Shown: positions 1 to 64,000 of the stretch, in pieces | Position numbering within the stretch: position 1 is the stretch's first letter | Layout: each line of letters starts with the position of its first letter | Source: Candidatus Poribacteria bacterium | GTDB taxonomy: Bacteria; Poribacteria; WGA-4E; WGA-3G | Length of the DNA: 64,000 bases | Assembly: GCA_965215265.1 (NCBI GenBank) | Contig: OZ244048.1 | Location: 4,096,001 to 4,160,000, forward strand | Direction of reading: 5' to 3' | Notes under the pieces: generated by a model | The model's input: the letters and a program-made list of their open reading frames with translations, nothing else | Told to the model about the DNA's origin: nothing | Database searches by the model: none | Translations under genes and position numbers: made by a program

Positions 1-1041
1 AAAGCGCTTGGTTATCTCATAGCACCTTATGACTCATATCATAGCATCCATCATCCTCAGGAACCGGAAACCTGGGAGACAGCCCAATTTGATTTGGAAC
101 TTTATGAACAAGGCGCGATTGTGAATGCAGACGGCACAAAAAATAAGGGATTTAAGCAGAAGGGCTATCACTTGAGTCCTTTGGTAGCGAGGCCTTACGT
201 TGAAAGACGAGTTAACGATATTTTTTCAGTGATGCCGTCCGATTTTAATTCCTGGTTCATAGATTGTGACGCTTACGGAGAACTTTTTGACGACTATTCG
301 CCCGCACACACCGCAACCCAGTTCGACGATATGCAAGCACGGTTGGCACGGATGGCATGGATTCGAGACACCTATCAAGTCGTAGTCGGTTCCGAGGGCG
401 GTGCCGCTTATGCTGCAGCTACGCTCCACTTCGCGCACGGCATGATGGCACCTGTCATTGGATGGGGCGATGCAGACATGAAGGAGAAAGGTTCACCGTA
501 TTATATCGGGGGTTACTGGCCACCTGATGCACCTGCTATCCATGTCAAACAGGTACCCTTGAAACCACTCTATTTTCATCTCTATTTTGACCCAAGATTC
601 CGCTTACCACTGTATCAACTGGTCTTTCATGACTCCCTCGTGACAACAAATCATTGGGGCAGCGGCAGTTTGAAGTTTAAGGAGGCAGTAGAAACGTTGA
701 GGATGTTAGAGCTCCTTTATAATGTGCCGCCGCTGTATCACCTTAACATTGCAGAATTTTCAAAGCATAAGGAAACGATAAAGAAACATTATGCCTTCTT
801 TTCGCCGCTTCACCGGGAAATTGGCGGGCAGCCGATGACAGATTTTGAGTGGCTGAGTCAGCATCGACAGGTTCAACGCACCGAGTTTGCAGGCACCGTT
901 GAAATCTTCGCGAATTTCGGTACGGTTCCCTTTAAACATGTTAAACAGGTAAAGCTAGTGATTCCAGGGCGAACCGTTGTCGCACGATGGATTCAAACTG
1001 GAGATACTCAGATGTTCTCCATCGATTCAACCTTAGAATAA
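1..1041 (+). CDS. Glycoside hydrolase related to GH101/GH129 (5'-truncated by window edge)
   Basis: Frame is open from base 1 (KALGYLIAPYDSYHSIH...). Motifs FIDCDAYGELFDDYSP, VGSEGG and FRLPLYQLVFHDS resemble GH101-related (GHL) proteins. Confidence 0.6.
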   Translation, partial: KALGYLIAPYDSYHSIHHPQEPETWETAQFDLELYEQGAIVNADGTKNKGFKQKGYHLSPLVARPYVERRVNDIFSVMPSDFNSWFIDCDAYGELFDDYSPAHTATQFDDMQARLARMAWIRDTYQVVVGSEGGAAYAAATLHFAHGMMAPVIGWGDADMKEKGSPYYIGGYWPPDAPAIHVKQVPLKPLYFHLYFDPRFRLPLYQLVFHDSLVTTNHWGSGSLKFKEAVETLRMLELLYNVPPLYHLNIAEFSKHKETIKKHYAFFSPLHREIGGQPMTDFEWLSQHRQVQRTEFAGTVEIFANFGTVPFKHVKQVKLVIPGRTVVARWIQTGDTQMFSIDSTLE

Positions 1042-1237
1042 TGTATTAGTGACGGCAGCGGATGTGTGTTATTCAGTTCTGACGCTGGGACGCTGGTCGG
1101 CTCAATCTGGAAAAATAGCCGCATCTTCACAGCATCCGGAAAAAACGCATTTTAATTTGCAATTTCGGTTACAATAGGATATAATTAAGATATATACTTT
1201 AATTATAGAGTTGTGAGTATATACTTTAAAGTAAGCA

Positions 1238-1310
1238 TCCCCCATAGCTCAGTAGGTAGAGCAGATGGCTGTTAACCATCGTGTCGGCGGTTCGAGTCCG
1301 TCTGGGGGAG
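1238..1310 (+). tRNA. tRNA-Asn (GTT), copy 1
   Basis: Cloverleaf: acceptor TCCCCCA/TGGGGGA, D arm GCTCAGTAGGTAGAGC, anticodon stem GATGG-CTGTTAA-CCATC, T loop GGTTCGAGTCC. CCA not encoded. Confidence 0.97.
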
Positions 1311-1347
1311 TTTCAAAAGCGTTGTGAGTATATCATTAAAGTAAGCA

Positions 1348-1420
1348 TCCCCCATAGCTCAGTAGGTAGAGCAGATGGCTGTTAACCATCGTGTCGGCGG
1401 TTCGAGTCCGTCTGGGGGAG
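1348..1420 (+). tRNA. tRNA-Asn (GTT), copy 2
   Basis: Identical to 1238-1310, 110 bp downstream. Confidence 0.97.
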
Positions 1421-1715
1421 TTTCAAAAAGGGTTTGGTGGGTTTCCATGGGCTCATCAGGTCTCTTTCTCTGTTAGATTTACGGAGCCCATCTCCTTGTA
1501 ACCATCCGATCGAATTGATAATCTCTGCTTGCTGCTCTTGCATCATCACCTCAAGGAGTGCAGGTTTTCCTGCAGCGAGTGCCTCGCGTAACGCTGGCTT
1601 AAAGTCTGCGAGATTTTCCACCTTCCGCACGTATGCGCCGAACGCTTCTGCAAGTTGAACGAAATCCGGATTTTGCAAATCTGTATCAATGGTGCGTCCT
1701 TCGCCCCAGCCCGTT
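1382..1715 (-). pseudogene. C-terminal fragment of a thiamine-pyrophosphate enzyme (acetolactate synthase-like)
   Basis: GEGRTIDTDLQNPDFVQLAEAFGA...LREALAAGKPALLEV is the TPP_enzyme_C signature. The N-terminal part is absent and the frame breaks at a (TA)n tract at ~1716-1730. Confidence 0.75.
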
Positions 1716-1788
1716 GTATATATATATATAACAGAGAGACAGAAACGAAGTTGAGGGTGGCGGGGTTCGGTTTTCTTGTCCCAGTGGG

Positions 1789-1851
1789 TGGCAGGTAAAA
1801 GGTTATCTTGTCTCTCCTTTCAGGAGAGACAAAGAATACCGAACTTGTCAA
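1789..1851. repeat. ~62-bp palindromic mini-element (REP/MITE-like), copy 1
   Basis: Core hairpin TTGTCTCTCC-TTTCA-GGAGAGACAA with extended arms. Second copy at 29649-29720. Confidence 0.7.
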
Positions 1852-1859
1852 CCCACTAG

Positions 1860-2120
1860 GAAGACTTCAAGCAAACCGCGTATCTCACGATACTTGAGGA
1901 GACACCGAAATATGACTCCGGGCATCCGAGCGGTGCCAGTTTCATCACCTTTATCAAGTCAAAAGTGTGTTGCGGCCTCTGGAAACAACGCTGCGAGGAG
2001 TTGAAATACCACCCTTGCTCCCAGGACGAGGAGGGTTCCGACATTGCGGGTTTCCGCCTCGCAATGCCCCACTTTTCCGAGACGGAATTCAAATGTGACA
2101 TCTTCCCCGTTTTACGCTGA
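1860..2120 (+). pseudogene. Fragment of a sigma-70 family factor (region 2)
   Basis: Unannotated frame reads EDFKQTAYLTILEETPKYDSGHPSGASFITFIKSKV, resembling sigma region 2 (EDLxQ...KFD...FxTY). No start codon; preceded by TAG. Confidence 0.55.
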
Positions 2121-2181
2121 AAACGCTGAAGTTTCACTTTCCCTGCTACCGTGACTCGGCTTTCGCAGCTTCATAGCCTTT

Positions 2182-2643
2182 CTAATCGGCTTCTTCTTCG
2201 ACTTTTACAAGGGTTTTTTTCTCCCATTCTTCCAAAAAATTTTTCACTGCCACGGTTTCTTCACCGTCTGCGTCCCATTCTTCCAAAAATTCTTTCATTT
2301 CTTCAACCTTTTTTGCCACCCTTTCTTCAACAAGGGTTGCCAGCCTTTCTTCAACCTCTTTCTCGATGCGCTGTTTCCGTCTATCGCGATATTCTTCCAA
2401 ATACGCCAACATCAGACCTACTCCTTCCTTGAAAATTGTCAATAGTGTTGAAAACGATAGCACGTGGGGGACACGTTCCCAAACCAGGACGAGGGCAGCG
2501 TCCCACTTTTCGTTTTCATAAAATCTGTGATAGAGAACGATTGCAGCGAGCGCCAAAAAACCTACGACTGTAAAAAAAATCATCGCTTTTTCGGTACTTC
2601 GCGCCGTAAATAACGTAGTCCTCTTATTGCCAGTGTTTTCCAC
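2182..2643 (-). CDS. Hypothetical membrane protein with charged coiled-coil C-terminus
   Basis: 153-aa ORF with hydrophobic N-terminal segments and an E/K/R-rich tail containing a repeated (K)xFLEEW. Confidence 0.6.
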   Translation of the reverse strand: MENTGNKRTTLFTARSTEKAMIFFTVVGFLALAAIVLYHRFYENEKWDAALVLVWERVPHVLSFSTLLTIFKEGVGLMLAYLEEYRDRRKQRIEKEVEERLATLVEERVAKKVEEMKEFLEEWDADGEETVAVKNFLEEWEKKTLVKVEEEAD

Positions 2644-2744
2644 AGGTGTGCCTCAACCGTTACTTAAAAGATACTACATTTTGCCGAAGCTGTCAAACAA
2701 AAAGAGCCGATCACCGCTTCCGCCGAAAATACCCCAGCCAATGC

Positions 2745-3184
2745 CCCTTTGATGTCGCAGATACGGAACAGAATGTCCGCACCAAATCGTAGTTATCTAG
2801 CCTTATGCGTGATTACAAGACGCGACATCTGCCCATGCACCATCATTTCAAGTCATTGCCGAAGTCCTTTCTTCTTGGAATTCATGCCACTGCCAAGGTC
2901 TTTAAGAATTTCAGGATGCCATCCGTTTTTGTTACAAAAGGCTTCAAGAACAGCATGCTGACGATTGAGATGCGCCTTCCCATCGGGGCTTGAGACGCGG
3001 GCAGACGCAATTGTCGGATAGGATTTAGAATGCGATGCCAATAAGGCTTGTAGGCTATATAAGCGTGTTCCTTTCGGTGTGCGTTTAGCAGGCTCTATCA
3101 TTCCGCCTTCTTCCCACCGCCGAAGTGTCTGAGGATTAACGCCTAAAAACTTAGCCGCCTCGCCTCTTTTTACAAATCTATCAT
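2745..3184 (-). mobile_element. tnpA: IS607-family serine transposase (TnpA) pseudogene
   Basis: MerR-like HTH (EAAKFLGVNPQTLRRWE), ARVSS motif, DLGSGMN, RLVITHKAR*LRFGADILF. Frameshifted start and in-frame stops. Confidence 0.85.
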
Positions 3185-3240
3185 TCTACGGATATGATAA
3201 CACATTCAAACCAGAACGTGAAATAAAAATCTTACAAACG

Positions 3241-3293
3241 ATAGATTTGTATAAGAATGTATAAATTTGTATAGATTTATACAGATTTATCGG
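3241..3293. repeat. IS607 left end: five 10-bp direct repeats ending near GG
   Basis: ATAGATTTGT/ATAAGAATGT/ATAAATTTGT/ATAGATTTAT/ACAGATTTAT then CGG, just upstream of tnpA. IS607 ends carry such repeats. Confidence 0.65.
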
Positions 3294-3532
3294 CACTGCA
3301 GCTACCGTTACGGTTGTTAATCTTTGTGCTTTTTGAGGAAATTTTCCAACCATACATCCGGTTCGTGGCCGAGTCGCCGCAGTAGGCTGCATCCAACTCG
3401 CTTGATAAATTTGGGTGTTAAGTTAAAGAGTTTCAATTGCCAACTCATAAGACGACTCAATATACTTTTGCCAATAGACTAACTAACGTTCTCACACGTC
3501 GTAGTCGAACCCGTTTAACCGCCCGGGTTCGG

Positions 3533-4723
3533 TTACCGTCGTATCGCTTTGCCTGTCGCTTTATCAAAGAAATGGATGCGTTCCGGTACAAACTTGACGT
3601 AGATGAACGCGCCAATTTGCGTCTGGAAGTTCGGGGCGGCCCTGGATTTGAGAAGCGTATGCGTGCCGGCCGCATCTGTTCCAAGCGTTAACTCAACTAT
3701 GGTTTCTGCCCCTAGCGGCTCAACACTATAGACTTCCGCTCGAAATGCATTGGGTACCGCCTGATGACTGACCTGCACATCTTCAGGGTGTACCCCGAAA
3801 ATGGCTTCTCGGTTTTCAGGAGTTTTGCGAAACGTTTGTGCGACATCAGCATTCTCAATTGTTACCGTAGCGGCAGGGCGATCGAGGTTCGCTGTTACGC
3901 GGGGGTTGCTGCTGGGCTGGCTTCCATCTGGAATGTGAAGTGCGGCGGCTCTGAGCGTCAATTCGAGCTGCCCCTTGGTATTGGAAATTTCACAAGGGAT
4001 ACAGTTCATACTTGGACTTCCGATGAAACTTGCAACAAATAGGTTTGCCGGGTGGTTATAAATATCAGCAGGTGTCCCCAATTGCTGGATTTTTCCGGCT
4101 TCAAGTACTGCGATGCGGTCTGCCATAGACATCGCTTCAATCTGATCGTGCGTGACGTAGAGGGTTGTTGTCCCGAGTTCACGTTGCCGCCATCGGATTT
4201 CTGCACGCATTTCCATACGGAGTTTCGCATCCAGGTTAGAGATCGGTTCATCCATCAGGAAAACTTGCGGGCGGCGAACCATTGCCCGCCCTAAGCCGAC
4301 ACGTTGGGTTTCACCGCCACTCAACTGACTCGGCATGCGTGTCAGCAGATGCTCGATGTGAAGCATCTGTGCGATGTCCTTAACCCGCCGGTCAATTTCC
4401 TCTATCGGCAGTTTACGCGGATGCAAAGGAAACGCCATATTCTCGTAAACGGTGAGATGCGGATACAGAATATGCGATTGAAACACAAATGCCACATCGC
4501 GCACTGCAGGCGTTCGGTCGGTGACACATACATCGTTTAGGTAGATGCTGCCCTCTTCCGGCCTCGCTAAACCGGCGAGACACCGGAGGGTTGTCGTTTT
4601 CCCCGCGCCAGTCTGCCCAAGCAGCACAAAAAATTCCTGATCTTTCACAGCAAATGTGAGATTCTCTAAAGCAATCTGCTCGCCGAAACGTTTTGTCACG
4701 TTTTCAAATGTTACTGTTGACAT
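3533..4723 (-). CDS. Sugar ABC transporter ATP-binding protein (MalK/UgpC family)
   Basis: Walker A GQTGAGKTT, LSGGETQR signature, LMDEPISNLD, YVTHDQIEAM, C-terminal OB/TOBE domain. Confidence 0.93.
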   Translation of the reverse strand: MSTVTFENVTKRFGEQIALENLTFAVKDQEFFVLLGQTGAGKTTTLRCLAGLARPEEGSIYLNDVCVTDRTPAVRDVAFVFQSHILYPHLTVYENMAFPLHPRKLPIEEIDRRVKDIAQMLHIEHLLTRMPSQLSGGETQRVGLGRAMVRRPQVFLMDEPISNLDAKLRMEMRAEIRWRQRELGTTTLYVTHDQIEAMSMADRIAVLEAGKIQQLGTPADIYNHPANLFVASFIGSPSMNCIPCEISNTKGQLELTLRAAALHIPDGSQPSSNPRVTANLDRPAATVTIENADVAQTFRKTPENREAIFGVHPEDVQVSHQAVPNAFRAEVYSVEPLGAETIVELTLGTDAAGTHTLLKSRAAPNFQTQIGAFIYVKFVPERIHFFDKATGKAIRR

Positions 4724-4841
4724 AAATTCAGGCCTTTAAGATGCAGTGTAGCTGCAACCCAGAAAATATTTTGAGTGCATAAAAAAAGCGTGCACCATTC
4801 ATTTTGATACTCAGCATGTCTCTATTATCACACAAATTGCA

Positions 4842-5235
4842 ATTGAATATCCACAAAAAAGTGTCTCAGGGTGTAATTTACAATTCGCTTTCATCGTTAT
4901 CTGATTAAGTTCAATTGGCTCTTTTTACCCCCGGACTCAAGTCGGTGGGTGAAAATTCACCCGTTCAGATGGTATAGCAAGCCGTGTCTCGCTGAGAAGA
5001 GGGCAGCAGACGTGGATTCAATAAAAAAAGTTGGCATATTCCGGATTTTGTGTTATAATATAATAATAAGCGTTTTGTGACTCAATCTAGAAAACTTGCG
5101 AGCCCCGTAGAGTTGATTCTGTAATGGAAACGGATAATGAGACGTTATTTACCCCGTCCTTTAGTCTATATCGGTAACTTGTATAAATGTGCGATAAAAC
5201 TGGAAAAAAGTTGGATTTTTTTTCGCGTTTTATGA
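4842..5235 (+). repeat. ~0.3-0.4 kb promoter-containing direct repeat, copy 1 (others at 7032-7362 and 8935-9265)
   Basis: Starts ATTGAATATCCACAAAAAAGTGTCTC in all three copies. Contains TTGGCA/TTGACA-N17-TATAAT. Confidence 0.9.
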
Positions 5236-5303
5236 GATACTAAAGTTTGTAAATTTTTAGAATGAAGGATGAGTAGAGTAAAGCGAGTCAGGATGGAGGA
5301 GTT

Positions 5304-6446
5304 ATGCGCAGAGCAGGCGATGAAAAACCGCGCGGTGTCCGGGCGGCTTATGACGCACACTTCAAACAGAATCTCAACGCGCAGCTGGGGGAGAGACTCG
5401 GGCTGCCGATACAGGCAGAACTCGCCGTCAGCTACCTGCCTCTCACGATAGACATCTGCGTGATTTTGCGAGACACCGCTGACCGGGCAAACCTCCTCGC
5501 CGAAGAGCCGATTTTCCGCTATTTCCGAACGCATAATCTCATAGAGTTCAAAAGTCAAGCCGACGCGTTGACAGAGAGTGATTATTACCGCATCCAGGCG
5601 CGTGCGTGTCTTTATCTGGCTGATAACAGGCTTTCAAAGCAGGCACTCACCTTGACGATTGTCTCCGCCCGCTACCCTCGCGCACTGCTCTCGCGGCCTT
5701 ATTACAAGGGACAATGGAAACGCGTCAAGCCGGGACACTACCAGATAACGGAGACGTTTCCAGTGCATCTGTTAGTGTGCAACGAGTTGGCGCTGGTGCG
5801 AGAGAATTACTTGTTGCTGCCTTTTACGGCATCAGCGGAACAATTCCGTGCGTTTGTGAGGCAGCTAGTTGCAGAAGAAAATGAGCGCTATTTTAGATAT
5901 GCGTCGCAGGTCCACCCTCGAACATCATTGGAGATATTACAAATGGGAAAGAAACAGAACTTTTATGAAACCGAAATGCAAGCATTGGCAGACACATTCG
6001 GTGCCGAGATTCTGGCGAGAATTCCGCCTGCCGAACGGATGAAAGGACTCACTCCTGAAGAGCGTGCCGACATGTTAGCACGGCTGCCCGCTGAAGCCCG
6101 TGCGGACATGCTGGCCCGCTTGAGTCCTCAGGACCGGGCGGACATGTTAGCACGGCTGCCCGCTGAAGCCCGTGCGGACATGCTGGCCCGCTTGAGTCCT
6201 CAGGACCGGGCGGACATGTTAGCACGGCTGCCCGCTGAAGCCCGTGCGGACATGCTGGCCCGCTTGAGTCCTCAGGACCGGGCGGATATGTTAGCACGCC
6301 TGAGTGCCGATGAGCGCGTCAAAGGACTCAGCCCCGATGAACGGTTAGCCGGACTTCGCCCGGCGGAGATTCAGAATTTATCTCCAGAGGTGCGGGCAGA
6401 GCTTGTCCGGCAGCTGGTGGCAGCTGACAACGACAACGACACCTAA
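5304..6446 (+). CDS. Rpn-like PD-(D/E)XK nuclease with 12-aa C-terminal repeats, copy A1
   Basis: GGAGG RBS. YDAHFKQ...TIDICVI...HNLIEFKS (D...ExK). Tail of RADMLARLPAEA/RADMLARLSPQD repeats. Internal GGAG-N9-ATG at 5943. Confidence 0.8.
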   Translation: MRRAGDEKPRGVRAAYDAHFKQNLNAQLGERLGLPIQAELAVSYLPLTIDICVILRDTADRANLLAEEPIFRYFRTHNLIEFKSQADALTESDYYRIQARACLYLADNRLSKQALTLTIVSARYPRALLSRPYYKGQWKRVKPGHYQITETFPVHLLVCNELALVRENYLLLPFTASAEQFRAFVRQLVAEENERYFRYASQVHPRTSLEILQMGKKQNFYETEMQALADTFGAEILARIPPAERMKGLTPEERADMLARLPAEARADMLARLSPQDRADMLARLPAEARADMLARLSPQDRADMLARLPAEARADMLARLSPQDRADMLARLSADERVKGLSPDERLAGLRPAEIQNLSPEVRAELVRQLVAADNDNDT

Positions 6447-6513
6447 CGGAGAGCCGCCGTCCCTTGATACCCGCTCGCAGGTCCACCCTCGGACATCATT
6501 GGAGATATTACAA

Positions 6514-6891
6514 ATGGGAAAGAAACAGAACTTTTATGAAACCGAAATGCAAGCATTAGCAGACACATTCGGTGCCGAGATTCTGGCGAGAATTCCGCCT
6601 GCCGAACGGATGAAAGGACTCACTCCCGAAGAGCGTGCCGACATGTTAGCACGGCTGCCCGCTGAAGCCCGTGCGGACATGCTGTCCCGCTTGAGTCCTC
6701 AGGACCGGGCGGATATGTTAGCACGCCTGAGTGCCGATGAGCGCGTAGATATGTTAGCACGCCTGAGTGCCGATGAACGCGTCAAAGGACTTAGCCCCGA
6801 TGAACGGTTAGCCGGACTTCATTTATCTCCGGAGGTGCGGGCAGAGCTTGTCCGGCAGCTGGTGGCAGCTGACAACGACAACGACACCTAA
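6514..6891 (+). CDS. Stand-alone C-terminal-domain protein (125 aa) of the Rpn-like nuclease, orphan cassette 1
   Basis: Begins MGKKQNFYETEM with the same GGAG RBS as the internal start at 5943. No nuclease domain. Confidence 0.75.
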   Translation: MGKKQNFYETEMQALADTFGAEILARIPPAERMKGLTPEERADMLARLPAEARADMLSRLSPQDRADMLARLSADERVDMLARLSADERVKGLSPDERLAGLHLSPEVRAELVRQLVAADNDNDT

Positions 6892-6958
6892 CGGAGAGCC
6901 GCCGTCCCTTGATACCCGCTCGCAGGTCCACCTTCGAACATCATTGGAGATATTACAA

Positions 6959-7031
6959 ATGGGAAAGAAATAGAACTTTTATGAAACCGAAATGCAAGCA
7001 TTAGCAGACACATTCGGTGCCGAGATTCTGG
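6959..7031 (+). pseudogene. Truncated orphan C-terminal cassette 2
   Basis: MGKK then CAG>TAG at 6971. Cut at CGAGATTCTGG, where the promoter repeat resumes. Confidence 0.75.
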
Positions 7032-7405
7032 ATTGAATATCCACAAAAAAGTGTCTCAGGGTGTAATTTACAATTCGCTTTCATCGTTATCTGATTAAGT
7101 TCAATTGGCTCTTTTTACCCCCGGACTCAAGTCGGTGGGTGAAAATTCACCCGTTCAGATGGCATAGCAAGCCGTGTCTCGCTGAGAAGAAGGCAGCAGA
7201 CGTGGATTCAATAAAAAAAGTTGGCATATTCCGGATTTTGTGTTATAATATAATAATAATAAGCGTTTTGTGATTCAATCTAGAAAACTTGCGAGCCCCG
7301 TAGAGTTGATTCTGTAATGGAAACGGATAATGAGACGTTATTTACCCCGTCCTTTAGTCTATAAATGAAGATGAGTAGAGTAAAGCGAGTCAGGATGGAG
7401 GAGTT

Positions 7406-8278
7406 ATGCCTAGAGCAGGCGATGAAAAACCGCGCGGTGTCCGGGCGGCTTATGACGCACACTTCAAACAGAATCTCAACGCGCAGCTGGGGGAGAGACT
7501 CGGGCTGCCGATACAGGCAGAACTCGCCGTCAGCTACCTGCCTCTCACGATAGACATCTGCGTGATTTTGCGAGACACCGCTGACCGGGCAAACCTCCTC
7601 GCCGAAGAGCCGATTTTCCGCTATTTCCGAACGCATAATCTCATAGAGTTCAAAAGTCAAGCCGACGCGTTGACAGAGAGCGACTATTACCGCATCCAGG
7701 CGCGTGCTTGTCTTTATCTGGCTGATAATAGGCTTTCAAAGCAGGCACTCACCTTGACGATTGTCTCCGCCCGCTACCCTCGCGCACTGCTCTCGCGGCC
7801 CTATTACAAGGGGCAATGGAAACGCGTCAAGCCGGGACACTACCAGATAACGGAGACGTTTCCAGTGCATCTGTTAGTGTGCAACGAGTTGGCGCTGGTG
7901 CGAGAGAATTACTTGTTGCTGCCTTTTACGGCATCAGCGGAACAATTCCGTGCGTTTGTGAGGCAGCTAGTTGCAGAAGAAAATGAGCGCTATTTTAGAT
8001 ATGCGTCGCAGGTCCACCCTCAAACATCATTGGAGATATTACAAATGGGAAAGAAACAGAACTTTTATGAAACCGAAATGCAAGCATTAGCAGACACATT
8101 CGGTGCCGAGATTCTGGCGAGAATTCCGCCTGCCGAACGGATGAAAGGACTCAGCCCCGAGGAGCGCGTCAAGGCATTTCAGAGTTTGTCGCCGGCGGAG
8201 ATTCAGAATTTATCTGCGGAGGTGCGGGCAGAGCTTGTCCGGCAGCTGGTGGCAGCTGACAACGACAACGACACCTAA
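7406..8278 (+). CDS. Rpn-like PD-(D/E)XK nuclease, copy A2 (short tail)
   Basis: N-domain nearly identical to 5304-6446. Internal ATG at 8045. Repeat tract collapsed. Confidence 0.8.
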   Translation: MPRAGDEKPRGVRAAYDAHFKQNLNAQLGERLGLPIQAELAVSYLPLTIDICVILRDTADRANLLAEEPIFRYFRTHNLIEFKSQADALTESDYYRIQARACLYLADNRLSKQALTLTIVSARYPRALLSRPYYKGQWKRVKPGHYQITETFPVHLLVCNELALVRENYLLLPFTASAEQFRAFVRQLVAEENERYFRYASQVHPQTSLEILQMGKKQNFYETEMQALADTFGAEILARIPPAERMKGLSPEERVKAFQSLSPAEIQNLSAEVRAELVRQLVAADNDNDT

Positions 8279-8345
8279 CGGAGAGCCGCCGTCCCTTGAT
8301 ACCCGCTCGCAGGTCCACCCTCAAACATCAATGGAGATATTACAA

Positions 8346-8858
8346 ATGGGAAAAAGACAGAACTTTTATGAAACCGAAATGCAAGCGTTAGCAAACACAT
8401 TCGGTGCCGAGATTCTGGCGAGAATTCCGCCTGCCGAACGGATGAAAGGACTCACTCCCGAAGAGCGTGCCGACATGTTAGCACGGCTGCCCGCTGAAGC
8501 CCATGCGGACATGCTGGCCCGCTTGAGCCCACAAAACCGGGCGGACATGTTAGCACGGCTGCCCGCTGAAGCCCGTGCGGACATGCTGGCCCGCTTGAGC
8601 CCACAAAACCGGGCGGACATGTTAGCACGGCTGCCCGCTGAAGCCCGTGCGGACATGCTGGCCCGCTTGAGTCCTCAGGATCGGGCGGATATGTTAGCAC
8701 GCCTGAGTGCCGATGAACGCGTCAAAGGACTCAGCCCCGATGAGCGCGTCAAAGCATTTCAAGGCTTGTCGCCGGCGGAGATTCAGAATTTATCTCCAGA
8801 GGTGCGGGCAGAACTCGTCCGCCAACTGGTGGCAGCTGACAACCACACCGACACCTAA
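8346..8858 (+). CDS. Stand-alone C-terminal-domain protein (170 aa), orphan cassette 3
   Basis: MGKRQNFYETEMQALANTF..., with its own GGAG RBS and variant repeats (SPQN). Confidence 0.75.
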   Translation: MGKRQNFYETEMQALANTFGAEILARIPPAERMKGLTPEERADMLARLPAEAHADMLARLSPQNRADMLARLPAEARADMLARLSPQNRADMLARLPAEARADMLARLSPQDRADMLARLSADERVKGLSPDERVKAFQGLSPAEIQNLSPEVRAELVRQLVAADNHTDT

Positions 8859-9381
8859 CGGAGAGCCGCCGTCCCTTGATACCTGCTCGCGCGTCTACTC
8901 GCGGACAGGACATCAATCGGCAGCGAGATTCTGGATTGAATATCCACAAAAAAGTGTCTCAACGTGTAACTTACAATTCGCTTTCATCGTTATCTTATTA
9001 AGTCCAATTGGCCCTTTTTACCACCGGACTCAAGTCGATGGGTGAAAAGTCACTAGTCAGAAAAAAAAGTTGACATATTCCGAATTTTGTGTTATAATAT
9101 AGCAGGGTTTTGTGAGTCAATCTCGAAAACTCTCGAGACTCGTAAAGTTGATTCTGTAATGGAAACGGATAATGAGACGTTATTTACAACATAGTCTATA
9201 TCGGTAACTTGTATAAATGTGCGATGAAACGCAAAAAAAAGTTGGTTTTTTTCGCGTTTTATGATATAATATTATGATATAATGTAGTTAATAGTGTTTT
9301 TTGGTTCTATAACTTAGTCAGAAGACTATAAAGTTTATTGCATAACGTGTGCAATAAAGACTAAATAAGGAGTTAGATAAA

Positions 9382-11310
9382 ATGAAAGGAAAATTTGCTT
9401 TTCCATTATTAAGTATTTTAGGGTTGTTATTCATTGCTGTGCTCTGCATGCCGTCCCACGTACAGGCAGCAGCAGCAGATCAGGATTCAGTGACAATAGC
9501 AGCAGATGGATTTGAGATACTTAGTACCCCCACGAGCACCGCGGGGCCTTCTGTTTATGCTGACCTTCTCCAACAGGCTTTTGAAGCAGGTTGGGAGGCA
9601 GAGAAGGTAGGAGCAACAGGTAGTTTCGCAGATGCTGAGACCAGAATGGCGGCACAGGCCACATTGGCAAGTCTTGTAAATGCGGACGGTTATACTACTG
9701 CTGACGAGGTAGCGTGGGATGAAACTAACACTAGAAAGGCTCGACACTACGCGGTAGGTGATACGATTAAAATTCGCGTGAAGTTTACCCTTGGAGTGGT
9801 AATCCATCAGGATGTGAAATTACGGATAGATCTACACGAGCCCGTATACATGGACATAGACACGACGGTGCATACACAAACGGTCGAACGTCCTACTGGT
9901 GCTGGAGTGGGAAATGGTAGATTTGCTGGAACGGTATACAGACAGGGCCTCAATAACAGTAACCAAGTTTCTCCTGCAGTTGCAGATCAGAAGACTGATG
10001 ACGTTTATGTCACCTTTGCATACACGGTACAAGAGGGTGACTTCACTTCAGAAGGTATAAGAATGATTAAGTGGGTTGACCCCTTTTATCGTGACCTGGA
10101 TGCTGCCGGTAGTCCTGGTCACGGTACTCACGAAGCCAACGAGCGGTTAACTCAATTTACCAAACTTACAAACACGCCAACAGAGAAGGCGCGGGCCATT
10201 ATTCCGCTAAAGAATTCTTGGGGTAACTTTCGGCAACTGGTACATAACAGTATACTAGTAGTGGGCGGGACCGGCTCCGGTGATGCCTGGGAAGGTGCTT
10301 TCGTGATACCTGCCGATGTCACCACTACCCGTGATGACTATGCTTCTACTGAGGCATTTCCATTTGCCTACCTTGGTCAATTGCTGGCACATCGTCGCCT
10401 TCGTCAAGGCGGGACGAATGTTTATCTTCATTCAGTAGATACGTTTAGGGCCGACACGATCGTCGCCCAAATCGTTGAGGGCATCGGTGCAAGATTCGCA
10501 CCGCTCAATGAAGGGGATCCCACAATTATTGATGAAATAGTGGAGCAAACCGAGGCGTTTGATATAGAAATCAAGTTCGCTAATCATTATGAGGACATCT
10601 ATGCGGAACAACCGGCCAGCAATACCTTTGGTGCGGCTGAGATTCTTCTCAGCGGTGACGACGTGGAGCGTGCTGATTGGACGATCACCGATGCGGCATT
10701 TTATGGCTTGGATGCTGTTGACCCCGGTAGTTATGACTCTACTAATTCAGCGATTACCCGGGCTCATGATGCTTTTGCCGGTGAGATAAAAGCCAGTGCG
10801 TCCTATGCAGTCTATCGTGCGACGATTACCCCGCCTGATGATTTTGATGGGGATGTAAGGATATCGATTGCTGAAGGCGCTATTACAGATCTTGCCGGTA
10901 ACACGAGCAAGGCCTCGAGTACGCTGACGGTGCCTGTAAATACAATCACCGATGTGACCATTCCTGATGAGACGCTCCTTGCGAAAATCAAGGAGAAACT
11001 CGGCATCACCGCGGGGACGGTTGTCCCCCAGGCAGATATGCTCCGCTTAACAAGCCTAGATTTAAGTGGCCTAGACGTTAGCGATCTGACCGGACTTGAA
11101 TTCGCAACCAACTTGGAAGAGTTGGATCTCAGTGATACGCAAGTAAAGGATATTTCAGCGCTGTCAACCCTCACCAGCTTGCTAGAGCTGTCTCTCTCGG
11201 GTACGCCAGTGTCGGATATCTCGGATCTGTCAGGCCTCACCAACTTGAAAGTGCTGGATCTTAGTGATACGGAAGTGTCGGATATTTCAGCGCTGTCATC
11301 AACAAATTAA
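9382..11310 (+). CDS. Secreted surface protein with Ig-like region and internalin-type leucine-rich repeats
   Basis: AAGGAG RBS, signal peptide, FAYTVQEGD and ITDLAGN Ig-like motifs, LRR cap (IPDETL...), repeats LxxLDLSxTxVSDISAL. Confidence 0.8.
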   Translation: MKGKFAFPLLSILGLLFIAVLCMPSHVQAAAADQDSVTIAADGFEILSTPTSTAGPSVYADLLQQAFEAGWEAEKVGATGSFADAETRMAAQATLASLVNADGYTTADEVAWDETNTRKARHYAVGDTIKIRVKFTLGVVIHQDVKLRIDLHEPVYMDIDTTVHTQTVERPTGAGVGNGRFAGTVYRQGLNNSNQVSPAVADQKTDDVYVTFAYTVQEGDFTSEGIRMIKWVDPFYRDLDAAGSPGHGTHEANERLTQFTKLTNTPTEKARAIIPLKNSWGNFRQLVHNSILVVGGTGSGDAWEGAFVIPADVTTTRDDYASTEAFPFAYLGQLLAHRRLRQGGTNVYLHSVDTFRADTIVAQIVEGIGARFAPLNEGDPTIIDEIVEQTEAFDIEIKFANHYEDIYAEQPASNTFGAAEILLSGDDVERADWTITDAAFYGLDAVDPGSYDSTNSAITRAHDAFAGEIKASASYAVYRATITPPDDFDGDVRISIAEGAITDLAGNTSKASSTLTVPVNTITDVTIPDETLLAKIKEKLGITAGTVVPQADMLRLTSLDLSGLDVSDLTGLEFATNLEELDLSDTQVKDISALSTLTSLLELSLSGTPVSDISDLSGLTNLKVLDLSDTEVSDISALSSTN

Positions 11311-11330
11311 CTAAACTTGGAGGTAAAGTA

Positions 11331-14039
11331 ATGTATTCGAAAGCATTAGGAAAAAAAATGCCGTTGTGCATTGTTGTATTATTAGCAGGTCTTGTAATAG
11401 CGTTGCCTTTCGCAGCGCATTCAGCCCTCGAGAGCTTGGAAGAGCTGGATCTCTCTGGAACGGAAGTAGAGGATGTCTCGTCCCTGGCAACTCTCACCAC
11501 CTTGAAAAAGTTGGATATCAGTAATACGCCAGTAGAGGATATCTCTGCGTTGTCAAGCCTCACGAACTTGGAAGAGTTGGATCTCCGGGGAACGCAAGTA
11601 TCGGATATCCCCGATGAGTTGTCAGCGTTAGACGACTTGACGATATTTCGCCCTGACGCGAAATTGGACTACTTCAAGCTTTCAGCGTTGGCAGCGGGCG
11701 GTTTTGAGGTATTGACCCAAGAGGGAAGCTCATCCACGACGCATGGTATCTCCAGTGCCGTTGCACCTGTAGAAACCCTGACTCGTAACTTGAGCGAATT
11801 TTTCCGCAATGGTGGGACGATAGAATTGATAGCGCCGAAGCTAACCACCGGCGGTGCCGTGAAAGGTGATGTAGTCATAAGTGAAGTGTTGTGGGGCGAA
11901 GATGCGAGTCAAACGCCGTCGTCGTCTGGCCAGTGGCTAGAGCTGTATGCAGTAAAAGCGGTTGCCGCCACTGCCGTAGCGGACGATTGGGCGTTGTATT
12001 TTACGACAGGCGACCTGGTGAATCGTGCGGAAGTGACAATAGGAGAGACTCCGTATCTGGTGATAGATAGCATAAGCAATCTAGGGCTGGGCTACTGGGA
12101 GGTGCCCGGTGGAGGTGGGCGCACCGTGGCAACTAATGAAGCCGCGTCTGCGTCTCTGGTTTCGATGTATAGGAGCATAGATTTTGAGAAGGATCCAGAT
12201 GAAGTCAAAGACGGTAACCGTTCCGATAACTGGCAAGCGTCCTCTGCGCCGAGCATAAACCTCGGTGGGCAGCGTATCGGCACCCCTGGTTCGACCCCGT
12301 CTCAGCGTATCGCCGCCGGAGACCGGACGAGTTTCGAAGGTCGAAAGATTGTCATCAACGAAGTAGGGAATCACACGGATGACAGCTTAGATTGGGTAGA
12401 GCTGCGAAACGACACGGATGCCGCCGTCAGTATCAAAGAGTGGGAGTTCACGCTTGTGACAGGCGATGCGGATGAGCGCACCGAGAAGGTGATTGTGACG
12501 CTGCCTGATAAGAGTATTGCCGGCGGGGGTGTGTTGCTAGTTGCGAACAGCAATCCCGAAGGAAACTTGCTCGCTGGTGGGAACAATCTGGGTGTGGACG
12601 ATGTGGATGAGGTGCAGCATGGTGCGACGCACCAATACGTAGTTGTATCCGGGCTCAACCTTCCTGCCGACGGTAAGTTCTTGTTGCTGCTGCGGAATGG
12701 GAAAGATAAAGAGAATAAGCCGAGTCACATAGAAGATGCGGCAGGTGCTGTTTTCGTTCCGTTTGTAGGGACGCATGAGAAGGAGAACTACAATACGGAG
12801 GTTTGGCCACTGCAGGCGACACCGAAGGGACACAGCAACATCTTTAAGGATATAGATGAGGCGTTCAAGGAAGGCTCCGTCTATCAGCGCGACAATGAGA
12901 ACAACTTCGCGGAAAAAGCGTGGAGTAAACGCGGGTTCACCGGCATAGGCTGGGATCGCGATACCCCGAACGCTGACGCGTATGGCGGTACCCCCGGGTA
13001 TCAGAACGGTGTAGTGAAAGATAAATCCGCCGCGGGCCAAGTCTCTATCAGTGAGATTATGTTCGACACAGACAACCGGCTGCCGCAGTGGATAGAGCTG
13101 CACAATAGTTCTCTAACCGAAGCGGTGAATCTGAACGACTGGACGCTCCGCATCCAACAAGATGCCACCACCGACACCGCCGTGCGTCCAGATGTGACGC
13201 TCAAATTCGTAGGCGGTAAGATAATCCCCCCGAACCAGACGCTGCTCATCGTGACAGACACCGGGCGCACCTCTGGCCACTTCCCTGATGCACGTGTCAT
13301 CAACCTGCGGCGCGAGAGTGCTTATCGCGATAAACTGGACTTGGAACGGCGTTCGCCGGTGCTAGCCACCACCGCCTTCAAGTTGACGTTATATGGTAAA
13401 GAAGCCTCTGGTGTCAAGCCCGTGGTGGATACGGTTGGCAACTATGTCGGGCGAGGGGAAGAACCTGCCTGGGAGCTGCCAATGCTTGAAGACGGGCGCA
13501 GCTCCATCATCCGCCGCTACGGTAGCGCTAGCCGTGCCACCGGCGCGGTTGCCGAAGACGGCACCACCGAAGCGGGTTGGGTGCTAGCCTCCAACACCTC
13601 TTTGAACGAGGCGCAGCGCGACACCTTCTACGGCAATGCCGAGGATGAAGGCACTCCCGGCTATCGGGGCGGCGGCCCGCTGCCCGTGGCGCTCTCTGCC
13701 TTCACCGCGAAACGCGTAGAAGGCGCTATCGTCATCAGTTGGGCAACCGAATCCGAGTTGAACAACGCAGGATTCAACCTGCTGCGGAGCGATGCGCGCA
13801 ACGGCACGTTCACAAAGATAAACTCCGAGTTGATTGCAGGGGCCGGCACCACAGGCGAACGCAACGACTATAGTTGGACGGATACGTCTGCCAAACCGAA
13901 TGTGGTGTATTACTACCGCATTGAAGATGTCTCCAACGCAGGTGTGCAGCAGACGCTGCAGACAACCCGCTTGAAAGGGCATCTGAGTGCAGATGGGAAA
14001 CTCACAGAACGCTGGGCAACGCTCAAATCGGAAGAATAA
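11331..14039 (+). CDS. Secreted LRR + lamin-tail-domain protein with C-terminal Ig-like domain and KLTERWATLK tail
   Basis: GGAGG RBS, signal peptide, LRRs, three lamin-tail starts (VVISEV..QWLELY; IVINEV..DWVELRN; VSISEIM..QWIELHN), PLPVALSAF...ESELNNAGFN domain. Confidence 0.85.
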   Translation: MYSKALGKKMPLCIVVLLAGLVIALPFAAHSALESLEELDLSGTEVEDVSSLATLTTLKKLDISNTPVEDISALSSLTNLEELDLRGTQVSDIPDELSALDDLTIFRPDAKLDYFKLSALAAGGFEVLTQEGSSSTTHGISSAVAPVETLTRNLSEFFRNGGTIELIAPKLTTGGAVKGDVVISEVLWGEDASQTPSSSGQWLELYAVKAVAATAVADDWALYFTTGDLVNRAEVTIGETPYLVIDSISNLGLGYWEVPGGGGRTVATNEAASASLVSMYRSIDFEKDPDEVKDGNRSDNWQASSAPSINLGGQRIGTPGSTPSQRIAAGDRTSFEGRKIVINEVGNHTDDSLDWVELRNDTDAAVSIKEWEFTLVTGDADERTEKVIVTLPDKSIAGGGVLLVANSNPEGNLLAGGNNLGVDDVDEVQHGATHQYVVVSGLNLPADGKFLLLLRNGKDKENKPSHIEDAAGAVFVPFVGTHEKENYNTEVWPLQATPKGHSNIFKDIDEAFKEGSVYQRDNENNFAEKAWSKRGFTGIGWDRDTPNADAYGGTPGYQNGVVKDKSAAGQVSISEIMFDTDNRLPQWIELHNSSLTEAVNLNDWTLRIQQDATTDTAVRPDVTLKFVGGKIIPPNQTLLIVTDTGRTSGHFPDARVINLRRESAYRDKLDLERRSPVLATTAFKLTLYGKEASGVKPVVDTVGNYVGRGEEPAWELPMLEDGRSSIIRRYGSASRATGAVAEDGTTEAGWVLASNTSLNEAQRDTFYGNAEDEGTPGYRGGGPLPVALSAFTAKRVEGAIVISWATESELNNAGFNLLRSDARNGTFTKINSELIAGAGTTGERNDYSWTDTSAKPNVVYYYRIEDVSNAGVQQTLQTTRLKGHLSADGKLTERWATLKSEE

Positions 14040-14074
14040 ACGCTGTGAATGCTAAACTCACCTAACCCAAACCA

Positions 14075-14113
14075 GGGGCAGCCACCCTCACAAGTGGTTG
14101 CCCCTATTTTTTT
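14075..14113 (+). terminator. Probable intrinsic terminator
   Basis: GGGGCAGCCAC...GTGGTTGCCCC followed by a T-run. Confidence 0.6.
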
Positions 14114-14233
14114 GCTTTGGATAGAGAGAAGCACCGAGGCCACCTTGAGAAGCCAAATCTGGAGACGGCCTTGACAAAAAAGCAGAAAGGCTGCTATACT
14201 TTATTATGAGAAGTGGAGCGTCTAAGCAGATAG

Positions 14234-15463
14234 ATGAGGCAAACGACAGTGCCGGAGACATCCAAACAAACACCAAGCAAACGGAAACTCTGGGACCCTT
14301 TCTTCAAAGAGTTCCTCGCCCTACCCTTCTCTGGGCTGGGTGCCTCTATCCAGACAGAGATAGAAGTCAACCGGTTGCCGCAGCGTATAGATGCACTCGC
14401 TCTCCTCGAAAGCGCCGCAGCCCGCGCGAGAGTGCGTGCCAATCCGCTGCTCTCTTACTTACGCACGCATAATCTGTTTGAATTCAAAGGACAAAACGAC
14501 CCGTTGAATGAATCGGCGTATCACCGGATTTGTATGCGTGCGCGTGGTTATCTGGCAGATAAGCAGGTGCCTGCAACCGAGTTAACCCTGACGATAGTAT
14601 CGTCTCGGAAGCCGCGGGCGCTGCTCTCCCGCCCACCTTTTGGGGAGCCGTGGGAGCCGTTGGCGGCGGGGCATTATCGGTTGATGGATGGCGTGCCGGT
14701 GCATCTGTTGGTTTGCAATGAAGTGGCACTGGTTGAGCCGAATTATTGGTTGCTGCTGTTTGCGTCGGCGCAGAAACAGTTTCGTGCGTTCCTGCGGCGG
14801 GTGATAACAGAAGAGAATACGTTATATTTTGACTCCGCGTTGTATTTGCAGCCGGAAGTCACGGAGGAGGTTTGTGAAATGGAAGGCCGTCAAGATTTCT
14901 TTCAGAGTCGTCTTCGCGAAGTTGCGACGACTTTAGGTCCGAAGCTGCTGTCGGCGCTGACATCGGAGGAGCGTGCGGACATGCTCGCCCGCTTGAGTCC
15001 TCAAGACCGGGCGGATCTGCTCGCACGGCTGCCCGCTGAAGCCCGCGCGGACATGTTAGCAAGGTTATCTGCGGCAGACCGGGCCGATATGTTGGCGAGT
15101 TTACCCGCCGCAGAACGTGCGGACATGTTAGCAAGGTTATCTGCGGCAGACCGGGCCGATATGTTGGCGAGTTTACCCGCCGCAGAACGTGCGGACATGT
15201 TAGCAAGGTTATCTGCGGCAGACCGGGCCGATATGTTAGCGAGTCTACCCGCCGCAGAACGGGCCGATATGTTGGCACGCCTGAGTCCCGATGAACGTGT
15301 CAAAGGACTCAGCCCCGAGGAGCGCGTCGAAGGACTCAGTCCCGAGGAGCGCGTCAAGGCATTTCAGAGTTTGTCGCCGGCGGAGATTCAGAATTTATCT
15401 GCGGAGGTGCGCGCGGAACTCGTGCGGCAGCTGGAGGCAGCTGACAACCACACCGACACTTAA
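14234..15463 (+). CDS. Rpn-like PD-(D/E)XK nuclease paralog B with 12/24-aa C-terminal repeats
   Basis: WDPFFKE...RIDALAL...HNLFEFKG. Internal GGAGGAGG-N8-ATG at 14879. Tail shared with copies A1/A2. Confidence 0.8.
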   Translation: MRQTTVPETSKQTPSKRKLWDPFFKEFLALPFSGLGASIQTEIEVNRLPQRIDALALLESAAARARVRANPLLSYLRTHNLFEFKGQNDPLNESAYHRICMRARGYLADKQVPATELTLTIVSSRKPRALLSRPPFGEPWEPLAAGHYRLMDGVPVHLLVCNEVALVEPNYWLLLFASAQKQFRAFLRRVITEENTLYFDSALYLQPEVTEEVCEMEGRQDFFQSRLREVATTLGPKLLSALTSEERADMLARLSPQDRADLLARLPAEARADMLARLSAADRADMLASLPAAERADMLARLSAADRADMLASLPAAERADMLARLSAADRADMLASLPAAERADMLARLSPDERVKGLSPEERVEGLSPEERVKAFQSLSPAEIQNLSAEVRAELVRQLEAADNHTDT

Positions 15464-15469
15464 GCGAAA

Positions 15470-15561
15470 CCGCCCGGGCGAAACTGCGTACAAACCGGCT
15501 GCTCTCTTATCGAATTCAAGAGGAAAAACGATGTTTTGAATGAATCGGCCTATCATCGGTA
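15470..15561 (+). pseudogene. Remnant of another Rpn-like nuclease N-domain
   Basis: Reads ARAKLRTNRLLSY / EFKRKNDVLNESAYHR, matching ARARVRANPLLSY...EFKGQNDPLNESAYHR of 14234-15463 with a deletion. Confidence 0.65.
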
Positions 15562-15588
15562 TCACCACTCCTGATTCGGAGCTGCGTA

Positions 15589-17484
15589 TTAAGAGAGAAT
15601 ATACTTGACTTTCTGCACAATTGCATTTGCACTAATGCCGTGGTGTTCCAAGAGCTCCTCAGGTTGGCCGGAGCGCGGGATTGCTTTAACAGCTAGTTTG
15701 TGTACGCGAACCGCTTCGGTGGCCAATGCATCTAAAACTGCGTCGCCTAAGCCGCCTTCCGGATAGTGGTCCTCCACGGTAATTACGGTATTGTTTGTTG
15801 CTGCAGCGGCCTGTCGGAGTGCTTCCGTGTCAATCGGTTTGATGGAGTAGAGATCTAAGACGCGGGTAGCGATGCCTTGCGCGTGAAGCAGTTCGTGTGC
15901 CTTCAGTGCCTCGTGAAGTGTCACGCCTGCTGCGACGACCGTCACGCTGTCATTGTTGCTTTTTCGAACGACCTTACTACCGCCGATCGGAAAAGCATCG
16001 TGGCTGTTGTAGAGGATGGCGGTTTTGGGACGCGAGGTTCGGATGTAAACGATGCCTTCATGTGCCGCAGCTTGAGCGACGAGCCGCTCGGCTGATACAG
16101 CGTCGCTCGGGTAAAGTACGACGGCATTCGGGATTGCCCGGAACATGGCGATGTCCTCTAATCCCATCTGCGAGGGCCCATCTTCGCCGATTGAGACACC
16201 GCAGTGGGATCCTGCATATTTAATATTGGCGTTCGAGATTGCAGACATCCGGATCTGGTCGTAGGCACGAGATAAGAACGCCGCGAACGTTGACACAAAC
16301 GGGATTTTTCCGCGCTTTGCTAAACCGATGCCTGCTCCTACCAAGTTTTGCTCTGCTATGAACATCTCAAAATATCGAGTCGGATGTAATGCCATAAATT
16401 GTTCTGCGTAGGTAGAGTTTTTGGTATCTCCATCTAACGCGACAACATCTGGATGGGCTGTCCCGAGCTTAGCGAGTCCTGCCCCGTATCCGCTGCGTGT
16501 GGCGACTTCTTCGTCCGGTTGATAGGCTGGTGCCTGGCAGTTGAGCGGTTGAAAACTATTGGCTTGAGCGGTATTCTCTAGACGGGGTGCTTCAATCTCC
16601 GGAGTGCCGTGTGAGTGTAAGGGACCGAGTTCTGCCAATGCCTTATCAAGTTGTTCGCCTTTCGCGAGTGCTTTTCCGTGCCAGTTCTCTGCATTTTCAA
16701 GTGATGAGATGCCCTTACCTTTAAACGTCTTTGCAACTATCATCGTCGGCTTATCCGTTGCCGTTTTCGCTTCTGTGAGTGCGTTCAAGATATCATCGAA
16801 ATCGTGTCCGTCAATGCCGATAGCGTTCCATCCGAACGTTTCAAAGCGGCGGCAGTATGTCTCGATATCAAAGGCGTACATGGTGTGCTGGCTCTGTCCG
16901 AGTGCATTGACATCGATGATACCAATTAGGTTATTGAGCTGGTAATGCGCTGCTAGGGCTGCGGCTTCCCAGACACTCCCTTCAGCGGTTTCGCCATCCC
17001 CCAATAGTACATAAACGCGGTAATCGGAATTGTCAAGGTATTTGGCGTTGAGTGCCATTCCAAGCCCGAGGGATAGGCCTTGGCCTAAGGAGCCTGTCGC
17101 GACTTCTGTCCATTCAAAACGGGGTGTCGGGTGTCCCTCAAGGGGGCTGTCTATTTTGCGTAATGTGGACAAATCCTCAATAGGGATGATACCTGCTTCG
17201 GCGTAGGCGGCGTAAAGCAACGGTGCGGCGTGCCCCTTTGATAAGATGAATCGATCGTTGTTCGGATTTTGTGCGTCTGCCACATCGTAGCGCATCACGT
17301 GAAAAAAGAGCACGGAAACAATATCAGCAGCAGAGAGACATGTTGTCGGGTGCCCAGAACCTGCCTCTGAGGTGGCGACAATGGAATGTATACGTAGGTT
17401 ATTGGCTTTCTGTTTTAGAAAGCGTTTGAGGTTTTCCACCAATTTTTTTTCCTCTTTTTTTCGGTTCGTGCCCGCAATCCACAA
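15589..17484 (-). CDS. tkt: Transketolase (true start probably ~17440)
   Basis: SGHPTTCLS, DRFILSKGHAAP, LEGHPTP, TGSLGQG, GDGETAEG, IAEQN, GEDGPSQ. Confidence 0.95.
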   Translation of the reverse strand: MWIAGTNRKKEEKKLVENLKRFLKQKANNLRIHSIVATSEAGSGHPTTCLSAADIVSVLFFHVMRYDVADAQNPNNDRFILSKGHAAPLLYAAYAEAGIIPIEDLSTLRKIDSPLEGHPTPRFEWTEVATGSLGQGLSLGLGMALNAKYLDNSDYRVYVLLGDGETAEGSVWEAAALAAHYQLNNLIGIIDVNALGQSQHTMYAFDIETYCRRFETFGWNAIGIDGHDFDDILNALTEAKTATDKPTMIVAKTFKGKGISSLENAENWHGKALAKGEQLDKALAELGPLHSHGTPEIEAPRLENTAQANSFQPLNCQAPAYQPDEEVATRSGYGAGLAKLGTAHPDVVALDGDTKNSTYAEQFMALHPTRYFEMFIAEQNLVGAGIGLAKRGKIPFVSTFAAFLSRAYDQIRMSAISNANIKYAGSHCGVSIGEDGPSQMGLEDIAMFRAIPNAVVLYPSDAVSAERLVAQAAAHEGIVYIRTSRPKTAILYNSHDAFPIGGSKVVRKSNNDSVTVVAAGVTLHEALKAHELLHAQGIATRVLDLYSIKPIDTEALRQAAAATNNTVITVEDHYPEGGLGDAVLDALATEAVRVHKLAVKAIPRSGQPEELLEHHGISANAIVQKVKYILS

Positions 17485-17527
17485 AGGGTAGCACTTCTAG
17501 CCTCTGCAGAGAAGCGAGAGTTCTGTC

Positions 17528-18139
17528 CTATGATTCCCTTGCTTTTAAATGTTCGACTCGGCGTTCTGCTGCGACGACGAGATAATGTTCGTTGTAGCCT
17601 TTTGTGAACAGTTCAATGAGGGATTCAAGCACCTTAATGGCTGCTGGCAGGTCTTCGGTTTTGACATAGGATTCTGCCTGCCAGTACATCGATTTTGCGA
17701 TGAGCTCGTTTGGTACTGCTTCGTTGTTCTGCTTTTCGTTTTCTATGGCTGTCTGAAATTTTTCAATTGCCAAGGTGTAATTTTTGTCTATGTAGTATGC
17801 ATCTACGGCATTAGCATAGGCAGCGTTATCCTTTTCCCTGGGTGTGAACGGTTCAATATCAGTAAGTGGCTGTTCATCTGGTGGGGGGCTGCCAAATTGC
17901 TCTTCATCTAAGTCATCCAGTTCATCTTGTTCCTCGTCCTCGTCGTCTTCGTGCAAATCGTCTGATTCGTAGTTATCAGCGTTATAAGTCGCATCTGTTC
18001 CGAGCGATTCTGAGGTGTCAGAATCATCCTCGCTGATTTCTTCTATTTCGTTAAGTTTGCTGATTTCTTCTATTTGGTTAAGTTCGTCGTCCTGATCCAC
18101 GTTTACGTCCTTTAATATTTCGCCAAGTTTTAGCACCAT
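17528..18139 (-). CDS. Acidic protein with C-terminal tetratricopeptide repeats
   Basis: AAGGAG RBS before MVLKLGE. D/E-rich N-half. YTLAIEKFQ and SMYWQAESY TPR-like helices. Confidence 0.65.
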   Translation of the reverse strand: MVLKLGEILKDVNVDQDDELNQIEEISKLNEIEEISEDDSDTSESLGTDATYNADNYESDDLHEDDEDEEQDELDDLDEEQFGSPPPDEQPLTDIEPFTPREKDNAAYANAVDAYYIDKNYTLAIEKFQTAIENEKQNNEAVPNELIAKSMYWQAESYVKTEDLPAAIKVLESLIELFTKGYNEHYLVVAAERRVEHLKARES

Positions 18140-18273
18140 TTTTTCTCCTTTTCTCTGTAGGTACCGGAAACAGTTGCCCTTGTCGGGCAATCGCTGTTTC
18201 CGGAGATGCAATTATCAATTACCAATTACCAATTATCTATAACTCAATTGGCAATATTTGTATAACACGCGGC

Positions 18274-19080
18274 TTAGTATTTGACTTTAACGTCAGCCCA
18301 TGTGGTTGTCATTTTATCAGCGGGATCGACAGCGAGGACAGCAAAATAGAGTCCCTCGTCTGCGAGTTTCTGGATATCCGCTTCCTCGAGTGCTACGTTG
18401 AAAATTGCGACTTCGTCAATGATGGCTTCTCCGTATCGGGTGCCGCCGCAGCAATCATCGAAGCCGATATTTACTGGGCCGTTATCCAAATCGAGTGGGT
18501 TCTTCGCGATATCCATAGCGCTTGCTTCTTTTCCATCAATATAGATGTACCACTCACCGGTTTTGCTGTTGAAAGTGGTGGTGTACATGTGCCATTCGGT
18601 AATATCTTTGGGTCCGATTTCGCCGTCGCGCCAGCCGCCGGGTTTATTCCAACAGCCACCGTTGCAAATCGGCCAGGAAACGTTTACGGTGCCTTCGTTC
18701 GGATGAATGATATAGGCGTTCCGTTTCTCAACCATCCAGCCGTGCTGATTCCAAACTTTCCCGATGCTTTTGACCCAGATAGAGACGGTGATCGCCTCGG
18801 TTGGGTTTTCGTGCGCCGGAATCTGAACGTAAGCCCCTTGTCCATCAAGTTCAAGTCCCTCCCCGAATTTGCCTTGAACCCATTTAGGTTTCCCTTTGAA
18901 TTCGCCATCTAGTCCATTTTCGGAAGCATCGGTGGCAACGTTCCCTTTGCCTTCATCAAAAAGCCATAACCCGACGACGGTATCGGGATCGATTTCGGCG
19001 TTGGCATTCAGAACAAATCCGCCACTGGCAAAAAGGATACAGAGACAGGTGATGACGGTACTTTTAACGCTTAAGTTCAT
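18274..19080 (-). CDS. Secreted LamG (concanavalin A-like) domain protein with KMTTTWADVK tail
   Basis: Signal peptide, GLWLFDEGKG, GKFGEGLELDG, WHMYTTTF, IIDEVAIFNVAL. Confidence 0.88.
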   Translation of the reverse strand: MNLSVKSTVITCLCILFASGGFVLNANAEIDPDTVVGLWLFDEGKGNVATDASENGLDGEFKGKPKWVQGKFGEGLELDGQGAYVQIPAHENPTEAITVSIWVKSIGKVWNQHGWMVEKRNAYIIHPNEGTVNVSWPICNGGCWNKPGGWRDGEIGPKDITEWHMYTTTFNSKTGEWYIYIDGKEASAMDIAKNPLDLDNGPVNIGFDDCCGGTRYGEAIIDEVAIFNVALEEADIQKLADEGLYFAVLAVDPADKMTTTWADVKVKY

Positions 19081-19374
19081 AAGTTTCCCTCCTGTTTAGG
19101 ATGCAAAATTACGGGTTGTTACTACCGCCCGTGCGATGCGGCAGCGGCGTAACTCCTTCAATAGAACGTTATACACTTCTATAATAGCAGATTTGCCCGG
19201 ATATGTCAAGAAAAAATTGCAGCTGTCACTTACCCCCATTTTTTCAAGGTTTGTCGTGAAAGGTTTTTGTTTGGAAAAGCGTGAAAAAAGCAGTCAGTTT
19301 ATGATAAAATACCTCTTTTCGTCTCTTTCAGCCCATCAACGGCTGATGTTGTGTCAACAACTGTATAAATCTCG

Positions 19375-19549
19375 TTTTTTCGTCTCTTTCAGCCCAACAA
19401 CTCTTCATGTTTTGAAAACCTAAGCACAAATCCCACCAGAGGGTTCTGATGCTATGAATCTAAACAGAGAGAGGATTTGGGTGGGCGGGCGACGAGATTT
19501 ACACACGAGGACTCACGACATAAGCGTTGACGGTACGGAGAGATACGAA
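19375..19549 (+). repeat. Dispersed intergenic repeat family (core CGACGAGATTTACACACGAG...GTACGGAGAKATAC)
   Basis: Long copy also at 26526-26711. Shorter copies at 23696-23779, 29600-29755 (inverted), 42915-43053, 53453-53482 (partial) and 57396-57460. Confidence 0.85.
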
Positions 19550-19553
19550 CTGT

Positions 19554-21330
19554 TTATTCTGTTACCACGGTTTCCTCACCCAGCATATCAATAATCTTGA
19601 CGGCAACGCGGGCATCACGGCGCGGCAGCACTACCTTGTATTGGCCCTTGATAAAATCGGTTCTCTGCTCCGGCACATCACTCTCAACGATTCTGAAATG
19701 CGTGCCGTTGTAGTCCGTATCTATCAGCACGCAATCAATCTGCGCACGGAAATCATCTATTTGTTCGTCAAAGAGGGTGCGGGCTATCTCCAAACGCCCT
19801 AAGAGGCTCGGACTGATATAATCTACGAGGGTGATGGTGACGTGTTGCCTGTCTCTTTTGAAGGCAACTTCTGCTTCAGCAGGGGCGAAGGTTGTGACAC
19901 CGTCGCGTTGGATGTCCCGCACGATGAGTTGATTAATCGGGTGATGCTTGTTTTCTGCGTCAAGTTCGGTTTGTATTCCCAGCTCGCTGCCGTTGCATAG
20001 CACCGTTACCGAGCGCGTCTCATCAGGGCGGTGCTGCAGTTCGTCTTTGATAAGTTGAATATCTAATCGGGTGAGCGGTTTCGTCAGCTCAACGATTTTG
20101 ACGAGGGTTCCGTCTACGGTGCCGTCAAAGAAGCGGTCTTTCTTGTCCGTTTCTATGCCATACTTTTCGATGACAAGCCGATGGAGTTCTTGTTCTTTGC
20201 CAAAGTCATAGTTATTGATGCGATAGTGAGCGATGCCGCGGTGTTCGGCAATAGTTGTCTGGATGCGTTTCATTGTCGTCTGTATCGCGCCTCTGTTCAG
20301 ATCTGCGGAGATCCAGCGTCTGCGGAGTTTTTCAGCGATGACTGCGGTGGTGCCGCTTCCCACGAAGCAATCCAGCACGATGGAGTCTGCGTTGCTTGAT
20401 GCTTTGATGATGCGGGCTAGAAGAGCCTCCGGTTTTTGGGTTGGATAGTTAACAAGTTCTTGTTTTGGTATGTGGCTACCATTACCTATATCGGACCACC
20501 AATCTTCTATGATTTTACCGCCCTTTTCTACAAGTTCGTTCATCCGTTCTTGTCTTTGTTGAATAGTAACATTTTGGCCGACAGATAAAGAGGTTTTCCC
20601 ACCTATACTGTTTCCAAGTTTGTAAGGTACCCTTATACTATCGGCGTTGAATATAGGTGTATTCGATTTTGAATAAAAAAGAAGAATGTCATGCTTTCGA
20701 GGAAACCAATTTTTGGTATTATTAGGCCCTGTATATCCCCAAACTATCTCATTCCGAAACTGCTGTATGCCAAAGACCTCATCCATAATCAGTTTCAAAT
20801 AATGACTCATCGTTGGGTCACAGTGCAGGTAGATAGAGCCGGCATCCGAAAGCAGTTCGCGCATTAAGATAAGCCGCTCAAACATGAACTGGAGATAATT
20901 GTCATTCGCCCAGATGTCGGTGTATTGTGTCTGTTCAATAATAGAGTGACCTTCGCCTGTTAAAGAAGCAGGTTTACCCCCCCCTACTCCCACCTGGGTT
21001 CCCAGCACCTTCACCCATCGAGGTTCCCGGAATGCCGCGGAGTTTTACCTTTCGAACGTAGTCTGCACCACTAGCAAAGGGCGGGTCAATGTAGATGAGA
21101 TCTACCTTGCCACGGAAACCGTTGACGAGTAAGGTGGAGAGAATTTCCTTGTTATCCCCGTGAAAGAGAAGGTTCGGGCCCTCCAAAAATCCATCATATA
21201 GCGGCTCTTTCTCTGCGTTTTCAACGTTACAAGTTTCCACCAATTGGGCGGGATAGTTGCTCACCGTCTCGAGGGGGCGTTTGCCCACCCAATGAAGCAT
21301 CGCTCTCCCTTTAACCGGCGTGATTTTCAT
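19554..21330 (-). pseudogene. mod: Type III-like (Mod) site-specific DNA methyltransferase, frameshifted at a G8 tract
   Basis: N-part (21330-20974) has GDNKEIL and IYIDPPF. C-part has YLQFMFERL, YPTQKPEALL, DCFVGSGTT. The frames join if C8 at 20977-20984 becomes C7. Confidence 0.85.
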
Positions 21331-22053
21331 CGTGTTCCTCCGAATCTCCAGATTTTTCATGTGCCACAGAAGGCGTTTCCTCAGGCGGATTTGTGCGGAA
21401 GTGCTCCTTTAACCCGGAGAGAATATCTAACGTTTTATCCATTACGTTAGATTCAGTGACGCTCATCGCTTCCAAAGCATTACGTAGTTTCGTATAGTCT
21501 AAGTCTAAATAACGTTGCGTCGTCTCAACATTTTTATACCCTAGCATTTCACACCCCATGTAGATGTTGTCTGCTCAAAAAGACATTGCGCGAAAGACTT
21601 TCGCATGCTGTGGGTTGCTAAATTCCCGTTCAAACCTGCTGCGTCAAAAGCCCTCTTTAATACGTCATGTGCCGCAATCCGCAACCTGCTTTTTAAACCG
21701 CCACGTGCATTACGTTTCCGAGACGGAAACAACGGACGTGTCTCTGCAACCCGTTTGTAGCGTTCCTTATGCCAAGCGATGAGTTGCTCCACCGCAAGCC
21801 GTGCGTCCAAGTTCATTACCATACGCCGGGAGACTTCGCCCCATTTTACGATAGACTTGTCAAATACCAGTTCTGCTTTTGCCTTACTGTTTTGATAGAC
21901 ATCGCCAATGGTTAGTGATAGCAACTCACTGATGCGTCCGCCAGTCGAAACACCCAGCATAAATAGACTTCAGTTTCGCAAAGCAAAAATGCCATCAAAA
22001 GATGCCGCAACTTTCCGAACTTCCGAATTCTCTAATCGTCTTGTCCCTTTCAT
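21311..22053 (-). pseudogene. Tyrosine recombinase/integrase pseudogene
   Basis: MKGTRRLENSE...RN*SLFMLGVSTGGRISELLSL, HSMRKSFA, frameshift, then MLGYKNVETTQRYL. The catalytic R, HxxR and Y are recognisable. Confidence 0.85.
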
Positions 22054-22248
22054 CGTTCCCCCCAATAAATAAAGTATAGCACACTTGTAAGAAAATAACA
22101 AGTGACGAATGTAAAAACGTGTTGTTTGTCAAGCAAACGTCGCTCTTCTGTTTTAACGAAACTCAGGAAAAAAAAGATGCATTTTTAATTTTGCAGATTC
22201 AAAATACAGTTTTTCTGAACGGTTTTTTTATAAATTTCAAAATTTTCC

Positions 22249-22349
22249 TTGACATTTGCGAAAATTTAGTGTATAATTAAGATAATTTACGTCGTTATCT
22301 TGATTTATCTATAATTTTTCTTGACATTTGCTGAAAGTGTGGGTATAAT
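22249..22349 (+). promoter_or_regulatory. Two tandem consensus sigma70 promoters
   Basis: TTGACA-N17-TATAAT at 22249-22277 and again at 22321-22349. Confidence 0.8.
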
Positions 22350-22352
22350 TAA

Positions 22353-22371
22353 GATAATGAGATTCATTATT
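22353..22371. promoter_or_regulatory. Fur box
   Basis: GATAATGAGATTCATTATT versus consensus GATAATGATAATCATTATC, directly after the -10 box. Confidence 0.85.
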
Positions 22372-22406
22372 ATTTATATAGATCTTGTTTTATTAACCCT
22401 ATTTAT

Positions 22407-22425
22407 GATAATGATTCTCAATATC
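22407..22425. promoter_or_regulatory. Fur box
   Basis: GATAATGATTCTCAATATC. Confidence 0.75.
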
Positions 22426-22446
22426 ATAAAAAGAGAGCATGGTTAT

Positions 22447-23691
22447 ATGAAAAAACAGTTAGTTCTCCTTATCGGTTGCGGAATGTTTATCCTATCCTGC
22501 GCGATTTGTGAGATTGTGCTTCCTAACACGAAAGAAGCTGCAGAAAATCCGCATCCGTTCACGGTTTCTGGCTACGGTGTGATTAACTACGCACACTTTG
22601 ATTGGGAACTTGACCCGGGCAGACGTGCTGCAATTGACGTAGAACGGTTTGTCATTGCGCCAAAGTACCGCATCAACGATACCATTCAACTGGAAGCAGA
22701 ATTGGAATTTGAGCACGGAGGCACCGGCAGTACGATGGAATTCGATAAATTCGAGGAATTCGGTGAATTTGAGATGGAAATTGAGAAAGGCGGCGAGGTC
22801 ATTGTTGAAAAACTAGCCGCTGTTTTCTCTCTCCATCCGCTGTCCAAATTCCGCATCGGACATATCATTGTTCCAGTCGGGCTTGTCGCCAAGCGACATC
22901 GTCCGCAACACTACTTTACCACAACTCGCCCTGAAGCGGAGGCGCATCTCATTCCAACGATATGGCATGAGACCGGCATCGAACTTTTCGGCAAGTTCCA
23001 TGGGCTGAGCTATCAGGCACAAGTTGTCAACGGCTTAGATTCAACAGGATTTAGTTCTCGGCATTGGATAGTGCCCGGGCACCAACTACGGTTTGAAACC
23101 GTCAACGCTGAGGCACCCGCGTTCGTCGGACGGCTGGATTACGCACTCCGAGAAGGTGCAACCGTCGGAATCTCTGGTTATTATGGAGAGACCGCGGCAA
23201 ATCGTCCTAAACCAGATGTCGATTTTGACGCGCACGTCTCAATTGTCAGCGTCCACGGGTTCTATGAACTAAACCCTATCAAGCTCCGTGCACTGATGTT
23301 ATGGGGAACACTTGAAAACGCCGATAGACTCTCCAAAGTGAACCGCACCCTTTCAAATAACCTGAACGTCAAGCGCACACCGATAGGCAGCTCAGCGTTA
23401 GGTTGGTATATTGAAGCAGGTTACGATGTACTCTCATTGTTCAAGGATGCACAAGCCGCATCACCGGGGTTGGATGTATTCGCACGTTACGATTTTTACG
23501 ATACCATGGCGAGTGTAGAAGGAGTTATCTTTGACAACCCTCGATGGGAACGCACTACGTGGACTTTTGGGATTAATTACCACGCTCACGCACAGTTGGT
23601 TTTCAAAGGACACTATTCCCTCCGGCGGTTAGCTACACAAGATAAAAATAGGGAAAACACTTTTGCACTCGGTTTCGGTTTTCAGTATTGA
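22447..23691 (+). CDS. Outer-membrane beta-barrel/porin associated with imelysin iron-uptake loci
   Basis: VSGYGVINY, ELEFEHGG, HLIPTIWHETG, C-terminal LGFGFQY beta-signal. Confidence 0.75.
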   Translation: MKKQLVLLIGCGMFILSCAICEIVLPNTKEAAENPHPFTVSGYGVINYAHFDWELDPGRRAAIDVERFVIAPKYRINDTIQLEAELEFEHGGTGSTMEFDKFEEFGEFEMEIEKGGEVIVEKLAAVFSLHPLSKFRIGHIIVPVGLVAKRHRPQHYFTTTRPEAEAHLIPTIWHETGIELFGKFHGLSYQAQVVNGLDSTGFSSRHWIVPGHQLRFETVNAEAPAFVGRLDYALREGATVGISGYYGETAANRPKPDVDFDAHVSIVSVHGFYELNPIKLRALMLWGTLENADRLSKVNRTLSNNLNVKRTPIGSSALGWYIEAGYDVLSLFKDAQAASPGLDVFARYDFYDTMASVEGVIFDNPRWERTTWTFGINYHAHAQLVFKGHYSLRRLATQDKNRENTFALGFGFQY

Positions 23692-23859
23692 CATTAGGAA
23701 TCATAACCGAGTGAGGCTCCGACGAGATTTACACACGAGTTATCATAACAGAAGCGGTGATGGTACGGAGATATACAAATTATAATGGAATGATAAAGCC
23801 ATTACCTTGGGGTATGGCATCTACCATTTATATTCATTTCTATGGAGGTTAACCAAAAT

Positions 23860-24969
23860 ATGAAGTTCTATAAAGGACAATTTAGCAAGCCAAACGCTTG
23901 CTTCTATTGGATACTGTTTTCTTGTCTGCTACTTGTATTCGCTTGTGGAAGTGACGACGAAGCCGATGAGACGGAAAATACTAACGGTGAGGCTTTTGAA
24001 GCCGGTACCATGCTCAACGATTTTGCCAATACCGTGGTATTAGCCACTTATACTAACTTAGATGACAGGGCAGGCGAATTATTAACAGCTGTGAAAGCCT
24101 TAGCGGCTAGCACGACGCAAGAGAACCTTGTGAAAGCACAAAATGCTTGGAAGGCAACGAGAACCCCGTGGGAACAGAGTGAAGCCTTCCTATTTGGACC
24201 CGTTGACACCCAGGGGCTTGACCCGGCACTGGATAGTTGGCCGGTAGATCATGTTAACCTACAATCCGTTTTGGATAGCAGTGATACACTGACGGTCGAT
24301 TTTGTAAACGGGTTGGAAGATACGCAAAAAGGATTTCACACCATTGAATTCTTATTGTTCCGTGAAGGCGATGGGCGCAAGGCAGCTGACATCACTGAGC
24401 GTGAACTCACGTATCTCGTCTCAACAACAGAGAATCTCAAGGCAAGTACCTCGCAGCTGCGGGTGGCATGGGCTCCTGAGGGTGAGAATTTCAGTAGTGC
24501 AGTCGCACAGGCAGGAAACGGAAGCACAATTTATCCGTCCCAGAGTGCCGCTGTTCAGGAAATAGTCAACGGCATGATAGTTATCGCTGATGAGGTGGCT
24601 AATGGGAAAATCTCTGATCCATACAACGAATCTGACACAGCGCTCGTTGAATCCCAATTTAGTTTTAACTCTATCTCGGATTTCCAAGACAATATTCGCG
24701 GGATTCAGAATGTCTACATGGGAAAATTCATAAGCGACGGGCAGGGACTCAATGAATTCGTGAACAGCAAAGATGCAACGTTAGATGCACGTTTTCAGGC
24801 TGAGGTACAGGCAGCAATTGATGCCATCGGGGCAATTCCAGACCCATTTCGAGATTCAATTACATCCAACCGGGGTGCTGTTCAAGCAGCAATTGATGCT
24901 GTCAGAACGGTACAACAAACATTAGAACAGAATATTCTTCCGCTTGTTCAATCAAGCGAATTTAATTAG
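23860..24969 (+). CDS. Imelysin-family (IrpA-like) iron-regulated lipoprotein
   Basis: Lipobox VFAC, WEQSEAFLFGP, DSWPVD, GFHTIEFLLF, ESQFSFNS. Confidence 0.9.
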   Translation: MKFYKGQFSKPNACFYWILFSCLLLVFACGSDDEADETENTNGEAFEAGTMLNDFANTVVLATYTNLDDRAGELLTAVKALAASTTQENLVKAQNAWKATRTPWEQSEAFLFGPVDTQGLDPALDSWPVDHVNLQSVLDSSDTLTVDFVNGLEDTQKGFHTIEFLLFREGDGRKAADITERELTYLVSTTENLKASTSQLRVAWAPEGENFSSAVAQAGNGSTIYPSQSAAVQEIVNGMIVIADEVANGKISDPYNESDTALVESQFSFNSISDFQDNIRGIQNVYMGKFISDGQGLNEFVNSKDATLDARFQAEVQAAIDAIGAIPDPFRDSITSNRGAVQAAIDAVRTVQQTLEQNILPLVQSSEFN

Positions 24970-25071
24970 CACATAAACGTGTAAACACGTTTACAACGTG
25001 CTAATGGGCTATTTCGTTTTTGCAGGGAGCAGCCATCGTGCTGCTTCCTCAAAAAAAAACAGAAACTAAAA

Positions 25072-26487
25072 ATGAAAAATCTTCAAATCTTAGCGGCCTT
25101 GATGTCATTTGTGCTGTGTGCATGCGATTCTGAATCTCCAGTGACTGTAGAGTCAGCGCAGGTATTTTCGCCCGGCGCGCTTTCGGGTGGTGAGACGACT
25201 GTGTTTGATGCGTCTAGCCATGCATTTTCAATCCCTGCGCCTAATCTTTCAACCACTGCTTTGGAAAAACATCTCGAAGGCGATGTTGAATTTGAGGCAA
25301 TTTTTGTGACAGCTCCAGCGGTAGTGAACCCCGGCTTAGGACCTATCTATAACAACGTTTCATGTCTCAATTGCCATGCACGTGATGGGCGCGGACGACC
25401 ACCCCGCACGGACCAGCAAATTGTTTCACTCCTGCTCAGACTGAGTCTTCCAAGCACTGATGAGGATATACCCGGGAAGCCCCCTATTCCAGTGCCCGGG
25501 TTCGGGACACAGTTGAATAACCGGGCGATTGTTGGTACACCACCAGAAGGCAAAATCCAAATTGACTATACCGAGCAGGCTCTGATGACAGCCGATGGCA
25601 CGCGTGTCTATCTGCGCACTCCTAACTACACACTCACGCAAACCTATCGTCCTCTTCCAGAGAAGGTTGAGGTATCCCCACGGGTGGCCCCAGTTGTGTT
25701 TGGCTTAGGGTTATTGGAGGCAATTCCTGAAGAAGCCATCCTAGCTTATGCAGATGAGACAGATGCTAATGGAGACGGCATCTCCGGTAAACCTAATTTT
25801 GTCTGGGATGTGGTGAAAAAGCGAAACGTTCTGGGACGTTTTGGCTGGAAAGCAAATCAGCCCACGCTCCTCCAGCAAGTTGCATCAGCATATCATGACG
25901 ACATGGGGGTGACAACCTCTCTATTCCCAATCGAAAATTCTATAGGACAACCTCAACACGCAGCGGTAACTCGTTTACAAAATGAAGTTGGCGGCGCTGT
26001 ACCAGAAGTGAGTGACGACATTTTAGAAGTCGTGACATTTTATGTCCAAACGTTAGCAGTGCCGGCACGGCGCAACGTGCATACACCACAAGTCTTACAC
26101 GGAGAACAACTTTTTGTGCAAGCACAGTGTGCGAGTTGTCATGTCCCGACATTGAGAACCGGCGTTTTAACCGGCGTGCCATCTGTCAGCAACCAGACAA
26201 TTCACCCTTACACAGATCTGCTGCTGCACGATATGGGACCCGGCTTAGCTGACAATCGCCCAGACTTTCACGCCAGCGGCACAGAGTGGCGCACACCACC
26301 GCTATGGGGAATTGGCCTCGTAAAAACAGTGAATGGGCATTCCAACTTCCTCCACGACGGTAGAGCACGAGGACTAATGGAAGCAATTCTCTGGCACGCA
26401 GGGGAAGCAGAAGCATCAAGACAAGCCGTTGAACAGATGTCACAGACAGAGCGAGATGCACTCATTGCATTCTTGGAGTCGTTATAA
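25072..26487 (+). CDS. Di-heme oxidoreductase (DHOR / thiol oxidoreductase) lipoprotein
   Basis: CLNCH and CASCH heme motifs, GRFGWKA, YTDLLLHDMG, WRTPPLWGIG, LHDGRAR. Confidence 0.92.
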   Translation: MKNLQILAALMSFVLCACDSESPVTVESAQVFSPGALSGGETTVFDASSHAFSIPAPNLSTTALEKHLEGDVEFEAIFVTAPAVVNPGLGPIYNNVSCLNCHARDGRGRPPRTDQQIVSLLLRLSLPSTDEDIPGKPPIPVPGFGTQLNNRAIVGTPPEGKIQIDYTEQALMTADGTRVYLRTPNYTLTQTYRPLPEKVEVSPRVAPVVFGLGLLEAIPEEAILAYADETDANGDGISGKPNFVWDVVKKRNVLGRFGWKANQPTLLQQVASAYHDDMGVTTSLFPIENSIGQPQHAAVTRLQNEVGGAVPEVSDDILEVVTFYVQTLAVPARRNVHTPQVLHGEQLFVQAQCASCHVPTLRTGVLTGVPSVSNQTIHPYTDLLLHDMGPGLADNRPDFHASGTEWRTPPLWGIGLVKTVNGHSNFLHDGRARGLMEAILWHAGEAEASRQAVEQMSQTERDALIAFLESL

Positions 26488-26748
26488 AGTGTGTACTGTC
26501 GCACCAACAGCAGTTGGGGCAACCATTTTTCGTCTCTTTCAGCCCAACAACTCTTTATGTTTTGATAGGAATTGGGTGGGTGGGAGCACAAATCTCGCCA
26601 AAGGGTTCTGATGCTATGAATCTAAACAGAGAGAGAAATTGGGTGGGCGGGCGACGAGATTTACACACGAGGACTCACGACATAAGCGTTGACGGTACGG
26701 AGAGATACGAAATTTCGAAAATATAAAGGTAAGAGATTAACGATTTAG

Positions 26749-27003
26749 ATGAGGAACTCAGCCACTATGGGACTCAAGCTCTTCTTATTCATGTGCGCTC
26801 TAGCAACAAGTCTGGTTCTGTCAGGTTGTGAAAGCGACCCTATACTCGCGCCGCAATCCGAAGCTGCTGAAGAGACAGGGAGTTACGGCAACACGAATCT
26901 ACCAGTCGATGGAACCAACAACACGCAAAACGCTGTTAAACAGGATGGAGATGCGAAAAACATAGGTAACCGAGCCACAATTACAAATCCAAAACTCTTT
27001 TGA
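26749..27003 (+). CDS. Small lipoprotein
   Basis: Lipobox LSGC; lies in operon position. Confidence 0.6.
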   Translation: MRNSATMGLKLFLFMCALATSLVLSGCESDPILAPQSEAAEETGSYGNTNLPVDGTNNTQNAVKQDGDAKNIGNRATITNPKLF

Positions 27004-27023
27004 AAGCATAGGAAATAGAATTC

Positions 27024-29537
27024 ATGTATCTTTTTTTTTATCTAACTTGCAAACCGGGAACACCCACTAGGATAATACCCATTGCGATTATTTCTACCCT
27101 CTTATTCAGTGTGCCACACTATTGCCAAAGTTCAAATGAAATTAGTGGCAAAGTGATTGATAAAGAGACAAGACAACCGATTTTTTGGGCTGTCGTTAAG
27201 ATTGAATCAGACAGACAGGTTTTAGCCGAAATAACGACAGGCAAAGATGGCAGCTTCCACCTTATTCATGATGTTCAAGGGGAGAAACAGATTCAGGTCA
27301 GTTCAATCGGTTATGATTCTTACACCGAGATGCTTTCGCTTACTCCCGATTCAGTACACAATTTAGACATCTCGCTGTCAAGCCAAACCTTCCAACTTGC
27401 ACCGGTAGAAATTATCGGCGAATCGTCGCGTAGGCATAGAAAATTCATAGGGACGATGAGTATATTGGAGACAGAAGATGTTGATCTCATAAAACCTGTC
27501 GGAACACAAGAATTACTTGAATTAATACCGGGTATCAACGGCTATGCCGACGACGGTTTCGGAAACTCACGCTTGAGCATCGGCATCCGTGGGCTGAACC
27601 CACGTCGAAGCGCACGCGTACTTATATTAGAAGATGGCGTACCCATACAACCCGCAGTCTACATTTATCCCAATGCTTACTATAACCCACCCGCTGACCG
27701 AATCGCTGCTATTGAGGTGATTAAAGGCAGTGCCGCACTCCGATACGGACCGCAGACAATGGGCGGCGTTATCAACTATACAACACGAAAACCTGACGGG
27801 ACAAAAGGATTCGCGAATCAGTTGACGGGAGGCAACAACGGCTACTATAGTCTTTTCTCAGAGTGGAGAGGTATCGGAAACCCTGAAAAAGTCGTCTCTG
27901 ACATACAACTTCTTTACAAACATGGAGACGGGTTTAGAGAAAATAACACCTTCCATCAGGCAAATGGCACAGTAAAGACGCTCTTCCAACTCAGCGAAGA
28001 ACGGACTCTCTACCTCAAACTAAACGGTAATTTTGAAAACTCAAACGCAACATATACCGGACTGACTGAATACTCCTTTCAAACCGATCCGAACTTCAAT
28101 CCCAAAGAACATGACAATTTTCAGGTCTTGCGTACTGCACTCGACCTCATCTATACCAACAAAATATCAACACACTTGGTAAGCAATACGACAATCTATA
28201 CAAGTGTGTTTGACCGGCGGTGGTGGCGTGAGGACGATATTTTCGTGCGCCCCGCAGCACTTCAAACAGGGAATCTGGTGCCGGTACCCTACTTCCAGAC
28301 AGGAAACCTCATCAGAACCGGCAATCGAAAAAGTAACTTCGGTATTCTCCGTAGCTTCTACGTAGGCGGAATTGAGCAGAACTATACACTCAACCACGGA
28401 ATTGCAGGAAATGTGGGACGTGCTGAAATCGGAGCCAGAGTGCACTGGGAACGTTTTATTGACGATAAGAAAACCGGGGACGCACCCAATGCACGTGACG
28501 GCGTTTACTACACCGGCACACCCGGATCTGATGAAGATCCGGTGAAAATAGTAGGACAGAGCCACCACTATGAGACGATGGCATTGGCACTCTACACCAA
28601 GGAGCAAATGAATTTTAAAAGGTTGACCGTCACACCAGGCTTGCGGTTTGAAGTGTTTAAGCAGGATCGAGTGGACCGGTTGCACGGTTCGGTGCTGGCA
28701 GATAAAGTCTCATCAGTACTATTGCCGGGGATTGGCGCAAACTACGAGCTCGGACACTTTAATCTTTTTGGCGGAATCCACCGAGGGTATACAGCACCCT
28801 CCAGCGGCGCGCTGAAGATTACAAACTTCGGACAAAATGTTGAGACTGGCGGACTTGACCTCAAACCTGAAAAGAGTTGGAATATGGAACTCGGATTCCG
28901 CTCATGGATACCAGGGGTTATCTTAGAAGCCTCCGGATTCCTGATTAAGGTCAAAGACTTAGTCGCAGCCGGACGCGGCACAGCCTTCAAAAACTTGGGC
29001 AAGGCCCATCTATCGGGCCTAGAGATGGCGGTGACATTAGAGACATCAGAATTCGTGTCTATACTGCCCGAGCTTAATCTCTCTTATACATATCTCCAGA
29101 CAAAGATTGTTGACGGCATCGTGAAATCCGCTACTATCGCCGGTAACGTCTATGTAGAACTGAACGGCAACGAATTGCCTTACGCCCCACGGCACACCTT
29201 CACCGTCGGGTTGGCGAAACAGATCGCGGATGTTCTACGTATGCGAACGGACATACGATTTGTGGACGAAGTCTTCACCGATTTTGAAAATCTTCGGCAG
29301 ACTTACAATCGTGGCGATACAGGCCCCATTCCGAGCTACGCAATTGTCAATGCAAGCATAGATTACAGTTTAACCAAACAGTGGCAGGTATTTCTGACTG
29401 TCAAAAACATTTTAGATCACGTATATATCGGGTCACGGCTACATTCAAATGCTGGCCAACCTGAAGCCAACCTGAGCTCGGGTATCTTAATCGGACCGAG
29501 ACGACAGATACTTTTTGGTATCAAGCAGGGCTTCTAA
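27024..29537 (+). CDS. TonB-dependent receptor (FecA-like)
   Basis: N-terminal carboxypeptidase-regulatory-like domain, IGIRGLNPRRSARVLILEDGVP, IEVIKGSAALRYGP, terminal F. Confidence 0.93.
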   Translation: MYLFFYLTCKPGTPTRIIPIAIISTLLFSVPHYCQSSNEISGKVIDKETRQPIFWAVVKIESDRQVLAEITTGKDGSFHLIHDVQGEKQIQVSSIGYDSYTEMLSLTPDSVHNLDISLSSQTFQLAPVEIIGESSRRHRKFIGTMSILETEDVDLIKPVGTQELLELIPGINGYADDGFGNSRLSIGIRGLNPRRSARVLILEDGVPIQPAVYIYPNAYYNPPADRIAAIEVIKGSAALRYGPQTMGGVINYTTRKPDGTKGFANQLTGGNNGYYSLFSEWRGIGNPEKVVSDIQLLYKHGDGFRENNTFHQANGTVKTLFQLSEERTLYLKLNGNFENSNATYTGLTEYSFQTDPNFNPKEHDNFQVLRTALDLIYTNKISTHLVSNTTIYTSVFDRRWWREDDIFVRPAALQTGNLVPVPYFQTGNLIRTGNRKSNFGILRSFYVGGIEQNYTLNHGIAGNVGRAEIGARVHWERFIDDKKTGDAPNARDGVYYTGTPGSDEDPVKIVGQSHHYETMALALYTKEQMNFKRLTVTPGLRFEVFKQDRVDRLHGSVLADKVSSVLLPGIGANYELGHFNLFGGIHRGYTAPSSGALKITNFGQNVETGGLDLKPEKSWNMELGFRSWIPGVILEASGFLIKVKDLVAAGRGTAFKNLGKAHLSGLEMAVTLETSEFVSILPELNLSYTYLQTKIVDGIVKSATIAGNVYVELNGNELPYAPRHTFTVGLAKQIADVLRMRTDIRFVDEVFTDFENLRQTYNRGDTGPIPSYAIVNASIDYSLTKQWQVFLTVKNILDHVYIGSRLHSNAGQPEANLSSGILIGPRRQILFGIKQGF

Positions 29538-29648
29538 AAAAACGAGGCGCAATTCAAGCGGATATGCATCCTATTTTTAAACTTGAGCGTTTTGCCTTTT
29601 TTGTATATCTCCGTACCATCACCGCTTCTGTTATGATAACTCGTGTGT

Positions 29649-29720
29649 TGGCAGGATAGGTATTCTTTGTCTCTCCTTTCAGGAGAGACAAGATTACCTT
29701 TTACCTGCCAATCTATAGAT
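29649..29720. repeat. Palindromic mini-element, copy 2, inserted inside a dispersed repeat
   Basis: Interrupts CTCGTGTGT|AAATCTCGTCGG, which is contiguous in the copy at 23696-23779. Confidence 0.75.
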
Positions 29721-29933
29721 AAATCTCGTCGGAGCCTCACTCGGTTATGATTCTTCAATAGAAACCTATTGAGGGGATAATCCGCTGGTAGCAATACTGA
29801 TAAAAAATCAGATCTCGTTGTGACAGGGTTTAACGGCTCGCTGCAAGTGGCTTACCCATCTTTTTGCACGAACATGCTCTTAAAACTTTATCAAGATATG
29901 TCTATCAACCCTTAAATGATAATAATTTTCATA

Positions 29934-29952
29934 GATAATGAGATTCATTATC
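29934..29952. promoter_or_regulatory. Fur box
   Basis: GATAATGAGATTCATTATC, a near-perfect palindrome, just before the AAGGAG RBS. Confidence 0.88.
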
Positions 29953-29970
29953 TTAAATGAAGGAGTAAAT

Positions 29971-31293
29971 ATGAATTACGTGACAAAAAAAATCCAATGG
30001 TTAGTCTTGCTGCTAACTGTTGCGAGTCTATTTCTATCCGCTTGTGGAAGCGACGAAGACGGGGACGATGCTGCCTTAGACGAAAGTGCCGAGGCTACAA
30101 TCACGGTGCCGCAGGCGTATGTCTTTGACAGCCGTTTCACGGAAGGTGAAAGCAGTGTCGCCTATTCAGGACAGGTTGTCCGGAACTTACTGCTGCAGGA
30201 CCTTAAAGCATTTACCGATAGCGTTGGAAAAGATGGGGCACGTCCTGTTACCGTGCAGGATATGCTCAAATTCTATGAATACGATGATGCCCTCAACCTG
30301 AAGACGCTGACGACTACAGGCACGCTACCCGCACTCGAAAGCCAATATTCCTCCCTTTCGACCGGGAAAAATCTTGTCGGTAAGATTTCTGACGAGCCGG
30401 TTATCGGTTACGGCAGCACTGCAGATGAACTGGTGAGGGAATGGTTTAAAACTATTGCGGATAACTCGCAAGATCCAGACAAACTCGGTACATCGATGGC
30501 TTATACCAGCGATGACGGTGTCGATATGTCGCAGATGATTAATAAGGTACTCATCGGGGCAGTCGTCTATTACCAAGCAACAGGCGTTTATCTCAATGAC
30601 TTGCTTGAACGCGATAATAGCGAGGCAAAAGACGGGACCAGTCCTTATACAGCAATGGAACACGCATGGGATGAAGCCTTCGGCTACTTTGGTGCTGCCC
30701 GCGATTATACCCGCTACACGGATGCTCAGCTCGCCGGAACAGTTGATGATTTCACATTCGATTCTAACGGAGACGGAAGCATCGACTTCAAATCGGAATA
30801 TAACTTCGGACTCTCCAGGAACGCCGGTAAGCGAGATAAAGGCGGCTCCGGTGTAGATGTCACCCAACAGATTTTCAATGCCTTCCTTTCTGGCAGAACG
30901 GCAATCACGAATCAAGGAACGGTAGCCGAAATTAGCGCACACAGGCAAGCCGCTGCAAATGGTATCGAGAAAGTTATCGCCGCAACGGTGGTACATTACA
31001 TAAACGATACACTCAGCGATATGTCTAAGTTAACTACGCCAGAGGAAAACCGGGCAAATTTAAATAAACATTGGGCAGAGATGAAAGGTTATACTATTGC
31101 TTTGCAATACAATCCTTTCCGATTGATTACTGATGCACAATTGGCGGAATTACACGGTATCATGGGGAAAGCACCCATATATGATGCACCCGGTAGTAAC
31201 GGCTACGATACCCAAGTTGCTAATTACGAACGCGCCAAGGTTGTCCTACAGACAGCATACGGCTTCTCCAACACGAATATGGAGAACTGGTAG
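29971..31293 (+). CDS. DUF4856-type (imelysin-related) iron-regulated lipoprotein
   Basis: Lipobox LSAC, SSVAYSGQVVR, MEHAWDEAFGYFG, VVHYIN, KHWAEMKG. Confidence 0.8.
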   Translation: MNYVTKKIQWLVLLLTVASLFLSACGSDEDGDDAALDESAEATITVPQAYVFDSRFTEGESSVAYSGQVVRNLLLQDLKAFTDSVGKDGARPVTVQDMLKFYEYDDALNLKTLTTTGTLPALESQYSSLSTGKNLVGKISDEPVIGYGSTADELVREWFKTIADNSQDPDKLGTSMAYTSDDGVDMSQMINKVLIGAVVYYQATGVYLNDLLERDNSEAKDGTSPYTAMEHAWDEAFGYFGAARDYTRYTDAQLAGTVDDFTFDSNGDGSIDFKSEYNFGLSRNAGKRDKGGSGVDVTQQIFNAFLSGRTAITNQGTVAEISAHRQAAANGIEKVIAATVVHYINDTLSDMSKLTTPEENRANLNKHWAEMKGYTIALQYNPFRLITDAQLAELHGIMGKAPIYDAPGSNGYDTQVANYERAKVVLQTAYGFSNTNMENW

Positions 31294-31381
31294 GCATCGA
31301 TGTAGGTTGGGTTTTAACTGTAAAGATGCCTTTGCTACCGGTAGGTGCACTGTAAAGTGCACCTACCAAATTACCTAATAA

Positions 31382-32809
31382 ATGACGACGGAATTCAGAA
31401 CCTGGAGTATTGTTTTTGTCTGTTGTATAGCGTCTCGATTGCTTAGCACTATCTACTACATTGAAGACTTAGACAGTCTCAGGTTCGCACTGAGTATCGT
31501 AGCGTACGATGTTGCCAAGTTGCAACCGCATTTCCCCGCATATCCTGTTTTCTGTTGCATCGCCAAACTTCTCTATGCGCTCATCCATCGTTATGCCTTA
31601 GCATTTTCACTGATTGGAGGTTTGTCAACCTTTTTCACAATCTTCTTTACACTAAAGATTGCGAAAATCCAAGTCACTACACTCTTGGGAAAACTTGTTA
31701 TCTGTGTGATATTTATGAATCCCTTGTTCTGGTTAATGAGCAATCGCTATATGCCCGATGTAATGGGGGTTGCCTGCCTGTTGGCAAGCCTTTATTTTAC
31801 AGCAAGTAGAAGGCACATACGGTGGGATTTCCATACCATCGCCGGATTCTTTCTCGCTGGCATTCTGAGCGGGATACGACTCTCATATCTTCCATTTTTG
31901 CTACCTATGCTGGTGGGACGGTTAAAACACCCCGGTCGACTACAGTGCATCATAGCGGGAACTATCGGTGTTCTTGTTTGGTTCATTCCGCTACTCTCAA
32001 TTACCGGATGGAACACGTTGATAGCATCGGCACAAACACAGAGCCACGGACATTTCGCAGACTTCGGCGGTACTGTCTCCACTCATCCCGAATTGTGGCT
32101 CCGCTTGACAAGACTTGTTGAGAGCATCTGGGCAGATGGATTTGGACTCTACTGGCAAAACCGGCACCCTATTACCGCCTGCACGGCTATCATCTTAATC
32201 GGAATTATTGCAGCCAATTGGCAAACATGGACTACAGAAAATCTTTCTAGACACAACTCTCCATCTCTGAATCTAGCTTTTATCGGATGTGTTGTCTATC
32301 TCGGATGGATATTTCTAGCCCAGAACGTTATCCATAAGAGCCGACATATTTTACCGTTGTTGCCGTTTCTAAGCTTAGGCATTGCATTCGCCTGCAACCA
32401 AATCATAAGATTCCAGACTCGACTTCGATATCCGGTTTCCTGGGGTGTTGTTATCATCTTTTTTCTCTGTTATAGTTATGTCACGCTACATACTGTTGCT
32501 CAACACAAAAAACCGACAGCGATTGCGCAAGTACATGAATATCTGCGCGACAAACAGGATGAACAGGGTGATAAACTGCATATTGTATGCGTGCCGTTGA
32601 TTAAATACTATTTGGCTTCACAAGCAATAGATGCAATCTATATGCCGATTAAAAGTGAGGCAGACCTCGCCCAACTTGATGAATTGGAGACTGAGTTTAT
32701 TGTTATCGGGAGCCCGCTGCCAAATCAAGTACCTAAAGTGAAAAAGACGTTCTACCACAACCCGTATGTCAATCGGATGTGGCCCGAATTGCCCTTATTT
32801 GAGTACTAA
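31382..32809 (+). CDS. Polytopic membrane protein, GT-C glycosyltransferase-like
   Basis: EDLDSLRF...QPHFPAYP early loop, many TM helices, RHILPLLP. Confidence 0.55.
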   Translation: MTTEFRTWSIVFVCCIASRLLSTIYYIEDLDSLRFALSIVAYDVAKLQPHFPAYPVFCCIAKLLYALIHRYALAFSLIGGLSTFFTIFFTLKIAKIQVTTLLGKLVICVIFMNPLFWLMSNRYMPDVMGVACLLASLYFTASRRHIRWDFHTIAGFFLAGILSGIRLSYLPFLLPMLVGRLKHPGRLQCIIAGTIGVLVWFIPLLSITGWNTLIASAQTQSHGHFADFGGTVSTHPELWLRLTRLVESIWADGFGLYWQNRHPITACTAIILIGIIAANWQTWTTENLSRHNSPSLNLAFIGCVVYLGWIFLAQNVIHKSRHILPLLPFLSLGIAFACNQIIRFQTRLRYPVSWGVVIIFFLCYSYVTLHTVAQHKKPTAIAQVHEYLRDKQDEQGDKLHIVCVPLIKYYLASQAIDAIYMPIKSEADLAQLDELETEFIVIGSPLPNQVPKVKKTFYHNPYVNRMWPELPLFEY

Positions 32810-32829
32810 ATCTGTAAGTACAAAACGCA

Positions 32830-34236
32830 ATGGATAACTCTACTATTTATATTCTCGGCGGCGGCCCTGCTGGGCTGACGACCGGATACTACGCAAAGAA
32901 AAACGGTTTCCGTAATTTCACTATTTTTGAAGCAGGTGAACACACCGGAGGAAACTGTCGTACGCTCAAAATCAAAGGGACAGATTGCAGGTCTAGCATT
33001 CTGCAAAAAGGTGATTTCCGATTCGACACCGGGGCGCACCGCTTCCATGACAAAAATTTACAAGTTACCGAAGAGGTAAAAAAACTCCTTGGCGATGATT
33101 TGTTACGGGTTGAAGCACCGAGCAAAATTTTTTTTGAAGGTAAATTCTACCGGTTCCCACTCCTGCTGAGCGACCTGCTCCAAAAACTGGAACCGGAGAG
33201 CTTACTAAGGATTGTATGGGAGAAACTACTTAACGCTAGCGGGCATCAGAAAAAAGCAGAAAACTTTGCCGAGTTTGCTATCAACCAGTACGGAAAAACG
33301 TTGTCGGAACGGTTCCTACTAAACTATTCTGAAAAACTGTGGGGCCAACAACCACATAAACTCTCTATCGCTGTCGCAGGTAATAGACTTAAAGGACTCG
33401 ATCTGGGCAGTTTCCTCCGTTCGATGCTATTAGGAACACCGAAAAATCCGAGCCACTTGGACGGATCTTTCTTTTATCCAAAACACGGCATCGGCATGAT
33501 TAGCGATAAGTTGTCCGAATTTATCGGGGCTGAGCATATCAAGTTGAAACACCGAATCAACCGATTAATCCATAAGGGACAGAGGATCGAGCGTATTATC
33601 ATAAACAGAGGCACGGGGCCACCGAATCCTTCCGCAGTGCAGGACAATATTGAGATACCTGTCTCCACAGTGATTAATACATTACCGCTGTCCCTTTCAA
33701 TACGGATGTTAGAACCGCCAGCACCACCACATCTCTGTGCTATTGCAGATAGAATTAAATACCGACACCTTGTGCTCTGTGTATTCTGTTTGAACCGCGA
33801 CGCTTTTTCGGAGAACGCTTCAATCTATTTTCCAAGTGAGGAATTTCCGTTTACGCGTTTGTACGAACCCAAAAACCGAAGCCCGCGGATGGCACCCAAA
33901 GGACAGACAGTCATCGTGTTAGAACTGCCCTGCTACAGCGATGATACCGTATGGAGTCTGCCAGAAGCATTATTACAAACCGAGGTTTGGGAAGCATTAC
34001 AGCGCGTCCAACCAATATCACAACTGGAGGTTCTCCATTATCAAACCTATAGGCTGCCCTTCGCCTATCCTGTCATTGAGGTGGGGTTTGAAGATAATGT
34101 CGCACGCCTTGTTACTTACTTTGAAACATTCGAGAATCTGTATCTGACTGGGAGGAATTCTCTGTTCCGCTATCTGCACCTGCATGACTTATTTAAAGCC
34201 GGAAAGGACGTGGTTGAACGGATTGCAAACACTTAA
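32830..34236 (+). CDS. FAD-dependent oxidoreductase (protoporphyrinogen oxidase / UDP-galactopyranose mutase-like)
   Basis: GGGPAGL, GGNCRT, FDTGAHRF, FFYPKHGIG, AYPV, GRNSLFRY. Confidence 0.85.
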   Translation: MDNSTIYILGGGPAGLTTGYYAKKNGFRNFTIFEAGEHTGGNCRTLKIKGTDCRSSILQKGDFRFDTGAHRFHDKNLQVTEEVKKLLGDDLLRVEAPSKIFFEGKFYRFPLLLSDLLQKLEPESLLRIVWEKLLNASGHQKKAENFAEFAINQYGKTLSERFLLNYSEKLWGQQPHKLSIAVAGNRLKGLDLGSFLRSMLLGTPKNPSHLDGSFFYPKHGIGMISDKLSEFIGAEHIKLKHRINRLIHKGQRIERIIINRGTGPPNPSAVQDNIEIPVSTVINTLPLSLSIRMLEPPAPPHLCAIADRIKYRHLVLCVFCLNRDAFSENASIYFPSEEFPFTRLYEPKNRSPRMAPKGQTVIVLELPCYSDDTVWSLPEALLQTEVWEALQRVQPISQLEVLHYQTYRLPFAYPVIEVGFEDNVARLVTYFETFENLYLTGRNSLFRYLHLHDLFKAGKDVVERIANT

Positions 34237-34397
34237 AATTGTATCCGCACACCGAAAGCTGTTCGCTAAACTATAATAATTGGTACTCTTGACAATAAAA
34301 CTCAAAATTTGTATAATGCAACGCATATTGTGAGTCCTTGATGGCAAAGCGGATATGTCAAATTGCAAGTAGAATGCAAGGTGCAGGAGGAAAAGAA

Positions 34398-35030
34398 TGG
34401 ATGGTGGCTGTATCAGAAAAGAGAGTCGTACAGAAAGTTCGTGGATATTTCGAGAATCTCAAGACTTCTGTCTTATCTGATTCTCGCTCTTATTCAATCA
34501 AGACAGAATACCCTATTCAGATGGGCAGTGACAATCGAAGAGCTGATGTTGTTCTTAAACAAGACTTAGTTTGGTTCTCCCAACTTTCAGGAGAGACGGA
34601 AATAGTTATTGCTGAGCGTAAAAGAGAAGGAACAACAAATAACGGTATTGAACAGTTACAATCTTACCTCTGTGCAACAGATACGCGTTTTGGTATATTT
34701 GCTAATAGTCTATACCCTACTAGATGGAAATATTATGAAAATTATGGACGCAACCATTTTGAAGCTATTACCCACGGAGACTTTGAAAAGAAAATCGTTA
34801 GTGAAGAAAACGACAAGGTACGCAAGCAGGAGGAAATAGAAGATCGGATTAATAAAGCAATAGAAATCCGGGAACGAGAACTCAGGGCTGAATATGAAAA
34901 GAAAGAGAATCAGCTAAAAAATGAATATACAATGAAAGAAATTACGCTACAGAATCAGCTAGAAGCAGAAAAAAAAGAGAGAAAAGTGGATTTTGGGTCG
35001 GTTTCTGCATTGGTATCATTATATGTATAA
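34398..35030 (+). CDS. HsdR-N-like PD-(D/E)XK domain protein with coiled coil; probably frameshifted near its C-terminus
   Basis: EYPIQMG..RADVVL..IAERKR..GIEQLQSYL..FGIFAN. Start uncertain (34338-34401). See A8 tract finding. Confidence 0.65.
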   Translation, partial: WMVAVSEKRVVQKVRGYFENLKTSVLSDSRSYSIKTEYPIQMGSDNRRADVVLKQDLVWFSQLSGETEIVIAERKREGTTNNGIEQLQSYLCATDTRFGIFANSLYPTRWKYYENYGRNHFEAITHGDFEKKIVSEENDKVRKQEEIEDRINKAIEIRERELRAEYEKKENQLKNEYTMKEITLQNQLEAEKKERKVDFGSVSALVSLYV

Positions 35031-35227
35031 TAATAGCCGTGTGGGCATCGGCATAAGAAACATAAACTTTTATTTAGAATAGAACTCGGATAACTCTGAA
35101 TGCACGCGTGAAAACCAAAAATGAATAATAAATTGGGAAACCGATCAAAAAAATTTGACATCAGTTTATAGAATATCGTATAATATATACAGTTGATTCA
35201 AAAACTGTCTGAATCCCTATCTAAATA

Positions 35228-35246
35228 GATAATGAGTCTCATTTTC
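35228..35246. promoter_or_regulatory. Fur box
   Basis: GATAATGAGTCTCATTTTC, downstream of a TTGACA-N17-TATAAT promoter at ~35155-35183. Confidence 0.75.
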
Positions 35247-35397
35247 ATTTTGTAGAGCGGGGTATTCGGACACTTAACTTCCTCCATGGGAAAGGGAGAT
35301 GCTTGCTGAAGGGGCGGAAAAGCCATATCCGCTGCGGTAAAACATCTTCCGATAGTCGGCGGCGGGGAACAAGATACCCCGCCTTGCCATAGATTTT

Positions 35398-35416
35398 GAT
35401 AATGATTTTCATTTTC
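35398..35416. promoter_or_regulatory. Fur box
   Basis: GATAATGATTTTCATTTTC, just before the RBS. Confidence 0.75.
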
Positions 35417-35429
35417 AACAAGGAAAATT

Positions 35430-35786
35430 ATGATAACAGTTGCAAACCGAATCTATGTTGCGCCTGAATATCGGCAGGCTTTTGAGGAGTGCTTCCGAAA
35501 CCGAGCACGCCTCGTAGATGGGATGCCGGGATTTATCTCAAACCACGTTTTACGTCCTGTCAATGAGGGCGAACCGTACGTTGTGTTTACCCTCTGGGAA
35601 TCACGGAAGGATTTTGACAACTGGGTAGAGTCCGAAGAATTCCAGAAAGGGCACGCGCAATCCGGTACGTTGCCCAAAGAAGCATTCACGCAAACAAATA
35701 AACTTGAACTTCACGAGGTATTTCTTGATTCCACTCGGCCTGAGCTGGAAGAGGAACCACCAGGGAAACCTTTCAAGGTGCATTAG
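35430..35786 (+). CDS. Antibiotic-biosynthesis-monooxygenase family, IsdG/HmoA-like heme-degrading enzyme
   Basis: VANRIYV...FEECFRNR...MPGF...TLWES...W..SEEF.KGH, in heme-uptake context. Confidence 0.85.
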   Translation: MITVANRIYVAPEYRQAFEECFRNRARLVDGMPGFISNHVLRPVNEGEPYVVFTLWESRKDFDNWVESEEFQKGHAQSGTLPKEAFTQTNKLELHEVFLDSTRPELEEEPPGKPFKVH

Positions 35787-36042
35787 AAAAGTGCAGAAAA
35801 AGCGACGCTAGAAACAAGGTATGCTCCCAATTGCCAATTATTAGCGATTACCTCTGTTTCTAATGGAATCAAACAGAAGCAGCGATTTGCATTCAGACTT
35901 TCCGTTTGATGTGTTTCGGACTTTTGGCGTTCGTCTATTACAACGTACTGCGTCCCGCGCCTTTTCTGCATAAATTAGGATACCCTATTGCACCCGCAAT
36001 TGTCAAGGAAATTTCGTCTGTAGTCGTGGTAAGGCTAGTATT

Positions 36043-36801
36043 ATGAGAGTGAAGTCCCCGCTTTTTGGGGCAATGGAAAACAGAGTGAATCAGATGCGAA
36101 AAACGACAACTTCAACACCTCAAGCAGATGGGTATGAACGAAGGGTTCGCCGGCGTTCACCCTACTTATTCCTTCCATTCGCTTGGAGCAGAGGGGCCTT
36201 TCTCAAATGGCTTCGCCGAACGCACGCTTGGCTTGGACTCTGGGGAGCTACTTTGGGGATACTATTCGGCGTTACTGGGATTTTGCTTAACCATCGGAGT
36301 GTCATGAAAATTAACGCTGCCAAAACTGAGCAGACAAAAACGGAACTGCCCCTTCCTGAACCGAAGCCTAAGAACATTGAAACGTTCGCAATGTGGCTAC
36401 AAACTGAACTTGAGCTCGAAAAAAAGTGGAGCCGCATACGTTCACAGAGCCCCCGAGAAATCAGTTGGGACGGAAAATCAGTCACACAACCGGAAAGATG
36501 GAGTGTCAGTTTTAGCAATCCGCAGCGCAGCTACAGCGCGCAATACTGGGTCGGTAATGCTTATGTGACTCTCACTCGGTTTGACAGGAATGCGTTTGCC
36601 TTTCTTAATCGCTTACACATGGCGAGCGGCATGGGGGCTGCTTGGATACTTCTCGCAGATTCAATTGCCGGTAGTTTTATCGTCCTCTCTCTCACAGGTA
36701 TATTGCTCTGGACACGGTTACACGGGCCACGCCTTCTCGCCGCAGGGCTGGGTTTGGGTTCCTTGATGCTCGCGCTCTGGTTTATTTGGCGTGTAATGTA
36801 A
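36043..36801 (+). CDS. PepSY-associated TM helix protein
   Basis: WLRRTHAWLG, GVTGILLNH, LNRLHMASG, SLTGILLW. Start may be 36094. Confidence 0.85.
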   Translation: MRVKSPLFGAMENRVNQMRKTTTSTPQADGYERRVRRRSPYLFLPFAWSRGAFLKWLRRTHAWLGLWGATLGILFGVTGILLNHRSVMKINAAKTEQTKTELPLPEPKPKNIETFAMWLQTELELEKKWSRIRSQSPREISWDGKSVTQPERWSVSFSNPQRSYSAQYWVGNAYVTLTRFDRNAFAFLNRLHMASGMGAAWILLADSIAGSFIVLSLTGILLWTRLHGPRLLAAGLGLGSLMLALWFIWRVM

Positions 36802-36836
36802 TCTATTGCGGCGTGACAAAGGAGAATGTTAACTTT

Positions 36837-38834
36837 ATGAATTTCAGACTTGACTTTCTAGTATGGACGTGCAGACCGCACACAACACGGTTTTTACTCA
36901 TATTGTTTGCGTGCGTTTGGTTAACAACACAAGCAATCGCAGAAGACCTACATGAAACTTCTCAAACGGAAGCAGATGTTAAACTTGATCCGGTTGTGGT
37001 AACCGCCACAAAGACCCGCCAATCTCTAAAAGATAGCCCGGTTCTCACACATCTCATTACGCGAGCGGAAATTGAAGCAACCGGAGCAGAAAATCTTGGA
37101 GAAGTCCTTGAAAATCAGGCCGGTATCATCGTTCATCGAGATGGCCATGGGGACGGCATACAAATTCAAGGCCTCGACTCTGAATATGTACTCATCCTCG
37201 TGGATAGCGAGCCGCAAATTGGACGCATTGCCGGCAAACTTGATCTGGCTCGAATCGCCGTTGAAAATGTTGAACGCATTGAGATTGTCAAAGGCGCATC
37301 TGCCTCCCTATTTGGGAATTCCGCATTAGGCGGCGTGGTTAACGTTATTACTCGTAAAGCAATCGCTCCGTTTTCACTACAAATATCCCAAAATGTTGAG
37401 CAAAACAGAACGTTTGATAGCAGGGGCACCATCGCCCTAAACGGAGACAGCATCAATACGCTTTTCACACTTAGCAGCAATCGGAGAAACCCCATTGATT
37501 TGGATACATCCAACCTCGATACCACTATTGATGGTTACACCAATTGGACAGGTTCTGCCCGGACCGCATATCAATTGACTCAGCAGACAACCGCAGTTTT
37601 TTCCGGACAATACTTGATGCAAACGCAAGAGGGAATCAGCGTAAACGATTCTATAGCGTTCGACCGGCTCGGAGACATCCAAAACTTCAGTGGAAGCCTT
37701 CGGGTAGAGCATCAATTCAAGAAATCGCGACCCTCTCGCGTAGAACCGCAGTTTACACCCCTTAAATTGATCGGTAAACTTTACGCCACACGCTATGACG
37801 ATGAATCCACCGTCCTTGAAAGAGAGAACAACGTCATAACCTCTCAAAACCTGAATGTCCAAGATTTGCTAAAGGGCGGAATTCAGTTTGACACCGTCCT
37901 TTGGAAGAACCATCAGTTGAGTTTAGGAGGCGAATTAATCTTTGAAAACCTACAATCCCAGCGGATTATAGGCGGTGAAAGCAGCCTTTTCACCAATTCA
38001 TTTTTTATTCAGAATGAATTTCGACCTATTCCAGCCTTTGCTTTGGTTGTAGGCGGACGTTCGGACACCCATTCAGAATTTGGAACCCATTTCAGTCCAA
38101 AGTTAAGCTCAATGTACCGCGTAACAAACGATTTGAGAATCCGCGCTTCGTATGGACAAGGATTTCGAGCACCTGATTTCAAAGATCTTTATCTCGATTT
38201 TACGAACGTTACTTCCGGTTATCAGGTTTTAGGAAATCCTGAGCTACAGCCCGAATCTTCACATAATTCGAATATCGGATTGGAATATCGGGTATCCGAT
38301 CAATTAAACGGTAGCATCCAATTATATCGCAATGACCTAACCGATCTGATTGAGGCAGAACGAGTCGGCACAAGCACAGCAGGGGGCAGCAAATTCCAAT
38401 ACAAAAATATAAGTGAAGCTTTCACGGAAGGATTTGATGCTGAAATCGTTATAGGAGCACCCGGCGGGTTCTCCGGGGCGATAGGTTATGCTTATTTGAG
38501 GGGCGAAGATAAAGCGACCGGCTTACCCCTCTTGAATCGTTCTACACACAGCGGAACCCTCAAATTGGCGTACCTACATGTCAAAAGTGATTTCCAAGTG
38601 GATTTGCACGGACGGTATGCCAGTCAATGGGGCTTCTTTGACGACGGAGACAACGTTTTAGAACCTGAGGAATTCGCACCGAGTTACTGGATATGGAACG
38701 TCCGCACATCAAAGAGGCTTTTCAAATCAATTAAAGCCTCTATCGGATGTAATAACATTTTCGATTTCAAGATTCCGACATTTTATACCTTTGTTGGCAG
38801 ATCGTTTTATGGCGGGCTCTCTTTAGGATACTAA
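36837..38834 (+). CDS. TonB-dependent receptor, probably heme (HmuR-like)
   Basis: TonB box VVVTATKT, VERIEIVKGASASLFG, GFRAPDFKDLY, GNPELQPE. Adjacent to hmuY genes. Confidence 0.9.
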   Translation: MNFRLDFLVWTCRPHTTRFLLILFACVWLTTQAIAEDLHETSQTEADVKLDPVVVTATKTRQSLKDSPVLTHLITRAEIEATGAENLGEVLENQAGIIVHRDGHGDGIQIQGLDSEYVLILVDSEPQIGRIAGKLDLARIAVENVERIEIVKGASASLFGNSALGGVVNVITRKAIAPFSLQISQNVEQNRTFDSRGTIALNGDSINTLFTLSSNRRNPIDLDTSNLDTTIDGYTNWTGSARTAYQLTQQTTAVFSGQYLMQTQEGISVNDSIAFDRLGDIQNFSGSLRVEHQFKKSRPSRVEPQFTPLKLIGKLYATRYDDESTVLERENNVITSQNLNVQDLLKGGIQFDTVLWKNHQLSLGGELIFENLQSQRIIGGESSLFTNSFFIQNEFRPIPAFALVVGGRSDTHSEFGTHFSPKLSSMYRVTNDLRIRASYGQGFRAPDFKDLYLDFTNVTSGYQVLGNPELQPESSHNSNIGLEYRVSDQLNGSIQLYRNDLTDLIEAERVGTSTAGGSKFQYKNISEAFTEGFDAEIVIGAPGGFSGAIGYAYLRGEDKATGLPLLNRSTHSGTLKLAYLHVKSDFQVDLHGRYASQWGFFDDGDNVLEPEEFAPSYWIWNVRTSKRLFKSIKASIGCNNIFDFKIPTFYTFVGRSFYGGLSLGY

Positions 38835-38911
38835 GACAAAACACCTATGAGGCAGATATTATCAGAGTCGTCTCATAGGGCAACTGAGCATACTAAGTAA
38901 GGAGCTATTTA

Positions 38912-39541
38912 ATGAAAAGACTCATGTTTTTCACAACTTCACTGATTATTTTCTCCTTCAGTTGTGTGATACTGAACACGCATGCTGAAATTCATCAAAA
39001 CACCTTGACGATTGATGCAACCGATAGAGACAATTGGGTTTTTGTCAATCTATTAGCGAACGAGACCGTGGAGATCGACGAGCCCAAAACCTCAATGAAG
39101 TGGGATCTCGGTTTCAAGCGTACCGAAGTCATCGTCAATGGAGGCACGAGTGGCCCAGGAGAGGGCAGTGCTCTCGCATTGAAGGACATTGCATTCGAAG
39201 AAATCCACGAGGCACCAGAGGAAGACTACGTTTCGGATACCGAGCAAATCGCAACGATTGCGCGGGACGACGGTTGGTACACCTACACTGGGCCACCGAA
39301 TCACTGGATTTTGCCTAATTCCAAGATCTATATCTTGCAGACTGCCGATGGCAATTTTGCAAAAGTTCGTTTTATCGGATACTACCAGAATAACGAAACC
39401 AAAGACGGGGCGGCACACATCAGCATAGAGTACACTTTACAGGACGATGGAAGCCGCAGCTTTGATGGTGCTCAACCCACGAGCATCGATGCACGACAGA
39501 AGTTAACCACAACGTGGGCAGAGATTAAAGATTTACAATAG
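38912..39541 (+). CDS. hmuY: HmuY-family hemophore with KLTTTWAEIK tail
   Basis: IDAT...WVF..L, WDLGFKR, NGGTSGPG, GWYTY, TADGNFAKV. Confidence 0.85.
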   Translation: MKRLMFFTTSLIIFSFSCVILNTHAEIHQNTLTIDATDRDNWVFVNLLANETVEIDEPKTSMKWDLGFKRTEVIVNGGTSGPGEGSALALKDIAFEEIHEAPEEDYVSDTEQIATIARDDGWYTYTGPPNHWILPNSKIYILQTADGNFAKVRFIGYYQNNETKDGAAHISIEYTLQDDGSRSFDGAQPTSIDARQKLTTTWAEIKDLQ

Positions 39542-39641
39542 TTTATTTATCGTTTATTTCCTATCTTGTTTGCATCCTTACAAAGCAAGCAGACAAGGTA
39601 TTTCAATACAGTTTTCGCACGGAAACTTAAAGGAGTTAAAA

Positions 39642-39872
39642 ATGGCTTGCAAATCCGAATTTTTATCACAACGCAACGTCTGTGCTATCTATCAATGCTT
39701 TGATGGACACCTTCATTTCAGATACAGAACCTTGGATATCATCATGGATACTGAAGATTTTTATCAAGTCGCGGAAGTGTTTACCGAAGCGTTGCGAATT
39801 TTACAGAAGGCTAAAGAACCAGTGATTGAGGAAATTGATTTGAAAAAAATGGATGTGTCAATAAAGGTTTAG
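39642..39872 (+). CDS. Small hypothetical protein
   Basis: AAGGAG RBS, 76 aa, Cys/His in the N-half, inside the heme operon. Confidence 0.6.
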   Translation: MACKSEFLSQRNVCAIYQCFDGHLHFRYRTLDIIMDTEDFYQVAEVFTEALRILQKAKEPVIEEIDLKKMDVSIKV

Positions 39873-39939
39873 ATATTGTTCGTATACAGGAGCCCCACAA
39901 CCTTTATTGGGCTCCTGTAGACAAAAAGGGAGAATTACC

Positions 39940-40623
39940 ATGAAAAAAGTCTGGAATTTCGTCAACCAGCAGCACGTCATTACGTGTCTGTTATGCTTAT
40001 CCATTTTCACGTTTGCCAATTGTAGTTCGACTGAAGATGAGAACCCTCAGCAGCTCCTTCTGGAATCAGAAACCGATGAGGTGACACCACCGTCTACTGT
40101 ATCAACCGATGCAGAAACCGTTAAAGAACCTATTGGATTGGAAGCCGTAACGTTTACAATTGATGCAACGAGTAAAGAGTCGTGGGCGTACTTCTCTTTT
40201 AAAAGCGGCGATGTTGTTGAAGTTGCCGAACCAGAAAATTCAGAAGAGTGGGATATCGGTTTCCAGCGAACTCAAGTCAAACTCAACGGCGGCATTAGCG
40301 GACCCGGCGAAGGCAGTGCAGTTATGCTGACAGAGACAACGTTTGAAGCAGTGACAGAAGCACCAGCAGACGGATACCTGTCGGATACTGCTGACACACT
40401 CGCAATCGTTCCCCAAAGCGACAAAGGTTGGTATATCTATACAGGTCCACCCACACATTGGATTTTACCCTTGGAAGATCGAGTCTTCGTTGTAAAAGCA
40501 GCGGATGGAACGTTCGCCAAGGTCCGTTTTGTCGGGTATTACAAGGATAATCAGAATAAGAAAGACAGCGGCTTCGTGACGTTTGAGTACAGCCATCAAA
40601 CGGACGGAAGTCCTAATTTTTAA
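39940..40623 (+). CDS. hmuY: HmuY-family lipoprotein
   Basis: Lipobox-like FANC, IDATSKESWAYFSF, WDIGFQR, GWYIY. Paralog of 38912-39541. Confidence 0.85.
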   Translation: MKKVWNFVNQQHVITCLLCLSIFTFANCSSTEDENPQQLLLESETDEVTPPSTVSTDAETVKEPIGLEAVTFTIDATSKESWAYFSFKSGDVVEVAEPENSEEWDIGFQRTQVKLNGGISGPGEGSAVMLTETTFEAVTEAPADGYLSDTADTLAIVPQSDKGWYIYTGPPTHWILPLEDRVFVVKAADGTFAKVRFVGYYKDNQNKKDSGFVTFEYSHQTDGSPNF

Positions 40624-40809
40624 GCACAAAACTCGCCCCATTCCATTTTTAATCAGGACGCTAAAGAACTTTACACTGAATAACTGAACACCGAGTTCAC
40701 GAATCGTTGGGCATGGAGAATGATGACGCATCAGAATCTCCTAACCTTTATAGCAGTCTTCAATCTCATGCCCGACGACTCATTTTACAGATTACAGAAG
40801 GAGTCAAAG

Positions 40810-41772
40810 ATGCAAAGAAAGGCGTTTTTCTTACCATACCAATGGCACAGTGCGGCTCTTTTAGTTCTGCTTGGCACCATTTTCTCTTATGCTGCAGCAG
40901 CAGAACATGTTGAGGTTACCGATGCGAACGGTAAAAACATTATCATTACTTCATCGGAACGCATTGTAAGTCTCAACGGCAGTACCACCGAAATCCTGTT
41001 CGCGCTGGGTGTCGGAGAAAAAGTGGTTGGTTGCGACGCATCTTCCACTTACCCGAAAAATGTGAAAGAGAAACTTCCAAGTGTAGGATATCAGTACGGA
41101 CTCAATGCCGAGGGAATTCTCTCATTGAAACCGACCTTGGTAATTGGGAGAGACGACATCAAACCGCCGCAGGTGATTGAACAACTCCGTATGGCGGGCG
41201 TAACTGTCTTATTGCTTAAGGAGCCCCGGAACTTCGAGGCGGCCAAGCAGCGTTTACTTACTATCGGGAAAGCCGTTCGAGCCGAAAGCAGCACTGAAGA
41301 ACTTCTGGTAACACTAGACGCGGATATAGAGAAATTAGAGACGAAGCTAGCAGAACGGGAAGGGCACCCCAAACAGAAGGCACTGTTTCTCTATTTGCGC
41401 GGAACCCAAACTGCTTTTGTGCTTGGGAAAAACTCCGCACCTGGCGCTATGTTTGAGATTGTCGGTGCTGAAAATGCAGCCGCGCATATCAAAGGCAGCA
41501 AGCCAATGACAGCAGAAGCGATAATTACCGCGCAACCCGATGTATATGTGCTGTTTACCAGGGGATTGGAATCCATTGGGGGCGTTGATGGATTGCTTAA
41601 ATTGCCTGGCTTACTACATACACCCGCAGGCAAAAACAGACGCGTCATCAGCATGAGTGGACAGTATCTATCCGGATTCGGCCCCCGCTGCGGACGAGCC
41701 GCGCTTGATCTATTCCAAGGTATCTATGAAACGGAAGGACATTTCGTCGCAACAGGGGATCAGGAAGATTAA
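40810..41772 (+). CDS. hmuT: Hemin ABC transporter substrate-binding protein
   Basis: RIVSLNGSTTEILFALG, VGY..LNAEGILSL, TPAGKNRR, GFGPR. Confidence 0.88.
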   Translation: MQRKAFFLPYQWHSAALLVLLGTIFSYAAAAEHVEVTDANGKNIIITSSERIVSLNGSTTEILFALGVGEKVVGCDASSTYPKNVKEKLPSVGYQYGLNAEGILSLKPTLVIGRDDIKPPQVIEQLRMAGVTVLLLKEPRNFEAAKQRLLTIGKAVRAESSTEELLVTLDADIEKLETKLAEREGHPKQKALFLYLRGTQTAFVLGKNSAPGAMFEIVGAENAAAHIKGSKPMTAEAIITAQPDVYVLFTRGLESIGGVDGLLKLPGLLHTPAGKNRRVISMSGQYLSGFGPRCGRAALDLFQGIYETEGHFVATGDQED

Positions 41773-42760
41773 GCGCACAAAGATCCTTTTTATCCTTATT
41801 GGGCTACTTCCTATATCTGTATGCATTGCAGCAGGAATCGGTGCCTATCAAATTTTACCATGGCGGATTCCACAAATACTACTTTTTCAGGAAGAGGGTT
41901 TCGCCGTACTAACCTATGTCCGCTTACCACGGGTTATCCTATCAGCAATTGTCGGCGCAATGTTAGCGATATCGGGTGCAACGCTCCAAGGTATCTTCCG
42001 TAATCCACTCGCCGATCCGGGCTTAATTGGTGTCACCGCCGGGGCAGGACTTGGCGCAACAATATGGATTGTCCTAGTTGGAGGCGGGCCTCTAGGCGTG
42101 TGGGGGCTTCCGCTTGCTGCTTTTGGATGTGGAATACTTGTCACAGTCGGAGTCTGGAAAATTGCCGATTCTCATGGGAACGTCCACACGGTAACCTTGC
42201 TTTTGGCAGGTATCGCGCTCAATAGCTTTGCCGGCGCAGGCATCGGCATCATGACGTTCCTCGCAGACGATGAGCAACTCCGCAGTTTAACTTTTTGGTT
42301 ACTCGGGGGTTTTGGGGGCGCGACATGGGCTGTCATTTTCATAACGTTTCCGATATCAATCCTCGGCTTATTTGTACTGCTGCGACTCGCATCTGCCCTA
42401 AATGCGATGAGCTTAGGGGAATCCGAAGCATATCACCTCGGGGTTTCAACGGAATCGTTGAAGCGACAAGCAGTTTTTGGAGTCGCCTTGATTGTCGGGG
42501 CAGCCGTTTCAGCTGCCGGCGGTATCGGTTTCGTAGGACTCATTGTCCCGCACCTCCTCCGGTTGATGGGTGGAGCAGACCATCGTTACGTTTTGCCCGG
42601 TTCTGCATTAGGCGGCGCGATACTGCTCGTGCTAGCTGATCTGCTCGCTCGAACTATTGTCGTACCTGCAGAATTGCCGGTCGGCGTTGTTACAGCACTG
42701 ATTGGCGGTCCTTTTTTTCTCTGGTTATTGCTCAGGTTTAAGCAGGAAATCTTGCTATAG
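41726..42760 (+). CDS. hmuU: Hemin/iron ABC transporter permease (FecCD family)
   Basis: RLPRV, QGIFRNPLADPGLIG, IGFVGLIVPHL, ELPVGVVT. Confidence 0.9.
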   Translation: MKRKDISSQQGIRKIKRTKILFILIGLLPISVCIAAGIGAYQILPWRIPQILLFQEEGFAVLTYVRLPRVILSAIVGAMLAISGATLQGIFRNPLADPGLIGVTAGAGLGATIWIVLVGGGPLGVWGLPLAAFGCGILVTVGVWKIADSHGNVHTVTLLLAGIALNSFAGAGIGIMTFLADDEQLRSLTFWLLGGFGGATWAVIFITFPISILGLFVLLRLASALNAMSLGESEAYHLGVSTESLKRQAVFGVALIVGAAVSAAGGIGFVGLIVPHLLRLMGGADHRYVLPGSALGGAILLVLADLLARTIVVPAELPVGVVTALIGGPFFLWLLLRFKQEILL

Positions 42761-43055
42761 GCTTTTCGTCTACAAGAGCCCGATGCCAATTGCTGTAATG
42801 TAAAATCCTTTACAAATCTCGCTCTTTCGTCTACAGGCGCCCAATAAAGGCGGATGCTATGTTAAATCCCATACAAATCTCCCTGAGCCTTTTGGTGCTT
42901 TGATTTTTAAAGACATAACCTAAGCAGGCTCCGACGAGATGTACACAGTGATTGACACAACATCAGGCATTGTGGGGCTCCAGTATACAAAAAGGCGAGA
43001 TTTACACAGTAATAAACAAAACATAAAGCGTGCTGGTACGGAGATATACGAAAAT

Positions 43056-43847
43056 ATGATTGAACTAAAACAGATCGGTTATTGCATCGGTGAGAAGTGG
43101 TTAGTCCGTAACATCAGCGTCACTATTGAAACAGGAACACTGTGCTGCCTTATCGGACCTAACGGTGCCGGTAAATCCACCCTACTGCGCTTGATGTCAG
43201 GCGAACTTGTCCCTACAACCGGCGAAATACGGCTCTTCGGCAACCCCCATCAACCGATTCACAACTACGAACCCAGAAAATTCGCCAAAATACGCGGATA
43301 CTTGCAACAAAAACGGGAGATGAACTTCCCTTTTACCAGCTTGGAGATTGTTCTGCTCGGACGCTATCCGCACCTTAACGGAAAAAAAGAGAGTCGGCGT
43401 GACGTTGAGATTGCGGAAGACGCACTCTACGAAGTTGAAGCAGATACGCTCTCCGAACGGCTCTATCTGACTTTATCCGGCGGAGAGGCAAGTCGCGTCG
43501 ATGTCGCACGGATTCTCGCACAAAGCCCCCAACTCTTTTTATTAGATGAACCCACAAATCACCTCGACCCAAAACACCAAATCCAGATACTCAATTTGTG
43601 TAAAATGCTTTGTGCGACAGGGAAAACTGTCATTACCGCAATCCATGATTTGAATCTCGCAGCGATGTATGCCGATAGGCTTTTGATGTTAAAAGACGGT
43701 GTTCCTGTAGCGTGTGGCACACCGAAAGCGGTATTAACTTTGAATCAGTTATCTGAAGTCTACGGTATCTCATTTGACATCTTGTCACATCCGAGCGGCA
43801 CCCCGTGGGTTATTCCAAAGTTAGATTGTTTTGCGAGAAAAGACTAA
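43056..43847 (+). CDS. hmuV: Hemin ABC transporter ATP-binding protein
   Basis: GPNGAGKSTLL, LSGGE, LLDEPTNHLD, HDLNLAAMYAD. Confidence 0.9.
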   Translation: MIELKQIGYCIGEKWLVRNISVTIETGTLCCLIGPNGAGKSTLLRLMSGELVPTTGEIRLFGNPHQPIHNYEPRKFAKIRGYLQQKREMNFPFTSLEIVLLGRYPHLNGKKESRRDVEIAEDALYEVEADTLSERLYLTLSGGEASRVDVARILAQSPQLFLLDEPTNHLDPKHQIQILNLCKMLCATGKTVITAIHDLNLAAMYADRLLMLKDGVPVACGTPKAVLTLNQLSEVYGISFDILSHPSGTPWVIPKLDCFARKD

Positions 43848-44133
43848 GCAGCATGCTTTGCTTGAACAAACGTTATTTCACACCAAGCGCTCTACAGAAA
43901 GTCACGAATTGCAGCTAGTCCCTACTAGAAGAGACATCCTCGCATGATACTGCAAAATCCGCGTTGAGTCTCGGCAAAAAAAAGTTTGCCAAAAAGTGTT
44001 GTTTTCTGATAGAATGTTTTTGTCTATTTTTTCAGAAATAAAAAAAGAGCCAAAAAGTGTTGTTTTCTGATAAACTTTACCGTTGCTATAACGGCATAGA
44101 TACTGTACATCATCGTACGAAAGGATATTTGAA

Positions 44134-44742
44134 ATGAAAGATTGGAAGAACCCGCAAAAATGTGTGGTAGTTTTATTAGGGGGGCTGGTGTTAGTGTTTG
44201 CCTGCTACGGGCTGGTAAGAGCGCAACACGGCTTGATGCCGGCTCCCTCAGAGACGCGGCACGTCTCCCCGCCGGTTGGGGGGCTTGCAGGGCTCGAGAG
44301 TGACTTGCCTACAGTGTCCGCTGACTCGGTTTCTCCTGAAACGGTTGCAGAGTGGTTGTCGCTGTTACGTGCCAACAATGACGGCTCAGCCGTCTTTGCG
44401 CAAGGGATAGCAAACCTCGAACAGGTGCTAACCGAGATGCAGCCTGTGGCGCGGCCGCGGCTGTTAGCGAACTATCCGAATCCGTTCAACCCAGAGACGT
44501 GGATACCGTATCAGTTGGCAGTGCCAGCGGATGTAGAGGTGTCCATCTATGCGTTGGACGGGCGTTTGGTTAGGACGTTAGCGTTGGGGCATCAAGCGGC
44601 GGGCCGCTACGAGAGCAAGGCGCGCGCCGCGTATTGGGATGGGCGTAACGAGCATGGTGAGCGTGTTGCGAGTGGTATCTATTTCTATACGCTGCGTGCG
44701 GGTGATTTCTCCGCCACGCAGAAGATGTTGATAAGGAAGTAA
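44134..44742 (+). CDS. Secreted protein consisting mostly of a FlgD-Ig / T9SS-like C-terminal domain
   Basis: LLANYPNPFNPETWIPYQL...WDGRNEHGERVASGIYFYTL...KMLIRK. Confidence 0.85.
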   Translation: MKDWKNPQKCVVVLLGGLVLVFACYGLVRAQHGLMPAPSETRHVSPPVGGLAGLESDLPTVSADSVSPETVAEWLSLLRANNDGSAVFAQGIANLEQVLTEMQPVARPRLLANYPNPFNPETWIPYQLAVPADVEVSIYALDGRLVRTLALGHQAAGRYESKARAAYWDGRNEHGERVASGIYFYTLRAGDFSATQKMLIRK

Positions 44743-44891
44743 AGGGAGAGAGAGGTGTAAGGGGGTGTGTGCCGTCTGCGTTTGACGCGGCGGCCCCGCC
44801 TCCAAGCACTCATATTTAGCGGCGAGCATTTCGCGGCATTTAGAGGTATGTAATGTATGATAAAAACGTGTCAAAGGTTTGGAGGTGTTTG

Positions 44892-47630
44892 ATGTATGCT
44901 AAAAGCGTGTCAATGATGTTGTCGATGTTGGCGTGTGTTCTCACGGTTTTGAGTTTGGGCGTTTTGTGCAATGTGTGTGCGCAAGGGGTAAGCGTGGCTG
45001 CGGATGTCGGCATGCTTTCGGCTGTGAAAGGTGATGCGGATGTGAATGGTGATGGCCGTGTGGATATAGTGGATTTGGCCCTGGTAGCGGCGCGCCTGGG
45101 AACCCGCGGTAACAGTTCGGCAGATTTGAACGGGAATAGGGTAGTGGATATAGGGGACGTGGCGTTAGTAGCGGCGGGGTTTAACGGTGCAGCGTCTGCG
45201 CCTGCGGTGCCTGCGTCTGCGCCTGCAGGAATGGTGCTCATCCCCGCGGGCGAGTTCCAGATGGGCAGCGATGCTGCTGATGCGCGGGATAACGAGCAGC
45301 CTGTGCGGAGGGTGCATGTGGACGCGTTCTATATGGATACGCACGAAGTGACTAACGCCGAGTATAAAAGTTTTGTGCTGGCGAATCCCGAGTGGCAGAA
45401 GACGCGGATTCCACGTGCACTCCATGATGGTAATTACCTAAAACGTTGGGAAGGTAATAACTATCCAGTGGGTAAGGGGGACCATCCTGTGACGTATGTG
45501 TCGTGGTATGGTGCGATGGCATATTCTGCGTGGGCAGGGAAGCGTCTTCCAACGGAGGCGGAATGGGAGAAAGCGGCACGCGGTGGGGAGGCAGGTCTGA
45601 AGTATCCGTGGGGAGACACGATAACGCCGAACGATGCGAACTACGATAGGAATGTAGACGATACGACTTCTGTGGGGCGTTATGCTGCGAACGGGTATGG
45701 GCTGTTCGACATGGCTGGGAACGTTCACGAGTGGTGCCTTGATGAATGGGATAAGACATTTTATGCTGCGTCTCCGTCTCGTAATCCGCTGCGTGGTGTG
45801 TCTGGTAGTACGCTTGCGAATGTGGCTGAGATTGTAGCGGACTACACAGGCGTAAATGTGAACTTAAAGCGGGTTTTGCGGGGTGGTAATTGGCGTGCTG
45901 ATGCACGTTACCTGCGCGTCACCGATAGGTTCAAAAGGGAGCCGACGTTCACGGAAAGCTTCGCCGGGTTTCGTTGTGTGAGTGCAGAGCCACCGCCGGA
46001 GCTCCCCACACCGCCGGAACCACCCACACCGCCGGAGCCACCCGCACTGGAGCCGGAGCCACCCGCACCGCAGGCACCTGCAGGGATGGCACTCATCCCC
46101 GCGGGCACCTTCCAGATGGGCAGCAACGATGCCGAGGCCGATGGTGACGAGCAGCCTGTGCGGAGGGTGCATGTGGACGCGTTCTACATGGATACGCACG
46201 AAGTGACGAACGCCGAGTATAGAAGTTTTGTGCTGGCGAACCCGCAGTGGCGGAAGACGCGGATTCCGGATGCCCTCCATGATGGTAATTACCTAAGCGA
46301 TTGGGACGGTAATAAGTATCCTAAGCGTAAGGGGGACCATCCTGTGGTGAATGTGTCGTGGTATGCGGCGATGGCTTATGCGGCGTGGGCAGGGAAGCGT
46401 CTGCCAACGGAGGCGGAGTGGGAGAAAGCGGCGCGCGGCGGTTGGCTAGGGTTAAAGTATCCGTGGGGAAAGACGATATCCTCTGTGCATGCGAACTACG
46501 GTAGGAATGTAGGGGACACCCGTCCTGTGGGGAGTTATGCGGCGAACGGGTATGGGCTGTTCGACATGGCCGGCAACGTTTACGAGTGGTGCCTTGATGC
46601 GTATAATGATGATTTCTATTCTGCGTCTCCGTCTCGTAATCCGCTGAGTGGAGTGTCTGGCAGTATGCTCGCGAATCTGGCTGAGATTGTAGATAACTAT
46701 ACCAATATTGAGTCTCATCGCGTGTTGCGTGGCGGTAGCTGGTCTTTTGATTCACTCTTCCTGCGTGCCGCTAATCGCCGCGGAGATACCCCTACGGACA
46801 CCAATGGCAGCTACGGGTTCCGGTGTGCGAGGGCTGTGACTCCTTCCGTGCCGCCGGCACCTGCAGGGATGGCAATCATTCCCGCTGGTGCCTTCCAGAT
46901 GGGCAGCAACGATGCTGAGGCCCATGGTGACGAGCAGCCTGTGCACACGGTGCATGTGGGCGCGTTCTACATGGACACACACGAAGTGACGAACGCCGAG
47001 TATAAAAGTTTTGTGCTTGCGAATCCCGAGTGGCAGAAGACGCGGATTCCGGATGCCTTCCACAGAGGTAATTACCTATGGCATTGGGAAGGTAATAACT
47101 ATCCAGTGGGTAAGGGGGACCATCCTGTGACGTATGTGTCGTGGTATGCGGCGATGGCGTATGCTGCGTGGGCAGGGAAGCGTCTTCCAACGGAGGCGGA
47201 GTGGGAGAAAGCGGCCCGCGGTGGGTTAGTTGGTAAGAAATACCCATGGGGGGACACGATAACGCCGGACGATGCGAACTACGGTAATAATGTAGGCGGT
47301 ACAACGGCTGTGGGGAGTTATGCTGCGAACGGGTATGGGCTATATAATATGGCCGGCAACGTGTCGGAGTGGTGTCTTGATGCGCATAATGATGATTTCT
47401 ATTCTGCGTCTCCGTCTCGTAATCCGCTGAGTGGAGTGTCTGGCAGTACGCTCGCGAATCTGGATGAGATTGTAGATAACTATACCAATATTGAGTCTCA
47501 TCGCGTGCTGCGCGGCGGTACCTGGGGCTTTCTTTCACGAACCCTGCGTGCCGCGGATCGCATCAGGTCTTCACCAACGCACACGACCGCCTACCGCGGG
47601 TTCCGGTGTGCGAGGGCTGTTACGCCTTAA
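44892..47630 (+). CDS. Secreted dockerin + 3x FGE-sulfatase (C-type lectin fold) domain protein; putative DGR target
   Basis: GGAGG RBS, DVNGDGRVDIVDL dockerin, three F.MG..HEVTN..HPV..VSW..RLPTEAEWEKAARGG..RVLRGG..GFRC domains with Pro-rich linkers. Confidence 0.9.
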   Translation: MYAKSVSMMLSMLACVLTVLSLGVLCNVCAQGVSVAADVGMLSAVKGDADVNGDGRVDIVDLALVAARLGTRGNSSADLNGNRVVDIGDVALVAAGFNGAASAPAVPASAPAGMVLIPAGEFQMGSDAADARDNEQPVRRVHVDAFYMDTHEVTNAEYKSFVLANPEWQKTRIPRALHDGNYLKRWEGNNYPVGKGDHPVTYVSWYGAMAYSAWAGKRLPTEAEWEKAARGGEAGLKYPWGDTITPNDANYDRNVDDTTSVGRYAANGYGLFDMAGNVHEWCLDEWDKTFYAASPSRNPLRGVSGSTLANVAEIVADYTGVNVNLKRVLRGGNWRADARYLRVTDRFKREPTFTESFAGFRCVSAEPPPELPTPPEPPTPPEPPALEPEPPAPQAPAGMALIPAGTFQMGSNDAEADGDEQPVRRVHVDAFYMDTHEVTNAEYRSFVLANPQWRKTRIPDALHDGNYLSDWDGNKYPKRKGDHPVVNVSWYAAMAYAAWAGKRLPTEAEWEKAARGGWLGLKYPWGKTISSVHANYGRNVGDTRPVGSYAANGYGLFDMAGNVYEWCLDAYNDDFYSASPSRNPLSGVSGSMLANLAEIVDNYTNIESHRVLRGGSWSFDSLFLRAANRRGDTPTDTNGSYGFRCARAVTPSVPPAPAGMAIIPAGAFQMGSNDAEAHGDEQPVHTVHVGAFYMDTHEVTNAEYKSFVLANPEWQKTRIPDAFHRGNYLWHWEGNNYPVGKGDHPVTYVSWYAAMAYAAWAGKRLPTEAEWEKAARGGLVGKKYPWGDTITPDDANYGNNVGGTTAVGSYAANGYGLYNMAGNVSEWCLDAHNDDFYSASPSRNPLSGVSGSTLANLDEIVDNYTNIESHRVLRGGTWGFLSRTLRAADRIRSSPTHTTAYRGFRCARAVTP

Positions 47631-47643
47631 ATCTTTACCCCGT

Positions 47644-47663
47644 CCGAGCTGCATGCAGCTCGG
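47644..47663. other. Perfect DNA hairpin 13 nt after the stop (DGR-type target hairpin candidate)
   Basis: CCGAGCTGC-AT-GCAGCTCGG. The homolog at 54200-54219 shows a compensatory change. Confidence 0.6.
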
Positions 47664-47676
47664 CTTATGCGCAGCG

Positions 47677-47752
47677 AAAGATAAAAGCAGAGGTGTGATG
47701 GTGAGTAGGCCGTGTGCCGAATGCTATCACACCTCTTTCTCTTTCAGGCGAT
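47677..47752 (+). repeat. 76-bp hairpin element bounding the Rpn units (copies at 49113-49188, 50585-50660, inverted 53960-54035)
   Basis: AAAGATAAAA..GAGGTGTGATGG..CTATCACACCTCTTTCTCTTT in all four copies. Confidence 0.85.
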
Positions 47753-47878
47753 ACCCATTTCTCCGCCTGATTTGTTTCTCTTTGCTTGACAATGATTCCC
47801 TGATGTGTTATCATAAATAAGAAGTAGGAGTTTTGAGAAGGGAAGCACTTGACAACTGATACGTTTTAGGAGTATAAT

Positions 47879-48979
47879 ATGCAAAAGGGGGACATCCACG
47901 ACTTTTTGTCCGAGATGTCTGTTGCGAACTTTTCCGATCGGAGTATACGCCGCTTATTAGAAAACAGGGAAAACGTCCGGGGCTTGTTAGAAATCGTTGC
48001 GGCAGAACTCGCAGCGTTGATTGACTTTGAGCATCTGGTTCCAATGAATAGGAGCCTGCTGCCCGCCACTCTCCGAGAACAAGAGGCAGACATTGTATAT
48101 CGGGTGCCCTTCAAAAGTGATAGGGATGAGGGTGCGGCAGAGCTGCTCCTCTATCTGCTGATTGAACACCAATCGACGGTAGATGAGACGATGGGATTTC
48201 GTGTGCTTTTCTACATGATGCTGATTTGGGACGCGGAGCGGCGGCGGTGGGCGGCAGAGAAGATGCCGAGAAGAGAGCGTGTATTGCCGCCGATTCTGCC
48301 CGTGGTATTTTACACGGGGGAGCGGCGGTGGGAGAAGCCACTGACACTTGAGGCGCTGATGAATTTGCCCGCGGCGCTCTCTCGATTCGTTCCGAGATTT
48401 GACATCCTATTTCTGAATCTGAAAGGCACAGACAAGGCGACGCTGACAGAGGCGGCGCATCCGTTCGGTTGGCTGATGAGAGTGCTGCAACAAGGAGATT
48501 CAGACAAAGCGTCTATAAGGCGTGCCTTAGTGGAGACTTTGACGCAGTTGGCGGCGCTTGATGCGGCGGATTCGGGGCAGCGGCGGGAAGCGATAATGTA
48601 TCTGGTATCGCTGATTGTGCATCGGCGTCCAAAGGAAGAGCAAGAAGAGTTGATAGAACTGGTAGACCGGCATACGCGTGATATGGAGGTAGCACCGATG
48701 GCAGAGACAATGGCCGAATTCCTCTTAGAACGAGGCATAGCACAAGGCATTGAACAAGGCATTGAACGAGGCATTGAACGAGGGAGAGAACAAGGGGCGT
48801 GCCAGACGGCTATCAAAAATATAACCGCCGTCCTCAACGCACGATTCCCTGACCGTGATATAGAGCCTGCTACGCAGAAACTCGAAACCCTTTCTGATCT
48901 CGAACACCTCGAGCAATTGCTGCTGATAGCCGTCAAAACCGACAGTTTTCAAGCATTCCTACAGGCGTTAGAACTATAG
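47879..48979 (+). CDS. Rpn family recombination-promoting nuclease / putative transposase (YhgA-like), copy 1
   Basis: EADIVYRV, LLIEHQST, PPILPVVFYTGE..W, GIEQ/GIER tail. Internal GGAGG-N8-ATG at 48698. Confidence 0.92.
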   Translation: MQKGDIHDFLSEMSVANFSDRSIRRLLENRENVRGLLEIVAAELAALIDFEHLVPMNRSLLPATLREQEADIVYRVPFKSDRDEGAAELLLYLLIEHQSTVDETMGFRVLFYMMLIWDAERRRWAAEKMPRRERVLPPILPVVFYTGERRWEKPLTLEALMNLPAALSRFVPRFDILFLNLKGTDKATLTEAAHPFGWLMRVLQQGDSDKASIRRALVETLTQLAALDAADSGQRREAIMYLVSLIVHRRPKEEQEELIELVDRHTRDMEVAPMAETMAEFLLERGIAQGIEQGIERGIERGREQGACQTAIKNITAVLNARFPDRDIEPATQKLETLSDLEHLEQLLLIAVKTDSFQAFLQALEL

Positions 48980-49314
48980 AAACGCATGCACCGAACGCCA
49001 TGGCCGGCCCCGGGCTGCTCTTGTCGGGGTGTCAGGTAGGAACCCTACCGTTATTATGCCCTCTGACAAGCGGAGCATGGAAGGTTGCGTACTATACCGT
49101 GTGAGATGAGCCAAAGATAAAACCCGAGGTGTGATGGTGAGTAGGCCGTGCGCCGAATGCTATCACACCTCTTTCTCTTTCAGGCGATACCCATTTCTCC
49201 GCCTGATTTGTTTCTCTTTGCTTGACAATGATTCACGGATGTGTTATCATAAATAAGAAGTAGGAGTTTTGAGAAGGGAAGCACTTGACAACTGATACGT
49301 TTTAGGAGTATAAT

Positions 49315-50451
49315 ATGCAAAAGGGGGACATCCACGACTTTTTGTCCGAGATGTCTGTTGCGAACTTTTCCGATCGGAGTATACGCCGCTTATTAGAAAA
49401 CAAGGAAAACGTCCGGGGCTTGTTAGAAATCGTTGCGGCAGAACTCGCAGCGTTGATTGACTTTGAGCATCTGGTTCCAATGAATAGGAGCCTACTGCCC
49501 GCCACTCTCCGAGAACAAGAGGCAGACATTGTATATCGGGTGCCCTTCAAAAGTGATAGGGATGAGGGTGGTGAGGAGCTGCTCCTCTATCTGCTGATTG
49601 AACACCAATCGACGGTAGATGAGACGATGGGATTTCGTGTGCTTTTCTACATGATGCTGATTTGGGACGCGGAGCGGCGGCGGTGGGCGGCAGAGACGGT
49701 GCCGAGAAGAGAGCGTGTATTGCCGCCGATTCTGCCTGTGGTGTTTTACACGGGGGAGCGGCGGTGGGAAAAGCCTCTGACACTTGAGGCGATGATGAAT
49801 TTGCCCGCGGCGCTCTCTCGATTCGTTCCGAGATTTGACATCCTGTTTCTGAATCTGAAAGGCACAGACAAGGCGACGCTGACAGAGGCGGCTCATCCGT
49901 TCGGTTGGCTGATGAGAGTGCTGCAACAAAAAGATTCGGACAAAGCGTCTATAAGCCGGGCGTTACGAGAGACTTTGACGCAGTTGGCGACACTTGATGC
50001 GGCGGATTCAGGGCAGCGTAGGGAAGCGATAATGTATCTGGTATCGCTGATTGTGCATCGGCGTTCAAAGGAAGAGCAAGAAGAGTTGATAGAGCTGGTA
50101 GACCGGCATACGAGTGACATGGAGGTAGCACCGATGGCAGAGACAATGGCCGAATTCCTCTTCGAACGAGGCATAGCACAAGGCATTGAACAAGGCATTG
50201 AACGAGGCATAGCACAAGGCATTGAACAAGGCATTGAACGAGGCATTGAACGAGGGAGAGAACAAGGGGCGTGCCAGACGGCTATCAAAAATATAACCGC
50301 CGTCCTCAACGCACGATTCCCTGACCGTGATATAGAGCCTGCTACGCAGAAACTCGAAACCCTTTCTGATCTCGAACACCTCGAGCAATTGCTGCTGATA
50401 GCCGTCAAAACCGACAGTTTTCAAGCATTCCTACAGGCGTTAGAACTATAG
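49315..50451 (+). CDS. Rpn family nuclease, copy 2
   Basis: Tandem duplicate (1436-bp period) with 12 extra aa of GIxQ repeats. Internal ATG at 50134. Confidence 0.92.
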   Translation: MQKGDIHDFLSEMSVANFSDRSIRRLLENKENVRGLLEIVAAELAALIDFEHLVPMNRSLLPATLREQEADIVYRVPFKSDRDEGGEELLLYLLIEHQSTVDETMGFRVLFYMMLIWDAERRRWAAETVPRRERVLPPILPVVFYTGERRWEKPLTLEAMMNLPAALSRFVPRFDILFLNLKGTDKATLTEAAHPFGWLMRVLQQKDSDKASISRALRETLTQLATLDAADSGQRREAIMYLVSLIVHRRSKEEQEELIELVDRHTSDMEVAPMAETMAEFLFERGIAQGIEQGIERGIAQGIEQGIERGIERGREQGACQTAIKNITAVLNARFPDRDIEPATQKLETLSDLEHLEQLLLIAVKTDSFQAFLQALEL

Positions 50452-50739
50452 AAACGCATGCACCGAACGCCATGGCCGGCCCCGGGCTGCTCTTGTCGGG
50501 GTGTCAGGTAGGAACCCTACCGTTATTATGCCCTCTGACAAGCGGAGCATGGAAGGTTGCGTACTATACCGTGTGAGATGAGCCAAAGATAAAACCCGAG
50601 GTGTGATGGTGAGTAGGCCGTGCGCCGAATGCTATCACACCTCTTTCTCTTTCAAGCGATACCGAAGACACATACCACTCTCAAAAAAAATGGGCGTAAG
50701 TGATGATTTTGACAGAAGTAAACAAGACAAGACGATGGA

Positions 50740-50940
50740 GCAATCCTTGCTAAAGTTGTGTGACTCGATTTTTGGGCGGGGGCGGAGGCGCGTGGATTTT
50801 GCCTCAAAGGGGTATCCAGAACAGAATTTTTGACATCATCGGAGTCAGCCTTAACGATGACAAATCGGTCCTGCGCGATTCCCTCAAAGAGAATGAACGC
50901 CCGTGGTGGTAGATTTCACAGTGCTCGCAACTTGAAGCCT
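50740..50940 (+). pseudogene. Remnant of a TlpA/redoxin-family gene
   Basis: KVV*LDFWA...GFC and, in another frame, FDIIGVSLNDDKSVLRDSLKENERPW. Confidence 0.6.
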
Positions 50941-50952
50941 ACTGAATACAGA

Positions 50953-52131
50953 TTAACGCCTTGCGTGCTGCGACTCCGCCGGCGCGCGGTAGGCAACCGA
51001 CTCAAGATGCGGGGTCTCCAACAGCACATGTCCCTCAAAACGCGAAGTCAGACAACTCTCCAAGATACCGCTAACGAGCATCGTTCGTTCCGCTGGATAC
51101 GGCGCAACCCCCGTTTCAAACAACTCCTCGATCCGCGAGATGAGACAGGCAGAATAGGTAACGTTCGGAGTCGGAGTTAGGAAAAACTGTGTAGAGACCG
51201 GCACCGGTTCATCCTTCAGTTGGGCGGCGAAGCAGTAATCGCGCACTGCACCGTTGAGCATGAGCAGGGTGGCTTTCAAACCATCGCGGTAATGAATGGA
51301 ATAGGCAGCAGGATTCTCTACAAGGCGTTGCAGCTCCCCGCCACTTAGCAGGTTTTGCGTTCTACCGTCCTCAAGCGTTAACCCGCACGGCGTGTCGCTT
51401 CTGGAGAGTGCGGCTTCTAAAAGCGCGTACGAAAAGGCCCCTGTTTCTTCCCAAACATCAGCGCCATCTACGAGCCGGACGGCAGAGACACCGGTTTCGC
51501 CGCCCCGCCGCCGTTCGAGCATGCACTGCATCGCCTCTAAGGCGTGATAATCCATCGGATCGGAACCGCCAACCCCTACCATTAGTGCCTCACTTATGTC
51601 GCAATCAAGCGGCAGTTCTACATCGGGCAATCGCCAAGTCACAGGCAGCGAGGAGCCTGCGAGCAACCCGAACTCGAGCCGGCGCGCATCGTCAACCATC
51701 TCCTTCGCCTTCTCAAAACTGTAAGAGAGGTGTTTGTCATTAAAGAGAGGCACCGCACGGCCATCCTGCTCAAAGACAGCAACACACTCCTTGAAAAAAT
51801 CGTATCGTGGATAAAGCACCTGCCCCTTTTCATTACATGGGTAATCGCCGTGTTCTCCTATAAGGAGAACCGCATCAACGGCAAGTTCATCACCACCGCA
51901 GCGGAGTGCCTCAGCAATCGTCGGATAGACAGTGAACCCGAACTCTCTCGCTCTGTCAAGACTCTGGTCACCTTCCGGTCTCTGATCAACGTAGAGCGAA
52001 ACGACCCTCATATCTGGGCGGTGCCACCTGCCTTTATGCGGATACCCCACGAGGAATCGATCCGCGAAGTGTTGTGCGTGCGATAGATAACGGTAGATAG
52101 TGGTAATAACAGCGATCCGTTTGGTAGCCAT
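50953..52131 (-). CDS. Conserved hypothetical protein, Gfo/Idh/MocA oxidoreductase-like
   Basis: TIAEAL..GG..LAVDAVLLIGEHGDYP, FNDKHLS, AGSSLPVTWR, YHALEAMQCMLERR. Confidence 0.7.
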   Translation of the reverse strand: MATKRIAVITTIYRYLSHAQHFADRFLVGYPHKGRWHRPDMRVVSLYVDQRPEGDQSLDRAREFGFTVYPTIAEALRCGGDELAVDAVLLIGEHGDYPCNEKGQVLYPRYDFFKECVAVFEQDGRAVPLFNDKHLSYSFEKAKEMVDDARRLEFGLLAGSSLPVTWRLPDVELPLDCDISEALMVGVGGSDPMDYHALEAMQCMLERRRGGETGVSAVRLVDGADVWEETGAFSYALLEAALSRSDTPCGLTLEDGRTQNLLSGGELQRLVENPAAYSIHYRDGLKATLLMLNGAVRDYCFAAQLKDEPVPVSTQFFLTPTPNVTYSACLISRIEELFETGVAPYPAERTMLVSGILESCLTSRFEGHVLLETPHLESVAYRAPAESQHARR

Positions 52132-52154
52132 GCGTCCCTCCAGGGCCGGCGTAC

Positions 52155-53348
52155 TTAAGTCCGCCAGAACGTTGATTCGCGAGTAGGCTCATATCTAATG
52201 TCTAAATGCGGTGTCTCCTGCTTTTCCCCACCTGCGAAGCAACTATCAACGCCGGCTGCAACGAGTCCGGTTGTTAACAGTGTCCGCTCAACAGGATAGG
52301 GTACCCGACCTGTTTCAAACATTTTCTCAATGTTGTTAACCAACGGCGAGAAGAAGTTTGCTAACGTTGTACGGACGGGCGGCATCGGGAGATACATCTG
52401 CGTTGAAAGCACCGTATTATCAGTGCCGATAGTAGCAGCGAAGTTGAAGTCTTGCACCAACCCATTCATCAAAAACATCGTGGATTTTAGGCCGTCATAG
52501 TGTTCATAGTGATAAGCGATCGGGTCTTTCACAAGCTCTTTCAGCTCATCTAACGTCGGGAAGATGTCGTTAAATCCAGCACGCGAAGGGGTGAGCGTAT
52601 GACTCCGACAGAGCGCGGCTTCAAACAGCTCACGCGACCAGAGTTGGGCGTGGTATGCTTCCCAAAAGGTTTCACCGCGATATGCTTGTAGCCATTTAAC
52701 ACCGGTTTCGCCACCTTTACGCCGCTCTACCATACACTGAAGCGTCTCTAAGGCGTGGAAATCGTAACTATCTATACCGCCATAGCCAACACACACCGCC
52801 TCTGAAACCGGGACATCGTAGGGCATCTCAATTGAAGGAGTGCGCCACGTAACGGGCAGAGAGGATCCCGCCATAAACGGGAAATCCAGCTCTTGGGAAA
52901 TGTCATACATCTCGCGTGCCCACTCCCAATTCCACGAGAGATGTTTATCATTAAAAGTCGGGACACCGCGACGGCTCCGTTCGTAAACCTCAGCCATCTC
53001 CTTGAAGTGTTCGTAGCGCGGATAGAGACGTTGCCCCTTCTCGTTAGCCGGATAATCTCCGTGCTCGCCGATAAGTAGCACCCCATCGACAGCGAGTTTA
53101 TCACCGCCGAGCGTCAACGCCTCCGCAATTGTAGAATATGCCGCTACTGACGGATAACGTCCCAACCGTTCGCGGCTCAAGTCGTTTTCACCGAGCTGCT
53201 CAACATATAGAGAAACGAGCTGCATCTCCGGATAGTGGTGGCAGCTATTCCAACCGTAGCCTTCCAAGAACCGATCCACGATATGTTGTGCATGCGAATA
53301 TTTGTGATAAATTGTCGCAATCGCTGCGATTTTGGGACGTGTTTTCAT
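52155..53348 (-). CDS. Paralog of the adjacent oxidoreductase-like protein
   Basis: Same motifs. AGGAGG RBS before MKTRPK. Confidence 0.7.
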   Translation of the reverse strand: MKTRPKIAAIATIYHKYSHAQHIVDRFLEGYGWNSCHHYPEMQLVSLYVEQLGENDLSRERLGRYPSVAAYSTIAEALTLGGDKLAVDGVLLIGEHGDYPANEKGQRLYPRYEHFKEMAEVYERSRRGVPTFNDKHLSWNWEWAREMYDISQELDFPFMAGSSLPVTWRTPSIEMPYDVPVSEAVCVGYGGIDSYDFHALETLQCMVERRKGGETGVKWLQAYRGETFWEAYHAQLWSRELFEAALCRSHTLTPSRAGFNDIFPTLDELKELVKDPIAYHYEHYDGLKSTMFLMNGLVQDFNFAATIGTDNTVLSTQMYLPMPPVRTTLANFFSPLVNNIEKMFETGRVPYPVERTLLTTGLVAAGVDSCFAGGEKQETPHLDIRYEPTRESTFWRT

Positions 53349-53754
53349 ACTTCCTCCTTTAGACCTCACAAGACTTCATTTTTTCTGCACAATTCTAATA
53401 AGGCGTATATTAAACTCTTTACAACGAGATTTAAATCCTCTGATGTTTTGTATCATAACCTAGAAAGGCTCAGACGAGATTTGTGCTAGGTTTTTCAAAA
53501 ACATCAGGTGGTGACGTGCTGCCGTAGCCGAAAATCTCGCCATGCCATGCATTATCCACATCCGAAAGTGTCCACGTGTCTTTGAAAGCAGCCCCTGCCG
53601 CCTGGCTTCCGATAGGCGCTCAGTGAAGCCACCATCAGGGTTCCGTTTTGAGAAGGTCCGAAAGAGGACGGAATCCTTTAAATTTGAACCATTTTTTTCG
53701 CTCTACCGTCTGAAGTTACTTTCACTGTTATTAATCTGTGAGACAGATTCCGCA

Positions 53755-53846
53755 GTTTTCCTGATTTTCTAATAAGCAGCGTATACTCCGGTCCGGAAAG
53801 TTCGAAACAGACATCTTTGACAAAAAGTGCCGGATGTCCTCCTTAA
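53755..53846 (-). pseudogene. 5' remnant of a third Rpn gene
   Basis: KEDIRHFLSKMSVSNFPDRSIRCLLENQEN matches the N-terminus of 47879-48979. The homologous promoter region lies at 53865-53955. Confidence 0.8.
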
Positions 53847-54181
53847 ACGCGACAGGGGCATGCGTTTTTTTCCTCAAAACTTATACTTTTTATTTATAAT
53901 AACACATCCGTAAATCATTTTCAAGCAAAGAGAAACAAATCAAGCAGAGAGAAATCTGCATCGCCTCAAAGAGAAAGAGGTGTGATAGCATTCGGCACAC
54001 GGCCTACTCACTATCACACCTCAGGTTTTATCTTTCGCTGCGCATAAAACGAGCCGCACAAGATACGGGTTGGCCCAGCACAAAACCGAACCGGGTTCAG
54101 CACGCACCAAGCAAAAAATAAGCAGATAATTAACAGATAGTTAATATTTTACCCTATTTATAACGCTTTTTTAACTATTAG

Positions 54182-55348
54182 TTAATAAATTATGCCGACC
54201 CGATCTGCACGCAGATCGGAAGGGGTAAAGGAGTAAAGATTTAAGGAGTTACAGCCCTCGCACACCGGAACCCGAGGAGAAGCCCGTGACGTAGGTGCAT
54301 TCCCGTAGCGATTAGCGGCGCGCAGGGCGTGCATTAAGTCCCAGCCACCGCCGCGCAACACGCGACGTGACTTAACATGTGTAAAGTCGTCTACAATCTC
54401 ATCCAGATTCGCGAGCATACTGCCAGACACATCACTCAGCGGATTACTAGACGGAGACGCAGAATAGAAATCCGCATTATACGCATCAAGACACCACTCC
54501 CACACGTTGCCTGCCATATCATACAGCCCATACCCGTTCGCAGCATAACTCCCCACAGCCGTTGTACCGCCTACATTATTACCGTAGTTCGCATCGTTCG
54601 GCGTTATCGTGTCGCCCCACGGGTATTTCTTACCAACTAACCCACCGCGGGCCGCTTTCTCCCACTCCGCCTCCGTTGGAAGACGCTTCCCTGCCCACGC
54701 AGCATAAGCCATCGCACCATACCACGACACCCACGTCACAGGATGGTCCCCCTTACCCACTGGATAGTTATTACCTTCCCAATCGGCTAGGTAATCACCA
54801 TCATGGAGGGCATCCGGAACCCGCCCCTTCTGCCACTGCGGGTTCGCCAGCACAAAACTTTTATACTCAGCGTTCGTCACTTCGTGCGTGTCCATGTAGA
54901 ACGCGTCCACATGCACCGTGTGCACAGGCTGCTCGTCATCCCAGGCATCAGCATCGTCACTGCCCATCTGGAAGTCGCCCGCGGGGATAAGTGCCATGCC
55001 TGCAGGTGGCGGCACTGCTTTTCCCAGGTGCCCCGCTACCAAGGTTAGGTCGAGGATATTCACAACACCATCACCGTTAACATCAGGATTCCGCTCCTCA
55101 TCGGTAACGGCCACCGCCCCAAAATGAGACGCAACCCCAGCCAAATCAAGCACATTTATGACTCCATCGCCATTGAAATCGAAAGCCTTTAGCGTCTCAA
55201 AATCCGAGGCTTTGACGGAAGGCACACTCAAAAGCATTGGTATAAAACTCAGGGTGACAAACCACATCAAGTGTCTCTGCGGCTTGGCGGGTGCCTTTGT
55301 GAAAGGAACCTCACGTGTGACAGGTTTCTGCTCCAGAATATTCTTCAT
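54182..55348 (-). CDS. Dockerin + single FGE-sulfatase domain protein, frameshifted in its last ~20 codons
   Basis: DFNGDGVINVLDL / DVNGDGVVNILDL dockerin and an FGE domain. The conserved GFRCARAVTP* is present but out of frame (ancestral stop at 54241-54243). Confidence 0.85.
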   Translation of the reverse strand: MKNILEQKPVTREVPFTKAPAKPQRHLMWFVTLSFIPMLLSVPSVKASDFETLKAFDFNGDGVINVLDLAGVASHFGAVAVTDEERNPDVNGDGVVNILDLTLVAGHLGKAVPPPAGMALIPAGDFQMGSDDADAWDDEQPVHTVHVDAFYMDTHEVTNAEYKSFVLANPQWQKGRVPDALHDGDYLADWEGNNYPVGKGDHPVTWVSWYGAMAYAAWAGKRLPTEAEWEKAARGGLVGKKYPWGDTITPNDANYGNNVGGTTAVGSYAANGYGLYDMAGNVWEWCLDAYNADFYSASPSSNPLSDVSGSMLANLDEIVDDFTHVKSRRVLRGGGWDLMHALRAANRYGNAPTSRASPRVPVCEGCNSLNLYSFTPSDLRADRVGIIY

Positions 55349-55432
55349 AGATTTTTCTCCTTTTAGAGTTGTTTAAAGCTCAGGACTTTGCCGCACTTTG
55401 CAGGCGGGCATTCTGCACCTCAAGAGAACGCC

Positions 55433-56620
55433 TTAATCGCGAATTAAGCGCAGAATGTTCTGGACGAAACGGGCTTTCGGCATTGCGCCCCCAAACTGGC
55501 CAACAATTTCACCATTTTGGAACACAATATATGCCGGTATTCCGCGCACCTGATATTTTCTGTGAATTTGCGGGTTAGAATCAATATCCAACTTCGCAAT
55601 GGCGAATGTCTTTCTGTGCTCCGATGCAACTTCGTCTACAATCGGCACCATCTGCCGGCAGAATGGGCACCAGCCTGCCCAAAATTCAACCACAATCGGG
55701 AACTCAGACTCCAACACAATCCTATCAAAAGTGGCATCCGTGACCTCAATAGGAACGCCGGTAGTGGTTTTAACACTTGTACTAAATACTATGTTAACCT
55801 CTGCTGCGTTTCCTGCAGCGTCAGTCACTTCGCCAATGATGATATAGGTAACTTCATTGTCCAGCTCTTTGCCTCTCACCAGGGTTAGGATTGCTTTATT
55901 GCCTTCAACTTTGCCTGACCAGCCGACATCATTACCGGTTTGCGTTCGCAGACCTATCCGTCCACTCACGGTTTCACTAAACTCAATTTCTATCTTCGCG
56001 CGGCTGTTAATCCTTTCAGGGTCAACGTCCCTGTCACCATCAGTGATGTCACCCCCTGTGACGGAGGGGGCTGCGGTATCTGGTTGCAGGACAGTGTAGC
56101 TCAATGTGTGGCTACCGTCAACCCAAGAGAGTGTTAAGTCTAGAGGCCCCGGAATAAAGGGACCCATAATTGTCACGATTTTACCAGCAGTAGTCACAGT
56201 GCCACTGTTCACGGTGACATCAGCCGGCGCATTGTCAAAAACAACGGTGATACTCCCATCAACGGCGAGGCGTGTCCCGCTTGTTGGCTCTATGCTAACA
56301 ACCGCTGCTGGAGGACGCACGGCTTTGCCCAGGTGCCCCGCTACCAAGGTTAGGTCGAGGATATTCACAATACCGTCACCGTTAACATCAGGATTCCGCT
56401 CCTCATCGGTAACGGCCACCGCCCCAAAATGAGACGCAACTCCAGCCAAATCAAGCACATTTATGACTCCATCGGCATTGAAATCGGAAGCCTTTAGCGT
56501 CTCAAAATCCGAGGCTTTGATAGAAACACACAACCCCGCGACAAGCAACAAGCTAAGAATAGATACAAATTTCCTATTCATTACCACGATGCCTTTTTTC
56601 GGGTTCATCCAATCTTTCAT
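55433..56620 (-). CDS. Secreted dockerin + Ig-like + thioredoxin domain protein
   Basis: Signal peptide, dockerin nearly identical to that of 54182-55348, Ig-like (VTDAAGN), EFWAGWCPFC thioredoxin, VRGIP. Confidence 0.85.
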   Translation of the reverse strand: MKDWMNPKKGIVVMNRKFVSILSLLLVAGLCVSIKASDFETLKASDFNADGVINVLDLAGVASHFGAVAVTDEERNPDVNGDGIVNILDLTLVAGHLGKAVRPPAAVVSIEPTSGTRLAVDGSITVVFDNAPADVTVNSGTVTTAGKIVTIMGPFIPGPLDLTLSWVDGSHTLSYTVLQPDTAAPSVTGGDITDGDRDVDPERINSRAKIEIEFSETVSGRIGLRTQTGNDVGWSGKVEGNKAILTLVRGKELDNEVTYIIIGEVTDAAGNAAEVNIVFSTSVKTTTGVPIEVTDATFDRIVLESEFPIVVEFWAGWCPFCRQMVPIVDEVASEHRKTFAIAKLDIDSNPQIHRKYQVRGIPAYIVFQNGEIVGQFGGAMPKARFVQNILRLIRD

Positions 56621-56987
56621 TTAAAAATATCCTTTCGGACGATGTGTCCGTTGTCGATGCGGTTATCGCACCAGTTAGGTTTATAAAAAGCAGCGACGAA
56701 GGTAGATGCTGCTTGAGTTAATAAAAGGGTTAAGTTACGTGAAGTAAGGGGGGGGGGGTCAATCGTCTTAACAGGGACTTAAAACACACGACAGCACGGC
56801 ATACGCACGCGTTCGCGCCAACACTGCAACCCCGCACCACGGGGCCAGGCACTCTGCTCTTCTGGTAAACGGACTCTCGGTGTTTCATCTCTTCGAGTTC
56901 TCGTATCTTTCAGCACATCACCGACAGATTTAATGAGTATCTTTTTACAAATCTCGCCGGAGATTTTCGCGGTTTTTCGTATTTTTC

Positions 56988-57320
56988 AGTTTAGCCGAAA
57001 ACAACGCTTTTTGTCAAACTTTTTTTCTCTGACTCAAAACGTATTTTGCATTATCGCACAACGAACGTTTTTTGGCAAACTTTTTTTCGAATTAAAAAAG
57101 GGACGAACACATTTTAGCCGAAAACAATACTTTTTGTCAAACTTTTTTTCTCTGACTCAAAGGTTAGTTTGCATTATTGCACAATGAACGTTTTTTGGCA
57201 ACTCTTTTTTCCGAAATAAAAAAGAGGCAAAAACATTCTATCAGAAAACAACACTTTTTGGCAAACTTTTTTTTGCCTGACTCAAAATGAACGTTTTTTT
57301 GTCAACTCTTTTTTCAAATT
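56988..57320 (-). repeat. Tandem array of ~60-bp promoter-like units
   Basis: Minus strand repeats A-tract-GTTTG(A/C)CA-N17-TAAACT/GATAAT/TAAAAT/AATAAT/TAGAAT. One unit matches 43975-44015. Confidence 0.7.
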
Positions 57321-57629
57321 TTTGGGTCTCTTTCAGCACGTCACCGACGGTTTTTTGGTCTCTTTCAGCACATAAGACAATGCAAAGCAGAGATTGGCTC
57401 TGACGAGATTTACACACGAGCCATCAAAGCAGAAGCGTTGACAGTACGGAGATATACAAAAAAACGTTCCTAATTTTTGTTGATATCCTCTTCGTGATAA
57501 ACGGAAATTCGATTTTCGCTAAGTGTCCTATTGTATACTGCGGAACCGAACCTAACTCATGTTTTAGGAGACGCATCTAGTAAAGCAACACCCTATTTCA
57601 CACTCAGGGAAAGATGCAAGAATCTGAAC

Positions 57630-58154
57630 CTACGGAGACGGTATCGCGGAATCGACGTTCAGCGGTTTCTCAATCAACACAACCGGGGCTTGACAGCAGT
57701 CACAATTCCCCGGTGCAACGGCACGAATGTAGCAAGTATCACAATAGTAGTAGAGCTCATGCACAATACCGTCACGAACAGAGAGAAATTTGACAACCTC
57801 CAGTAGCCGCGTTTTCGGAAAGACACGTCCTTTGATTATCAATGTTTTTTCGTGAAGTCGCGTATCGACAAACAATGCCTCTGCAAGTGATGTCCGAAGA
57901 ACTGTGTAGTATTCACCCCCCTCAGTTTTTAATCCATAGAGGTGTTGATGACTATCGAAAAGCTGCACATTATAGTGTTCGTGCATTTCTTCCAATAGGC
58001 AGACAATGTTTCCTTGAAACTCGACTTCTCGAATTGATAGCGATTGAGGCACGGGGGTGCTCTGCTTTTCGGCTGAACGCGTGATTCCGTTCATCAACAT
58101 GCCAAGCATAAATAAAAAACTGCACAATAGGAGCGATTGAGTCGTTTTACGCAT
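57630..58154 (-). CDS. Exported hypothetical protein with Cys-rich C-terminus
   Basis: Signal/TM segment, then YYYCDTC...GNCDCC (possible metal site). Overlaps the stop of the upstream gene. Confidence 0.65.
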   Translation of the reverse strand: MRKTTQSLLLCSFLFMLGMLMNGITRSAEKQSTPVPQSLSIREVEFQGNIVCLLEEMHEHYNVQLFDSHQHLYGLKTEGGEYYTVLRTSLAEALFVDTRLHEKTLIIKGRVFPKTRLLEVVKFLSVRDGIVHELYYYCDTCYIRAVAPGNCDCCQAPVVLIEKPLNVDSAIPSP

Positions 58155-59034
58155 CACGATTTTCCTCTTCTGCCCATCTTTTGGGACCTGGACCGGGTTG
58201 ATGGTTTTCTCGAATCTGCTTAAACATTTCAGGTGTCGTGACAACGTTCTCCGGATACATGCGGCTCCGTGCAAGGAATCCGGCCTCGGGTTGATAGCCT
58301 GTCGGTTTAGAGGCATCTTGATAACGCGTATCAACACTCCATCTTACTTGGTTGCTGACATTCGGAATGGAGCGGTGCGGTGTCAGATTCGTAAAAAGAA
58401 GTACGCTGCCAAACTTAACGGGGATAACAACCGGTTTCACTTCAGGTAATGCATCCGGGGGTATATCCAAGTACGGACGTCCCTTGACGCTGCGATGTCG
58501 AAGAACACCGTCACGATGTGCGTGTGGAATCACTTCAAGGCAGCCATTTTCAACCGTTGCATCTATCAGCGGAATCCAGATTGTGAGTTGTAATACAGCA
58601 TCGCACGCCGGCTCCATATAGCCTGCGTCTTGGTGCCACGGTACTAACGTTCTATCATGCTCAGGCAGCTTGGGACGGACCCGATATGCCGGATGACACA
58701 TAATCTCAGGCCCGACAAGCGATTCCGCGATGTCAAGCAGCTTCGGGTTAACAAGCAGATGGAAGAGCGCAGCACCCGTGTGTGCACCGCTAAATAACTT
58801 CTGAAACACGCCCGTGGATTGCTCCGTAATTTTTGCCAAGCGCGTGTCAAACCCTTCCGCTTTAAACTCGGAGTCAATCTCCTTTTGTGCATAAAGATCT
58901 GAGGCACCTGTATCGATTATGGAGTCAAATTCTGCAATGAGTGGGTTGAGGTCCTCAGGCGCGAGGGCATCTTCAACAAGAAGATAACCGTTGTCATTAA
59001 AATTCTGCATCTGGATGTCGGTTAATGCTTTCAT
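58147..59034 (-). CDS. Phytanoyl-CoA dioxygenase (PhyH) family protein
   Basis: VPWHQD, TIWIPLIDATVENGCLEVIP, HRS.PN..RWSVD.RY. Confidence 0.92.
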   Translation of the reverse strand: MKALTDIQMQNFNDNGYLLVEDALAPEDLNPLIAEFDSIIDTGASDLYAQKEIDSEFKAEGFDTRLAKITEQSTGVFQKLFSGAHTGAALFHLLVNPKLLDIAESLVGPEIMCHPAYRVRPKLPEHDRTLVPWHQDAGYMEPACDAVLQLTIWIPLIDATVENGCLEVIPHAHRDGVLRHRSVKGRPYLDIPPDALPEVKPVVIPVKFGSVLLFTNLTPHRSIPNVSNQVRWSVDTRYQDASKPTGYQPEAGFLARSRMYPENVVTTPEMFKQIRENHQPGPGPKRWAEEENRDA

Positions 59035-59044
59035 AAAAAAACTC

Positions 59045-59464
59045 TCATATCTGGACTAGTTCAATGAGAATGCCATCCGGGTCTTTCGCGCAAATAACAC
59101 CGGCCGCATCCGGCGCACTCACAGGTTCGGATAAGAATTCTACACCGTGCTGTTTTAATTTTTCAACCGTCTCCTCAATGTTCTCAACAAAAAAGGTGAG
59201 CCAGCGAACGCCAGCAGAAAAACCTGCAGCTGGGGATGCCGGTGGGGGTTGTATCTCCATCAATTTGATCAACGTGTTGCCGGCTTTGAGGCGCACCTGC
59301 CGGAAACCCATCGGCGCAAGCCCTACCTCGCGTGCAAGCGATTCAGGGATATCCAGCTCCAGCACAATTTCAAAACCTAACTGTTTGTGGTAAAAGTTGA
59401 GGGATTCCGCAAAATTGCTACATGTAATCGCAATGTCAACGGTCGGATGCGATAAGGTTAACAC
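59045..59464 (-). CDS. VOC (glyoxalase) family protein
   Basis: SLNFY...LGF, KDPDGILIELVQ. Confidence 0.88.
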   Translation of the reverse strand: MLTLSHPTVDIAITCSNFAESLNFYHKQLGFEIVLELDIPESLAREVGLAPMGFRQVRLKAGNTLIKLMEIQPPPASPAAGFSAGVRWLTFFVENIEETVEKLKQHGVEFLSEPVSAPDAAGVICAKDPDGILIELVQI

Positions 59465-59676
59465 GTGGCTTGACCTCCTCTGATATTACAAATTTTTGAG
59501 GATGAAGACTGCCTCACGAAACTGCCCAAGGGGACGTGCGTTATAGGTAAACTCGATAGGAATGACAATTCTCTGGCGTAAAAGAGCCGCGGCATCCGGA
59601 ATCGGAATTGAGAAAACCAGCCTGCCGTCTCTCTTCGTCTGAATTTCCGCTACAATGCTGCTTAAACTCACCCCTC

Positions 59677-61065
59677 TTATTCTTCAGCGAACTGAGGTCT
59701 TCCGAGTGCATCGGTTCTACCTTGGCGTTTATAATGTGGCAGATGTCCGTCAGCATCGGCTAGGATACGTTCTCGCGCGAGCGAGATGCGCTCAGGGCTC
59801 TGGTCCGCGATGTTGTGCTGACAGGCTACGTCTACCTCCAAATCGAATAGACGTATATCTTGTTGGAAATTGACACTAGAAAAATACCAATTCTTCGCAT
59901 CTTTGTACCAGACAGAGTTGACATAGCGGCAAGTGAGGTATTGACGTGACTCAAAACCGCTTTTGCCTTCAACCAATGGAAGTAGACTTTGCCCTTGAAT
60001 TTCCCCGGCCGGCTCGACTTGGCTGGCGGCAATCACAGTCGCCGGAACATCGAGCGTATAGACGAATTCGTCGCAGGTTGTGCCAGCATTGATACCAGAA
60101 GGATGGCTCACTAATAACGGAATATCCATTGTGCCGGGGTACATAAAGTTGGCGGGTTTGCCAGTGGCTTTATCCGGATTCTCCGCGAAGTTAGTGCCGT
60201 GATCGCTGAGGAAGATAATGAGCGTGTTTTCCCGCAATCCGAGCCGGTCGATAGTATCAACCAATTTTCCGAACCACGTATCAACGAGCGTAACCAGACC
60301 GGCATAGTTTGCTTTGACACTCGGCAGCCGTTCTTCAAGTTCTTCGTCCTTGAGAGCGCCGTAAGGCAAATTGAGACAAATCGGTTCGCGATGTTCGCGG
60401 CTCCCGTAGATATCGTAGTAGTGGATCGGCGCTTCCCACGTTTCGTGAGGAGTAAACCCATCTACATAGAGGTAAAAGGGGGTATTTTTATGATTATGTT
60501 CAACGAATTCTATTGCAGAGCGGAACAAGCGTGCAGCAGGCCACATTTCTTCAGGCCGTTCAGGTTGGACGTTCACAATATGCGCACGAACGCGCTCCGG
60601 ATTCCCCCGGTAGCGCGAGAGCAGCTTCGCATCGGCGTGGGCACCACCGCGGTACCTATCTTCGGCTTGCCCCCTTACAAACTCCCACTGCCGAAACCCA
60701 CGCGTGAAGTTCATCCCAGGCACAAAATAGTGCGGTACATCGGCAAAAAAACCAGTGTGATACCCATTTTGGACGAGAGATTCAGCAATCGCCGGTTCAT
60801 CCGAAGACATGGGCTGCCATCCGGGTGTATAGACATTGTCCCACGGTACCGGTGTATAATTCCGGAAAGGAAAGGCACGTCTGCCGGTATGTAAAGTGCG
60901 GCGCGTCGGAATCGTTGGTAAGCATTCCGGATGCGCGTTCGTAAATCTAACGCTCTCTTTGGCAAACCGTGCTAAATTCGGTGTCTGAATCCAATCGTTG
61001 CCGTAAGGGCTAAGGTAAGCAGTTCGAAGCGTATCTGAAACCACGACGACAATATTCCAACTCAT
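59677..61065 (-). CDS. Sulfatase-like hydrolase (alkaline phosphatase superfamily)
   Basis: SDTLR, PTIPTRRTLHTG, PHETW, SDHG. Confidence 0.88.
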   Translation of the reverse strand: MSWNIVVVVSDTLRTAYLSPYGNDWIQTPNLARFAKESVRFTNAHPECLPTIPTRRTLHTGRRAFPFRNYTPVPWDNVYTPGWQPMSSDEPAIAESLVQNGYHTGFFADVPHYFVPGMNFTRGFRQWEFVRGQAEDRYRGGAHADAKLLSRYRGNPERVRAHIVNVQPERPEEMWPAARLFRSAIEFVEHNHKNTPFYLYVDGFTPHETWEAPIHYYDIYGSREHREPICLNLPYGALKDEELEERLPSVKANYAGLVTLVDTWFGKLVDTIDRLGLRENTLIIFLSDHGTNFAENPDKATGKPANFMYPGTMDIPLLVSHPSGINAGTTCDEFVYTLDVPATVIAASQVEPAGEIQGQSLLPLVEGKSGFESRQYLTCRYVNSVWYKDAKNWYFSSVNFQQDIRLFDLEVDVACQHNIADQSPERISLARERILADADGHLPHYKRQGRTDALGRPQFAEE

Positions 61066-61086
61066 CTTTCTGACCTCCTATCTGAA

Positions 61087-61386
61087 TTAAGCCGTATAAT
61101 CAAAAACTAATACATCCTCAACGAGCGGCCGGATGTGCTCACCGGCGACTTGCCGATGAAACGGATGCGGCAAGTAAGCATCTCGCGCAGTCTCATCCGT
61201 AAACCGGACGATGAAACCGTAATCATACCCCTGATTTTTGCCTTCCGGGCTGTTGTTAGTACCAGCAGTAATCGATGTTATCCCCGGAATCTCGCCTGCC
61301 ATTCTCTGCAGTGCCTCGCCCAAACTTTCCAATTGCGTTGACGTAATCCCCGATTTCAACTTGAGTAAGACGATGTGTTCAACCAT
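61087..61386 (-). CDS. Dabb family (stress-responsive A/B barrel) protein
   Basis: MVEHIVLLKLK...IPGI...G.N.SPE...GY..GF...F...YLPHP.H. Confidence 0.9.
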   Translation of the reverse strand: MVEHIVLLKLKSGITSTQLESLGEALQRMAGEIPGITSITAGTNNSPEGKNQGYDYGFIVRFTDETARDAYLPHPFHRQVAGEHIRPLVEDVLVFDYTA

Positions 61387-61633
61387 AATGCTCCCTTTCT
61401 CAGAACAGATGAAAACCAAATTGTATGGAAAATTAAACAAATTTGTTATATAATATATAAGTATCACATAATTCGTGTTTTTTCTCAACTGGTTAAATTT
61501 ATGTGGGAGAAACATTGAATTCTCCGTAATATACTCCGATATGACGGGGCATGAGGGCAAACTCAAGCATTGTCTTGAAAAACCGCAGTGCCCACGTCAT
61601 AAGGTACAAAGGAAAACGAAATGGAGGTCAAAA

Positions 61634-62247
<614 letters not shown>

Positions 62248-62349
62248 TCTGCCAGCGGATTGCTCTATTTGCTGCACAGTATCTACTATCTTGTGAGCCG
62301 AGGTTAGGAAACATCGGCTCACACGCACATCCTGCGTTCTGCCTTGCTC

Positions 62350-63036
62350 ATGAATATTCAGACTGCCGATTTCCAAGATTTCTTGCAACAATTGCCTGAA
62401 AATAGCGTGGATCTGATTTTAACCGATCCGCCATATATTATCAGCCGGTCCACCGGTTTTAAAACCCTCGGACAGAAAAGCGTCGAACGACTTGCGGTGA
62501 GTATGGATTTCGGAGAATGGGACCATGCTCCTGTTGATTTAAACATGCTTTGCCAACAAGGTTACCGGGTTTTGCGCAAAGGCGGTACAATCGCTGTTTT
62601 TTACGACTTGTGGAAAATTACGCCCTTGGCCGAAGCACTGACGCGTGCCGATTTTAAGCAACTCCGGTTTATTGAATGGTTAAAGCTGAATCCGGTACCG
62701 CTCAATAGCCGCTCTAATTACCTCTCAAATAGCCGCGAGATCGCCGTACTAGGCGTGAAAGGCGGCAAACCTACCTTCCATAGTACCTATGATAACGGCG
62801 TATATCGATTTCCTATCCACCGAGAGAAACGGTACCATCCGACACAGAAACCCTTGAAATTAATAAAAGCACTCATTGAGAAACATAGCAACCCGAACGA
62901 TTTAATTGTAGATCCTTTTCTGGGTTCCGGCACAACAGCTGTCGCGGCGATTCAGACAGGACGGCGATTCTCGGGGTGTGATATCAATGCGAAGTACGTC
63001 AAAGTCGCACAGCAGCGAATCCAGGATGCCGTGTAA
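62350..63036 (+). CDS. Orphan N4/N6 DNA methyltransferase (beta class)
   Basis: LILTDPPY before HPTQKP and DPFLGSGTT. No adjacent endonuclease. Confidence 0.92.
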   Translation: MNIQTADFQDFLQQLPENSVDLILTDPPYIISRSTGFKTLGQKSVERLAVSMDFGEWDHAPVDLNMLCQQGYRVLRKGGTIAVFYDLWKITPLAEALTRADFKQLRFIEWLKLNPVPLNSRSNYLSNSREIAVLGVKGGKPTFHSTYDNGVYRFPIHREKRYHPTQKPLKLIKALIEKHSNPNDLIVDPFLGSGTTAVAAIQTGRRFSGCDINAKYVKVAQQRIQDAV

Positions 63037-63249
63037 CCTCTTTTGAGGGGCCCCCTTTAATAACTAACAGATAGTGTGCAAGCATCTAAACCTTTAAACC
63101 TTTCGTGCCGGGGTCTGCGCGGCTACCACGTTCAAACCTGCACAAACTATAAAATCCTCACATTTGCCCGATTTCGTGCAGCACGTGCTGTATCTGCCCT
63201 AAATGGGGCAGATACAGCACGGTAAGGCGCAGATATGGGACGCGTTTAA

Positions 63250-63265
63250 TGGCACGCTATTTGCA
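63250..63265 (+). promoter_or_regulatory. Sigma54 (-24/-12) promoter
   Basis: TGGCAC-GCTAT-TTGCA, exact GG-N10-GC consensus, ~110 bp upstream of the WD40 gene. Confidence 0.75.
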
Positions 63266-63374
63266 CGTATCCCCTTATCAACTAAAGAAAGTATAGCATC
63301 CCGACCGCTGCTAATTACAGCCTAAACCGGTTTGCTTGATTACATACAGTTGCTAATAGGTAGGAGGATTTCTG

Positions 63375-64000
63375 ATGAAGATAAAACCAGTACTCTACAG
63401 AGTGATATTCCTGATTTACACGGTGTTTGTCTTAATTCCGAACAATTTCGCACAAGAAGTTCCGCAGTGGGGTTTGCCTAACAATGCGAAAGCATATCTC
63501 GGATATGGTAAAATAAATGATATAAAATTCTCACCGGACAGCACTCGCCTTGCAGTGGGAAGTACCATGGGGGTGTGGATATATGATGCACGCACCGGTG
63601 AGGAGTTATTCCAATTTACGGAAGAGCCGCATTGCGTCTATAAAGTCGCGTTCTCTCCGGATGGCACTCAGCTTGCGACTGGGGGAACCGATGGAAAAAT
63701 TGAGTTATGGGGGCTGGACACCGGCCGCCAACTATCACTCCATGGTACCCAAATTGAGACAGTATTAGCGTTGCGTTTTTCTTCGGACAGCTCTATGCTT
63801 GCTAGCCAAGGTAGAAACGGACTAATTCAAGTCTGGGATACCAAGACTGGCAACAACTTAGCGAGTATTACAACTTCCATGCCCGGAAGAGCGTTGGCAT
63901 TTTCTCCGGATGGAGAAATACTCGCGAGTATCGGAACAGAGGGCAAAATCCGCTTGTGGCATGCACACACAGGGAATCTTCGTGCTACCCTCAAGGGACA
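63375..64000 (+). CDS. Secreted WD40-repeat protein (3'-truncated by window edge)
   Basis: AGGAGG RBS, signal peptide, QWGLP, FSPDSTRLAV..GVWIYDA, AFSPDGTQLATG, AFSPDGEILAS..IRLW. Absent from the ORF track because there is no stop. Confidence 0.9.
   Translation, partial: MKIKPVLYRVIFLIYTVFVLIPNNFAQEVPQWGLPNNAKAYLGYGKINDIKFSPDSTRLAVGSTMGVWIYDARTGEELFQFTEEPHCVYKVAFSPDGTQLATGGTDGKIELWGLDTGRQLSLHGTQIETVLALRFSSDSSMLASQGRNGLIQVWDTKTGNNLASITTSMPGRALAFSPDGEILASIGTEGKIRLWHAHTGNLRATLKG

Follow-up and report, generated by a model that had tools for sequence, protein, structure and literature searches.

Two genes in the window, the 64,000 nt stretch of Candidatus Poribacteria DNA analysed here (contig OZ244048.1, positions 4,096,001 to 4,160,000), are followed by tandem copies of their own C-terminal part, which raises the question of whether such copies are additional genes or debris. 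The best explanation, to which we give a probability of roughly 0.55 from comparison of sequences and by analogy with Rpn systems, is that these are two tandem gene-within-gene toxin–antitoxin or defence genes, Rpn-like and belonging to a separate, unnamed PD-(D/E)XK family. The long product (L) would join a nuclease domain to a helical tail of 12-aa repeats, a Shine–Dalgarno (SD) sequence and ATG at the domain boundary would also yield the tail alone (S), and S would bind L and keep it inactive. The downstream cassettes would be additional S genes, translated from the copied RBS and ATG, that add both S dosage and S variants.

The region at 4842–8934 (+ strand, as are all features below) is a tandem duplication with a unit length of 2.1–2.2 kb, in which flank, leader and N-domain are 99 % identical between the two units (4842–7031 and 7032–8934). 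Each unit consists of a strong promoter, one full-length gene (380 and 290 aa, respectively) and downstream cassettes. Unit 1 opens with a copy of the 3' flank, a promoter (TTGGCA-17-TATAAT with TG, 5031–5059) and a 5' leader (together 4842–5303), followed by gene A (5304–6446, 380 aa), which encodes an N-domain of predicted PD-(D/E)XK fold (aa 1–213) and a repeat tail. Within gene A, a GGAG at 5930–5933 lies 9 nt before an ATG at 5943, and the nested small ORF, S_A, encodes 167 aa (5930–6446 with its start signal). Cassette 1 (6447–6891, 445 nt) comprises a 3' spacer (6447–6474), a copy of the boundary (6475–6513, with GGAG at 6501–6504) and an orphan ORF of 125 aa (6514–6891). Cassette 2 (6892–7031) is a pseudo copy, with GGAG at 6946–6949, ATG at 6959 and TAG at 6971–6973, and is cut after GAGATTCTGG (7022–7031), a microhomology with the native 3' flank. 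Unit 2 begins with a flank copy, promoter (7221–7249) and leader (7032–7405). Its full-length gene B (7406–8278, 290 aa) has an N-domain 99 % identical to that of gene A and a short tail, with GGAG at 8032–8035, 9 nt, ATG at 8045 and a nested ORF, S_B, of 77 aa (8032–8278). In cassette 3 (8279–8858, 580 nt), a spacer and a boundary copy with GGAG at 8333–8336 precede an orphan ORF of 170 aa (8346–8858); this copy has 94 % identity to the tail of gene A and does not follow that of gene B. The array ends with a remnant (8859–8934) made up of spacer and a decayed, internally deleted cassette head, terminating in GAGATTCTGG (8925–8934); an array at C1:1.762 Mb closes with the same remnant.

A third copy of the flank, promoter (9070–9098) and leader element (8935–9381) precedes an LRR protein gene (9382–11310), and a third family paralog in the window (14234–15463, 409 aa, subfamily II) has its own GGAGGAG-N9-ATG and no orphan. 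The likeness among copies is far beyond chance: segment 5904–6203 has 92 % identity to 6475–6774 and 95 % to 8307–8606, and segment 6376–6593 has 97 % identity to 6821–7038 and 96 % to 8208–8425. The tail repeats recur every 36 and 72 nt (12 and 24 aa). The first-pass annotation was correct in all its coordinates, including the in-frame GGAG-N9-ATG at both domain boundaries, in describing three cassettes that copy RBS, ATG and C-domain and never the nuclease part, and in the differing C-domain sizes (167, 125, 77 and 170 aa). The neighbourhood of the locus does not resemble a classic defence island. The locus belongs to a Poribacteria sponge symbiont.

Arrays of this kind can be produced by collapsed or expanded repeats during assembly, and this region is highly repetitive, with short-read contigs of other runs ending inside it. 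However, the genome was assembled as a single contig of 4.83 Mb, and the same cassette junction is present at the second locus (C1:1.762 Mb) with a sequence variant of its own, which was also found as a loose end in run X7. Contigs from two other studies (X1 record 4 and X5 record 10) run across the junction near 6471. A second assembly contains the 380-aa gene and small proteins of 125 and 146 aa, each on a contig of 407,608 nt, the 146-aa protein being a version of the 170-aa orphan with one 24-aa double repeat fewer. An assembly artefact, a concern that the first-pass annotation had raised, is therefore scarcely credible.

No Pfam or NCBIfam model matched the N-domain, and its earlier label as PD-(D/E)XK now stands on the predicted fold. 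The AF2 model of gene B had a pLDDT of 91.7 and a pTM of 0.83, and the top rows of a VIA-align wide search were restriction-endonuclease-fold nucleases matching over residues 3–173, namely NucS (Z 9.2, rmsd 3.0, 100 aligned), McrC (8.5) and AF1548 (7.6), with further matches to Can2, Card1, BglII and FokI. The N-domain is confidently predicted to fold as a PD-(D/E)XK nuclease. D50 and K83 were invariant in 63 of 63 members of a family alignment that reaches down to ~20 % identity, and in one large clade Ser or Thr stands in place of the acidic E-x-K residue. The unnamed family comprises 2047 representative clusters at E≤0.001, with 26 paralogs in this genome that fall into three to four subfamilies sharing ~45 % identity. 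The tail scores above Pfam's cut-off for MgtE_N and FliG-type helical repeats, and two paralogs contain in-frame duplications (39 aa ×2 and 50 aa ×3).

The start signal within these genes was found throughout the family. All 26 paralogs have GGAG, 9 nt and ATG, and an SD-like motif was present at the boundary in 16 of 16 lineage representatives. In the 63-member alignment, the boundary Met (M214) and E210 reach at least 90 % conservation. Glu at −4 was encoded by GAG in 15 of 15 cases, compared with a gene-wide GAG share of 0.45 (binomial P 7e-6), and Lys at −5 by AAG in 9 of 10, compared with 0.375 (P 1e-3), the lineages not being independent in either test. This indicates that the boundary Met and SD are conserved family-wide and that synonymous codon choice is biased towards the SD.

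Comparison across genomes indicates that tail-only cassettes have had at least five independent origins. The G000 subfamily I event, found in the window and at C1:1.762 Mb, has its breakpoint 39–48 nt before the ATG; the copied stretch begins at about 6475, or at 6466 if mismatches are allowed. The first-pass annotation had given the right distance (~40 nt) from the wrong landmark, the RBS, as the GGAG is only 26–35 nt away. Breakpoints of the other events lie 161 nt before the ATG (G000 subfamily III), ~16 nt (a decayed copy, L026), ~15–21 nt (G140 L061, one orphan) and ~12–15 nt (G140 L062, two orphans, the second with its SD mutated to GTAGGG). The RBS and ATG were kept in five of five independent tandem events, as the first-pass annotation had expected, although this is partly ascertainment since only copies still resembling S are findable. 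Tandem duplication may have produced the cassettes outright, or genes may have been duplicated in tandem and then lost their nuclease half. No terminator-like site was found between a gene and its cassettes, and the cassettes have no promoter of their own, the two promoters of the array lying only upstream of the full-length genes; this suggests that cassettes are co-transcribed with the upstream gene.

These copies could instead be neutral by-products that do nothing, accumulating and decaying at a hot spot for slippage and unequal crossing-over, since 26 paralogs have a tail built of 36/72-nt repeats; the partial duplicates include the stop codon, and the internal start may still be real. 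Duplication is evident at every scale, from the 36/72-nt repeats through the in-paralog duplications, cassettes and 2.1–2.2 kb unit to the 1.76 Mb segmental copy. Decayed examples include the pseudo cassette at 6959, the remnants at 8859–8934 and behind the C1:3038267 gene, and the L026 copy, and in L062 an SD has mutated. The cassettes are young (92–97 % mutual identity), the two orphans at C1:1.762 Mb being identical, hence recent and uninformative about selection, and intact orphans follow only 4 of the 26 family genes in this genome. However, by-products of this kind do not account well for the SD and ATG kept in every event, three of which start within ~21 nt of the ATG, for the intact orphans in the second assembly or for the persistence of S described below. 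We consider this explanation possible but unlikely.

S genes were also found on their own, at 19 stand-alone loci: in 16 the S ORF is intact and begins at the conserved Met, one is intact with another start and two are decayed. At one orthologous locus the full gene is kept in two species and S alone in six, the S-only state having been reached via five different deletions of the nuclease half; argJ lies downstream in five of these six S-only loci. At one S-only locus, the L promoter and RBS have been fused 3 nt before the S ATG. Six solo genes from one genus gave dN/dS values of 0.11–0.43, and three from another gave 0.15–0.38, which indicates purifying selection on solo S genes. In six of these genomes the family profile matches nothing but the solo ORF.

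Such persistence could also mean that the tail protein works independently, perhaps as a regulator or scaffold and not as an antitoxin, with the nuclease domain an optional add-on and the extra and solo copies reflecting selection on that function. The solo genes and the match of the tail to known helical repeats fit this account, as does the exchange of tails between subfamilies. Subfamily II genes and gene B have N-domains that are 56–59 % identical at the nucleotide level, and three subfamily II genes are 91–92 % identical to gene B over the last 105 nt. However, the head of the tail is only 48–53 % identical in the same comparison, diverging much as the N-domain does, so that S varies in step with the N-domain subfamily over its first ~36 aa. 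The full-length model of gene B positions the tail against the N-domain with confidence, whereas S modelled alone was poor (pLDDT 68.9, pTM 0.40), and repeated loss of the nuclease with S kept is expected if a toxin goes before its antitoxin. An independent tail function is accordingly rated improbable.

An S that acts on L would be expected under the preferred toxin–antitoxin reading to bind it, and the complex prediction called for by the first-pass annotation lends this slight support. L_B with S_B gave a median ipSAE of 0.50 over three runs, against 0.00 for the best of three controls, with at least 88 % contact agreement and partner pLDDT of at least 75. Of 80 solved complexes, 58 reach the pass mark of the tool, as do 2 of 110 mismatched pairs, and values of ≤0.60 include seven of the 80 solved complexes and both passing mismatches. 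L may be toxic, its gene may be translated internally to give S, the genes may act in defence, possibly against phage, and extra copies may be of benefit by 'banking' variant antitoxins.

A further possibility is that cassettes mainly feed tail switching of the expressed gene and so alter its specificity, comparable to silent cassettes in antigenic variation or to orphan toxin-tip modules. P0001 consists of an A-type N-domain joined to an orphan-1-type tail, orphan 3 has a tail similar to that of the C1:1763796 gene, whose own orphans have the gene A tail type, and fusion of the N-domain with a downstream small-protein region is mentioned in the passages of Zhong et al. (PMC10400941) used here. 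However, silent donors need no RBS and ATG, yet these are conserved, and the minimal G140 cassettes contain the SD, ORF and stop codon only. There are signs of the tail exchange proposed in the first-pass annotation, but no direct switching event was seen between two samples of one strain, and a role mainly as donors appears highly improbable. If the cassettes are antitoxin genes, unequal recombination within the repeats could still make them expand, shrink and swap tails.

The pattern is consistent with an Rpn-like toxin whose antitoxin is translated from inside the same gene. RpnS neutralises RpnL (PMC10400941; PMC10400984), and the passages of Zhong et al. 2023 (PMC10400941) drawn on here describe separate downstream RpnS copies in E. 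coli (ypaA, which is rpnESs, after rpnE, and rpnCSs after rpnC), their independent origins from the upstream gene, tandem rpn arrays, and loss through fusion of the N-domain with a downstream copy. The arrangement, of which the first-pass annotation knew no description, therefore has a precedent in its simplest form and is found here in a different, unnamed family. In both families an N-terminal PD-(D/E)XK nuclease is joined to a small helical C-domain with an in-frame start of its own. As far as those passages go, they also share a C-domain repeat number that varies between paralogs and strains, many paralogs per genome, tandem gene duplication, downstream stand-alone small genes derived from the upstream gene, and deletions that can fuse a tail to an N-domain. 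Whereas Rpn has 4-aa insertions in one helix, the tails here repeat a 12-aa helix unit (MgtE_N-like). A gene can be followed by as many as two intact orphans and by remnants, in contrast to the one copy of RpnSs in those passages (the supplement of that paper may show multi-copy cases), and the orphans, unlike RpnSs as described there, differ in length from the gene they follow.

Homology to canonical Rpn was not detectable (hhalign probability 0.3 % against a 40-member Rpn alignment), nor was sequence or profile similarity to PF04754 or TIGR01784, so the mechanism is borrowed by analogy; the Rpn-like gene-within-gene logic suggested earlier gains comparative support, but the family is not YhgA/Rpn by sequence. 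The same genome has 24 canonical Rpn genes, each with 0–10 four-aa repeats. Stand-alone DUF4351 (PF14261) small genes are separately encoded RpnS according to the cited part of Zhong et al. (PMC10400941), and the solo genes here likewise correspond to the C-domain of a nuclease family. DUF4351 occurs at the C-terminal end in 2 of 63 members of the present family; it was absent from the window's tails and from all Poribacteria solo genes examined, with no match in this genome. Orphans and upstream tails differ in length (125 vs 167 aa; 170 vs 77 aa), and if the Rpn rule that only equal repeat number neutralises holds here, the orphans mismatch their own upstream gene, which would prevent neutralisation in cis.

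In CDI, Rhs and other polymorphic toxin loci, orphan toxin-tip and immunity modules lie downstream. As here, these are tandem, partly decayed spare modules behind an expressed gene; recombination both makes and exchanges them, and the protective partner persists after the toxin is lost. The spares there are toxin tips with separate immunity genes, whereas here they are part of the toxin gene with its internal start. Specificity set by repeat number is also the case for the TAEL repeats of Type I HsdS (EcoR124I/EcoR124II), as cited in the relevant passage of Zhong et al. (PMC10400941). In HsdS, as in the present tails, a variable count of short helical repeats sets molecular length, but target-recognition domains are lacking here and no restriction–modification partner genes adjoin these genes. 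A weak PADLOC match of the tail (E 3e-5 and 2.5e-6) to a Type I specificity subunit was confined to the repeats.

Gene A (5304–6446, 380 aa) and gene B (7406–8278, 290 aa) each encode a full-length protein (L) composed of an N-domain and a repeat tail. Each also carries at the domain boundary an internal GGAG (5930–5933 and 8032–8035) followed after 9 nt by an in-frame ATG (5943 and 8045), from which a tail-only small protein (S) may be made. All of the coordinates of the first-pass annotation, which had proposed an expandable antitoxin array here, were confirmed when 5000–9300 was read and its ORFs listed. Gene A is followed by an intact cassette (orphan 1, ATG 6514, open to 6891, 125 aa) and a pseudo cassette (ATG 6959, TAG at 6971–6973, cut after 7031), and gene B by an intact cassette (orphan 3, ATG 8346, open to 8858, 170 aa) and then a decayed cassette head with an internal deletion (8859–8934). 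The cassettes were 92–97% identical to the gene segments copied, with a 5' end of the copy at about 6475, which corresponds to 26–35 nt upstream of the GGAG. Repeat periods in the tails were 36 and 72 nt, with a unit of 12 aa compared with 4 in Rpn. The region is itself a tandem duplication (4842–7031 and 7032–8934) in which flank, leader and N-domain are 99% identical.

Each unit is headed by a near-consensus extended −10 promoter (5031–5059 and 7221–7249). No terminator-like site was found between a gene and its own cassettes, so the cassettes would be co-transcribed with the upstream gene. The promoter and a leader of ~110 nt are present three times (5023–5170, 7213–7363 and 9062–9205), the third copy preceding an LRR gene at 9382, with the flank also copied. 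Outside the window, the leader and flank of these genes occur only at 1.76 Mb on the same contig, where they also lie ahead of a homologous secreted-protein gene. A mobile promoter element was rejected as an explanation, the leader being confined to these two loci. An Rfam search of 4700–9500 gave no family at E≤1, so this leader corresponds to no known RNA. Conserved 3' flanks are common to some paralogs.

The possibility that the array is an assembly artefact was considered and rejected on the basis of the single 4.83 Mb contig, a copy at a second locus, bridging contigs and the presence of orphan proteins in another assembly. The segmental copy, at 1.762 Mb, consists of a 335-aa gene with two identical 355-nt cassettes (95 aa each), and ends in the same terminal remnant as the window array with a homologous gene downstream. 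The junction between spacer and boundary was bridged by contigs of two other studies (X1 record 4 and X5 record 10), while the spacer variant of the second locus was found as a loose end in sequencing run X7. Among the listed contigs of runs X6 and X7, none spanned the junction with 31 nt on each side, and none of the listed contig pieces covered the whole stretch. A 72-nt step-back joint was present in X1 and X6 contigs; it may derive from other paralogs and was left out of the evidence. An exact search for the junction pattern in genome and metagenome contig collections, from which near relatives may be absent, gave no match. The other assembly encodes a 380-aa gene and small proteins of 125 and 146 aa, each on a contig of 407,608 nt.

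The N-domain had no match at E≤1 in Pfam or NCBIfam, and a word-based search returned only 11 relatives. A profile of five N-domains matched 2047 representative clusters at E≤0.001, a number that falls to 684 at 1e-10 and to 62 at 1e-30. Related loci were found in Candidatus Poribacteria and, more distantly, in Anaerolineae, Lachnospiraceae and Planctomycetes. In an alignment of 63 members with identities down to ~20%, D50 and K83 were invariant (63 of 63), and the boundary methionine (M214) and E210 were at least 90% conserved; D50, E81 and K83 are all present in genes A and B. The column of E81 holds the Glu of the E-x-K motif in the clade of Poribacteria and Anaerolineae, and Ser or Thr in one large clade (N-terminus WHRLFG, motif HNLI[ST][FY]KS) that still keeps the boundary methionine and still forms orphan arrays.

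Fold prediction for gene B with this alignment (AlphaFold2; pLDDT 91.7, pTM 0.83) gave a model with the elements H10–31, E36–41, E48–54, H58–67, E77–83, H91–107 and E115–121. This corresponds to an alpha-beta-beta-beta-alpha-beta core, with D50 in strand 2 (E48–54) and E81-x-K83 in strand 3 (E77–83). Foldseek against the PDB returned nothing at E≤0.001 (best match NucS, E 0.027). An exhaustive VIA-align search placed NucS (Z 9.2), McrC (8.5), AF1548 (7.6), Can2, Card1, BglII and FokI at the top, with alignments over residues 3–173. The Foldseek matches are weak; it is on the VIA-align comparison, in which the leading structures are restriction-fold nucleases, that the assignment of the predicted fold to the PD-(D/E)XK class was accepted. 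None of the 63 members matched a Pfam nuclease model. Searches of PDB sequences found nothing for gene B or for a profile built from canonical Rpn proteins, and the 63-member profile gave only weak matches driven by repeats or helices, the best being a designed protein (E 0.0013).

Membership of the Rpn family was assessed with the Rpn/YhgA-like models PF04754 (Transposase_31) and TIGR01784. None of the 63 members matched PF04754 at E≤0.01, and hhalign of the alignment against 40 canonical Rpn proteins gave a probability of 0.3%. The same PF04754 model identified 24 other genes in this genome, all above the cut-off, which indicates that the test works here; two of these canonical rpn genes lie in the window (47879–48979 and 49315–50451, both on the forward strand) and 22 elsewhere. 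Given the blank Pfam and NCBIfam searches and the profile–profile result, the family is not Rpn by sequence. With respect to the C-domain of RpnS type (DUF4351/HTH_Rpn_C), the window tails had no DUF4351 match and PF14261 had no match in the genome; 2 of the 63 members matched DUF4351, the RpnS domain. Neighbouring clusters in the Atlas were unnamed, with HTH_Rpn_C in 10% of the members of one. What the new family has in common with Rpn is the predicted PD-(D/E)XK fold class, the architecture and a C-domain of hypervariable short repeats, but with a 12-aa rather than a 4-aa unit. Rpn shows a parallel expansion in the same genome, and the C-domains of the 24 rpn genes carry 0–10 four-residue repeats (QGIE, RGIE, GREE).

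The genome contains 26 full-length paralogs of the new family in three to four subfamilies, with ~45% identity between subfamilies and tails of 69–238 aa, few of which share a length. In each of the 26, GGAG or GGAGG stands 9–10 nt before the boundary ATG, and a Shine–Dalgarno (SD)-like motif was present in all 16 lineage representatives, among them Anaerolineae, Planctomycetes and one member of the Lachnospiraceae. The Glu four codons before the ATG was encoded by GAG in 15 of 15 cases against a gene-wide share of 0.45 (P 7e-6), and the preceding Lys by AAG in 9 of 10 against 0.375 (P 1e-3); these P values overstate the case because the lineages are related. This synonymous codon choice at the SD points to selection on an RNA signal beyond selection on the protein alone. 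A DNA methylase gene (19554–21014, reverse strand; N6_N4_Mtase, E 1.7e-42) lies ~4 kb from the third paralog in the window (14234–15463, forward strand, subfamily II).

Intact orphans follow 4 of the 26 genes in this genome. The first-pass annotation had suggested a survey of duplication breakpoints relative to the ribosome-binding site in homologous loci, and the outcome agreed with its proposal: SD and ATG were kept in five of five independent tandem events, three of which start no more than ~21 nt from the ATG. The first event is the subfamily I junction of the window and the 1.76 Mb locus. The second, a subfamily III cassette at position 3425735 of the same contig, begins 161 nt ahead of the ATG and so takes in 48 aa from the non-catalytic tail of the N-domain. 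The third is a decayed copy immediately after the stop codon (locus L026). The remaining two are in a genome of another genus (G140), where one locus (L061) has a gene and then one orphan with the junction TAG, 6 nt, GAGGAGG...ATG. The other (L062) has a gene of the distant WHRLFG clade and then two orphans with different tails and the junction TAG, tcgtt, GGAGGG...ATG, the second orphan having GTAGGG at the SD position.

Across the phylum, 32 of the 151 genomes searched contained the family, and in many of these the sole match was to the tail part of the profile. Nineteen tail-only loci were retrieved, of which 16 had an intact S ORF at the conserved methionine, one was intact with a different start and two were decayed. 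At one orthologous locus the full gene was present in two species and S only in six, with argJ downstream of both full genes and of S at five of the six loci that have S only. Five different deletions underlie these six loci; one is an out-of-frame internal deletion and another a replacement of the upstream part. In two species the promoter and ribosome-binding site of L are fused 3 nt before the ATG of S, and the last two deletions are in-frame fusions of the first six codons that differ from one another. Ratios of dN/dS for solo S genes were 0.11–0.43 (six species, dS 0.17–0.57) and 0.15–0.38 (three species). The five deletions and the low dN/dS indicate that the nuclease half was lost repeatedly while the small gene was kept and constrained. 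Loss of the nuclease half with retention of S is the pattern that would be expected if L were harmful without S.

In genus g9 the solo S gene (L045 in genome G040; orthologues L047, L050 and L053) lies between MutS2-like and radical-SAM genes, the neighbours being those of L045, where the start region of S overlaps the end of the MutS2-like ORF. The only other genome sampled from the same genus as the window (G025; 4.0 Mb, one contig) had no family match, and the 9.1 Mb genome of another genus (G140) had 17 matches, among 16 of 63 candidates scored. This indicates that expansions of the family are lineage-specific.

The tails of gene A, orphan 1 and orphan 3 matched Pfam MgtE_N (PF03448) with 52, 38 and 60 bits (cut-off 25.9), as did 6 of the 63 family members. 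NCBIfam mgtE reached only 18–27 bits, its cut-off being 232.75, and no further domain was found. Membership of the MgtE transporters was rejected, the CBS pair and membrane domain being absent, and on sequence the likeness to MgtE_N is one of the helical repeats. PADLOC gave a single type of match, repeat-driven, to a Type I specificity subunit. Folding of orphan 1 alone gave a model of low confidence (pLDDT 68.9, pTM 0.40) with one helix of ~10 residues per 12-aa repeat, and the claim for the tail fold is limited to this one helix per repeat.

Repeat number and tail type were found to vary between related genes. The 146-aa protein of the other assembly is orphan 3 minus one 24-aa double repeat, and protein P0001 joins an A-type N-domain to a tail of orphan 1 type. 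In DNA comparisons with gene B, subfamily II genes were 56–59% identical in the N-domain and 48–53% over the initial 105 nt of the tail, compared with 91–92% over the final 105 nt for three of them, and the subfamily II gene at 3038267 is followed by a cassette head remnant of subfamily I type. These identities and remnants indicate that the head of S stays with its own N-domain, whereas repeats and tail end belong to a common pool that recombines. In-frame tail duplications of 39 aa (twice) and ~50 aa (three times) occur at 1735607 and 4553348 (both reverse strand), both taking in part of the tail head. Four short subfamily II tail-head fragments lacking a start codon (437373 and 4202092, forward; 1720278 and 4366168, reverse) lie behind a promoter-like site (TTGACA...TATACT), inside some other repeat.

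In Rpn, an internal start gives rise to RpnS, which binds RpnL and blocks it, with pairing only at equal repeat number according to the published text (PMC10400941; PMC10400984). By analogy, S from the internal start would bind L and block it, and the orphans would add to the dosage of S and to its variants. Complex prediction for L and S of gene B (L_B and S_B) gave a median score of 0.50 over three runs, against 0.00 for the highest-scoring of three controls; agreement in contacts between the runs was at least 88%, and the partner had a pLDDT of 75 or more. Of 80 solved complexes, 58 reached the pass mark of the tool, as did 2 of 110 mismatched pairs, and scores of 0.60 or below comprised only 7 of the 80 solved complexes and both passing mismatches. 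The predicted complex weakly supports binding of S_B to L_B. A simple role of the orphans in cis, serving the gene that they follow, is argued against by the fact that orphan length differs from the preceding gene, by the tail of orphan 3, which is 94% identical to that of gene A and not of gene B, and by the decay of several copies.

The first-pass annotation had regarded the arrangement as undescribed, which is untenable for the principle, since Zhong et al. describe in their text single downstream RpnS copies of independent origin, tandem rpn arrays, separately encoded DUF4351 genes and an N-domain fused with the downstream copy (PMC10400941). The literature searched yielded nothing on multi-copy RpnS arrays, the new family or Rpn in Poribacteria, although supplements to that study (SI Fig. 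S1B, S3C and S6; Dataset S1) may show arrays of several small genes. With the same proviso for these supplements, no paper was found to contain the same logic in a sequence-unrelated family, tails of 12-aa repeats, arrays with at least two copies, cassettes reduced to SD, ORF and stop, or repeated loss of the toxin half with S kept.

The most far-reaching reading, which as a whole is given a probability of about one in four, is that the family would form a further widespread class of nuclease toxins, the second in which the antitoxin is nested in the gene, and that the nested gene would be a free-living recombining module that is arrayed, swapped between paralogs and kept after loss of the toxin. 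Each genome would then have its own collection of S variants, in which the number of 12-aa repeats acts as a length code, and this collection would decide which nucleases, own (26 plus 24 canonical Rpn) or incoming, are checked. Such an immunity bank may be likened to the orphan immunity arrays of polymorphic toxins. A commentary by Koonin asks whether internal-start antitoxins are unique to Rpn (PMC10400984), and the same anatomy is seen here in a family whose sequence shows no detectable relation to Rpn and which lacks a Pfam model. The comparative signals are unusually clear, with SD and start conserved to synonymous codons, several independent duplications of exactly the nested gene, and recurrent loss of the nuclease half where the nested gene stayed under purifying selection. 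If confirmed, this would make the gene-within-gene principle a general one and give annotators a rule for finding nested genes, and the differences in length between orphans and the adjacent gene would offer a natural system for studying how repeat number sets toxin–antitoxin pairing. The two parallel expansions in one genome, with 12-aa and 4-aa repeats, are useful for the same question, and the findings bear on why sponge symbionts hold so many such genes. The canonical Rpn and new-family genes together amount to about 50 Rpn-like genes in 4.8 Mb, and matches to the Rpn C-domain outside these genes were found at about a dozen further places with 37–88% identity (13 tblastn rows, two pairs overlapping).

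Follow-up and report, generated by a model that had tools for sequence, protein, structure and literature searches.

We attribute the four FGE-sulfatase domains of the window, that is, the whole 64,000-nt stretch of DNA that was analysed, to one chromosomal diversity-generating retroelement (DGR) located 2.72 Mb away, which would write them as CLec-fold variable domains; the probability of this reading is put at about 0.88. The system is a canonical DGR with a very large, layered target set. The first-pass annotation, made from the letters of the window alone, had proposed that the domains are remote targets of a DGR elsewhere in the genome, and this was right: a template and an RT do exist in the genome, in a bAvd-RT-TR cassette, and the VR mismatches cluster at the template adenines.

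DGR cassette and template repeat

The source genome consists of one 4.83 Mb contig (C1), in which the window occupies C1:4096001-4160000. No RT was found within the window. RVT_1 has a single match in the genome, at C1:1420096-1420737, 2.72 Mb away from the window; RT and template had both been predicted to lie outside the window, and both were located at that distance on the same chromosome, in the following locus.

C1:1,418,066-1,421,146: DGR cassette, with its own target, bAvd, RT and TR in this order
C1:1419462-1419818: bAvd ORF (PF22296, E 2.6e-23, 83 bits against a cut-off of 40)
C1:1421035-1421146: template repeat (TR), 112 nt, non-coding, A-rich, 90 nt downstream of the RT

The RT is intact (354 aa; RVT_1, E 1.5e-23) and carries the motifs IGNLTSQ and YVDD; the [ILV]GxxxSQ motif is a mark of DGR RTs. 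Among solved structures it is closest to 8ub7, a 328-aa RT (E 9.6e-63) that we take to be the Bordetella phage enzyme, with group II intron RTs far behind (1e-20). The nearest DGR-bearing relative found, the Poribacteria MAG G004 (RT 83%), has 26 VR-like matches to its own TR, and the RTs of cyanobacteria form the next-nearest group to the RT of the source genome, at 55-60% identity. In the same-genus genome G001, neither the RT nor, at the DNA level, the VR query found a match, and an Rfam search of the DGR locus and the VR4 locus returned 0 matches at E <= 0.1.

Adenines account for 35 of the 112 nt of the TR, 31 of them in codon positions 1-2, and a stop is unreachable from any of the 18 variable codons. 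The template predicted from the window proved close to the real TR, the first of its two pieces differing at 2 of 32 bases and the second at 0 of 30. By analogy with the Bordetella phage prototype, the source of the mechanism of DGR rewriting, an RT-Avd complex would copy the TR RNA with random misincorporation opposite adenines, and the cDNA would then take the place of a VR; the IMH at the 3' end of that VR would direct this step, and a DNA hairpin shortly beyond it would assist.

VRs of the window and of the genome

Two target genes carry the four VRs of the window; mismatches to the TR are given as counts at its 35 A and 77 non-A positions.

44853-47630, + strand: target gene 1, 925 aa, with a signal-peptide-like N-terminus, a dockerin and three tandem FGE-sulfatase/CLec domains
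45039-45173, + strand: dockerin type I domain of target gene 1 (aa 63-107; E 2.8e-06, above cut-off)
45870-45981, + strand: VR1, internal, decayed; 20/35 A, 16/77 non-A, two 3-nt indels; IMH lost
46719-46837, + strand: VR2 (TR-homologous 46719-46830), internal; IMH intact at 46815-46837; 20/35 A, 7/77 non-A
47502-47620, + strand: VR3 (TR-homologous 47502-47613), terminal; IMH intact at 47598-47620; 20/35 A, 4/77 non-A
54182-55348, - strand: target gene 2, 388 aa, with a dockerin (55025-55183) and one FGE-sulfatase domain; frameshift within the VR
54251-54364, - strand: VR4 (TR-homologous 54258-54364); IMH intact at 54251-54273; 17/35 A, 0/77 non-A

Alignment to the TR showed the VR spans given earlier to be essentially right. 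VR3 and VR4 lie at gene ends, and VR1 and VR2 are internal. Mismatches are specific to adenines, with Fisher p values of 1.9e-4 for VR1, 1.3e-7 for VR2, 2.7e-9 for VR3 and 8.4e-11 for VR4. The concentration at TR adenines in VR2, VR3 and VR4 confirms the domains as DGR targets, with a weaker signal in VR1, which by its mismatches is a decayed relic, weak in the A versus non-A test. The variation pattern described for the aligned codon triplets is real, except that some VR4 triplets are out of register through a frame shift: VR4 lacks first 3 nt and then another 2 nt of the 112-nt TR and measures 107 nt, which changes the frame and puts a different tail in place of GFRCARAVTP.

FGE domains form a large paralogous family in the genome, in which some divergence is expected regardless. 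That divergence of this ordinary kind, together with positive selection acting on a binding loop, produced the VRs with no retrohoming is nevertheless extremely improbable, as the differences fall on adenines of a non-coding repeat adjoining RT and Avd and are confined to ~75 nt between invariant flanks.

Across the whole genome, the single TR is matched by 35 VR-like segments, which lie in 27 open frames, and mismatches are A-enriched in all 35; about 35 putatively rewritten sites are an unusually large set for one template. In four VRs, VR4 included, all 77 non-A bases are as in the TR, and many A positions differ among these A-only copies, the flanks of which are 90-100% identical. Such differences at A between like flanks are expected only with writing after the copies arose. 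By its sequence, VR4 is part of the layer that was written last, because all its non-A bases are as in the TR and its hairpin is of the type found at the cassette's own target. From the intact RT and Avd and the four A-only VRs we infer present-day DGR activity. All four window VRs might instead be fossils, written once by a DGR that is now inactive on them or silent in this strain, and the unchanged VR1 and VR2 between paralogues, the frameshift in VR4 and the inactivity in culture of the Trichodesmium DGR, as described in the part of PMC4143802 drawn on here, fit that history. We consider it unlikely in view of the intact RT and Avd frames and the A-only copies just described.

The A-only VRs all differ in length from the TR (+3, +3, -5, +2), and two of the four are frameshifted, namely VR4 and C1:4795105 (+2 nt). 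Writing by the DGR would account for the VR4 frameshift probably through RT slippage on AAC repeats. Alternatively, errors of assembly or consensus in a region that is hypervariable and multi-copy could have produced the 5-nt deficit, in which case the real gene would be in frame; we hold this possibility well below even odds. Part of 50500-56700 occurs in six public runs, as assembled contigs only; in the four runs compared, contigs stop at the VR4 borders and none links VR4 to its unique flanks, and many contig joints run from ~54274 to 54340-54489 with unknown letters between them, indistinguishable from the 30-odd paralogous VRs. These breaks favour an artefact, as does the other frameshifted A-only VR, which is also of the youngest class. 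Against it stand the length differences in four of four A-only VRs and the indels next to AAC, some of them frameshifting, that are known in DGRs; in the data taken from PMC5758913, 25 of 372 DGRs have indels, 74% of these beside AAC and 11 frameshifting. As a separate observation, the frameshift in two A-only VRs could represent decay or assembly error instead of recent writing.

Between the window gene and its paralogues (n=2), VR1 is 85-100%, VR2 93-100% and VR3 58-72% identical; since VR1 and VR2 are near-identical and VR3 is divergent, change after duplication affected the terminal repeat only. VR3, a terminal repeat with IMH and hairpin, would have been rewritten after the gene duplication, and the internal copies VR1 and VR2 would not have been rewritten since. 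The idea of a tandem archive stands in so far as the internal VRs are frozen between paralogues and the terminal one differs, and the storage of selected variants is its interpretive part.

With 7 and 4 non-A mismatches, neither VR2 nor VR3 is a pure A-to-N copy of the present TR. Six non-A states recur among the 35 VRs (T12 in 15, G18 in 12, T21 in 16, T48 in 21, T50 in 14 and C54 in 14), all but one of these sites being third codon positions. This recurrent haplotype might suggest that a second, lost DGR or TR, and not an older TR allele, wrote the VRs rich in common non-A differences and, by extension, VR2. Such a source is quite improbable: only one RT and one A-rich template were found in the genome, and T50 and C54, together with the rarer G43, T105 and C108, are TR states of both relatives, L035 and L034, a pattern in keeping with an origin from an older allele of this TR.

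IMH and downstream hairpins

The 23-mer GGGTTCCGGTGTGCGAGGGCTGT has exactly three copies in the window, at 46815, 47598 and 54251 (minus strand), and zero matches in 100 shuffles; after domain 1, no match was found even at <=3 mismatches. The invariant 3' sequence reported earlier is therefore present after domains 2, 3 and 4 and absent after domain 1. The TR and the VRs have GGGTTCCGGTGTGCGA in common and then diverge, with GGGCTGT in the VRs and AGACCCT in the TR, which indicates an IMH/IMH* arrangement. Thus VR2, VR3 and VR4 end in ...GGTGTGCGA/GGGCTGT and the TR in ...GGTGTGCGA/AGACCCT, and VR1 is without it. Two hairpins lie downstream of VRs in the window.

47644-47663, + strand: hairpin ccgagctg-CATG-cagctcgg of VR3, 31 nt past the end of TR homology
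54200-54219, - strand: hairpin ccgatctg-CGTG-cagatcgg of VR4, 8-bp stem and 4-nt loop

A perfect 8+4+8 hairpin is present after VR3 and VR4, with none after VR1 or VR2, and occurs in 10 of the 27 terminal VRs of the genome. Two stem types, differing by a compensated G:C to T:A pair, were distinguished, and the ccgatctg-CGTG-cagatcgg type accompanies all four VRs with 0 non-A mismatches, the cassette's own target included. Across VRs, the hairpin starts 31-39 nt past the end of TR homology, and VRs whose hairpins have more paired stem positions tend to carry fewer mismatches at non-A bases (Spearman -0.58, a value that overstates the support as the VRs are related). Folding z-scores of the window hairpins with loops CGTG and CATG are modest, at -1.3 and -2.5. 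VR2 thus keeps an IMH without the canonical hairpin, and VR1 has lost both. Hairpin loss as the cause of the frozen state of VR2 was also considered, and is weakened by an imperfect stem found 3' of this VR (folding z -2.4).

Target proteins, known systems and Rpn-like elements

In Pfam searches, ORF 44853-47630 (+) matched Dockerin_1 and, in three stretches, FGE-sulfatase (E 6.5e-183), which bears out the dockerin-bearing protein of the first-pass annotation. Both window target proteins contain a dockerin, and cohesin-domain matches over the cut-off number 8 genome-wide. Given the dockerin and the signal-peptide-like N-terminus, extracellular display is most likely, perhaps on cohesin scaffolds, and the proteins most likely act as ligand binders in which one domain can evolve and as many as two are fixed. 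A search of metagenome contigs with the VR4 protein minus its VR found no close orthologue, the best of 80 loci having 54% identity.

Pfam and PDB sequence matches assign the C-terminal VR stretch to the CLec/FGE-sulfatase fold. Among solved structures, FGEs are closest to the domain in sequence (e.g., PDB 6s07 and 1y1e, E 1e-32 to 1e-34) and share the Pfam family PF03781 with the window domains; AlphaFold2 modeling of domain 3 from a 20-row paralogue alignment gave a mean pLDDT of 36.8 and an unusable model. In contrast to FGEs, the C-terminal stretch is here a hypervariable VR with one invariant cysteine, C250 of GFRC in the paralogue alignment. The catalytic cysteine pair of FGEs presumably falls in this stretch, and an enzyme role of the window domains is therefore unlikely. 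Annotation calls for caution, since dozens of 'formylglycine-generating enzyme' genes in genomes of this kind are probably variable binders and not sulfatase maturases.

The comparison with known systems draws on portions of the cited sources. Trichodesmium erythraeum IMS101 has one abundant TR RNA and many dispersed C-terminal FGE-sulfatase VRs, counted as 12 VRs for the TR or as 18 TR/VR loci over two DGRs; some VRs with non-A changes and IMH mutations were judged untargetable now (PMC4143802; PMC8867640). The two systems share a chromosomal DGR, one TR, dispersed FGE-sulfatase VRs and a caspase-domain target, which is present among the DGR targets of this genome too. They differ in scale, one TR here being matched by 35 segments in 27 frames, and in target type: kinase fusions are the main type reported in Trichodesmium, whereas many targets here are dockerin-bearing and probably extracellular, with tandem three-domain arrays. 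The Treponema denticola DGR likewise combines one cassette target with seven remote FGE-sulfatase/CLec targets, and window domain 3 matches its TvpA (PDB 2y3c, E 6.9e-13); its accessory gene is of the HRDC type instead of bAvd, its targets are far fewer and tandem arrays are not among the features reported there (PMC6602519).

With the DGR of Bordetella phage BPP-1, the prototype, the system shares Avd, RT and TR, A-to-N rewriting, an IMH at the VR 3' end and, further downstream, a GC-rich hairpin whose loop has 4 nt; in that phage, a 7-10 bp GC-rich stem boosts homing, and IMH plus hairpin are enough for a target (PMC3240598). BPP-1 differs as a phage element with one adjacent target, the gene order here being avd-RT-TR, and in its loop consensus GRNA (CGTG, CATG, CACG, CGCG and CAGG here) and its spacer of 4-34 bp, against 31-39 nt past TR homology here (PMC3240598). 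Thiohalocapsa PB-PSB1 resembles the present case in targets diversified in trans, duplication linked with mobile elements and a target with three VR-bearing CLec domains of unequal VR activity; it has nine DGR loci and 15 targets as opposed to a single DGR, and the VRs of its triple target all still vary, whereas two internal ones look frozen here (bioRxiv 10.1101/2023.09.22.558884). In the literature searched, no DGR was found to be reported from a lineage that is Poribacteria-like and probably host-associated, and searches for Poribacteria with formylglycine or dockerin plus cohesin, and for sponge or symbiont DGRs, returned nothing on such a system.

Thirty-five sites for one template extend the scale on which targeted hypermutation is known to occur within one cell. 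According to the part of Roux et al. (PMC8144416) used here, remote DGR targets escape surveys of short metagenome contigs, so it is useful to have a closed genome with 35 sites that match one template. The written, half-decayed and frozen copies also provide a natural experiment on how IMH, hairpin integrity and terminal gene position affect VR targetability. A broader reading in four parts, tentative when taken as a whole, would hold that this Poribacteria lineage has the largest single-template hypermutation system described, acting on dozens of mostly secreted lectin-fold binders (the comparison covers Treponema with 7 remote targets and Trichodesmium with 12 VRs or 18 loci, the supplementary tables of Wu et al. 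2018 lying outside it); that the VRs form a stratigraphy, in which copies of an older TR allele keep those non-A states; that tandem proteins serve as a memory, with internal VRs locked at past specificity and the terminal domain exploring; and that Rpn/YhgA-like nuclease elements carry the IMH-hairpin module to new genes.

Such elements directly adjoin the 3' side of the TR and of many VR hairpins, and two loci in the window contain them.

47651-50451, + strand: leader of ~228 nt and two tandem Rpn/YhgA-like (Transposase_31) genes (47879-48979 and 49315-50451)
53752-54058, - strand: leader copy (53873-54058) and remnant of a truncated Rpn-like gene (53752-53844), downstream of VR4

As a conserved DGR accessory, the Rpn-like gene was rejected after tblastn gave no match at 80 related RT loci (<=4 kb flank). 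The unit of leader and Rpn/YhgA-like gene is also found 3' of the TR and of several other VRs, and the gene looks like a mobile element of the source genome.

A single DGR cassette and the targets in the window

When the VR3 region was used as a query against the genome (one contig, C1, of 4,833,177 bp; 95% complete by marker genes), 42 DNA matches were found, scattered along the chromosome. A whole-genome search with the Pfam RVT_1 model returned exactly one locus (C1:1420096-1420737), situated in a diversity-generating retroelement (DGR) cassette composed, in order, of:

C1:1418066-1419196: the cassette's own target, an FGE-sulfatase gene with a variable repeat (VR) at its end
between own target and RT gene: bAvd gene, 118 aa (E 2.6e-23)
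C1:1419880-1420944: reverse transcriptase (RT) gene, 354 aa, carrying the RVT_1 match
C1:1421035-1421146: template repeat (TR), non-coding, 112 nt with 35 adenines, 90 nt beyond the RT gene

The RT contains the motifs IGNLTSQ and YVDD, and its top match among solved structures is the 328-aa RT of 8ub7 (E 9.6e-63), with group II intron RTs at 1e-20. In the VR frame the TR reads RVLRGGSWNNNTRNLRAANRNRNTPTNTNNNNGFRCA, and 34 of its adenines are located upstream of the IMH region. It yields 18 variable codons, enough for each VR to encode about 4e17 protein variants, and stop codons are impossible. The sequence GGGTTCCGGTGTGCGA is common to TR and VRs and is followed by GGGCTGT in the VRs and by AGACCCT in the TR, which is the IMH/IMH* arrangement (the 3' signal of the VR and its TR counterpart). 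Compared as strings, the template that the first-pass annotation had predicted from the window alone and the actual TR disagree in 2 of the 32 bases of the first predicted piece and in none of the 30 of the second.

The window, which occupies C1:4096001-4160000, carries two targets, the first comprising VR1 to VR3 and the second VR4:

44853-47630, + strand: three-domain target, 925 aa, with a hydrophobic N-terminus, a match to Dockerin_1 and three stretches of FGE-sulfatase (Pfam E 6.5e-183)
54182-55348, - strand: single-domain target, 388 aa, with Dockerin_1 and one FGE-sulfatase domain (Pfam)

Domains 2, 3 and 4 show the previously described passage from RVLRGG through a divergent stretch to GFRC, and the VR coordinates proposed at that stage are right to within a few bases. 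The invariant 23-mer GGGTTCCGGTGTGCGAGGGCTGT follows these domains exactly (three matches in the window; 0 of 100 shuffles with a match), and a degenerate version is still recognisable in domain 1. The codon signature noted earlier, with positions 1 and 2 varying and position 3 kept, is accounted for by the placement of the 35 TR adenines, 31 of which occupy codon positions 1-2 (19 first, 12 second, 4 third).

To compare the VRs with the TR, 35 segments were aligned, 33 of them from BLAST with the TR and two, domain 1 and one more, added by hand. Mismatches are in excess at TR adenines in all 35 (one-sided Fisher p 1.3e-3 to 1.1e-15), including the four of the window.

Mismatches of the window VRs to the TR
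VR1: A 20/35, non-A 16/77; Fisher p 1.9e-4; two 3-nt indels
VR2: A 20/35, non-A 7/77; Fisher p 1.3e-7
VR3: A 20/35, non-A 4/77; Fisher p 2.7e-9
VR4: A 17/35, non-A 0/77; Fisher p 8.4e-11; five alignment gaps

At least 80% of mismatches fall at adenines in 15 of the 35 VRs, and 8 have at most two non-A mismatches. The element in C1 is a mechanistically canonical DGR. The earlier observation is confirmed, and the suggestion that the window holds remote targets of a DGR is supported by the RT and TR found elsewhere in the genome together with the adenine-specific VR differences.

Terminal and internal VRs

Homing should reset non-A positions to the TR, and non-A mismatches therefore appear to mark copies that have not been recently rewritten. 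Within the window they rank VR4 (0), VR3 (4), VR2 (7) and VR1 (16). Just four VRs among the 35 lack them altogether: that of the cassette's own target, those at C1:1795834 and C1:4795105, and VR4 of the window. All four share a near-identical 3' flank with the hairpin CCGATCTG-CGTG-CAGATCGG. The flank of VR4 is 90-100% identical to those of C1:1795834 and C1:4795105 from the VR end to about 290 nt beyond, and to that of the cassette's own target for about 140 nt only. Despite these 90-100% identical flanks, the four A-only VRs disagree among themselves at many of the A positions.

Two other three-domain genes (C1:4441382-4444192 and C1:1562225-1565029) are paralogues that match the window gene at 93-100% identity along most of its extent; VR1 (85-100%) and VR2 (93-100%) are kept, identity falls to 58-72% in the two bins of VR3, and it is 93-96% again past the VR. 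Only the terminal VR has therefore changed since duplication. This clear split between live-looking terminal VRs and frozen internal VRs is counted here as new. We infer that the DGR is currently active, and the internal domains may serve as a 'memory'.

Hairpins follow many of the terminal VRs (those that end their gene). After 10 of 27 the stem is a perfect 8 bp closed by a 4-nt loop, and after 14 of 27 it has at least 7 of the 8 pairs; the number of stem pairs correlates with non-A mismatches at Spearman -0.58 (p 0.0015, a generous value, the copies being mutually related). The perfect hairpins are of two stem types, CCGAGCTG/CAGCTCGG (n=6) and CCGATCTG/CAGATCGG (n=4). A compensated pair separates the two types, and half-converted stems are seen in the older copies. 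Two perfect hairpins lie in the window, and both fold as predicted:

47644-47663, + strand: after VR3 (z -1.3 against shuffles)
54219-54200, - strand: after VR4 (z -2.5 against shuffles)

For the Bordetella phage element, efficient homing was shown to need the IMH together with a GC-rich stem whose loop has 4 nt, and these two features suffice to create a target (PMC3240598). The perfect hairpins of VR3 and VR4 fit this requirement; the loops found here depart from the phage consensus GRNA. VR2 has a perfect IMH in the middle of a coding sequence and is followed by a linker where terminal copies have their stop codon and hairpin (CCTTAA to CCTTCC). The linker (46838-46897, + strand) forms an imperfect, interrupted stem of -12.7 kcal/mol (z -2.4; 4 of 200 shuffles as stable), and the presence of such a stem weakens hairpin loss as an explanation of the silence of VR2.

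Putative older template alleles and the VR4 frameshift

Six non-A sites, five of them third codon positions, are recurrently variable among the 35 VRs and make up a recurrent haplotype:

site 12: variant T, 15/35 VRs
site 18: variant G, 12/35 VRs
site 21: variant T, 16/35 VRs
site 48: variant T, 21/35 VRs
site 50: variant T, 14/35 VRs
site 54: variant C, 14/35 VRs

The nearest related RTs lie in L035, a locus titled uncultured Poribacteria MAG (83% identity), and L034 (79%). The TRs beside them (L035:5128-5239 and L034:2635-2746) carry T50, C54, G43, T105 and C108, and all five states recur among the C1 VRs. Because several recurrent VR states match the relatives' TRs, the VRs seem to record older template alleles; on the simplest reading, those bearing such states would owe their latest rewriting to an earlier allele of this TR. 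VR2 and VR3 of the window have C50, the current TR state.

VR4 is 107 nt long, three bases short in the first variable block (WDLMHA versus WNNNTRN) and two in the last; these losses shift the frame, so that GFRCARAVTP is lost and the ORF extends to 54182. Length differences are found in all four A-only VRs (+3, +3, -5 and +2 relative to the TR), and 16 of 35 VRs have alignment gaps to the TR. In the data of Wu et al., TR and VR are of unequal length in 25 of 372 DGRs, 74% of the indels are beside AAC and 11 DGRs have frameshifts, all of which these authors put down to RT slippage (PMC5758913). The VR4 frameshift is probably such a slippage product, and the VR4 gene may now be a pseudogene; an assembly artefact is a less likely source of the 107-nt length.

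Target set, relatives and neighbouring genes

The 35 VR-like segments lie in 27 open frames, 27 being terminal and 8 internal. FGE-sulfatase was detected in all 22 of the frames scanned with Pfam; the N-terminal parts of these include dockerin in six (one also with cohesin), caspase in one and Peptidase_C39 in one. Targets of the same TR include:

C1:1664327-1667755, - strand: caspase (Peptidase_C14) domain, then three FGE domains
C1:2355251-2357344, + strand: Peptidase_C39 domain
C1:212047-213576, - strand: cohesin and dockerin

The genome has eight cohesin matches, and the targets may be displayed extracellularly via dockerin. Among 40 relatives, two have a match to the cassette RT at E <= 1e-20. 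In G001, a genome of the same genus, neither the cassette RT nor, at the DNA level, the VR query finds a match. G004 belongs to a different genus within the family; its RT and TR are arranged as in C1, and 26 VR-like segments matching that TR are spread across 5.5 Mb. Among the published sets compared here, those in the Wu et al. survey reach 8 targets in tandem (Stenotrophomonas) and 7 at remote sites (Treponema). For the Trichodesmium TR, 12 VRs are reported (PMC4143802) or, in a later count, 18 TR/VR loci over two DGRs (PMC8867640), and PB-PSB1 has 15 targets with nine DGR loci (bioRxiv 10.1101/2023.09.22.558884). Triple-VR CLec targets were already known (the same survey and preprint); new here are the host lineage and, against the published counts just cited, how large a target set belongs to a single template.

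The TR and many VR hairpins are directly followed, on the same strand, by Rpn/YhgA-like (Transposase_31) genes with a conserved leader of about 228 nt, part of which is repeated past the gene:

47651-50451 in the window, + strand
53752-54058 in the window, - strand
C1:1421281-1424059, and others

By tblastn the genome has 31 such loci; 13 form a subfamily that shares 87% identity or more with the window copy, and for 7 of these a VR or the TR is no more than 450 nt away. No such gene was found in 80 related DGR loci. The unit is probably a mobile or recombination element spreading or following the IMH-hairpin module.

Directly 5' of the three-domain target, 44134-44742 (+) encodes a small protein that matches FlgD_ig above cut-off and, more weakly and below cut-off, the type IX secretion sorting domains Por_Secre_tail and CHU_C. 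Judged by eye, the tandem ORFs 50953-52131 (-; 392 aa) and 52155-53369 (-; 404 aa) resemble paralogues; the former has no Pfam match at E <= 0.001. The neighbouring gene 55433-56620 (-) encodes dockerin, Big_5 and thioredoxin, and its N-terminal dockerin module is, by eye, nearly identical to that of the VR4 protein.
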